From NCBI RefSeq assembly GCF_000020385.1, contig NC_010814.1:2910001-2942000 (forward strand): a stretch of 32,000 bases of DNA, written 5' to 3'. A model generated the notes under the pieces. The model had not been told where the DNA came from. It ran no database searches and saw only the letters and a list, made by a program, of their open reading frames with translations. The position numbers and the translations under genes are program-made. This document shows positions 1 to 32,000 of the stretch, one piece after another. How positions within the stretch are numbered: the stretch's first letter is position 1; each line of letters opens with the position of its first letter. This DNA is from Trichlorobacter lovleyi SZ (lineage in GTDB: Bacteria > Desulfobacterota > Desulfuromonadia > Geobacterales > Pseudopelobacteraceae).

Positions 1-1
1 C

Positions 2-457
<456 letters not shown>

Positions 458-492
458 TTTCACCGGTTTCACCATTTCAGACGATTACTAAC

Positions 493-510
493 GACCACGC
501 GGATGTGGTC
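493..510 (+). promoter_or_regulatory. Intercistronic hairpin just upstream of the tsf SD
   Basis: GACCAC (493-498) and GTGGTC (505-510) form a perfect 6-bp stem with loop GCGGAT, directly abutting the GGAGG of tsf. A GTTTCACC x2 direct repeat lies at 457-474. Function is unknown. Confidence 0.3.
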
Positions 511-526
511 CGGAGGATAGAAAACA

Positions 527-2301
<1,775 letters not shown>

Positions 2302-2303
2302 CC

Positions 2304-2861
2304 ATGTACAAATCAGTCATAACAGAGATGAAAGCCCACATGGAAAAGTCGGTTGAGGATCTGCGCAAGGAATATCAGCGCATCCGCACCGGCCGTGCCA
2401 GCACCTCGCTGCTGGATGAAGTCAAGGTAGATTACTACGGCAACCCCTCGTCCCTGTCCCAGGTAGCTACCCTGGCAGTACCGGAGCCGCGGACCATCAC
2501 CATCACCCCCTGGGAATCCAAGATGATCGGCCCGATCGAGAAGGCGATCCTGAATGCCAACCTGGGCCTGACCCCCGGCAATGACGGCAAGCTGATCCGC
2601 CTGAACCTGCCGCCTCTGACGGAAGAACGCCGTAAAGAGATCGTCAAAGGGATGAAAAAGATGGATGAAGACCACAAGGTCGCCGTCCGCAACATCCGCC
2701 GCAAGGCGATTGACGACCTGAAAAAGATGGAAAAAGACAAATCCATCACTGAAGACGAACTGAAGAAGGCTGAAAAAGAGGTCCAGACCGTTACTGACAG
2801 CATCATTGCGAAGTTGGACGAAATTCTGGCCCACAAAGAAAAAGAGGTTATGGAAGTCTGA
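2304..2861 (+). CDS. frr: Ribosome recycling factor
   Basis: The track ORF begins at GTG 2298. ATG 2304 lies 7 nt after AAGGAG (2291-2296) and gives the canonical 185 aa. The sequence RTGRASTSLLDEVKVDYYG...NLPPLTEERRKE matches RRF. Confidence 0.95.
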   Translation: MYKSVITEMKAHMEKSVEDLRKEYQRIRTGRASTSLLDEVKVDYYGNPSSLSQVATLAVPEPRTITITPWESKMIGPIEKAILNANLGLTPGNDGKLIRLNLPPLTEERRKEIVKGMKKMDEDHKVAVRNIRRKAIDDLKKMEKDKSITEDELKKAEKEVQTVTDSIIAKLDEILAHKEKEVMEV

Positions 2862-2862
2862 T

Positions 2863-3603
2863 ATGACCGGGCTGGATCCGACAAAAATGCCCCGTCATCT
2901 GGCCATCATCATGGATGGCAACGGACGCTGGGCTGAACAACGGATGCTGAAGCGGATCGTCGGCCACCAACGTGGTGCAGAGACCGTTCAGATGGTGGTT
3001 GATCAGGCCTCCGGCCTGGGGATCAGCTACCTGACCCTGTTTGCCTTCTCCTCTGAGAACTGGTCCCGCCCCAAGCTCGAGGTACGGGCCTTGATGGCGC
3101 TGTTGAAAAAGTACATCCGCAACGAACTGCGCCGGATGCTGAAAAACAACATCCGCTTCAATGTGATCGGCAACCGTGCCGATCTGCCTTCCGAGGTCAA
3201 TGAGATCCTGGATGATGCCTTGCGGCAGACCGCATCCAATACCGGCATGGTACTGACCCTGGCCCTTTCCTACGGAGGGCGCCAGGAGATCGCCCGCGCT
3301 GCGGCCCGGATTGCGCAGCAGGTGCAGGATGGCAAGCTGCAGCCGTCCCAGATTACCGAAGCAGTTTTCAGTCAGTACCTGGACACGGCCGGACTACCTG
3401 ACCCGGACCTGTTGATCCGCACCAGCGGCGAAATGAGGATCAGCAACTTTCTGCTCTGGCAGTTGGCCTATGCAGAGCTCTATTTCACCGACATCAACTG
3501 GCCTGACCTGACCATTAACGCGCTGCACGCTGCACTGGCCGATTTCCAGGCCCGTGAACGCCGCTTTGGCAAGACCAGCGCACAGTTAAACCAAAGGAGC
3601 TGA
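2863..3603 (+). CDS. uppS: Di-trans,poly-cis-undecaprenyl-diphosphate synthase
   Basis: Internal ATG 2863, 2 nt after the frr stop, gives [24 protein letters not shown]..., the conserved UPPS N-terminus. [23 protein letters not shown] is also present. The 19-aa extension from 2806 overlaps frr and was rejected. Confidence 0.95.
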
Positions 3604-3626
3604 CCATACAACGTCTGCTGACTGCA

Positions 3627-4403
3627 TTGATCCTGCTGCCGCTGGTACTGGCGACCATCATCAAAGGTGCTCCGTGGCTGTTCGCCCTGATGTTGTCCCT
3701 GTTCTGCCTGATCGCCATGCTGGAGTTTTTCGGTATGGCCCTGCCCAACCGGAAGGCCGAACTCTACCCCTTTGCCCTGCTGGGTGCGATCGCCCTGGCA
3801 ACCCCGCTGCTGGGTGACGGGCGCTTCTTTATCATGTCCCTTGCGGTTGCCTTTCTGCTGGGCGGCTTTCACTTTCTGTTCAGGCTGCAGGATATCAAAA
3901 CCGTGGCACAGGAACTGTCTCTGGTCATGACCGCCTTCCTGTATATCCCGTTTCTGATGGCCCATCTGCTGATGATCCGCCTGCTGCCCCAGGGGGTCAA
4001 CTGGCTGCTGCTGATCATGTTGATCGTCATGACCAACGACTCCACGGCCTACTACGTCGGCAGTGCCTTTGGCAAACACCGGCTGTATCAGGCAGTCAGC
4101 CCAAAGAAGAGCATTGAAGGGGCGCTGGGCGGTCTGCTGGGCAGCCTGGGTGGCACCCTGCTGGCAAAGTTCACCTTTTTCCCGCAGCTCAGCCTTGCAG
4201 ATGCCGTCATCACCGCCCTGGTGATCGGCATTATCGGCCAGCTCGGCGACCTGTTCGAGTCTCTGCTGAAGCGCAGCTTCGGGGTCAAGGATTCCGGCAG
4301 TATTTTTCCCGGTCACGGCGGTGTGCTGGACCGGATGGACAGCATCATCTTTGCAGCGCCGGTCACCTACTACTACGCGGTTTACCTCTTCGGGAGGTTT
4401 TAA
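3627..4403 (+). CDS. cdsA: Phosphatidate cytidylyltransferase (CDP-diglyceride synthase)
   Basis: This is a multi-pass membrane protein with the C-terminal signature [28 protein letters not shown]. The start shown is TTG 3627; the true start is uncertain (see finding). Confidence 0.9.
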
Positions 4404-4405
4404 AC

Positions 4406-5578
4406 ATGAAACAGATTGCCATTCTCGGCTCAACCGGTTCCATCGGTGTCAGCACCCTGGAGATCGTCGCTGCCCACCCTGACAAATTCAGGGTACTCTC
4501 GCTCTCCGGCGCAAAAAATCTTGATCTGCTGGCACGTCAGATCCGTCAGTTCAGACCCAGACTGGCTGCCGTTGCCGATCCTGCCGATATCCCCCGCCTG
4601 AAGGAGCTGCTGAGCGGTGTCGAGGTGGAGCTGACAGGAGGCGTTGAGGGACTTTGCGCAGCGGCCACGGCACCGGGCGTACAGATGGTGGTGGCTGCCA
4701 TTGTGGGAGCTGCCGGCCTGGTACCCACTGCCGCAGCCATCCGGGCCGGTATTGATGTTGCCCTGGCAAACAAGGAGACCCTGGTGACTGCCGGCCACCT
4801 CTTCATGGAGCTGGTGGAGCGCCACAAGGTCAAACTCTACCCGGTTGACAGCGAACACAGCGCCATCTTCCAGTCCATTGAAGGGCATCGCAGCCAGGAT
4901 ATCACCAAGATCATCCTGACCGCCTCCGGCGGGCCGTTCCGCGAGACCCCGCTGGAAAAGCTGCAAAGCGTCACCATTCAGGATGCCCTCAACCACCCCA
5001 ACTGGAGCATGGGCCGCAAGATCACCATTGATTCAGCCACCATGATGAACAAGGGGCTGGAGGTGATCGAGGCACGCTGGCTGTTCGACGCCCCTGCGGA
5101 AAAGATCAGCGTCAACATCCATCCCCAGAGCATCATCCACTCCATGGTGGAGTATATTGACGGCTGCGTGATCGCCCAGCTGGGCACCCCGGACATGAAG
5201 GCCCCGATCGCCTACGCCCTCTCCTACCCGGAGCGGGTCAGCACCGGCGTCAAGCCGCTTGACCTGACCGAGCTTTCCGGCCTGACCTTCTCCAAGCCGG
5301 ACCTGGAGCGTTTTCCCTGCCTCGGCCTGGCCTACCGGGCCCTGGGTGAGGGTGAGAGCATGCCGGCCGTGATGAATGCCGCCAATGAAGTTGCCGTGGA
5401 GGCCTTCCTGGATGGCCGGATCTCCTACCTGCAGATTGCAGCCTTGATTGAGAAGACCATGGATGCCCATCAGGCCCACCGCCTCGGCTCCATCGAAGAG
5501 GTGCTGGAGGCCGACCGCTGGGGTCGGGCAACGGCACGGGATATCTGCAACACGCTTCAGACAGGCAGGTGCCTATGA
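4406..5578 (+). CDS. dxr: 1-deoxy-D-xylulose 5-phosphate reductoisomerase
   Basis: 390 aa. [21 protein letters not shown] is the NADPH-binding N-terminus, and ...LANKETLV...[11 protein letters not shown]...[24 protein letters not shown] follows. Confidence 0.97.
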
Positions 5579-6705
5579 TCGTCGTAAACTTTATTATCGT
5601 CCTCGGTATTTTGATCTTTGTCCACGAACTCGGCCATTTCCTGGTGGCAAAATGGATGGGGGTCAAGGTGGAGAAATTCTCGCTCGGCTTCGGTCCCAAG
5701 CTGTTCGGCCGCCAGATCGGTGAAACCGAGTATCTGATCTCGGCCTTCCCGCTGGGGGGCTACGTCAAGATGTTCGGTGAAGGCGGCTTCAGCGAGATCG
5801 AGATGATCGAACAGGAATATGAACGGGAGGCGCCCGGCTCAAAACCGGTTGAGGCCTACAAACTGACGCCGGCCGACGAGGCCCGTTCCTTTGCCCACAA
5901 GAGCATCCCGCAGCGGATGGCAATCGTCTTTGCCGGGCCGTTCTTCAACATGGTCTTTGCCTGGCTGCTGCTGATCGTGCTGTACATGACCGGCATGCCG
6001 ATCCTGAAGGCAACGGTGGGCGAGGTCTTCCCCAACCGGCCGGCAGCCCTGGCAGGCATCCAAAAAGGGGATCTGATCACTGCCATCAATGGCCAGCGCA
6101 TCATTCAGTGGGAGGATTTCTCGGCCCATATGGCAACCACAAGCGAGACGGTGACTCTCAACATTACCCGTAGCGGCAAACCGTTGACCGTTCAGCTGAA
6201 GCCGCAGGTTGGTGAAACCAAGAACCTGTTTGGCGAGGTCGTCAAAAAGCCGATCATCGGCGTCTCCCCGGCCTATGACTTTGCCACCGAGCGCTTCGGC
6301 CTGGTGGATGCCTTCAAGCTGGGCAACGCCAAGACCGTAGAGGTCACCAGGCTGACCGTGCTGTCGCTGGTCAAGCTGTTTCAGGGGGTAGTGCCGTTGA
6401 ACAGTCTGGGCGGGCCGATGATGATTGCCGACATGGCCAACAAGGCGGCCCAGACCGGCGGCGCCACCTTCTTCATGCTGCTGGCCGTGGTCTCGATCAA
6501 CCTGGGCATTCTGAACCTGCTGCCGGTACCGGTACTGGATGGCGGGCACCTGATGTTCTACACCATTGAGGCGATCATTCGCCGCCCGGTACCCCAGAAG
6601 GTACGGGAATACGCCCAGCAGGCCGGTATGATCCTGCTGATCGGGATGATGGTGCTGGCCTTTTACAACGACATTATCCGCTACTTCTTCAGCGGCAAGG
6701 CATGA
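5575..6705 (+). CDS. rseP: RIP zinc metalloprotease RseP (site-2 protease)
   Basis: ATG 5575 forms an ATGA overlap with the dxr stop. The gene has the HELGH motif, a PDZ-like middle region and [12 protein letters not shown]. Confidence 0.94.
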
Positions 6706-7391
6706 TCTGTCTCTGTATTGAGACCGCCGCAGCCCGGGTCGGCATCGCCCTGACCAGTGACGGCAGGCTGCTGGCAGAATCGCTGCTGGATGCCCCCGGC
6801 GGCCGCCAGAATGCGCTGCTGATGCCGGAACTGCAGCGGCTGCTGGATCAGAACAACCTCACCACCAGCCGGATTGATCTGTTTGCCTGTGCAACCGGCC
6901 CCGGTTCATTTACCGGGGTCCGCACCGGCATTGCGGCCACCCAGGGGCTGGCACTGGCAGCAGGCAAGCCCTGCACCGCTGTCTCCACCCTGGCCATGCT
7001 GGCCATGAACCTGCCCCATGCCGCCTGGCCGGTCTGTCCCATGCTGGATGCCCGCAAGAACGAGGTCTATACCGGCCTCTACCGCACAGATGAGCACGCA
7101 ACCCAACTCACCCAGGACTGCGTCACAGCCCCTGCCGATTTCTTGCAGCGACTCAACGGTCCCACCATCTTTGTCGGTGACGGCGCCCTGCGCTACCAGG
7201 CACTGATCCGGCAGACCATGGGGCAGAACGCCCTGTTTGCCCCGCTGTCACACCAGCTGATCCGCCCCTCCTCCGGCTGCCTGCTGGCGGAAGCGGCCCT
7301 GCAGAACGGCACCGCCGTCCCCCCGGAGCTGTTGCTGCCCACCTACCTGCGCCTTTCCGAAGCCGAATTATCCCGCCAACAAAAAATTTAG
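6702..7391 (+). CDS. tsaB: tRNA threonylcarbamoyladenosine (t6A) biosynthesis protein TsaB (YeaZ family)
   Basis: 229 aa. It forms an ATGA overlap with rseP. IETAAARVGIAL...FACATGPGSFTGVRTGIAATQGLA is the YeaZ/TsaB motif. Confidence 0.85.
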   Translation: MICLCIETAAARVGIALTSDGRLLAESLLDAPGGRQNALLMPELQRLLDQNNLTTSRIDLFACATGPGSFTGVRTGIAATQGLALAAGKPCTAVSTLAMLAMNLPHAAWPVCPMLDARKNEVYTGLYRTDEHATQLTQDCVTAPADFLQRLNGPTIFVGDGALRYQALIRQTMGQNALFAPLSHQLIRPSSGCLLAEAALQNGTAVPPELLLPTYLRLSEAELSRQQKI

Positions 7392-7426
7392 CCAGACTAT
7401 ATACATTTACCAACAATAAAAAGCAC

Positions 7427-7454
7427 TTGTAGTCCGCCTGAAGGCTGGTATAGT
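7427..7454 (+). promoter_or_regulatory. Candidate sigma-70 promoter for sucCD
   Basis: TTGTAG (7427-7432), a 16-nt spacer, then TATAGT (7449-7454), in the A/T-rich spacer before sucC. Confidence 0.4.
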
Positions 7455-7486
7455 TGCGCGTATACATGCATCCCAGGGAGGGACCT

Positions 7487-8650
<1,164 letters not shown>

Positions 8651-8664
8651 GGGGGAGCGCAACC

Positions 8665-9537
8665 ATGTCTATTCTGATCAATAAAGATTCAAAGATACTG
8701 GTCCAGGGGATCACCGGCAAGAGCGGCCTCTTCCACACCCAGCAGTGCCGCGCCTACGGCAGCCAGATCGTGGCGGGCGTCACCCCCGGCAAGGGGGGCA
8801 TCCATATTGAAGGGATTCCGGTCTTTAACACCGTGGCAGAGGCGGTCCAGTACACCGGCGCCACCATCTCGATGATCTTTGTACCGCCACCGGGCGCCGC
8901 CGATGCCATCCTGGAATCCTGCGAGGCCGGCCTGGAACTGGCGGTCTGCATCACCGAAGGGATTCCGGTGCGTGACATGGTGATTGCACGGGCAGTCCAG
9001 GCCCAGAGCAAGACCCTGCTGGTGGGGCCCAACTGCCCCGGCATCATCACCCCGGGCCAGTGCAAGCTGGGGATCATGCCGGGCTACATTCACACCCCCG
9101 GCAAGATCGGGGTGGTCTCCCGCTCCGGCACCCTGACCTACGAGGCGGTCAAGCAGCTGACCGACATCGGGCTGGGGCAGTCCACCTGTGTCGGCATTGG
9201 CGGTGATCCGATCATCGGCATGAAGTACATTGACGTGCTGAAGATGTTTAACGAAGACCCCGGCACTGAAGCGGTCTTCATGATCGGTGAAATCGGCGGC
9301 GGTGCTGAAGAAGAGGCCGCTTACTGGATCAAGGAAAACATGAAAAAACCGGTGGCCGCCTTTATTGCCGGCAGCACCGCACCGCCGGGCAAACGGATGG
9401 GCCATGCCGGTGCCATCATCACCGGCGGCAAGGGCAAGGCCGAAGACAAAATCCGCACCCTGCAGGAATGCGGTGTCACGGTCTCCACCTCCCCCCCCCG
9501 CATGGGTGAGGCCATGGCAGAGGCACTCAAGAAATAA
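8665..9537 (+). CDS. sucD: Succinyl-CoA synthetase alpha subunit
   Basis: 290 aa. Contains [20 protein letters not shown]...[10 protein letters not shown]...GHAGAII, which carries the catalytic His loop. Confidence 0.97.
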
Positions 9538-9555
9538 GCATCACAGTAGCGGAGA

Positions 9556-9600
9556 CCAATGCCCTGTTGCAGCAACCCGCAGCAGGGCATTGGCTTTTAC
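9556..9600 (+). terminator. Rho-independent terminator after sucD
   Basis: CCAATGCCCTGTTGC (9556-9570) pairs with GCAGCAGGGCATTGG (9579-9593) over 15 bp including one G-U pair. It is followed by CTTTTAC. Confidence 0.7.
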
Positions 9601-9704
9601 TGGACAAAAGCAACGCTAATGCGCTACATACAAGCCATATCATACAGACAGGAACCGCAGATGCCGCACCGGAGCTACGACATAGCCCTTGCGCAGAAAC
9701 ACTC

Positions 9705-9738
9705 AAACCCGCCCGAAAGGCGGGTTTTTCGTTTTTTC
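9705..9738 (+). terminator. Second, stronger rho-independent terminator
   Basis: AAACCCGCC (9705-9713), loop CGAAA, GGCGGGTTT (9719-9727), then TTCGTTTTTT. The orientation is clearly + because the T tract is on the 3' side. Confidence 0.75.
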
Positions 9739-9826
9739 AGGGTGTAAAGAAATTTTACACTTTTCACGTAACAGCCAGTAACAACTTGGTATTTATAGAC
9801 GCAAACACCCAGCAAAGGAACCCGGC

Positions 9827-10207
9827 ATGAACGACAACAACCACTCGCGGGAAGACCACTTTATTGCAGCACTCAGCAACGAATTTATCGTGCAGGGCGG
9901 CTCGGCAAGCCTGGTTAACCCGGCACTTGCCGTTAAAGAGCATGTCGTAGATTCCGCTGCCGGAAATAACGCCGGTCAGCCATATAAGCGCCTGCAGATT
10001 CCCGACTCAGACGAACCGATCATGACAACAGGCCGCATGAACGGTATTTTCAAGCTCCTGCCCTATGAGGCGATCATCTACCTGGGCCCCACCCCGCCAT
10101 TGGGTGACTACTTCAGCTTTACCCCGTTTCTCTGGGATCGCCAATACGGCAAAAAAGTCAAAAAAGGCGACTGGATCTTTGCCGCCCTGGGAGACCCGCT
10201 TAATTGA
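9827..10207 (+). CDS. Hypothetical protein, possibly a 5' gene fragment
   Basis: 126-aa ORF with AAAGGA 7 nt upstream. I recognise no family. The C-terminal half (LLPYEAIIYLGPTPPLGDYFSFTPFLWDR...GDWIFAALGDPLN) looks like the start of a folded domain that stops abruptly just before a repeat element. Confidence 0.4.
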   Translation: MNDNNHSREDHFIAALSNEFIVQGGSASLVNPALAVKEHVVDSAAGNNAGQPYKRLQIPDSDEPIMTTGRMNGIFKLLPYEAIIYLGPTPPLGDYFSFTPFLWDRQYGKKVKKGDWIFAALGDPLN

Positions 10208-10217
10208 AAGAACAGAT

Positions 10218-10299
10218 GGGGTCAGGCTTGACTTATTGACTTTCAGGCAAATAGCAGAAAGGCAAGCCTGACCCCATAGACTTTGACCCCATAGACTTT
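10218..10299. repeat. REP/MITE-like inverted repeat plus 15-nt tandem duplication
   Basis: GGGGTCAGGCTTG (10218-10230) and CAAGCCTGACCCC (10263-10275) form a perfect 13-nt inverted repeat around a 32-nt spacer. GACCCCATAGACTTT is repeated in tandem at 10270-10284 and 10285-10299. Confidence 0.7.
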
Positions 10300-10373
10300 T
10301 CTAGAGGAGATACTATAAGGGATAGCCTTGAAAATGGAATAACCTAAGAAAGCGATACCCAACAACACCGCTG

Positions 10374-10452
10374 GACACCGCCTGCCCGAAAAGGCCGGGC
10401 TTGCGGGTCAACGGCGCAGCCGTTAGGCAAATCGAGAAAAAACCAATTTGCC
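10374..10452 (+). other. Three consecutive stable hairpins (candidate structured leader/ncRNA)
   Basis: Hairpin 1 (10374-10409): GAC(A)CCGC pairs with GCGGGTC and encloses GCCCG-aaaaggc-CGGGC. Hairpin 2 (10410-10424): AACGGC-gca-GCCGTT. Hairpin 3 (10426-10452): GGCAAAT-13 nt-ATTTGCC. Confidence 0.4.
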
Positions 10453-10508
10453 CCAAAATCTGAAACTGCTCCTGAGTGGGCAGAATTACCCAAGCGGAGG
10501 AAAATCAA

Positions 10509-10674
10509 AATGGCACTTACCAAAGAAGAAAAAGACTGGTGTTTTAGTACGGCTGTCAACCTTGCTTTTAAAATGGCAGAAGGCGGCGGCGCAGAAAAAG
10601 GTGTAGAAATTGCCAACTGCATTGAATACTCATATCAAATTCTGACCAAGCTAACAGAAGAAGTGAAAAACTAA
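10509..10674 (+). other. SD-preceded short ORF whose reading frame is broken after 20 codons
   Basis: GGAGG (10496-10500) lies 8 nt before ATG 10509. Frame 0 gives MALTKEEKDWCFSTAVNPCF then TAA (10569-10571). The +1 frame continues as KMAEGGGAEKGVEIANCIEYSYQILTKLTEEVKN to TAA 10672-10674, and a terminator follows. Confidence 0.3.
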
Positions 10675-10714
10675 TCAATTTTAATCGAAACAGTCCGAGC
10701 AACCAATTCAGAAA

Positions 10715-10779
10715 TGGAGGCAGAAGAGAGATCAGGAAATTGCTCCTTTAACATCTTGATTACTGCCTCCAATTTTTTT
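10715..10779 (+). terminator. Rho-independent terminator (long imperfect hairpin + T7)
   Basis: TGGAGGCAG (10715-10723) pairs with CTGCCTCCA (10763-10771). The interior is partly self-complementary. The stem is followed by AATTTTTTT, with the T7 run at 10773-10779. Confidence 0.55.
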
Positions 10780-10851
10780 CAACGCTGGGACAAAAATATT
10801 GTATTGCAGACTCTTTTTCTGTTTGTACGCCGACCAGAGGAGGAAGGCGGA

Positions 10852-10935
10852 ATGCCTAACCAGACAGAAGCAGCGGCCAAAACCGCCGCTGTTCTCCAGA
10901 CCCGTTATGAAAAGCAAGAAAACATTTGTAGTTAG
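10852..10935 (+). CDS. Possible 27-aa upstream ORF/leader peptide
   Basis: GAGGAGGA (10837-10844) lies about 8 nt before ATG 10852. The product is MPNQTEAAAKTAAVLQTRYEKQENICS, and the ORF ends 60 nt before the response-regulator start. There is no homology evidence. Confidence 0.25.
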   Translation: MPNQTEAAAKTAAVLQTRYEKQENICS

Positions 10936-10995
10936 CCAAACAAAACCATACACTTTACCGGAGTTTCTGACCTGTACTAAAAAACAAGGAACCGC

Positions 10996-12132
10996 ATGCC
11001 TCCTGTACCAACCACACGGAATACGACACCGCTTGTCCTGATCGTTGACGATAGCAGGGCGGTGCGGGTCTTTGTCCGGGAGCTGCTGGAACAGGCCGGT
11101 TATGCTGTTATCGAAGCCAATGATGGGATTGCCGGACTGGAAGTGCTTGCCACAAGGAAGCCGGATGTTGTTTTGCTGGACATTGAAATGCCCCACAAAA
11201 CAGGGCTTGAAGTGCTTGATGAGCTGGATGCCAGCAGCAGGTTGTATTCCGTGATCCTGTTTACCACCCTGTCCAGCCTTGATTCGATTGTGAACGGACT
11301 GGAACGCGGGGCGGACGACTACATCGTCAAGCCTTTCAAGGAGGCCGAGTTTCTGGCCCGGATGACCGCGGCAGTACGGATCGCCCATAACAAGCGGTTG
11401 CTGTTTGAGGCCCGGCTGAAGGCAGAGCAGACCAACAAACAGCTGCGCCAGTTGCAGAGCATCCTGTCGGATCAAAAACTGACCGAACAGAAGATCAGGG
11501 AGATCTCCGAGGCACAGAATGCCACCATCTTTGCCATGGCAAAGCTGGCCGAGTTCCGGGATGAGGATACCGGCGGGCATCTGGAGCGGGTCAAGGAGTA
11601 TTGCCGGCTGCTTGCCGAGGATCTCAACCGCCACTCACCCTATTCTGATCTGATAACCGCGGAGTTCATCGATTGTATCCAGCATGCGGCCCCGCTCCAC
11701 GACATCGGAAAGGTGGCCATTCCCGATCATATCCTGCAGAAGCCCGAAAAGCTGACCCCCGAAGAATTTGACCGGATGAAGACCCACACCGTTATCGGTG
11801 CCGATAACCTGCAGCTGGTCTACAACAACTACCCCGGCAATCTGTTTGTGGGGATGGGGATTGAGATCGCGCTCTACCACCATGAACAGTGGGATGGATC
11901 AGGCTACCCGGATGGCCTGGTGGGCAAGAACATACCGTTGCCGGCCCGGATCATGGCCCTGGCGGATGTGTATGACGCGTTGCGCTCGGACAGGTGTTAC
12001 CGCAAGGCCATGAGCCATGAGCAGGCCAGAACCATCATCCTTGAAGGTGACGGCAGGCATTTTGATCCTGAAGTGGTGATGGCCTTTTTACGTGTTGAGA
12101 CTATTTTTGCCAAGACCGCCGAGGAGATCTAG
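10996..12132 (+). CDS. Response regulator with receiver domain and HD-GYP domain (RpfG-type cyclic-di-GMP phosphodiesterase family)
   Basis: 378 aa. The receiver domain reads LVLIVDDSRAVR...VVLLDIEMPHKTGLEV...KPF. After a coiled-coil linker come HDIGKVAIPD and HHEQWDGSGYPDGL, the HD and GYP motifs. Confidence 0.9.
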   Translation: MPPVPTTRNTTPLVLIVDDSRAVRVFVRELLEQAGYAVIEANDGIAGLEVLATRKPDVVLLDIEMPHKTGLEVLDELDASSRLYSVILFTTLSSLDSIVNGLERGADDYIVKPFKEAEFLARMTAAVRIAHNKRLLFEARLKAEQTNKQLRQLQSILSDQKLTEQKIREISEAQNATIFAMAKLAEFRDEDTGGHLERVKEYCRLLAEDLNRHSPYSDLITAEFIDCIQHAAPLHDIGKVAIPDHILQKPEKLTPEEFDRMKTHTVIGADNLQLVYNNYPGNLFVGMGIEIALYHHEQWDGSGYPDGLVGKNIPLPARIMALADVYDALRSDRCYRKAMSHEQARTIILEGDGRHFDPEVVMAFLRVETIFAKTAEEI

Positions 12133-12315
12133 GGCGGTTTCATAAAATACAATCGCAACGCCCCGCCGCTGCCAAGCCAGCCTCAGCCGCATATGACCGC
12201 TTCAGTGCATCCCTGGAACCCGACACAACATACTGAGTCAAATTACCGACATTGACACCATATCTTGCTATAAGGCATACTTCTTCCCTCACTGCTACGT
12301 AGGGAGGCAGCCCCC

Positions 12316-15300
12316 ATGGAAATGCCTGAAAATAGTCCTGTTACCCCCTTTGTTCACCTGCACCTGCATTCCCAATACTCGCTTTTGGACGGCGCGATCA
12401 GGATTGAAGACCTGGTTAGCAAGGCCAAACAGTACCAGATGCCTGCCCTGGCCATCACCGACCACGGCAACATGTTCGGTGCGGTGGAATTTTATCTGAA
12501 GTGCAAGAAGGCCGGGATCAAACCGATCATCGGCTGTGAGCTGTATATCGCCCCTGATTCCCGCTTTTCAAAGGATTCCAAGGGGATTTCCGATGCCGCC
12601 TATCACCTGATCCTGCTCTGCCAGAACCTTGAAGGCTACAAGAACCTCTCCTACCTGACCTCTGCCGGCTACAAGGAAGGGTTCTACTACCGCCCCCGGG
12701 TTGACCGCGCCCTGCTTGAACAGCACAGTGAAGGCCTGATCGCCCTGTCTGCCTGCCTGAAGGGCGAGGTTGCCATGCAGTGCGGTCGGGGCAAAATGGA
12801 AGATGCGCTGGAGACCGCCCGCTGGTACAGCCAGCTCTTCCCGGACCGCTATTACATCGAGATTCAGGAAAACACCCTGCCGGAACAGGACGTGGTCAAC
12901 CAGCGCCTGCTGGAGGTGGCCAGAGAGCTGAACCTGCCGCTGGTGGCCACCAACGACTGCCACTACCTGAACCGCGAAGATGCCAAGGCCCATGAGGTGC
13001 TGCTCTGCATCCAGACCGGCAAGACCATGTCCGACCCGACCCATATGAGGTTCTCGGCCGACGAGTTCTACGTCAAGACCCCGGAGGAGATGGCGGCGGC
13101 CTTTCACTATGCCCCGGAGGCGATTGCCAACACCGTGGCGATTGCCGAGCGCTGCAACCTGGAACTGCCGTTGGAGAAGGAGTACTACTTCCCGCACTTT
13201 GAGCCGCCGGAAGGCAAGACCCACGACGACATGCTGGAGGAGCAGGCCGTTTCCGGCCTTGAAGAGCGCCTGATCACCATCCGCGCCAAATACCCGGACA
13301 TGACCGGGGAACAGGTCCAGGCCTACCATGACCGGCTGCGGACCGAGCTGGACTGTATCCGCCAGATGAAGTTCCCGGCCTACTTCCTGATCGTGGCTGA
13401 CTTCATCAACTGGGCCAAGCGACAGGGAATTCCGGTGGGACCGGGACGGGGTTCGGCTGCCGGTTCGCTGGTGGCCTATGCCATCAAGATTACCGACCTT
13501 GACCCGCTGCCCTACAACCTGCTGTTTGAGCGTTTCCTGAACCCGGAACGGATCTCCATGCCTGATATCGACGTGGACTTCTGCCAGGACCAGCGGGAAA
13601 AGGTGATCGAGTACGTGGTGCAGAAGTACGGCCGTGAGCGGGTCTGCCAGATCATCACCTTTGGGACCATGAAGGCCAAGGCGGTGGTGCGGGATGTGGG
13701 GCGCGCCCTGGATATGGCCTATGGCGATGTGGACAAGATCGCCAAGCTGATCCCTGACGACCTGAAGATGACCATTGAAAAGGCGATCAAGCAGGAACCG
13801 CAGTTAAAGGAGATGGCTGCCGCCGACCCCAAGGTGGCCCAGCTGCTGGAGACCGCCAACTGCCTGGAAGGGCTGGCCCGCCACGCCGGTACCCATGCCG
13901 CCGGGGTGGTGGTGGCACCGAACCAGCTGGAAGAGTACCTGCCGGTCTACAAGGATCAGAAGACCGGCGGCATCAACACCCAGTATTCCATGAAGTATGT
14001 CGAGATGGTGGGGCTGGTCAAGTTCGACTTCCTGGGCTTAAAGAACCTGACCGTGATCCAGAACGCGGTACGGATGATCCGGGAAGGCCAGAACCCTGAC
14101 TTCGACATCACCCGCCTGCGGGATGATGACCAGGCCAGCTACGACCTGATCACGGCCGGCAACACCACCGGCATCTTCCAGCTTGAATCCAGCGGCATGA
14201 AGGAGATGCTGGTCAAGCTGAAGCCCTCCTGTTTTGAAGACGTGATCGCAGCCTGCGCCCTCTACCGTCCCGGCCCCTTAGGCTGCGGCATGGTGGACGA
14301 ATTTATCGAGCGCAAGCACGGCCGCCAGAAGGTGGTCTACGACCTGCCCCAGCTGGAGCCGATCCTGAAGGACACCTACGGGGTCATCGTCTATCAGGAG
14401 CAGGTCATGCAGATCTCTCGTTCCCTGGCCGGGTACTCTCTGGGACGGGCTGACCTGCTGCGCCGCGCCATGGGTAAGAAAGACCCGGCGGTTATGGCCA
14501 AGGAAAAGGAACCGTTCCTGGAAGGGGCCAAGGCCCAGGGGCTGGACATCAAGAAGGCCGAGGCGATCTTTGACCAGATGGCCAAGTTTGCCGAGTACGG
14601 CTTCAACAAATCCCATTCGGCCGCCTATGCCCTGATCGCCTACCAGACCGCCTATCTCAAGGCCCACTACCCGGTCGAGTTCATGGCTGCCCTGCTCTCC
14701 TGCGACATGGATAGCACCGACAAGGTGCTGAAGAGCATCAGCGACTGCCGTGAACAGGGGATCGAGGTGCTGCCGCCGGATATCAACACCTCGGGCCAGT
14801 CCTTTACCGTGTCGGGCAAGTCGATGCGCTTCGGTCTGGGTGCGGTCAAGGGGGTTGGCGGCGGAGCCGTGGAATCGATCATCGAGGCCCGCGCCGACGG
14901 CCCCTTTACCGATATCTACGATTTCTGCGAACGGGTGGACCTGCGCCGGGTCAACAAGCGGGTCATGGAGGCGCTGGTCAAGTGCGGCGCCTTTGATTCC
15001 CTCCACAAGCATCGCGCCCCGCTGATGGCGGCCCTGGATGATGCCACCACGGCAGGCCAGCGTTTTCAGGAGGAACGGGACAGCGCCCAGGTCTCCCTGT
15101 TCGGCGATATGCCCACCGCCACTGCTACCCGTTCCGGCCGCAAGCTGCCGGATATCGAAGAATGGCATGACAAGGAAAAGCTGGGCTATGAAAAAGAGGC
15201 GCTGGGCTTCCTGATCACCGGCCATCCGCTGGACCGCTATGCCTCCGACATCAAACGGCTGGCCAGTGCCGAAATCGCCCGGCTGCCGGAGTTCCCGGAC

Positions 15301-15855
15301 AACTGCGAGGTACGGGTCTGCGGGATCGTGACCTCCCTGAAGGAGATCATCACCAAGAAGGGTGACCGGATGGGCTTTGTCACCATCGAAGACCTGACCG
15401 GCCAGATCGAGATCACGGTCTTTTCCGACATGTACGTACCGGCTGCCGCCCTCTTGAAATCCGATGACCCGCTGCTGTTCACCGGCAAGCTGGAAAAGGG
15501 TGAAAAGGGCTGCAAGCTGCTGGTGATGAAGCCCCAGGAAGGCAATGGCCGCAAGTTCCCCAACCAGGTCAGCGTCAACGGCGATATCAAGCTGCTGTCC
15601 GAGGCCCAGGAACAGCAGACCACCCGCGTCAGCCTGGCACTGCGCCTGCTGGAACTGACAGCGGAGCAGCTGACACCGATCAGGGAACTGCTGGAAAAGC
15701 ACCCCGGCAACCTGCCGGTGTTGCTGAAGCTTGAAATCCCCAACCGCAGCCGGACCACCATCAAACTGCCGGATCACCTGAAAGTGGCGGCCAGCGATGA
15801 ATTTAGGGTAGCGGTAGAACGCTGTGTCGGGTATAATGCCGCGATCTTTGAATGA
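12316..15855 (+). CDS. dnaE: DNA polymerase III alpha subunit
   Basis: 1179 aa. The PHP domain is [16 protein letters not shown]...[13 protein letters not shown], the polymerase core contains MPDIDVDF and [10 protein letters not shown], and there is a C-terminal OB-fold region. Confidence 0.98.
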
Positions 15856-15856
15856 A

Positions 15857-15977
15857 TGGTCTTTTTCCGTTCTGACCGTGTCAAGCGACGGCCTTACTTG
15901 TGCGACGTACCAGGCAGTACGTCTCCGCGCGACGCCTCGCACACCCCAGCCATAACGAAAAACTGCTCATTCTCTTT
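15857..15977 (+). repeat. Intergenic repeat element, copy A (candidate structured RNA)
   Basis: It starts 2 nt after the dnaE stop. It shares TGGTCTTTTTCCG, CTTGTGCGRCGTAC...GTACGYCTCCGCGC and ACGAAAAA blocks with copy B (28785-28904), at the same offsets (0, 40 and 98 nt). Confidence 0.65.
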
Positions 15978-16007
15978 GTATTACCAATTTATTTGCGAGG
16001 TCACCTG

Positions 16008-16958
16008 ATGGCAGCTACTGTCTACATGGAGTTTGAAAAGCCGATTGCCGAACTGGAGAAGAAGATCGAGGAACTGCGTGCCCTGGGCGCAGGTGAGATG
16101 TCTGCCGAGATCGATGCGCTCCAGAGCTGCGTTGATACAAAGCGCCAGGAGATCTTCAACAACCTCTCCCGCTGGCAGAAGGCCCAGGTGGCACGTCACA
16201 TCAACCGCCCCTTTACCCTGGATTATATCAAGTACCTCTTTACCGATTTCAATGAGCTGCACGGCGACCGCAACTTCGGCGATGACCATGCCATCGTGGG
16301 TGGTCTGGCCCGCTTTGACGGTCAGCCGGTGATGGTGGTGGGACACCAGAAGGGACGCGATACCAAGGAGAAGGTCTTCCGTAACTTCGGCATGCCCAAC
16401 CCGGAGGGCTACCGCAAGGCGCTGCGCCTGTTCCAGATGGCCGAACAGTTCAACCTGCCGATCATCACCTTTGTGGACACCCCCGGCGCCTATCCCGGCA
16501 TTGGAGCTGAAGAACGGGGCCAGGCCGAGGCGATCGCCCGCAACCTGCGCGAGATGGCCAGTCTGACCGTGCCGATCATTGTCTGCATTACCGGCGAAGG
16601 CGGCTCCGGCGGAGCCCTGGCCATTGCCGTGGGCAACCGGGTCCTGATGCTGGAGCATTCCGTCTATGCGGTTATCTCGCCGGAAGGCTGTGCTGCCATC
16701 CTCTGGTCCGACGGCACCAAGGGCCAGCAGGCTGCTGAGGCACTCAAACCCGCAGCCCAGGATATCATTGAACTGGGCGTGATTGACGAGATCGTCCATG
16801 AGCCGGTCGGCGGCGCCCACCGTGACCACGAGGCCACTGCCCAGGCCATGGGATCGGCCATCCGCCAGCATCTTGCAGAACTGAAAGAGATGACGCCGGA
16901 GCAACTGGTTGAGGACCGCTACCAGAAGTTCCGCGCCATGACCCGCATGGCCGAGTAA
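16008..16958 (+). CDS. accA: Acetyl-CoA carboxylase carboxyltransferase alpha subunit
   Basis: Internal ATG 16008 lies 8 nt after GAGG and gives [24 protein letters not shown], which parallels E. coli Acc[36 protein letters not shown] is present. dnaE-accA adjacency also occurs in E. coli. Confidence 0.95.
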
Positions 16959-16989
16959 TTCCCAGTGCAACTCAAGGCGATACTTTTGC

Positions 16990-17021
16990 AGGGGCGTTGA
17001 AGAAACGCCCCTTTCGCGTTT
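16990..17021 (+). terminator. Rho-independent terminator after accA
   Basis: AGGGGCGTT (16990-16998), loop GAAGA, AACGCCCCT (17004-17012), then TTCGCGTTT. Confidence 0.7.
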
Positions 17022-17030
17022 ACTGAAACT

Positions 17031-17420
17031 ATGCACATGAACAACCGGTTACTCAGATGGCTGCTGATCATTATTGGCCTTGTCTCCACGGGACTGGGAA
17101 TCATCGGTATCTTTGTGCCGTTGCTGCCAACCACTCCTTTCCTGCTGCTGGCAGCAGCCTGTTTTGCCCGCAGTTCCGAGCGGTTTCATAGCTGGCTGGT
17201 GAACCACAACCATCTGGGCCCGATGATCAGAGGCTATCTGGATGGCTCAGGCATACCGCTCAGGGCCAAGTACACCGCCATCACCCTGGTCTGGCTGACC
17301 CTGCCCCCCTCAGCCCTGCTGCTGGTTCCGCCGGTCTGGGCCAAGCTGTTGCTGATCCTGTTGGCCATCAGCATCACCTGGTATCTGCTGCGCCTGCCAA
17401 CGCTCCAGGAGGAGCCATGA
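17031..17420 (+). CDS. YbaN-family (DUF454) inner-membrane protein
   Basis: 129 aa. The motif GIIGIFVPLLPTTPFLLLAAACFARSSERFHSWL is characteristic of DUF454/YbaN. ATG 17037 is an alternative start. Confidence 0.8.
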   Translation: MHMNNRLLRWLLIIIGLVSTGLGIIGIFVPLLPTTPFLLLAAACFARSSERFHSWLVNHNHLGPMIRGYLDGSGIPLRAKYTAITLVWLTLPPSALLLVPPVWAKLLLILLAISITWYLLRLPTLQEEP

Positions 17421-17629
17421 ACAAAAAGCTGCTTAAATTCCTGATTCTGATCGGTGGCGGAGCACTTGCCGGAGGGATCTTCGGCTGGATGTCCCGTTGC
17501 GCCGGAGGCGGCAGCTGAGCCATGCTGAGCAACCCCTGGTCAGGGGCTTTGTATGGAGCAGCAGCAGGCTTATTTCTTGCCCTGGTACCGGGCGAAACCG
17601 ACACGAAGAAACCTGAGGACACGCCATGA
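17417..17629 (+). CDS. Candidate small two-helix membrane selenoprotein (in-frame TGA at 17516-17518 read as Sec)
   Basis: ORFs 17417-17518 and 17522-17629 are in the same frame, separated by TGA GCC. The joined 70-aa product has Cys-x5-Sec between two hydrophobic helices, and a SECIS-like hairpin follows the TGA. ATGA overlaps occur at both ends, with ybaN and with rluB. Confidence 0.55.
17527..17549 (+). promoter_or_regulatory. Candidate bacterial SECIS hairpin
   Basis: The lower stem pairs G27-U49, A28-U48 and G29-C47, with bulge CAA (17530-17532). The upper stem is CCCCU (17533-17537) paired with AGGGG (17542-17546). The apical loop GGUC (17538-17541) starts 19 nt after the UGA. Confidence 0.5.
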
Positions 17630-18450
17630 TTGAGCGTCTGCAAAAAATCATATCCGCTGCCGGGATCACCTCCCGCCGCGCTGCTGAAGAGATGATCCTG
17701 GCCGGACGGGTTACGGTCAACGGTCAGGTGGTAACCGAGCTGGGCAGCAAGGCAGACCCGGCCAAAGACCTGATCGCCCTGGACGGGCAGCCGGTCAAAC
17801 CGGCTGAAACGTTCTATTACGTGCTGCTGCACAAGCCGGCCGGCTATGTCACCTCGCTGAAAGACCCCCAGGGGAGACAGCTGGTAACCGAGCTGGTCAA
17901 GGATGTAGGCGAACGGCTCTTTCCGGTGGGACGGCTGGACTACAACTCTGAAGGGCTGCTGTTGCTGACCAATGACGGCGCCTGGGCCAACCGGCTGATG
18001 CATCCCCGTCACCAGGTGGACAAGGAATACCATGTGCGGGTACGGGGTAAGATTGATCCACAGCAGATCAAGAAGTTGGCTGATGGGGTGGAGCTGGAGG
18101 ATGGCCCCACCGGCGCCACGACGGTACGCCTGCTGAAAAACGACCAGAGCAATGACTGGCTCTCTGTTACCATCCGTGAAGGCCGCAACCGTCAGGTACG
18201 GCGGATGTGCGCGGCAGTGGGGCTGTTTGTGGTACGGCTGCGCCGTATCCGCTACGGCAACCTGACCCTGGGCGGCCTGCAGCCGGGTGAATACCGTCTC
18301 TTGAGCAGGGAAGAGGCGCAGGCGCTGGATGCCCCGCCACCGGTCAAACAACGGGAACAGCGAATGGCAGCCCCTGTAAAATCATCTACGACACCTCAGT
18401 CACAAACGCCGGGCAAGCGGCCACCTCGCAGAAAAATCATCGGGCAGTAG
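17626..18450 (+). CDS. rluB: RsuA/RluB-family rRNA pseudouridine synthase with S4 domain and basic C-terminal tail
   Basis: 274 aa. The S4 domain is ERLQKIISAAGITSRRAAEEMILAGRVTVNG, the catalytic motif is GRLDYNSEGLLLLTNDG, and REGRNRQVRRM is present. Confidence 0.85.
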   Translation: MIERLQKIISAAGITSRRAAEEMILAGRVTVNGQVVTELGSKADPAKDLIALDGQPVKPAETFYYVLLHKPAGYVTSLKDPQGRQLVTELVKDVGERLFPVGRLDYNSEGLLLLTNDGAWANRLMHPRHQVDKEYHVRVRGKIDPQQIKKLADGVELEDGPTGATTVRLLKNDQSNDWLSVTIREGRNRQVRRMCAAVGLFVVRLRRIRYGNLTLGGLQPGEYRLLSREEAQALDAPPPVKQREQRMAAPVKSSTTPQSQTPGKRPPRRKIIGQ

Positions 18451-18462
18451 GCGGAGTTTCCC

Positions 18463-19854
18463 ATGACCAAGCGCACATTGATCGCAGACCTTCTGAAGCG
18501 ACCTGAAGCAGGCGGTACCCATACTGTAGCCGGCTGGGTACGCTCAACACGGGCCTCCGGTGATGTTGCCTTCATCGTCCTGAATGACGGTTCCAACCTG
18601 TCCGGCATCCAACTGGTGCTGGAGCGGGCTACCGTTCCTGACTTTGACAACCTGAGCAAGACCGGCACCGGAACCGCCCTGCAGGCAACCGGAGAACTGG
18701 TCACCTCACCGGCTGCCGGACAGCAGTTTGAGCTGCGTGTAACTGCGTTGACGGTGGTAGGCAACGCCGACCCTGACTATCCACTGCAGAAGAAACGGCA
18801 CAGTTTTGAATACCTGCGCAGCATCGCCCATCTGCGGCCCCGTTCCAACACCTTTGGCGCCGTATTCCGGCTGCGCTCAAAGCTGGCCCAGGCGATCCAC
18901 CAGTTCTTCAGCGAGCGCAACTTCCTCTATGTCCACACCCCGATCATCACCGCCAGCGACTGCGAAGGGGCCGGTGAACTGTTCCGGGTCACCACCCTGC
19001 CCCCCAACGGCGCCCCCCGCAATGAAGGGGGCAGCATTGACTTTGGCCAGGACTTCTTTGGCCAGAAGACCGGACTGACTGTCAGCGGCCAGCTGGAAGG
19101 CGAACTGTTTGCCCAGGCCTTTGGCAACATCTACACCTTCGGTCCCACCTTCCGGGCTGAAAACTCCAATACCGCCCGCCACGCCTCGGAATTCTGGATG
19201 ATCGAGCCGGAAATGGCCTTTTCTGATCTGGCCGATGATGCGGATCTGGCGGAGGAGTTTGTCCGTTACCTTTGCAGCTTTGCCCTGAGAGAATGCGCTG
19301 AGGATATGGCCTTCTTTGACCAGCATATTGAAAAAGGGCTGATCCAGCGGGTGCGGGCCGTTGCCGAAGCAAACTTTGCCCGGATGGACTATGGCGATGC
19401 CATCACCCACCTGCAGAAGGCTCCGGTCAGCTTTAACTTTCCCGTCGAATGGGGGCTTGATCTGCAGACCGAGCATGAACGCTACCTGACCGAACAGGTA
19501 GTGGGCGGGCCGGTCTTTGTGCTGAACTATCCAAAGGATATCAAGGCGTTTTACATGCGTCAGAACAACGATGGCCGCACCGTGGCAGCCATGGACCTGC
19601 TGGTGCCCAAGGTGGGTGAAATCATCGGCGGCAGCCAGCGGGAAGAGCGCCTGGATCTTTTAGAACAGCGGATCGATGAACTGGAGATCCCAAAGGAGCC
19701 GCTCTGGTGGTACCTGGATTCCCGCCGCTGGGGCAGCACCCCCCATGCCGGTTTCGGCCTGGGCTTTGAGCGGCTGATCATGTACCTCTCCGGCATGGAG
19801 AATATCCGTGACGTGATTCCATTCCCACGGACGCCACGACATGCGGAGTTCTAG
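18463..19854 (+). CDS. asnS: Asparagine--tRNA ligase
   Basis: 463 aa class II aa[26 protein letters not shown] and GSQREERLD...GFGLGFERL are AsnRS signatures. Confidence 0.93.
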
Positions 19855-19857
19855 GCA

Positions 19858-20139
19858 GTGTTTATCTTCTGCTCCGAAATCCACCTCTCACTGCCAGCCT
19901 TCTCACTAAAAGAGAAACGGGGTATCGTCAAGAGTATCCTGGGCCGGGCCCGCAACCGCTTCAATGTCTCCTGCGCCGAAGTGGACCGCCAGGACAACTG
20001 CCAGGTGGCGGTGCTCGGCTTTGTCACGGTCAGCCCGGACAAGACCATCGCCCGCAACACCCTGGACCGCCTGGAGGACTGGATCTATGACGGCTGGCCG
20101 GATGTAGAAATCACCGCCAGTCATGTCACAGAACTATAA
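19858..20139 (+). CDS. DUF503 (YlxP-like) protein
   Basis: 93 aa, starting at GTG 3 nt after the asnS stop. The pattern IHLSLPAFSLKEKRGIVKSILGRARNRFNVSCAEVDRQD is typical of DUF503. Confidence 0.8.
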   Translation: MFIFCSEIHLSLPAFSLKEKRGIVKSILGRARNRFNVSCAEVDRQDNCQVAVLGFVTVSPDKTIARNTLDRLEDWIYDGWPDVEITASHVTEL

Positions 20140-20140
20140 A

Positions 20141-20170
20141 TTGACAGTATTCATACCCACCGCGTATAAT
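20141..20170 (+). promoter_or_regulatory. Near-consensus sigma-70 promoter
   Basis: TTGACA (20141-20146), an 18-nt spacer, then TATAAT (20165-20170), 66 nt upstream of the 7TM-HD gene start. Confidence 0.6.
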
Positions 20171-20236
20171 TCCTCCTTCACCATGCACACAACTCTCTCC
20201 ACATATTTTTCCCTACGCACCGCCTGACGGTACGCC

Positions 20237-22633
20237 ATGCCCGAATCCCCCGGACATACACCAGAGCAGTCTCATCTTGCCTACCTGCCAAAACTGGTGA
20301 GCAATCTGCTTGATTCAATCGTGCGGCGGTTTTCAAACCCGGTGACGGCCCGGCGCAACAGAGTGCTGTTGCTGCTGCTGACTGCCGGGCTTTTGACCCT
20401 GATCCTGCTGCCCAGCCAGCACCTGGTGACCGCCCGCTACAAGCCGGGCGAGATCGCCACCTCTGACATCCGCGCCAGCCAGGACTACCTGCTGGAAGAC
20501 CATGAGCTGACCAGGCAACTGCGTAGCGAAGCAGAGGCCAAGGCACCGGTGGTCTACACTGCCGGTGACACCGTTGCAACAACACTGCTCAACAGCATAA
20601 CCCGGGCACTGAACGCCACACGCAGTGCCCGGTCTGAAAAACCGGCCATCACCACAGCCGAGCTGCGGCCGCTGCTTGAGCCGGTGCTTGATGCACAGCT
20701 TGCCGAAGGCGAGTTACGCTCCCTGCTGAAAATAACCAACCAGCCCCCGGTACTGACCAGCCTGAAACAGATTCTTGACGAGCTTTACAAACAAAAGATC
20801 ATCCTTGATGAAAAGGTGTTCCGCTCCGATATCCAGCGCGGCATAGAGATCTGCAGCACCACCGGCAAAAGCATCGGTACGGCAACCATGAATACGCCGT
20901 TTATCGAGATCGGCGAAGCCCGCAGGCTGCTGCAGACCAAACGGCTTGACGGTGTTACTGCCGATGTTTCCCGCCACCTGCTGGCGTTGACCGCCAAGAT
21001 CCTGAAGCCGAACCTGTTCTTTGACCGGGAGGCCACCGAGGCCCGTAAAAAGGCCCTCTTGAATGATGTCAAACCGGTACTGTACAAGATTCAAAAAGGT
21101 GAAATGATCGTCCGGGTGGGGGAGCGGGTCAGCAGTGAGCAGTCCCACAAGCTGCAGATGATCTACGAGGCCAGTCGGGGCGAAGGGACACTCTATACCG
21201 TACTCGGCATCTTCGGCCTAGCACTGGTGCTGTTCTACTTTCCGTACCGCTTTGCCTGCAAGAACATCCGCAAATTCAACCCCAGCAACCGCGATCTGCT
21301 GGCCATTGCTATCCTGATTGTGGGCAGTTTCTTTGTCTTTAAACTGGCACTGCTGATATCGGCCAACATCGGGGCAGCCTTCCCGGCCGTATCACCGGCC
21401 TCCTACGCCTACCTCTTCCCCTTTGCGGCCGGTGCCATGATCGTGCGGATCCTGCTCAACTCGGAAGTAGCCCTGGTCTATTGCGTCATGATGGCCCCCC
21501 TGCTGGGGATTCTGTTCAACAGCAACATGTACGTCGTGATCTATGCCCTGCTGGGAAGCGTGGTGGGGGCCCACGGCGTGCGGCAGTGCCAGGACCGCAG
21601 CGTGATCTATACGGCCGGTCTCAAGCTGGCGGTGGTCAACCTGGCCCTGGGGCTTTGCTTCCAGACCATCAACAGCGCTCTGTTCACCATGCAGACCCTC
21701 TACGTCATCTGCTTCACCCTGGTGGGGGCACTGCTCTCCGCCATGCTGGTCTCAGCCTTTACGCCGCTGTTTGAGTCGCTCTTTCATTTCACCACCAACA
21801 TCAAGCTGCTGGAGCTGGCCAACCTCAACGCTCCCCTGTTGCGCGACCTGATGATCAAGGCACCAGGCACCTATCACCACAGCGTGGTGGTGGGCAACCT
21901 GGTGGAGGCCGCAGCCGAGGCGATCGGCGCCAACCCGCTGCTGGCACGGGTGGCTGCCTACTACCACGACATCGGCAAGACAGCCAAACCGCTCTATTTT
22001 ATAGAAAACATGCAGGGTGGCGAGAATCGTCATGATAAGCTTTCGCCCCACATGTCCGCCCTGATCCTGATCTCCCACATCAAGGAGGGCGAGGTGATGG
22101 CACGGGAACGGCACCTGGGACAGCCGATCATTGATGTGATCCGCCAGCACCACGGTACCGCCCTGATCAAGTTCTTCTACGAGAAGGCCAAGACACAGGC
22201 AGAAGCGACCGGACAACAGGTTGATCCCCAGGAGTTCCGTTATCCCGGTCCCAAGCCCCAGACCCGGGAGGCCGGTCTGGTGATGCTGGCCGATGCGGTG
22301 GAGGCGGCCTCACGCACCCTGGTCAATCCCACCCCGGACCGGATTCAGGGGATGGTGCAGAAACTGATCAACCGGATCTTCTCCGACGGCCAGTTGGACG
22401 AATGTGAGCTGACCCTTAAGAACCTGCATGAAATAGCCAAAAGCTTTAACCGGATTCTGGGGGCCATCTTCCACCACCGGATCGACTACCCTGAACCGGC
22501 CCATAAAGGCGGCATCGGAGGCAAAAAAAGCAATGCACATTCTGGTACAGAACAACCAGCGAAGACACCCGGCCCCGCTGCGCCCCATCAAGGCAGCAGC
22601 AGCGAGGATCTTAAACGCCTTGGGATGTCCTGA
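20237..22633 (+). CDS. 7TM-receptor/HDIG-domain membrane hydrolase (YqfF/PgpH family)
   Basis: 798 aa. It has a large extracytoplasmic N-terminal domain, seven hydrophobic helices (about aa 330-520), and an HD domain with HHSVVVGNL...YYHDIGK...QHHG. It sits immediately before ybeY, as in the phoH/yqfF-ybeY clusters of other bacteria. Confidence 0.9.
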   Translation: MPESPGHTPEQSHLAYLPKLVSNLLDSIVRRFSNPVTARRNRVLLLLLTAGLLTLILLPSQHLVTARYKPGEIATSDIRASQDYLLEDHELTRQLRSEAEAKAPVVYTAGDTVATTLLNSITRALNATRSARSEKPAITTAELRPLLEPVLDAQLAEGELRSLLKITNQPPVLTSLKQILDELYKQKIILDEKVFRSDIQRGIEICSTTGKSIGTATMNTPFIEIGEARRLLQTKRLDGVTADVSRHLLALTAKILKPNLFFDREATEARKKALLNDVKPVLYKIQKGEMIVRVGERVSSEQSHKLQMIYEASRGEGTLYTVLGIFGLALVLFYFPYRFACKNIRKFNPSNRDLLAIAILIVGSFFVFKLALLISANIGAAFPAVSPASYAYLFPFAAGAMIVRILLNSEVALVYCVMMAPLLGILFNSNMYVVIYALLGSVVGAHGVRQCQDRSVIYTAGLKLAVVNLALGLCFQTINSALFTMQTLYVICFTLVGALLSAMLVSAFTPLFESLFHFTTNIKLLELANLNAPLLRDLMIKAPGTYHHSVVVGNLVEAAAEAIGANPLLARVAAYYHDIGKTAKPLYFIENMQGGENRHDKLSPHMSALILISHIKEGEVMARERHLGQPIIDVIRQHHGTALIKFFYEKAKTQAEATGQQVDPQEFRYPGPKPQTREAGLVMLADAVEAASRTLVNPTPDRIQGMVQKLINRIFSDGQLDECELTLKNLHEIAKSFNRILGAIFHHRIDYPEPAHKGGIGGKKSNAHSGTEQPAKTPGPAAPHQGSSSEDLKRLGMS

Positions 22634-23006
22634 CGAGACCGAACTGTCAGTGACCGTTGTCGGCGACCGGGCCATCCACCGCCTGAACCGCGAGTATCTT
22701 GGCAAGGACCGTCCTACCAATGTCATCTCGTTTTCACTGCAGGAAGGGGAGTTTGGTGATCTGACCCCCCATGCCCTGGGTGATGTGGTCATATCGGCAG
22801 ACACCGCTGCCGACGAGGCACAGAGTTGCGGCTGGGGCGGCTATGAACGGCTGATCTTTCTGCTGTTACATGGCATCCTGCACCTGACCGGCTATGATCA
22901 TGAACGCAGCGGCGAGGCAGAGGCCCGCCGGATGGAGCGCAAGGAGCGGGAAATCTGGAAGCTGCTGCAAAGTGAAGGACTGACCGTTTTAGCTGTACCC
23001 AATTAA
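22533..23006 (+). CDS. ybeY: rRNA maturation endoribonuclease YbeY
   Basis: 157 aa with the zinc motif HGILHLTGYDHE and NREYLGKDRPTNVISF. GGAGG lies 11 nt upstream of ATG 22533. Confidence 0.92.
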   Translation: MHILVQNNQRRHPAPLRPIKAAAARILNALGCPDETELSVTVVGDRAIHRLNREYLGKDRPTNVISFSLQEGEFGDLTPHALGDVVISADTAADEAQSCGWGGYERLIFLLLHGILHLTGYDHERSGEAEARRMERKEREIWKLLQSEGLTVLAVPN

Positions 23007-23025
23007 CCCCGGAGGAAGAAAAAAC

Positions 23026-23880
23026 GTGGACGAAGGAAGTAGTCGCAGGCCGGCTAGTCTGCTCGATAGAGTCGCCCGACTGGTAATCGGACGCAAAAAG
23101 GTTACCGAAGAGGAGATTCACGACCTGATCGAGGCCGGCGAAGAAGAAGGGATTGTTGACGAACAGGAACGGGAGATGATCAGCGCCATCCTTGAACTTG
23201 ATTCAACGGTGGTGCGTGAGATCATGGTACCCCGTACCGAGATGGCTGCCATCAGTGTCGAGGCATCGGTACGCGAGACCATCGATGCCATCATTGCCTG
23301 CGGTCATTCCCGCATGCCGGTTTACGACGGCACGATGGACAACATCATCGGCCTGCTGTATGCCAAGGATCTGCTTAAAAGCTGGGGGATGGCGGATTCG
23401 CAGATCCAGTTGCGCGATCTTATCCGGCAGCCGTTTTTCACCCCTGAGACCAAGACCCTTGAACTGCTGCTGCAGGAGTTTAAAAAGAAGAAGGTTCACC
23501 TGGCCATTGTGGTGGATGAGTACGGCGGCACTTCCGGACTGGTTACCATTGAAGACCTGCTTGAGCAGATCGTGGGTGACATTCAGGACGAATACGACAT
23601 GGAAGAGGATCTCTATGTCCGCAACCCTGACGGATCACTCACCACCGACGCCCGCCTGCCGATTGAAGAGCTTGAGGAACAGTTCCAGCTTGAGATCGAG
23701 CGGGACAAGTTTGATACCGTTGGTGGCCTGGTGGTGCATCTGGCGGACGGCATTCCGGTTGCCGGCACCGTGGTCATTGGCGAAGATCTTGAAATTGAGA
23801 TTCTGGAGGCCGATCCCCGCAAGGTCAAGCGGGTGAAGATCTCCCGTCTCCCCAAAGCAACGGAGCTGCCTACCTCGTGA
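23026..23880 (+). CDS. corC: CorC/YbeX-family protein (CBS pair + CorC_HlyC transporter-associated domain)
   Basis: 284 aa with a GTG start. EREMISAILELDSTVVREIMVPR, LAIVVDEYGGTSGLVTIEDLLEQIVGDI and the C-terminal CorC_HlyC fold are present. Confidence 0.9.
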   Translation: MDEGSSRRPASLLDRVARLVIGRKKVTEEEIHDLIEAGEEEGIVDEQEREMISAILELDSTVVREIMVPRTEMAAISVEASVRETIDAIIACGHSRMPVYDGTMDNIIGLLYAKDLLKSWGMADSQIQLRDLIRQPFFTPETKTLELLLQEFKKKKVHLAIVVDEYGGTSGLVTIEDLLEQIVGDIQDEYDMEEDLYVRNPDGSLTTDARLPIEELEEQFQLEIERDKFDTVGGLVVHLADGIPVAGTVVIGEDLEIEILEADPRKVKRVKISRLPKATELPTS

Positions 23881-25454
23881 TATCAACCGGTTTTCGCCTG
23901 CCACCGTTGTCCGGCACCATCCGCCCCGCTGTCCTGGCAATCGTTTCCGGTCTGCTGATCGCCCTCTCCTTTCCCAAGGCAGACCTCTCATTTCTGGCCT
24001 GGATCGCCCTGCTGCCGCTTTTGATCAGCCTTGAAGGCAGGTCTGACCGTACGGCCTTCTACCTGGGATTGACGACCGGACTGACCGCCTATGCCGGCCT
24101 GCTGTACTGGGTCATCATTGTCATGGGGGTCTACGGTCACCTGCCCCTGTTTGCCAGCATCCCGCTCTGGCTGCTGCTCTCAGGCTGGCTGGCTCTGTTT
24201 TACGGTATGGCAACCTGGGCGACCTGTCTGGGTCAACGCCTCGGACTCAAATCAGCGTTTATCATGCCCCTGGCCTGGGTTGGAGCCGACTACCTGCGCA
24301 GCTTTCTGCTGACCGGCTTCCCCTGGACCATGCTGGGGCACACCCAGTACCGCATGCTGCCATTGATCCAGGCAGCCGACATCACCGGCGTGTACGGCAT
24401 CACCGCCCTGATTGTGCTGGCAAACGTCGTCTTTTACCGCATCATCAGGGCGTTCTCCGGCAGTGACGTACCCTACCCGGCCAAAAGTGCCATCATCTTC
24501 GTGCTGGCCCTGGCAGCCACCCTGGGCTACGGTTTTTTCCGTCTGAACTCACCTCTACCCACAGCAGCGCCTCTCCGGGTCGCCCTGATCCAAGGCAATA
24601 TTGATCAGGCCGTCAAGTGGTCTCCGGCCTTTCGTGAAGCCACCCTTGATATCTACACCGGCCTCTCCCGCCAAGCCGTTGCCCGGCAGGCTGCCGACCT
24701 GATCGTCTGGCCGGAAAGTGCGGCACCGTTTTTCTTTCAGGAAAACAGCCCCTCCTCGGACCGGATCCGCAATCTTGCCCGAGAGCTGAAGGCACACCTG
24801 CTGTTCGGCAGCCCGGCTGCAGAACAGCGCAATGGACACTACACCAACCTGAACAGCGCCTTTTTGCTGGGTTCTGACGGCACAGAGATCGGCCGCACCG
24901 ACAAGATGCATCTGGTGCCGTTTGGCGAGTACGTCCCCTTGGCCCGTCTGCTGCCGTTTGTCAACAAACTGGTACACGGCATTGGTGACTTTGCTCCCGG
25001 CCTGGAGGTCAGACCACTCAAGACCGGCACAACCCCGCTGGGAATACTGGTCTGCTACGAGGTGATCTTCCCCGAACTGGCGCGGGCGCAGGTCAGGGCC
25101 GGCAGCCGGGTACTGGTCAACATCACCAACGATGCCTGGTTCGGTCGCTCGTCCGCCCCCTACCAGCACCTCTCCATGGCCGCCTTCCGGGCCATCGAGA
25201 CCCGCACCCCGCTGATCCGTGCCGCCAACACCGGCATCACCTCCATCATCGACCAGAATGGCCATATCCGCGGTATGACCTCACTGTTCAAAGAGGCGGT
25301 CATGGTAGGCGAGGTACAACCGGGCAGCGCCAACGCCCCTTACCTGAAGATCGGGGATCTGTTTGCCCGAGGCTGCCTGGGGCTTGTCGCCGGGATTCTG
25401 CTGTTGCAGAGGTGGCGGAAAAAAGGTACAAATGAGCCTCGGCACGAGCCGTAA
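23877..25454 (+). CDS. lnt: Apolipoprotein N-acyltransferase
   Basis: 525 aa, with a GTGA overlap with corC. It has a multi-helix N-terminus and a CN-hydrolase domain (VALIQGNI...LIVWPESA...LVCYEVIFPE...NITNDAWFG). ybeY-corC-lnt order matches E. coli ybeY-ybeX-lnt. Confidence 0.92.
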   Translation: MISTGFRLPPLSGTIRPAVLAIVSGLLIALSFPKADLSFLAWIALLPLLISLEGRSDRTAFYLGLTTGLTAYAGLLYWVIIVMGVYGHLPLFASIPLWLLLSGWLALFYGMATWATCLGQRLGLKSAFIMPLAWVGADYLRSFLLTGFPWTMLGHTQYRMLPLIQAADITGVYGITALIVLANVVFYRIIRAFSGSDVPYPAKSAIIFVLALAATLGYGFFRLNSPLPTAAPLRVALIQGNIDQAVKWSPAFREATLDIYTGLSRQAVARQAADLIVWPESAAPFFFQENSPSSDRIRNLARELKAHLLFGSPAAEQRNGHYTNLNSAFLLGSDGTEIGRTDKMHLVPFGEYVPLARLLPFVNKLVHGIGDFAPGLEVRPLKTGTTPLGILVCYEVIFPELARAQVRAGSRVLVNITNDAWFGRSSAPYQHLSMAAFRAIETRTPLIRAANTGITSIIDQNGHIRGMTSLFKEAVMVGEVQPGSANAPYLKIGDLFARGCLGLVAGILLLQRWRKKGTNEPRHEP

Positions 25455-25477
25455 ATCAGACTGAAATGAGAGCCCCC

Positions 25478-26597
25478 ATGTACCGCGAAGAAGTTGCACT
25501 GCTTGACGACCTGACCAGCCGAATCTCCTCACTTCGGAGGTCTCTTTGACCTGGATAGCAAACGGGAGGAGCTGCAGGAGCTTGACGCCCGTATCGCTGC
25601 CCCCGGTTTCTGGGACGACCCCTCCGGTTCTCAGGATATCCTGAAAAAACGTACGGTTATCGAAAAACTGCTCCAGTCGTGGGACTCACTCAACCGCCAG
25701 GCCGATGATGTGCGGGTGATGATTGAGCTGGGTGAAGAGTCCTCGGATGAGGACACCCTGACTGAAGTCCACCAGATGAATGAACGCCTGAAGAGCGGCG
25801 TTGAAGAGGCCGAATTTCAGCGGATGCTGTCCGGCACCCATGACCGCAACGGCTGTTTTGTGTCGGTCAACTCCGGCGCAGGCGGCACCGAGTCCCAGGA
25901 TTGGGCCAACATGCTGCTGCGGATGCTGTTGCGCTACTGCGAGAAAAAGGGCTGGAAGGCGGTGATTACCGACTATCAGGACGGCGAAGAAGCCGGCCTC
26001 AAATCAGCCACCTTCAGCGTCTCCGGTGAATTTGCCTATGGCCACCTCAAGGCCGAGGCAGGGGTCCATCGCCTGGTGCGACTTTCCCCTTTTGACAGCA
26101 ACAACCGCCGCCACACCTCCTTTGCCTCGGTCTTCGTCTTTCCCGAAATCGAGGAGGAGGATATCGATATCCGCATTGCAGACTCTGACCTGCGGGTGGA
26201 CACCTACCGTTCCAGCGGTTCAGGCGGCCAGCATGTCAACACCACCGATTCGGCGGTGCGGATCACCCACCTCCCCACCAATATCGTGGTGGCCTGCCAG
26301 TCGGAACGGAGCCAGATCCTGAACCGTGCCACTGCCATGAAGGTGTTGCGGGCCAAGCTGTACGAAAAAGAGATGGAAGAGCGGAATGCCAAGGCCTCCG
26401 AGATTGCCGGTGAAAAGCGGGAGATCGGCTGGGGCAGCCAGATCCGCTCCTATGTGCTGCATCCCTATAAAATGGTGAAAGATCTGCGCACCGGCGTGGA
26501 ATCAGGCAACCCGGATTCCGTTCTGGACGGGGCCCTGGATGACTTTGTGATTCCTTTCCTGATGGGTGTCCGGCGTGATGTCAAGGACGAGGATTAG
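25478..26597 (+). CDS. prfB: Peptide chain release factor 2, expressed via programmed +1 frameshift at 25544-25550
   Basis: Frame 0 (25478-25546) gives MYREEVALLDDLTSRISSLRRSL, then the in-frame TGA. The +1 frame from 25548 continues DLDSKREELQELD... through the SPF and GGQ motifs to TAG 26597. The site reads GGAGG-TCT-CTT-TGA-C. Confidence 0.95.
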
Positions 26598-26600
26598 GCC

Positions 26601-27524
26601 ATGAAACAGCTCATCACCATCAGCTATCTGATCATCATCGTCATGGGGCTCTCGGTCACCCCCGGCTGCGCTTCCCCCAAGGCCGGTAAGGCACGCCCGG
26701 AGCCGCTCAAGAGCGGCAGCAGTGTCAAGTATGCCAAAGGGGTCAGTCGCCTGGGGTATGCAATCCAGATGGGCGCCTTTTCGGACGTCAAGAATGCCGA
26801 GCGTTTTGCCAACCGATTACAGGACAAAGGGATCGAGGCCTTCTACTACCGCAAGGACAACGGCATCTATGCCGTACGGTTCGGTGACTTCCCCAGCAAG
26901 GAGAAGGCCCGTATCGTTGCCAACCGGCTGGTGTCTGACCGGTTAATCGACAGTTTCTACATCGCCCCGCCCAACGAGGTGGTCTTTGCCGGTTCCAAAG
27001 AACCGGTCATCAAACAGAACCGGCCGGAGCTGCATAAGCCGCTCAAACCCTATCCGCCACCGACCAATGAGCTGGGCCTGCCGGCTGATGAGTCAACCAC
27101 ATCAAAACCAACCACTGCCAAGCCGCCCGCAACCAAGCCGGGAGAACGTGATCTGGGCTTCATCGCCGCACGCACTGCCGAGCGTTTTGTGGGGATCCCG
27201 TACCAATGGGGCGGCACCACCGTGGTGGACGGTATGGACTGCAGCGGTTTCACCAAGGCGGTCTATAACCTGTGTGGCGTCAATATCCCCCGTACCTCGC
27301 GGGAGCAGTACAAGGCCGGCAACCCGGTCTCCAAAAACGAGTTGCGGGATGGCGATCTGGTCTTCTTTGGCGCCTCGGAGTCCTCCATTACCCATGTCGG
27401 TATCTATGTCGGCAACGGTAAGTTTGTACATGCCCCCAAACGGGGGGAAGATATAAAGACCGCATCAGTTGACGAATCCTACTTCGAGCGCCGTTTTGTG
27501 GGTGCCCGACGCTATATTCAATAA
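26601..27524 (+). CDS. Lipoprotein with SPOR domain and C-terminal NlpC/P60 peptidoglycan endopeptidase domain
   Basis: The signal peptide and lipobox are ...GLSVTPGC. The SPOR-like segment is GYAIQMGAFSDVKNAERFANRLQDKGIEAFYY...YAVRFGDFPSKEKA, followed by a Pro/Thr-rich linker. The NlpC/P60 motifs are GIPYQWGG...GMDCSGF...HVGIYVG. Confidence 0.85.
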   Translation: MKQLITISYLIIIVMGLSVTPGCASPKAGKARPEPLKSGSSVKYAKGVSRLGYAIQMGAFSDVKNAERFANRLQDKGIEAFYYRKDNGIYAVRFGDFPSKEKARIVANRLVSDRLIDSFYIAPPNEVVFAGSKEPVIKQNRPELHKPLKPYPPPTNELGLPADESTTSKPTTAKPPATKPGERDLGFIAARTAERFVGIPYQWGGTTVVDGMDCSGFTKAVYNLCGVNIPRTSREQYKAGNPVSKNELRDGDLVFFGASESSITHVGIYVGNGKFVHAPKRGEDIKTASVDESYFERRFVGARRYIQ

Positions 27525-27539
27525 CAGCAGGAGCAGACC

Positions 27540-28781
27540 ATGGCAATTATCCGACCTTTTGAGGCCCTGCGGCCTCCCGTACACCTGGCCCCCCGAGTGG
27601 CCGCCCTCCCCTATGACGTGATGGATGTGGAGGAGGCCCGCCAGATGGCTGGCGACAATAGTGATTCGTTTTTGCATATTTCCAGACCCGAGATCGACCT
27701 GCCCGCCTCGGTGGACCCCCATGCCGACGAGGTCCACAGACAGGGCAAACTGAACCTGCAGGGCTTTATCGAGCGCAAGGTCCTGATTCAGGAACCGGCA
27801 CCCTGCTACTATATCTATCGCCAGCGGATGGGTGCCATTGTCCAGACCGGACTGGTGGCCTGCGCTGCAGTGGATGATTATGTCTCCGGCGTGATTAAAA
27901 AACATGAGCATACCCGGGCAGACAAGGAAGAGGATCGGATCAAGCATATTGACACCCTGGATGCCAATGACGAGCCGGTCTTTTACATCTTCCGCTCCCA
28001 CCCGGAGGTGGAAGAGATTCTGCAGAACGTCATTTATGAACCGGCTGATTACAACTTCACCACAGCCGACGGGGTCTCCCACGCCCTCTGGGTAGTGGCT
28101 GATCCCTACCTGATTGAGCATCTGACCAGGCTGTTCAGCGCCATCCCGACCCTGTACGTTGCCGACGGGCACCACCGCAGTGCAGCAGCCGCAAAGGTAC
28201 GTGACCTGCGCAAGGCGGCCAACCCCAGCCACACCGGCAACGAAGAGTACAATTTCTTTCTGACGGTAATCTTCCCGGAAAGCCAGCTCAACATCATGCC
28301 CTACAACCGGGTGGTAAAGGATCTGAACGGGCTTGATACCCCCCGGTTCCTTGATACCGTAAGCAAATCCTTTCTGATTACCCCTGCCCCTGCACCACTG
28401 GCGCCTGAAGAGCGGCACCAGTTCGGAATGTACCTTGGCAGACAGTGGTATCGTCTGCAGGCCAGACCGGAACTGACCGACGAGGCCAACACCGTTGGAC
28501 GCCTGGATGTCTCGATCCTGCAGAACCACCTGCTGCACCCGGTACTGGGGATTGAAAACCCCCGCACCGACAAGCGGATCAGCTTTGTAGGTGGTATCCG
28601 CGGCCTGGATGAGCTGGTACGGCTGGTGGACAGCGGTGAGTATGCCGTGGCCTTTTCCATGCACCCCACCGGCATCCAGGAACTGATGGATCTGGCTGAT
28701 GACGACCAGATCATGCCGCCTAAGTCCACCTGGTTTGAACCGAAGCTGAGAAGCGGACTGTTTGTGCATCTGCTGTCATAG
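27540..28781 (+). CDS. DUF1015 family protein
   Basis: 413 aa. The N-terminus MAIIRPFEALRP...LPYDVMD and the later ADGHHR motif fit my recollection of DUF1015. Function is unknown. Confidence 0.8.
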   Translation: MAIIRPFEALRPPVHLAPRVAALPYDVMDVEEARQMAGDNSDSFLHISRPEIDLPASVDPHADEVHRQGKLNLQGFIERKVLIQEPAPCYYIYRQRMGAIVQTGLVACAAVDDYVSGVIKKHEHTRADKEEDRIKHIDTLDANDEPVFYIFRSHPEVEEILQNVIYEPADYNFTTADGVSHALWVVADPYLIEHLTRLFSAIPTLYVADGHHRSAAAAKVRDLRKAANPSHTGNEEYNFFLTVIFPESQLNIMPYNRVVKDLNGLDTPRFLDTVSKSFLITPAPAPLAPEERHQFGMYLGRQWYRLQARPELTDEANTVGRLDVSILQNHLLHPVLGIENPRTDKRISFVGGIRGLDELVRLVDSGEYAVAFSMHPTGIQELMDLADDDQIMPPKSTWFEPKLRSGLFVHLLS

Positions 28782-28784
28782 GAG

Positions 28785-28904
28785 TGGTCTTTTTCCGCGA
28801 TATCTGCGTAAGTCTTCTGTCGTGCTTGTGCGGCGTACTCAATGGGTACGCCTCCGCGCACTCCTTCAACAGCCTTGATCTCACGAAAAAATTCTCACTC
28901 CTTT
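28785..28904 (+). repeat. Intergenic repeat element, copy B (candidate structured RNA)
   Basis: It starts 4 nt after the DUF1015 stop and ends at the SD of the EVE gene. The block structure is the same as copy A (15857-15977). Confidence 0.65.
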
Positions 28905-28922
28905 CAGTGGAGGATGGCATAC

Positions 28923-29387
28923 ATGCGTTACTGGCTCTTTAAATCGGAACCGGGCTGTTTTTCCTTCCAGGACCTGCAAGCCCGTCCCAACGCAACTGAG
29001 CAGTGGGACGGGGTACGCAACTTTCAGGCCCGTAACTTCCTGCGGGACGAGATCAAACCCGGCGACCGGGTGCTGTTCTACCACAGCTCCATCCCGGAAC
29101 CGGCCGTGATCGGTCTCTGCAGCGTGGTACGAGAGGGCTATCCTGACCACACTGCCCTTGACCCGGCGGCCGACCACTTTGATCCCAAGGCCACACCTGA
29201 CAAACCGATCTGGTACATGGTTGATGTCCGTGCGGATCAGGCGCTGCCTTCAGAAGTCCCTCTGGCCGTAATCCGTGAACACCCGCTCCTGACCGGCATG
29301 CCGCTGGTCAACCGCAGCCGTCTTTCGATCCAGCCACTCACCAAAGAGCAGTTTGAGACCATTCTGCAGTTGGGAGGTCTTGCATGA
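28923..29387 (+). CDS. EVE-domain (PUA-like) protein
   Basis: ATG 28923 lies 8 nt after GGAGGA and gives MRYWLFKSEPGCFSFQDL...WDGVRNFQARNFLRDEIKPGDRVLFYHS, the typical EVE/THYN1-like N-terminus. The extension from 28842 runs through the repeat and was rejected. Confidence 0.85.
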   Translation: MRYWLFKSEPGCFSFQDLQARPNATEQWDGVRNFQARNFLRDEIKPGDRVLFYHSSIPEPAVIGLCSVVREGYPDHTALDPAADHFDPKATPDKPIWYMVDVRADQALPSEVPLAVIREHPLLTGMPLVNRSRLSIQPLTKEQFETILQLGGLA

Positions 29388-30370
29388 CCATGCGTTACCT
29401 ATTGCTCTGCCTGGCACTGTTTGCCGTCACCCCGTTGGCTCAGGCCGCCCCGCGGGAATTGACCCTTTTCCCCGATGCCAGCCTGATTGAGGTTGAGGTG
29501 GCGGCAAAAAAGGGGAGTGCAGAGTTTTCATTCCCGCTGCCGATCAGAGAGGGCACCCTGCGGGTAAAACCGCTGGACAGCAGCAGCACGATCGGGCGCG
29601 TGGAACTGTTTCCCTTCAGGACGCCTGACAGGCTGCAAAAGGAACTGGACAATCTGACTGAACAGAAAAACCGCCTTGAAGACCGGCTGAAGGCCCTTGA
29701 CACCCGCGAAGACATCTTTGCCGCTGCAGCAAAATCACAAAGTTCCAAGGCCCCCCGCAAGACCAAGAGCAATCCCGACCCGCTGACATCGGTGCGCCAG
29801 GGTACCGACTTTGCCATTGCCCAGCTGGAAGCGGTCTTTACGGCCCGCCGCCGTACCGAACAGGAGCTGAAAAAGGTTGTGACGCGACTGGCGGCTCTGC
29901 AGAAAACGGCCCTTGGCGGGCCAACATTGCGCGTATCGGTATCACCGGCAACAAGCCGCATCAGAATCGCCGCCATACTGAAAGAGGGCGGCTGGACTCC
30001 ACACTACGAGATCCGCATCCAGGGGACTGGCAATGCTCAGGTGACACTGGCAGCAGACAACCGCGCGTCGCTCCCTGATGGCTATACAGTTTCGGCCACC
30101 GCAGCAGCACTGAGCGCAGGCCAACCACGACAGACCTATCCATTCTCCGCCAGCGGCGCGCCCCGCCTGTCGACATGGCAGTTGCTGGTGGAACAGGAAC
30201 AGGTCACAGCCGGACCGCTGCCCGCTTTTTCCCTTACCATAAAAAACACGACCACCCTGCCACTGCCAGCCGGCAAGGCTGCGCTCTACTATGCCGGCGA
30301 ATACCTTGGCACCACCGACTTTTCCGCTGTGGCAGCCGGAGCCTCCGCCACACTGACAGGCCCCAAATAA
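29384..30370 (+). CDS. Secreted protein, DUF4139/MuiA-like (tentative)
   Basis: 328 aa, with an ATGA overlap with the EVE gene. The signal peptide is MTMRYLLLCLALFAVTPLAQA, there is a central coiled coil (RLQKELDNLTEQKNRLEDRLKAL), and GGWTPHYEIRI resembles the W-x-P-x-Y-D/E-hydrophobic-R motif of DUF4139 proteins. The protein is shorter than typical family members. Confidence 0.5.
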   Translation: MTMRYLLLCLALFAVTPLAQAAPRELTLFPDASLIEVEVAAKKGSAEFSFPLPIREGTLRVKPLDSSSTIGRVELFPFRTPDRLQKELDNLTEQKNRLEDRLKALDTREDIFAAAAKSQSSKAPRKTKSNPDPLTSVRQGTDFAIAQLEAVFTARRRTEQELKKVVTRLAALQKTALGGPTLRVSVSPATSRIRIAAILKEGGWTPHYEIRIQGTGNAQVTLAADNRASLPDGYTVSATAAALSAGQPRQTYPFSASGAPRLSTWQLLVEQEQVTAGPLPAFSLTIKNTTTLPLPAGKAALYYAGEYLGTTDFSAVAAGASATLTGPK

Positions 30371-30408
30371 GTAAAGGCCGGCACCTTTTGCAAGGAACCG
30401 GCCTTTAC
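30371..30408. terminator. Hairpin between convergent genes
   Basis: GTAAAGGCCGG (30371-30381) pairs with CCGGCCTTTAC (30398-30408), with an inner CCTT-ttgc-AAGG. The T-rich tail (TTATTT) is only on the - strand reading. Confidence 0.55.
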
Positions 30409-30455
30409 TGCAGCTGACAGACAACCGCACTGCCAATTCTGGGGCAGGATTGGGA

Positions 30456-31463
30456 CTACTTCAGGAAGACCTCAATCTTGGCCTTCTTTTTGGCATCTTC
30501 CAACGTGGCATTAATTGCCTCAGTCACCTTTTTCCGCTTGAGTGAGTCAGCGATCTTGGCCTTGACTTCATCAAATGCAACCTTGGCTGCAGCCTTTTTC
30601 TCGGTCAGCTTGATGATATGATAGCCGAACTGGGTCTCTACCACACCGCTCACGTCACCCGGCTTCATGGCAAAGGCGGTCTCTTCAAACGGTTTTACCA
30701 TCTGACCCTTGCCGAAATACCCCAGATCCCCGCCCTGTTTGCTACTGGGGCAACCTGAGTTTTCCTGGGCCAGCTTGGCAAAATCAGCACCTGCCTTGAC
30801 CTGCTTGAGCAGATCTTCAATCTTCTCTTTGGCCTTCTTTTTGTCCGCGTCAGTTGCCTTGGCATCCAGTGTAATCAGGATATGGCTGGCACGCACCTGC
30901 TCCGGCTGGGTAAAGGTCTCGGGGTTTTTGTCATAAAACTCCTTCATCTCTGCATCTGTCACGACCTGTTTAGGCACAATCACCTGCTCAATATGGTTTT
31001 CAATAATCACATTGCGGCGAATCAGTTCACGCAGATCCTTTTCACTCAGTCCCTGCTCCTTCAGACCTTGCAGGTACTCATCATTTGTCTTGAAACGGGC
31101 CTTTAACTTGGTAACGGCATCATCAATCTTCTTATCCAGATCCTTGACCGGGGTAGCCTTGGCAACCTGATACATCAGTTCTCCGCCCAGCATCTGGTTC
31201 AGCAGGAACTGCTGCACTTCCTTCTCCTTACCGGGAGGCACCTGGGCTGCAGAAGGTGACTTGCTGAAGGCATTCAGCGCCTTCTGCAGATCCGCTGCAG
31301 GGATGGCAACGCCATTCACCCGTGCCACCGGGTCAGGCAACGAGTTGGTCTTTTCAACAGCAGCAGGAGCCGGCTTCTTCTCAGCAGCTCCTGCATCTGC
31401 ACTACCCAGCATGGCTACAGCTGCTGCCAGTACCGCAATGGTCAGACAACGGTTGAACATCAT
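30456..31463 (-). CDS. Secreted parvulin-type peptidyl-prolyl cis-trans isomerase (SurA/PrsA-like)
   Basis: The start is taken at MMFNRCLTIAVLAAAVAMLGSADA (signal peptide), with GGAG 11 nt upstream. The PpiC domain is RASHILI...GGDLGYFGKGQMVKPFEETAF...GVVETQFGYHIIK. The 19-aa extension to 31520 was rejected. Confidence 0.85.
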   Translation of the reverse strand: MMFNRCLTIAVLAAAVAMLGSADAGAAEKKPAPAAVEKTNSLPDPVARVNGVAIPAADLQKALNAFSKSPSAAQVPPGKEKEVQQFLLNQMLGGELMYQVAKATPVKDLDKKIDDAVTKLKARFKTNDEYLQGLKEQGLSEKDLRELIRRNVIIENHIEQVIVPKQVVTDAEMKEFYDKNPETFTQPEQVRASHILITLDAKATDADKKKAKEKIEDLLKQVKAGADFAKLAQENSGCPSSKQGGDLGYFGKGQMVKPFEETAFAMKPGDVSGVVETQFGYHIIKLTEKKAAAKVAFDEVKAKIADSLKRKKVTEAINATLEDAKKKAKIEVFLK

Positions 31464-31555
31464 AACAGTACAATCTCCTTTAGTGATGGTTTTGATTGAG
31501 AATGTATAACACGGCGTCAATCAAGGAAAAAGCGGATTTTTTTTAAGAATCATTT

Positions 31556-31584
31556 TTGACTTTTCAATTACTTTCGAGTACAGT
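31556..31584 (+). promoter_or_regulatory. Candidate sigma-70 promoter for the CheY-like gene
   Basis: TTGACT (31556-31561), a 17-nt spacer, then TACAGT (31579-31584). A CCTGCC-attc-GGCAGG hairpin (31599-31614) lies in the putative 5' UTR. Confidence 0.35.
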
Positions 31585-31647
31585 TCCGGCATACAAAACC
31601 TGCCATTCGGCAGGGCCACCAAAGCCACACTGGGAGGGAAGGTGTCT

Positions 31648-32000
31648 ATGAAGAAGGTGCTTGTCGTTGATGACAGCCTCTCCGTAACCCGCCAGCTGGA
31701 AAAGATCATAAATGATTCCGGCGATTTTGTCTGTGTCGGCCATGCAAAAAACGGGGCCGAGGCAATCAAGATGAACCATACGGAAGACCCTGACATTATC
31801 TGCATGGATATGAACATGCCCGGTATGGATGGTCTGACCGCCCTGCGCAGTCTGGTAATGCTGGACAAGGCAGTGCAGGTGGTAATGGTCACCTCCCTGG
31901 GGGGTGTCGGTGATAAGTTTACCGAGGCCATCAAACTTGGGGCAAAAAATGTTATTTCCAAGCCGTTTGAGACGGAAAACGTGCTGCGTATCCTGCGGGC
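31648..32000 (+). CDS. CheY-like response regulator receiver protein (3' end outside window)
   Basis: ATG 31648 follows GGGAGGGAAGG. The sequence is MKKVLVVDDSLSVTRQLEKII...IICMDMNMPGMDGLTAL...VVMVTSLG...SKPF. The frame is open to the window edge, so it is absent from the ORF track. Confidence 0.8.
   Translation, partial: MKKVLVVDDSLSVTRQLEKIINDSGDFVCVGHAKNGAEAIKMNHTEDPDIICMDMNMPGMDGLTALRSLVMLDKAVQVVMVTSLGGVGDKFTEAIKLGAKNVISKPFETENVLRILR

Follow-up and report, generated by a model that had tools for sequence, protein, structure and literature searches.

The two intergenic elements in the window (the whole stretch of DNA that was analysed, 32,000 nucleotides of Trichlorobacter lovleyi SZ) belong to a family of intergenic repeats, imperfect palindromes of ~120 nt ('rod hairpins'), that extends across Geobacterales and is the same as Gmet_R1001-R1024 of Geobacter metallireducens. 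An initial sequence-only reading had called the element unrecognised. In fact it was catalogued in 2009 as the '24 predicted short RNA elements' of group 1 (Fig. S1, Additional files 4 and 5), where the copies are treated as regulatory short RNAs '5' of' genes and the G. sulfurreducens counterpart is GSU0160.1 (Aklujkar et al. 2009, BMC Microbiol 9:109). For annotation, the two spacers thus hold members of a described yet unnamed and uncurated Geobacterales repeat family, not novel RNAs.

We built a covariance model from 63 family members and ran it on the 32-kb window with filters off. Copy A, in the dnaE-accA spacer, scored 102.3 bits (E = 2e-21), and copy B, in the DUF1015-EVE spacer, scored 115.7 bits (E = 2e-24). 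Both copies are intergenic. Their reverse-strand shadows (25.3 and 18.9 bits) were the sole further matches above the best unrelated one at 10.5 bits, and the model found no third element in the window. The features of the two copies and their flanks are as follows, where P0 and P1 are the basal helices:

15853..15973, + strand: copy A, whole element, dnaE-accA spacer (covariance-model match 15851-15976)
15853..15855, + strand: dnaE stop codon TGA; copy A P0 begins with its G and A (ORF 12316-15855)
15854..15858, + strand: copy A P0, 5' strand GAAUG, pairing with 15968-15972 (CAUUC)
15862..15872, + strand: copy A P1, 5' strand UUUUUCCGUUC, pairing with 15953-15963
15897..15930, + strand: copy A central hairpin CUUGUGCGACGUAC-CAGGCA-GUACGUCUCCGCGC, conserved (sequence and covariance model)
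15953..15963, + strand: copy A P1, 3' strand UAACGAAAAAC (covariance-model alignment)
15968..15972, + strand: copy A P0, 3' strand (covariance-model alignment)
15997..16010, + strand: accA SD GAGG (15997-16000) and ATG (16008), 24 nt 3' of copy A
28781..28901, + strand: copy B, whole element, DUF1015-EVE spacer (covariance-model match 28779-28904)
28779..28781, + strand: stop codon TAG of the DUF1015 gene, of which G is the first paired base of copy B P0
28781..28786, + strand: copy B P0, 5' strand GGAGUG, forming 6 Watson-Crick pairs with 28896-28901 (CACUCC)
28790..28800, + strand: copy B P1, 5' strand UUUUUCCGCGA, pairing with 28881-28891 (UCACGAAAAAA)
28825..28859, + strand: copy B central hairpin CUUGUGCGGCGUAC-UCAAUGG-GUACGCCUCCGCGC, in which an A-U pair of copy A has become G-C
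28896..28901, + strand: copy B P0, 3' strand (covariance-model alignment)
28909..28925, + strand: SD GGAGG (28909-28913) and ATG (28923) of the EVE-domain gene, 7 nt 3' of copy B

Orthologs of dnaE contain the PHP and DNA_pol3_alpha Pfam domains, the AccA protein has an exact match on 21 contigs, the DUF1015 ORF (27540-28781) matches PF06245 (4e-110), and the protein starting at 28923 matches PF01878 (6.5e-52).

Much of the anatomy in the sequence-only reading was borne out. Three blocks, TGGTCTTTTTCCG, CTTGTGCG and ACGAAAAA, occur in both copies at offsets 0, 40 and 98, respectively, and the loop described as 6-7 nt long measures 6 nt in one of them and 7 nt in the second. Between these blocks, where about 40-50% identity had been stated, the segments are 41% and 50% identical; over their whole length the copies share 66% identity. 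Within the window, the 14-mer CTTGTGCGRCGTAC is confined to copies A and B, which also contain the only sites of the exact 13-mer. With up to two mismatches allowed, the 13-mer gave 6 matches where 0.8 were expected, a number reached by none of 100 shuffles. The placement of both copies inside co-directional operons, directly 3' of stop codons, was likewise confirmed. The proposed boundaries need revision. The element had been said to start 2-4 nt past the stop codon, but its true start lies 3-4 nt earlier, and the basal helix takes in bases of the stop codon. Both copies had also been said to end at the SD of the next gene; this holds roughly for copy B, which stops 7 nt short of GGAGG, but not for copy A, which stops 24 nt short of GAGG. 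As the earlier reading had supposed, the element belongs to no Rfam family: there were 0 matches at the gathering score across the whole window and 0 at E <= 10 in the two spacers.

Membership of the 2009 family was evident from direct comparison. An nhmmer profile of the 24 G. metallireducens sequences recovered copy B (28791-28891, E = 1.6e-13) and copy A (15892-15963, E = 0.017) as its sole matches in the window at E <= 1. Gmet_R1022 is 78% identical to copy B, and R1004 is 64% identical to copy A. The Gmet sequences and the window copies agree in length (~112-116 nt), in block order (CTTTTCCGC / CTTGTGCG-CGTA...TACGCCTCCGCG / CGAAAAATCC) and in having a central palindrome. In the Gmet family this palindrome is GRCGTAGCGCTGCTACGCC, or a GTACC...GGTAC variant in R1022 and R1023. 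Copies A (GACGTAC-CAGGCA-GTACGTC) and B (GGCGTAC-TCAATGG-GTACGCC) are of the R1022/R1023 type, and both are flanked by TTGTGCG and CTCCGCG. Their apical stem is GUAC/GUAC, in contrast to GUAGC/GCUAC in typical G. metallireducens copies. The window copies further differ in belonging to the genus Trichlorobacter and in occupying loci other than those of Gmet_R1001-R1024. The 2009 paper is without structure, covariation, stop-codon rule, strand asymmetry and the form with terminal inverted repeats (TIRs) that are described below, and we found no earlier report of the stop-codon rule or of the reverse-strand G·U asymmetry in the literature.

Further copies occur in the lineage and its relatives, including the orthologous dnaE-accA spacers across Trichlorobacter. 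A scan of genomes yielded 56 stretches, of which almost all came from Geobacterales (Trichlorobacter, Oryzomonas, Geobacter MAGs, Desulfuromonadaceae), and a scan of metagenomes yielded at least 114. T. thiogenes and several MAGs each contain the exact pattern 3-5 times; the covariance model adds more diverged copies, for example directly 3' of groEL. One match, L127 (labelled Planctomycetota), was discarded as a chance match to the pattern. Spacers orthologous to that of copy A contain the element in T. thiogenes, T. lovleyi, T. ammonificans and MAGs, whereas the dnaE-accA spacers of Oryzomonas sagensis and Geobacter sp. FeAm09 lack it. Orthologs of copy B are the copies L024, L032, L066, L072, L145 and L156.

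The family folds as a ~120-nt rod hairpin of 36 pairs in 5 helices. Changes on both sides were observed at 24 of the 36 pairs (296 cells), which none of 500 shuffles equalled, and 85.9% of the cells were paired, compared with 38-51% when the partners were slid. Moreover, 38 double changes from one Watson-Crick pair to another took place inside single orthologous loci. P0 covaries across the family (GAAAC/GUUUC, GGAGUG/CACUCC, GGGAUG/CAUCCC and others), and at the locus of copy B it reads GGAGUG/CACUCC against GAAAC/GUUUC in the orthologs, so that both sides changed at one fixed locus. The apical stem covaries as well, with 44 GC and 13 AU at one pair and 48 CG and 13 GC at another. Conversely, the U5/A5 pairs of P1 are invariant in 63 of 63 copies, as are the flanks of the central hairpin, UUGUGCG and CUCCGCG. 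Individually, the window copies fold marginally better than shuffled sequences (z = -1.4 to -2.7). Palindromes can also gain compensatory changes without selection, through hairpin-templated correction.

As upstream gene we accepted a + ORF that spans 80 codons or more and ends at the element; longest-ORF calling was dropped on account of antisense ORFs in GC-rich DNA. Such an ORF was present at 80 of the 97 loci without TIRs, and at 77 of these 80 its stop codon ended 1-7 nt before [C/T]GGTC, with all three stop codons represented. The family occupies ~35 independent gene contexts, among them groES-groEL, dnaE-accA, infB-rbfA, secA-argJ and the groEL 3'UTR, and in 32 of the 35 P0 adjoins or overlaps the stop codon. 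Old (non-TIR) copies nearly always share the orientation of the upstream gene. At some loci the element is preceded by a stop codon and followed by an intrinsic terminator, which implies that the link is to the end of the ORF rather than to the next gene. Random insertion followed by selection offers no obvious explanation for the near-universal placement of old copies within 7 nt of a true stop codon.

The MITE class had been set aside in the sequence-only reading, but in its lineage-specific presence and its near-identical TIR-flanked copies the family does resemble small non-autonomous mobile elements of the ERIC/Correia/MITE type. In some genomes the element is bounded by 17-nt TIRs (TAGTTTCCATCCGGAAA...TTTCCGGATGGAAACTA) with TA at both ends. 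Such copies were on average 94% identical among 14 different loci of one metagenome, and their orientation relative to neighbouring ORFs was unbiased (12 vs 15). The window copies have only a basal helix of 5-6 bp, which corresponds to the inner end of the 17-nt TIRs. In 12 of 52 copies of the TIR form, the stop codon of the ORF is the TAG of the TIR. TA-targeted insertion into TAA or TAG stops is accordingly plausible for the TIR form; it is unsupported for the window type, because TA is missing on the outer sides of P0, many of the stops are TGA and the spacing varies from 1 to 7 nt. Non-TIR copies showed no target-site duplication and no recurrent dinucleotide outside P0, with TA 3' of P0 in 2 of 35 contexts. 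In the loci examined, neither a transposase gene bounded by the TIRs nor an autonomous parent element was found.

Among known repeats, ERIC/IRU (enterobacterial repetitive intergenic consensus, 127 bp) is close in design. Like the Geobacterales repeat, it is an imperfect palindrome of ~120 nt. It is restricted to transcribed sequence, either between the genes of operons or in UTRs, and it forms a long co-transcribed stem-loop with an orientation-dependent effect on the flanking mRNA (PMC2229807). In the Geobacter element the long stem-loop is supported by covariation, while its transcription is suggested by operon position. ERIC occurs in a different phylum, and the likeness is functional and architectural only. 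Moreover, ERIC has a TA target-site duplication, whereas none is detectable at old Geobacterales copies. We know of no rule that places ERIC within 7 nt of a stop codon. The Correia/NEMIS element of Neisseria and other MITEs (RUP, Nezha, Chunjie) are non-coding, 100-200 bp long, and have TIRs and TA ends. MITEs of the Correia/NEMIS type occur as many near-identical copies that are co-transcribed with their neighbours and form stable hairpins. The TIR-flanked Geobacterales form fits this description. The window copies, in contrast, have no 17-nt TIRs, just a basal helix of 4-7 bp.

Neither a sigma-70-like promoter nor a terminator was detected on either strand at either window copy. Hence, read-through from the operon is the sole evident transcription of these copies, and an independent sRNA gene was rejected on the same grounds. 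On balance, we favour the reading that the element is an ERIC/Correia-like mobile palindromic repeat fixed behind stop codons, which as part of the operon mRNA would form a ribosome-coupled stem-loop. By this reading, which leans on anatomy and analogy, old copies fixed directly 3' of a stop codon in the orientation of the gene would be transcribed within the operon mRNA. There the element would fold into a long stem-loop with interruptions, and its basal helices (P0 and P1, the latter with the invariant U5/A5 pairs) would begin at the stop codon or within it. A ribosome that terminates there would have to melt the base of the hairpin, releasing its A-rich 3' strand. Translation of the upstream ORF would thereby be linked to how the transcript is cleaved, how stable it is, or how the next cistron is expressed. 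Comparable ribosome-induced opening has been proposed for ERIC in Yersinia (PMC2229807). The folded 120 nt would also keep the stop codon near the next ribosome-binding site, which would account for the tolerated insertions in essential operons. Its anatomy and the analogy argue that the element probably acts as a translation-sensitive stem-loop.

Two other roles were rejected. An intrinsic terminator fails in either direction, with a U-run before the hairpin and an A-run after it on both strands. Sequestration of the SD by the AUCCUC tail fits the DUF1015-EVE spacers. It was rejected as a general mechanism because of the 3'-UTR copies before terminators, the variable distances to the start codon and a tail that is unconserved in G. 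metallireducens.

The two strands differ in folding. The reverse complement was more stable in 62 of 63 copies (mean -57.9 vs -42.8 kcal/mol; consensus -45.1 vs -20.5) and in 22 of 24 independently collected G. metallireducens copies. In the minus sense, the pair cells comprised 1926 Watson-Crick pairs, 200 G·U and 18 A·C, counts that rest on structures predicted on the minus strand and are thereby biased toward G·U. Inside orthologous loci, 42 minus-sense changes led to G·U and 13 to A·C. The few copies in the opposite orientation retain the same asymmetry. The asymmetry is therefore a property of the element itself rather than a product of the host mRNA, and in-situ selection for a weaker mRNA hairpin was rejected as its cause. 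Better folding of the reverse complement, by ~15 kcal/mol, is not explained by our main reading, and a G·U excess in the minus sense usually marks the opposite strand as the one that encodes a functional RNA, which counts against that reading.

These data bear on a rival explanation in which the functional molecule is the reverse strand, either as a cis-antisense hairpin RNA or as a minus-strand ssDNA hairpin used in transposition or replication, and the sense copy is a by-product. Although the stability of the minus strand, its G·U excess and the persistence of both in copies of either orientation to the host genes are what this explanation would lead one to expect, we judge it improbable. 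Promoter- and terminator-like signals are missing from both strands of the window copies, flanks that are unrelated between loci leave no conserved external promoter, and the counts favour G·U through the strand on which the structures were predicted. Furthermore, the most conserved part of the element, the lower stem UGUG/CGCG of the central hairpin, pairs through two invariant U·G wobbles in the plus sense only. The minus strand of genes that are co-directional with replication is the leading-strand template, which is normally not single-stranded.

A more serious contender, though still an unlikely one, is that the copies are inert fossils of a palindromic MITE without host function, harmless behind a stop codon, with covariation that stems from different master copies and quasi-palindrome correction. 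The recent copy bursts of the TIR form and the lineage-specific presence are in line with this, as are arm subfamilies common to non-orthologous loci in different genera, a clustered patch in which the 3' arm of copy A departs from its close orthologs, and the marginal advantage of the window copies over shuffles. Inert remnants, however, would hardly occupy the same spacers across genera with their pairing kept, as in the double changes inside orthologous loci (P0 of copy B included), nor would they be expected to preserve the blocks and the U5/A5 helix in all 63 copies or to show the strong orientation bias and stop adjacency over ~35 independent contexts. The 2009 annotation implied a 5' cis-regulatory RNA, a riboswitch-like leader of the downstream gene. 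Most copies do have a co-oriented gene downstream, and an AUCCUC or CUCC tail able to pair with the next SD is present in L024, L032, L072 and copy B. Yet the downstream genes are functionally unrelated (groEL, accA, EVE, rbfA, argJ, ybaK, galT and others), the next start lies 17 to >100 nt away, in several cases a terminator, not a gene, comes next, and G. metallireducens has UCCAC or UCGAC in place of the UCCUC tail. The fixed relation, moreover, is to the upstream stop codon, and we regard a leader as very improbable. Chance similarity or a small protein-coding gene can hardly be entertained. The E-values of both copies and the hundreds of homologs speak against chance. The minus-strand consensus does translate into a protein-like sequence (FFRPGKEIKGLRGGV...AARAEKD), but in no frame do more than 41 of 63 copies remain open, a start codon is missing, and lengths of loops and arms vary modulo 3, in agreement with the sequence-only reading that the element is not a peptide.

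An Rfam or Dfam entry could be started from the alignment and covariance model. In ~35 independent cases, a structured insert of 120 nt has persisted over genus-level times immediately 3' of the stop codons of genes that are essential and highly expressed, while compensatory changes preserved its pairing. The family thus offers a natural system for studying how operons tolerate or use palindromic repeats, and the interplay between a helix and a ribosome at the neighbouring stop codon. A bolder version is that the element is no mere tolerated fossil but a conserved termination-coupled device: in ~35 contexts, each ribosome that terminates would toggle the rod hairpin and thereby set mRNA cleavage, mRNA stability or the coupling between both cistrons. 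Or else the strong G·U asymmetry (200 vs 18) could indicate that the active molecule is an antisense hairpin RNA or an ssDNA hairpin arising from the template strand of essential operons. We consider this doubtful; if true, either version would establish a new principle of regulation or mobility across an entire bacterial order.

Several further classes were compared with the element and rejected. Chunjie of G. uraniireducens is described as A+T-rich with 21-bp TIRs and 9-bp direct repeats (PMC3184786), features that differ from those of the Geobacterales repeat. The defining features of IS200/IS605-type ends are missing. An integron attC was dismissed because the ends GAAAC-GGTC ... CCTC-GTTTC lack the AAC/GTT cores (RYYYAAC ... 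GTTRRRY) and because the flanking genes are housekeeping genes (dnaE, accA, groESL), not cassettes. The REP/BIME sequences of enterobacteria and pseudomonads resemble the element as extragenic palindromes 3' of genes in operons that stabilise mRNA 3' ends. REPs within ~15 nt of a stop codon reportedly interfere with termination, a result attributed to Liang, Rudd and Deutscher in 2015. REPs are GC-rich hairpins of 20-40 nt with RAYT transposases and a conserved GTAG head, whereas the Geobacterales element, at ~120 nt, is 3-4 times longer, and its GTAG is confined to the GUAGC subfamily, with GUAC in both copies A and B.

Two copies of a ~120-nt element occupy spacers in the window:

Copy A: + strand, after the dnaE stop codon (TGA, 15853-15855) and before the accA start codon (ATG, 16008).
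Copy B: + strand, after the stop codon of the DUF1015 gene (TAG, 28779-28781) and before the start codon of the EVE-domain gene (ATG, 28923).

The arrangement described in the sequence-only reading was reproduced. The blocks TGGTCTTTTTCCG, CTTGTGCG and ACGAAAAA lie in the same order at identical offsets (0, 40 and 98) in both copies, the apical loops are 6 and 7 nt long, and the segments between the blocks share 41% and 50% identity. Overall, copies A and B were 66% identical, and the exact 13-mer and 14-mer CTTGTGCGRCGTAC had no sites in the 32 kb beyond these copies. A covariance model built from 63 relatives and run with all filters off gave 102 bits for copy A (15851-15976) and 116 bits for copy B (28779-28904). 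If the shadows that the copies cast on the reverse strand (25.3 and 18.9 bits) are set aside, the next match in the window reached 10.5 bits. Chance resemblance of copies A and B is excluded.

Rfam gave zero matches at gathering thresholds and likewise at E ≤ 10, in line with the earlier impression, and membership in any Rfam family was rejected. The element is nevertheless not undescribed: it is the same as Gmet_R1001-R1024, 24 predicted short RNA elements of Geobacter metallireducens displayed in Additional file 4 of Aklujkar et al. (2009, BMC Microbiol 9:109), with the central palindrome GRCGTAGCGCTGCTACGCC. The same paper lists relatives in G. sulfurreducens (GSU0160.1, between dapAB and dapL), G. 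uraniireducens and Desulfotalea. Copy B was 78% identical to Gmet_R1022, and a profile made from the 24 published sequences alone matched copy B (E = 1.6e-13) and copy A (E = 0.017) and nothing else in the window. It is thus nearly certain that both copies belong to this family, of which they are new Trichlorobacter members. Since the 2009 sequences are the same element and the literature searched contained no later paper mentioning Gmet_R10xx features, the family is known, yet unnamed, uncurated and without functional characterisation. New here are the structure with its covariation support, the regular placement behind stop codons, the preferred orientation, the excess of G·U pairs on the reverse strand and a form flanked by terminal inverted repeats (TIRs). 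Among other systems, ERIC/IRU, Correia/NEMIS and other MITEs are the closest functional analogues, and REP more loosely. Membership in REP/RAYT and attC was rejected; the Chunjie MITE as described (21-bp TIRs, 9-bp direct repeats, A+T-rich) did not fit either.

A degenerate pattern scan of metagenome contigs returned at least 114 stretches with at least 114 distinct variants. Scanning one genome per species gave 56 stretches, nearly all in Geobacterales; carriers were Trichlorobacter thiogenes, several Trichlorobacter MAGs, Oryzomonas, many Geobacter/Geobacteraceae MAGs and Desulfuromonadaceae. Two MAGs labelled as unrelated phyla (L144, Cloacimonadota; L171, Dongiaceae) carried the element in Trichlorobacter/Geobacter-type loci, which probably reflects bin contamination. 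A candidate labelled Planctomycetota (L127) was a chance pattern match within an ORF. In a T. lovleyi locus (L177, 10963-11065), a weak degenerate copy (22 bits) lies 14 nt past the accA stop codon, a position occupied in the window by a DUF454 gene; it belongs to the CCTCGACGTA...TACGCCTGCG subfamily, as do Gmet_R1003, R1010, R1013, R1015 and R1021.

A structural alignment of 63 non-redundant copies of the window type (i.e. without 17-nt TIRs) supports a fold into one long interrupted hairpin, composed from base to apex of:

P0: basal helix of 4-7 bp.
Internal loop: GGUC facing AUCCUC.
P1: helix opening with five invariant U-A pairs.
Arm: two helices, then the central hairpin.

This rod structure is conserved. 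Two-sided changes occurred in 24 of the 36 pairs (296 cells), a level reached by none of 500 shuffles, and 85.9% of cells were paired, against 38-51% once partners were slid. The apical stem of the central hairpin covaries (GGCGUAC/GUACGCC, GACGUAC/GUACGUC, GACAUAC/GUAUGUC, GGCGUAGC/GCUACGCC), and its flanks UUGUGCG and CUCCGCG are invariant. P0 is highly variable while remaining complementary: GAAUG/CAUUC in copy A, with GGGAUG/CAUCCC, AAACAUG/CAUGUUU and GAAAAGG/CCUUUUC elsewhere; at the DUF1015-EVE locus, copy B has GGAGUG/CACUCC and its orthologs GAAAC/GUUUC. Inside sets of orthologous loci we counted 38 double changes from one Watson-Crick pair to another. Pairing is therefore kept at resident loci, through either selection or hairpin-templated correction. 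Some copies carry nested insertions: a ~75-nt GGGAGAG/CTCTCCC palindrome sits in the apical loop of a copy behind groEL (L128, 4810-5010), and L114 and L147 have an insert within the 3' arm.

The most striking regularity of the family is its adjacency to stop codons. Among 97 distinct window-type loci, 80 were directly preceded by the end of a + strand ORF at least 80 codons long, and in 77 of these 80 the stop codon (overall TAG 34, TAA 24, TGA 22) ended 1-7 nt before [C/T]GGTC. These loci represent about 35 distinct gene contexts, including groES-groEL (14 lineages), dnaE-accA, DUF1015-EVE, infB-rbfA, secA-argJ and positions upstream of ybaK, galT and an ACT-domain gene; in 32 of the 35, the stop codon abutted or overlapped the 5' strand of P0. 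Diverged copies detected solely by the covariance model followed the same rule, for example immediately behind groEL in four lineages and behind two further genes. Spacing to the following start codon ranged from 17 to more than 100 nt. Several copies had a stop codon on one side and an intrinsic terminator on the other, so the fixed partner is the end of the upstream ORF rather than the start of the next gene. Copies are co-oriented with the genes; the handful of opposite-orientation loci (L138/L175, L148/L171, L022, L050/L153) were likewise close (2-33 nt) to a stop codon, here that of a gene encoded on the opposite strand.

The reverse complement folds more stably as RNA in 62 of the 63 copies (mean −57.9 vs −42.8 kcal/mol; consensus energy −45.1 vs −20.5). 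Pairs in the minus sense comprised 1926 Watson-Crick, 200 G·U and 18 A·C, which leaves about 200 C·A mismatches on the mRNA-sense strand. This stability and G·U excess would suit a minus-strand RNA gene as the functional molecule. However, neither strand has a promoter or terminator at the window copies, the flanks differ from locus to locus without conservation, and the invariant lower stem of the central hairpin contains two U·G wobbles that pair in the plus sense only. The same strand bias appeared in the published G. metallireducens set (22 of 24), in changes within orthologous loci (42 vs 13) and in the few opposite-orientation copies, which implies that the asymmetry is intrinsic to the element and does not stem from selection on host mRNA. 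Its direction is the reverse of that expected from non-template-strand deamination. The asymmetry may reflect master copies that need a folded minus strand. Within operons, old copies would then have survived mostly when oriented so that the mRNA carries the weaker, interrupted hairpin; a near-perfect RNA helix of 50 bp in a transcript would be prone to RNase III cleavage or would stand in the way of ribosomes.

The family has the traits of a mobile element, and we consider a mobile origin likely. In some metagenomes the same core lies between 17-nt TIRs, TAGTTTCCATCCGGAAA ... TTTCCGGATGGAAACTA, and each end carries TA. Identity averaged 94% over fourteen such copies from different loci of one sample, and orientation relative to neighbouring ORFs was unbiased (12 vs 15). 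This form resembles a MITE that has recently multiplied, and the window type would be an older generation retaining just the inner 4-7 bp as P0. Neither a target duplication of the window type nor an autonomous parent element was found. Joined head to head, the TIRs make a 34-nt palindrome, TAGTTTCYCATCCGGAR|TTTCCGGATGGAAACTA (L037, 5393-5425; solo in L017, L064, L092, L107 and L116), which occurs alone and in tandem beside TIR-flanked copies and represents either the outcome of a central deletion or an independent short repeat.

Occupancy varied among lineages. At orthologous dnaE-accA spacers the element is present in Trichlorobacter (T. lovleyi, T. thiogenes, T. ammonificans and related MAGs). 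Two other genomes lacked it there: the spacer of Oryzomonas sagensis is 73 nt of unrelated sequence, and that of Geobacter sp. FeAm09 holds a different repeat. Oryzomonas does carry the element between groES and groEL; neither spacer is among the 24 listed G. metallireducens copies. The repeat filling the FeAm09 spacer is unrelated and consists of CTCTGTG-type units, e.g. TTTTTCTCTGTGATCTCTGCGCTCTCTGTGGC (L180, ~2830-2990); it also follows terminators in other Geobacter loci (L131, L152 and L168, downstream of element and terminator).

Both copies are presumably transcribed as part of operon mRNA. With the stop codon within P0, a terminating ribosome would have to unwind P0 together with the first pairs of P1, all of them A-U, which would free the A-rich 3' strand (CGAAAAAAUCCUCG). 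For ERIC in Yersinia, ribosome-induced opening has been proposed to expose an RNase E site, with an orientation-dependent effect (reviewed in PMC2229807); the geometry of opening would be alike. Folding would also place the next ribosome-binding site close to the stop codon, preserving translational coupling despite the 120-nt insert. We propose a genuine cis effect on mRNA or translation only tentatively, and lean slightly towards the combined statement of family membership, mobile-element origin and cis effect.

The window AccA shared 97% identity with its T. thiogenes counterpart and 96% with the T. lovleyi protein, and gene order was the same on contigs with identical AccA. Compared with orthologs in L141, L016 and L111 (AccA 97-100% identical), the 5' arm of copy A was nearly unchanged and its 3' arm departed in a clustered patch (15930-15953; CGACGCCTCGCACA vs TAAGTCCTTGCTTG), which could be a templated or conversion-like replacement rather than separate point changes. 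The region from sucD to a response-regulator/HD gene, ~0-5 kb upstream of dnaE in L001-L006 (window ~9.8-11 kb), varied among strains with identical AccA (DUF5343 and HEPN_Swt1 in L001, a NACHT protein in L004, Lcl_C/Flg_new proteins in L003/L005) and may be a defence or variable island. The prfB (RF2) gene at 25479-26597 contains the classical programmed +1 frameshift site CTT TGA C (25544-25550), preceded by GGAGG (25535-25539), and was split or shortened by gene callers in several related contigs.

Follow-up and report, generated by a model that had tools for sequence, protein, structure and literature searches.

The recoding of UGA as selenocysteine (Sec) is an already known mechanism. One known case is the gene fdhF of E. 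coli, in which SelB binds a stem-loop located immediately 3' of the UGA. Of 5,426 E. coli genomes, 5,419 carry this 46-nt element without a single mismatch. Bacterial SECIS elements (bSECIS) have been described as hairpins with an apical loop of 3-9 nt that carries G in its first two positions, an upper stem of 4-16 bp, a distance of 16-37 nt between UGA and loop, and a minimum free energy (MFE) that does not exceed -7.5 kcal/mol (PMC13188914).

Sec forms are known for several proteins of sulfur metabolism. These include rhodanese (forms 1-5), DsrE-like proteins, and the YeeE/YedE thiosulfate transporter, where Sec occurs in a GUxSG motif (PMC13188914). Geobacter species possess the Sec trait and have 8-13 selenoproteins (PMC1794560, PMC12013277, supplement of PMC4561486). 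According to the literature, G. lovleyi has kept the extKL selenocytochrome cluster, and one selenoprotein family carries the name of this species. A literature search found no paper directly on the selenoproteome of T. lovleyi.

A further candidate can be found in the genome of Trichlorobacter lovleyi SZ, within a stretch of 32,000 nucleotides (positions 2,910,001 to 2,942,000 of NC_010814.1) that was analysed as a whole and is called the window below. Two short open reading frames, 17417-17518 (33 aa) and 17522-17629 (35 aa), lie there in one frame, separated by the TGA codon 17516-17518 and a single GCC. GenBank lists the two halves as separate genes, Glov_2726 (33 aa, ACD96439.1) and Glov_2727 (35 aa, ACD96440.1). 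Read through, they give a product of 70 aa with two hydrophobic segments, in which Cys28 and the residue encoded by UGA, U34, are six positions apart. This read-through product had been proposed in an initial annotation of the window made from the letters alone, and both its coordinates and its sequence hold.

Judged from sequence, 17417-17629 is very probably a single gene. It would encode a 70-residue membrane hairpin of two helices that belongs to the DUF6132 family, carries a UGA-encoded Sec in place of the second Cys of that family, and has a redox or sulfane-sulfur role. During translation, codon 34 would be decoded as Sec, and the hairpin in the mRNA, with its GGUC loop 19 nt downstream, would recruit SelB carrying Sec-tRNA(Sec). 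In the resulting protein, Sec would replace the invariant second Cys and form a C-x5-U pair with Cys28 in the short loop between the helices. Searches for tRNA-Sec in the window and in 14 related loci returned none, and selA, selB, selC and selD were found neither in the window nor in roughly 150 kb of related DNA. The features of the locus are collected in Table 1.

Table 1. Features of the candidate selenoprotein locus, in coordinates of the window.
Feature	Position	Strand	Basis or remark
DUF454/YbaN-family membrane protein gene, upstream	17031..17420	+	PF04304, 139.7 bits
Shine-Dalgarno sequence GGAGG, 4 nt 5' of the real start ATG 17417	17408..17412	+	
Candidate gene for a DUF6132-family two-helix membrane selenoprotein	17417..17629	+	70 codons and stop; sequence, frame, Pfam, GenBank, selection
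Cys28 codon TGC, likely resolving partner of Sec34 in the C-x5-U motif	17498..17500	+	Invariant Cys
In-frame UGA, proposed selenocysteine codon (residue 34)	17516..17518	+	Falls on the second, invariant Cys of DUF6132
SECIS-like stem-loop starting at the UGA	17516..17560	+	MFE folds; lower stem variable
Internal ATG (Met36), 3 nt past the UGA	17522..17524	+	In all Sec forms; Ile in Cys forms
Invariant 22-nt core UGAGCAACCCCUGGUCAGGGGC, with upper stem CCCCU/AGGGG and loop	17526..17547	+	Identical in 8 alleles
Upper minihelix of the stem-loop	17527-17549	+	Upper portion of a stem long enough to take in the UGA
Apical loop GGUC, 19 nt past the UGA	17538..17541	+	Folds
ATGA overlap of selenoprotein stop and rluB start (translational coupling)	17626..17629	+	Kept in every related locus

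The gene order in Trichlorobacter is ybaN or another gene, followed by the DUF6132 gene, rluB and asnS. The initial annotation had described the gene as translationally coupled at both ends. ATGA overlaps are indeed present at both, the upstream one (17417-17420) joining the stop of the DUF454/YbaN gene to the start of the selenoprotein gene, and the coupling to rluB recurs in all loci. The upstream neighbour is not conserved: ybaN is missing from that place in T. thiogenes (locus L002), and a sensor kinase stands in its place in locus L004. Because this linkage is not conserved, ybaN was rejected as a functional partner of the DUF6132 gene and is probably not one. A CAGGAG(G/A) sequence upstream of the start ATG is kept in 6 of the 7 related loci examined.

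Members of DUF6132 are small two-helix proteins of about 60-100 aa that come mostly from Bacteroidota-type genomes. The Pfam profile of the family (PF19628) matches the window protein across the UGA, with residues 2-57 aligned to positions 2-56 of the 60-position profile. The score depends on the residue placed at position 34. In hmmscan it is 35.1 bits when U is replaced by C and 29.1-30.7 bits for A, G, W or X; even with X (30.4 bits) it remains above the curated gathering cut-off of 23.2. Replacing Cys28 by Ala costs 4.4 bits, and the orthologue from locus L004 reaches 37.1 bits.

Homologues were sought in several ways. A word-index search with the window protein alone gave no match, the same search with five Sec forms gave only one more truncated N-terminal half, and tblastn against plasmids gave no match. 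Real family members were reached only with a hand-written DUF6132-like probe, which was first scored by hmmscan (41 bits) and served only to retrieve real proteins. An exhaustive HMMER search then started from an alignment that combined both halves of the window protein with Cys homologues. The Cys forms number 1,295 clusters at 50% identity (E <= 1e-3).

In the family motif, G-C-x-S-G-x-C-[AP]-I-T-S-x-P, it is the second Cys on which the UGA falls. The column aligned with the UGA is Cys in 50/50 sequences of one alignment and in 16/16 of another, and this Cys is kept even in P0288, a DUF6132 member that lacks the first one. The initial annotation had suggested the family and placed the UGA on its second Cys, and the profile match and the alignments agree with it. 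Its reading also depended on full-length homologues with a Cys at this position, which the 1,295 clusters supply.

The likeness between the window protein and DUF6132 extends over the whole domain. Both have a similar length and two hydrophobic, glycine-rich helices; they have in common Pro40, a Y-G pair and a second, presumed redox position on the same column, and S-N-P-W is common to the window protein and the closest members. In a structure predicted by AlphaFold2 for the Cys homologue P0062 (mean pLDDT 86.8), the helices span residues 4-28 and 41-57, with both Cys residues in the loop. A Foldseek search against the PDB returned just generic helical hairpins that were not significant.

There are also differences. 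Apart from having a UGA, read as the chemically equivalent Sec, for the second Cys, the window protein carries its first Cys in an R-C-A-G-G-G-S-U context, with C-x5 spacing and without G-C-x-S-G. Most of the family has a shorter spacing, C-x4-C in 135 of 150 representatives and C-x3-C in 9, and none of the Cys forms examined has the C-x5 spacing. Past the motif, where the family has an almost invariant Ile, the window protein has Met, and its C-terminal tail is acidic, whereas that of the family is basic. Finally, the window gene lies in a housekeeping operon (rluB-asnS) and not in a sulfur cluster with persulfide dioxygenase (PDO) and rhodanese genes.

Eight distinct alleles of the gene were compared. 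They represent four genome species as well as metagenomes; the sources are T. lovleyi, T. thiogenes, a Trichlorobacter metagenome-assembled genome (MAG), Geobacter sp. UBA6802 and UBA2189, and metagenomes. TGA and the reading frame are kept in 8/8 alleles, down to 63% protein identity; TAA, TAG and frame changes, any of which would speak against the initial annotation, do not occur at codon 34 among the eight. Both halves are under purifying selection: in comparisons with L004, dN is 0.24-0.28 and dS is above 1 or saturated. Cys28 is invariant in all alleles, and its codon varies synonymously between TGC and TGT.

The internal ATG is present in 8/8 alleles, and the Cys-form homologues have Ile there. 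From its position it is a possible codon for re-initiation, UGA-GCC-AUG being a plausible restart arrangement. A gene of this kind could give two outputs according to the supply of selenium. Where Sec-tRNA(Sec) and SelB are available, the full selenoprotein would be made; otherwise ribosomes would stop at the UGA and restart at the AUG, giving two single-helix peptides, and UGA-GCC-AUG would be a selected fail-safe. Such a double output is unlikely. If true, ribosomes would stay on the message, and translation of rluB (and asnS), coupled through ATGA, would continue. The housekeeping operon would then be insulated from inefficient Sec decoding, or tuned to selenium status.

It is slightly less likely again that the UGA is always a genuine stop. 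The gene would then be split into two single-helix peptides of 33 and 35 aa, the second made by re-initiation at AUG 17522, that associate in the membrane. This is what GenBank and all gene callers annotate, and the constancy of the internal ATG and its restart arrangement fit it as well. However, such a split would lose the most conserved residue of the family, yet both halves, including Cys28 and S-N-P-W, are under purifying selection. Despite saturated synonymous sites, the stop is always TGA and never TAA or TAG. Ala35, which lies between the UGA and the ATG and would go untranslated in a split gene, changes synonymously (GCC to GCA). Nor is the Shine-Dalgarno-like GGAGG before the internal ATG (17504-17508) conserved. 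The initial annotation had put it forward as a possible ribosome-binding site for a separate second peptide, a suggestion now weakened: the five bases form part of two Gly codons and read GGCGG or GGTGG in 4/8 alleles.

A split gene also gives no account of the hairpin, which has the geometry of a SECIS element and is invariant at synonymous sites. When codons that are degenerate and encode an invariant amino acid are considered, the third position varies in 0/5 within the hairpin core vs 18/21 outside the hairpin (Fisher p = 8.5e-4). The hairpin is kept wherever the TGA is, as the initial annotation would have it, with complete nucleotide invariance of the core at synonymous sites. Four alleles were folded in a common 46-nt context, and all four form the same apical hairpin. 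In register, 88.5% of cells are paired, as against 26-60% when the pairing is slid. Conservation of the lower stem is poor in L004. The hairpin shows no covariation, since its apical helix never changes among the eight alleles of what is a shallow clade.

Folding gives an MFE of -12.9 kcal/mol for 40 nt, -19.6 kcal/mol for 46 nt and -7.8 kcal/mol for the minihelix alone. Compared with shuffled sequences, the folding energy has a z of about -1.9 to -2.0, which is not significant; the genuine fdhF SECIS has a z of -1.3. The folding energy by itself is unexceptional; the signal beyond chance is evolutionary. Rfam gave no match at the gathering threshold, and a permissive scan gave only a meaningless match to sX13 (E = 9.3). 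The hairpin agrees with the bSECIS description in every respect, with its GGUC loop, an upper stem of 4-5 bp that continues past a 3-nt bulge, and 19 nt between UGA and loop (PMC13188914).

The element also resembles that of fdhF. Both hairpins start at the UGA and have an identical GGUC apical loop; in both, the upper stem is short and rich in G+C, and the 5' arm bulges beneath it. The spacing is 18 nt in fdhF and 19 nt in the window. The stem sequences are unrelated, and the bulge has 3 nt (CAA or AAC) in the window element vs a single U in fdhF. The likeness is one of sequence and fold, from which binding of SelB is predicted. Here too the earlier account stands: the initial annotation had located the window hairpin with its loop, which folding reproduces, and had described an fdhF loop one nucleotide closer to the UGA with a bulged base in the 5' arm, as the fold of the fdhF element has it.

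The UGA could in principle be read through without Sec, a near-cognate tRNA inserting Trp or Cys and the hairpin acting as a generic stimulator of read-through. In favour of this reading, it is clear that the two halves are translated in a single frame, and the hairpin comes without proof by covariation that it is specific to SelB. It is nonetheless improbable, more so than a split gene. The UGA lies exactly on the Cys column, a hallmark of Sec/Cys pairs that favours Sec over other insertions; the hairpin fits the bSECIS consensus, with the loop sequence and almost the spacing of fdhF; and the literature describes the lineage as Sec-utilising. Programmed UGA read-through of such a kind, without Sec, is not known as an established mechanism in these bacteria.

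Least probable of all is a decaying pseudogene, in which a nonsense mutation struck a DUF6132 gene and left residual similarity downstream: turning TGC or TGT into TGA takes only one base, but this reading is effectively refuted by a dN/dS far below 1 past the TGA, where frameshifts and extra stops are absent and the ATGA coupling to rluB is preserved, while the same TGA in eight alleles with saturated synonymous sites contradicts descent from one recent clone.

The preferred reading, a Sec form of DUF6132, adds a new selenoprotein family to those described. It is absent from the selenoprotein catalogue of May 2026, which lists 119 families, and from the deep-Sep reference sets and NCBIfam, and a literature search on Glov_2726, Glov_2727 and DUF6132 found nothing relevant. 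The family named after G. lovleyi is similar in having about 55-60 residues and in placing a Sec/Cys pair (U-x4-C) after a hydrophobic helix. It differs in sequence (…LGITTUMRDACQVTSK…), has a single hydrophobic segment, and shows no similarity to DUF6132. This named selenoprotein is not encoded in the window or in the related loci examined.

Clues to function can be drawn from the genes that surround the Cys forms. In 5/5 distinct loci these adjoin genes for a Lactamase_B+Rhodanese fusion, rhodaneses, thioredoxin, TauE, Sulf_transp, DsrE and YgaP-like TM proteins. The neighbours are described as persulfide-dioxygenase/rhodanese, thioredoxin, TauE and YeeE. Since the Cys-form genes sit in such clusters, DUF6132 probably takes part in the handling of persulfide, thiosulfate or sulfite. 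The Trichlorobacter loci, with rluB-asnS in their gene order, have no association with a sulfur cluster. For the Trichlorobacter gene, the functional argument is therefore borrowed from distant Bacteroidota-type homologues with 30-50% identity.

Rhodanese, DsrE and YeeE are exactly the families with which DUF6132 co-occurs, and their Sec forms, like that proposed here, exchange Cys for Sec at the reactive Cys of sulfane-sulfur proteins. Several representatives of the catalogued Sec forms have accessions in what we take to be the Geobacter RefSeq range. The G-C-x-S-G of DUF6132 is also similar to the G-C-[TS]-S-G motif of YeeE, but the Sec of DUF6132 is on the second Cys and not in the G-C-x-S-G position. 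Homology of DUF6132 to YeeE/YedE (Sulf_transp, PF04143) was considered and rejected (hhalign probability 2.0%, no Pfam match), as was homology to the YgaP-like TM family (PF11127; hhalign probability 0.5%, no Pfam match).

The gene neighbourhoods of the Cys forms suggest a membrane Cys/Sec redox or sulfane-sulfur relay. At the membrane surface, the Cys/Sec pair would form a centre that is redox-active or accepts sulfane sulfur and that passes through a selenylsulfide in each cycle, and Sec would give the attacking residue a stronger nucleophilicity.

Correct annotation of small proteins. If Glov_2726 and Glov_2727 are one gene, a mis-annotation is corrected, one that recurs in all related genomes and in metagenome gene calls. 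As long as the selenoprotein family is missing from catalogues, annotation pipelines will keep truncating the Sec forms of DUF6132.

Function of DUF6132. The family comprises more than a thousand clusters, and a literature search turned up nothing on it. Because Sec/Cys pairs mark catalytic or redox-active residues, the Sec form would provide a first functional pointer, with the second Cys as the reactive centre. Taken with the operon evidence, the Sec/Cys pair would place DUF6132 in persulfide and sulfane-sulfur handling at the membrane.

A small experimental system. The gene would offer a very small, genetically tractable membrane selenoprotein candidate in a relative of the model organism G. 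sulfurreducens.

The UGA at codon 34 very probably encodes selenocysteine (Sec) within a single 70-aa protein of the DUF6132 family (Pfam PF19628). The deposited annotation of Trichlorobacter (formerly Geobacter) lovleyi SZ, the source of the window, divides this gene into two ORFs in one frame, separated only by the TGA and GCC. Read through, they give MNKKLLKFLILIGGGALAGGIFGWMSRCAGGGS-U-AMLSNPWSGALYGAAAGLFLALVPGETDTKKPEDTP. Metagenome gene callers predict the 33-aa piece alone and leave about 107 nt before rluB without a gene. The initial annotation had described the two ORFs, their shared frame, the spacer and the ATGA overlaps at both ends, and the sequence is exactly as it gave them. It had also placed the gene in an operon with both neighbours. 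The coupling to rluB is kept, and rluB-asnS is the sole conserved linkage of the Sec gene in Trichlorobacter. The linkage to ybaN is not: ybaN is absent at the T. thiogenes locus, and in the related locus L004 the upstream gene is a sensor kinase instead.

Features of the window and of related loci (L-numbers), with their coordinates
Feature	Position	Strand	Remark
Glov_2726 (ACD96439.1)	17417-17518	+	33-aa ORF, deposited as 'hypothetical protein'
Glov_2727 (ACD96440.1)	17522-17629	+	35-aa ORF, deposited as 'hypothetical protein'
UGA codon 34	17516-17518	+
Shine-Dalgarno of true start	17408-17412	+	GGAGG
Start overlap, ATGA	17417-17420	+	with stop of DUF454/YbaN gene (139.7 bits on PF04304)
Stop overlap, ATGA	17626-17629	+	with start of rluB
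Internal GGAGG	17504-17508	+
Apical loop GGUC	17538-17541	+	MFE fold
Invariant core	17526-17547	+	gene nt 110-131
prfB	25503-26597		release factor 2; PCRF and RF-1 domains
prfB frameshift site	25535-25550		SD-like GGAGG, then CTT TGA C at 25544-25550
ORF, 126 aa	9827-10207		no Pfam match at E <= 1e-5
ORF, 328 aa	29384-30370		no Pfam match at E <= 1e-5
ORF, 146 aa	31521-31961	-	no Pfam match at E <= 1e-5
Metagenomic Sec allele	L010 2335-2547		C-terminal tail …TDTKTLGKNHD
Cys-form cluster	L015 3359-6396
Cys-form cluster	L016 313-10219
Cys-form cluster	L017/L018 1665-5399
Cys-form cluster	L019/L020 937-5623
Cys-form cluster	L021 520-8216
Defence-like cassette	L005 1-3350		DUF5343 + HEPN_Swt1
Defence-like cassette	L006 1-3250		AAA_15/OLD-like TOPRIM + NHL-repeat protein
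Defence-like cassette	L007 1-3350		DUF5343 + HEPN_Swt1
Defence-like cassette	L008 1-3330		NACHT protein

When the UGA is replaced by Cys, PF19628 matches the product at 35.1 bits (E = 1e-8; gathering cut-off 23.2) over residues 2-57, a stretch that spans the UGA. Using hmmscan as an oracle, residue substitutions were scored against the DUF6132 profile. At position 34 Cys scores 35.1 bits, Ala 30.7, X 30.4, Gly 29.7 and Trp 29.1, and replacing Cys28 by Ala costs 4.4 bits. Thus, the profile expects Cys at both positions.

A word-index search from the window sequence reached no real DUF6132 members. Seeding the index with a designed Bacteroidota-like probe (41 bits on DUF6132), which served no other use, yielded 1,477 proteins. 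Each of the 120 listed has PF19628 and a length of 63-86 aa. The loop motif that had been named for the family is present in its members as G-C-x-S-G-x-C-[AP]-I-T-S-x-P, and all 120 have C-x4-C within the longer G-C-x-S-G-x-C-[AP]-I-T-S-x-P-x-N-S-T-L-Y-G. An exhaustive HMMER search used a hybrid profile (alignment A6) made from the two window halves, the truncated N-half P0001 and three Cys homologues. Full-length Cys homologues were found in 1,295 clusters (50% identity) at E <= 1e-3, with 356 clusters at E <= 1e-10. In two alignments that include Sec forms, Cys occupies the UGA column in 50/50 and 16/16 sequences. Together with the Pfam match across the UGA, this bears out the proposal that the UGA falls on the second Cys of DUF6132.

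The Cys forms mostly have C-x4-C, whereas the window protein has C-x5-U. Among the 150 best representatives, 135 have C-x4-C, nine have C-x3-C and none has C-x5 spacing; one, P0288, retains the second Cys but not the first. The closest Cys forms among these 150 (P0269, P0195, P0175 and P0248; 45-53% identity over the aligned region) share the S-N-P-W of the window protein.

Pattern scans found 13 related loci: four on one-genome-per-species contigs (T. thiogenes, a Trichlorobacter MAG, Geobacter sp. UBA6802 and UBA2189), five from metagenomes and four on near-identical contigs. A 14th, L014, was reached via P0001. There are eight distinct alleles, with protein identity down to 63%. All eight keep the frame and have TGA at codon 34, never TAA or TAG, and none has a frameshift or further stop. 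Between the window and L004, dN = 0.28 and dS = 1.16 over codons 1-33, and dN = 0.24 with saturated dS over codons 35-70. Low dN against saturated dS past the TGA indicates that this region is translated in the same frame under purifying selection.

In the MFE fold, the UGA lies at the base of a stem with the apex CCCCU/AGGGG (or CCCU/AGGG) and a 3-nt bulge in the 5' arm. The bacterial SECIS consensus has a loop of 3-9 nt with GG at positions 1-2, an upper stem of 4-16 bp, a UGA-to-loop distance of 16-37 nt and an MFE <= -7.5 kcal/mol (PMC13188914). The window element has a 4-nt loop that begins with GG, an upper stem of 4-5 bp that continues past the bulge, a distance of 19 nt, and an MFE of -12.9 (40 nt), -19.6 (46 nt) or -7.8 kcal/mol (minihelix alone). 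As the initial annotation had stated, the E. coli fdhF element also has a GGUC loop and a bulge, which is one U rather than 3 nt. Counted from the U of UGA, its loop spans nt 22-25, compared to nt 23-26 here. The 46-nt fdhF element shows 100% identity in fdhF of 5,419/5,426 complete E. coli genomes. The folding-energy z of the window element is unremarkable (-1.9 to -2.0); that of the genuine fdhF element is -1.3.

The hairpin persists along with the TGA. Its core, UGAGCAACCCCUGGUCAGGGGC, is identical in all eight alleles on a saturated synonymous background, and 4/4 alleles form the same apical hairpin when folded as equivalent 46-nt segments. Pairing across alleles is 88.5% in register and 26-60% when slid. 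Because the apical helix is invariant, the hairpin shows no covariation across alleles. Nearby codons do change: Cys28 is TGC or TGT depending on the allele, and Ala35, between UGA and ATG, goes from GCC to GCA. Among degenerate codons whose amino acid is invariant, the third base varies in 0/5 within the core and in 18/21 outside the hairpin (Fisher p = 8.5e-4). Judging from these alleles, the invariant core is an RNA-level constraint on top of the coding constraint. L004 has a partly disrupted lower stem, which is compatible with the sufficiency of the upper minihelix in E. coli. No Rfam family matches the element.

Termination at the UGA with re-initiation at ATG 17522 could possibly yield two separate peptides, and re-initiation is possibly a fail-safe for the ATGA-coupled rluB. 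The ATG 3 nt past the UGA is kept in all Sec forms; their Met after the motif corresponds to an Ile that is nearly invariant among Cys forms. The GGAGG that had been raised as a caveat is indeed present 13 nt before this ATG, but it is made up of two Gly codons, and 4/8 alleles have GGCGG or GGTGG there, while the Shine-Dalgarno sequence of the true start is kept in most related loci. A split would also lose the family's most conserved residue, though selection on its surroundings persists. A pseudogene is excluded by the purifying selection on codons 35-70 between the window and L004.

As to the preferred reading, Sec in one continuous protein, selenoproteins are described for the lineage in the literature. 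SelD and seven other selenoproteins are listed for each of G. metallireducens, G. sulfurreducens and G. uraniumreducens (PMC1794560), and G. sulfurreducens PL has 13 selenoproteins (PMC12013277). G. lovleyi retains the ext cluster, which encodes the ExtKL selenocytochrome (PMC5877670). On the evidence of PMC12013277 Data S1, small membrane-anchored Sec/Cys peptides may recur in Geobacter and Trichlorobacter.

No sel genes or tRNA-Sec are found in the window, a housekeeping region with rpsB, tsf, pyrH, frr, uppS, cdsA, dxr, rseP, tsaB and sucCD, as well as dnaE, accA, ybaN, rluB, asnS, ybeY, corC, lnt, prfB and a surA-like gene. Its prfB has the classical autoregulatory +1 frameshift site, and gene callers differ on its length (292, 348 or 364 aa). 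At UGA codons, RF2 and SelB are competitors. Near-identical strains (L005-L008) vary in a defence-like cassette directly upstream of this region, 5' of DUF6794 and response-regulator genes. It is a strain-variable island adjoining a conserved housekeeping block.

The AlphaFold2 model of the Cys homologue P0062 (60-sequence alignment; mean pLDDT 86.8) has a helix at 4-28, a 12-residue loop with both Cys and a helix at 41-57. Foldseek gave no specific match to this model. The window protein has two hydrophobic segments that match the P0062 helices. The two tails of the Cys forms are basic (mean charges +2.4 and +1.9), which by the positive-inside rule would place the Cys loop on the outward-facing side of the membrane. 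The Sec-form tails are +3 (N) and -2 (C), and with this C tail the topology stays presumptive. In the metagenomic allele L010, the C-terminal tail is different and the rluB junction is shifted, with the UGA, hairpin and both helices intact. Of the whole protein, the acidic C-tail is thus under the least constraint.

The gene context of the Cys forms is consistent in 5/5 distinct loci. The Cys-form gene adjoins, often with overlapping stop/start codons, a Lactamase_B+Rhodanese fusion, which is a CstB/Blh-type persulfide dioxygenase-sulfurtransferase (PMC9163753, PMC5823870, PMC12934615). The cluster also contains a Crp-type regulator, a YgaP-like TM gene, two rhodaneses (single-domain), a ~93-aa unannotated protein and thioredoxin. 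Some clusters add TauE, YeeE/YedE-type Sulf_transp (split Sulf_transp/DUF6691), DsrE, peroxiredoxin, SoxA/TsdA or a SoxB-like gene. This context makes a membrane role in the handling of persulfide, thiosulfate or sulfite the likeliest one for DUF6132. Its tie to sulfur-trafficking clusters appears to be undescribed. The Trichlorobacter Sec gene lies outside any such cluster.

Three families of this network, rhodanese, DsrE and YeeE/YedE, already have catalogued Sec forms (PMC13188914), and a fourth would follow an established pattern. In the proposed mechanism, the second Cys (Sec here) would attack a substrate, either sulfane sulfur or a disulfide, and the first Cys would then resolve the adduct to give an intramolecular disulfide or selenylsulfide, which a thioredoxin would reduce. 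T. lovleyi is able to reduce elemental sulfur, and a sulfur/sulfide cycle operates in T. thiogenes; either activity would bring the cells into contact with polysulfide. The protein may serve as a membrane Cys/Sec redox or sulfane-sulfur relay, a role that is suggested tentatively.

No mention of Glov_2726, Glov_2727 or DUF6132 in this sense was found in the literature searched. The 119 families and subfamilies that PMC13188914 (May 2026) gives in its Table 1 include neither PF19628 nor a C-x5-U motif, and deep-Sep Data S1 and Table S1 are without the protein's motifs. NCBIfam release 20 has no matching model, and Haft's 2022 families are different from the DUF6132 Sec family. This is a new selenoprotein family that uses the standard bacterial decoding mechanism, not a new kind of system. 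It is a well-supported addition to the selenoproteome, and it provides the first functional handle on DUF6132, a large uncharacterised family.
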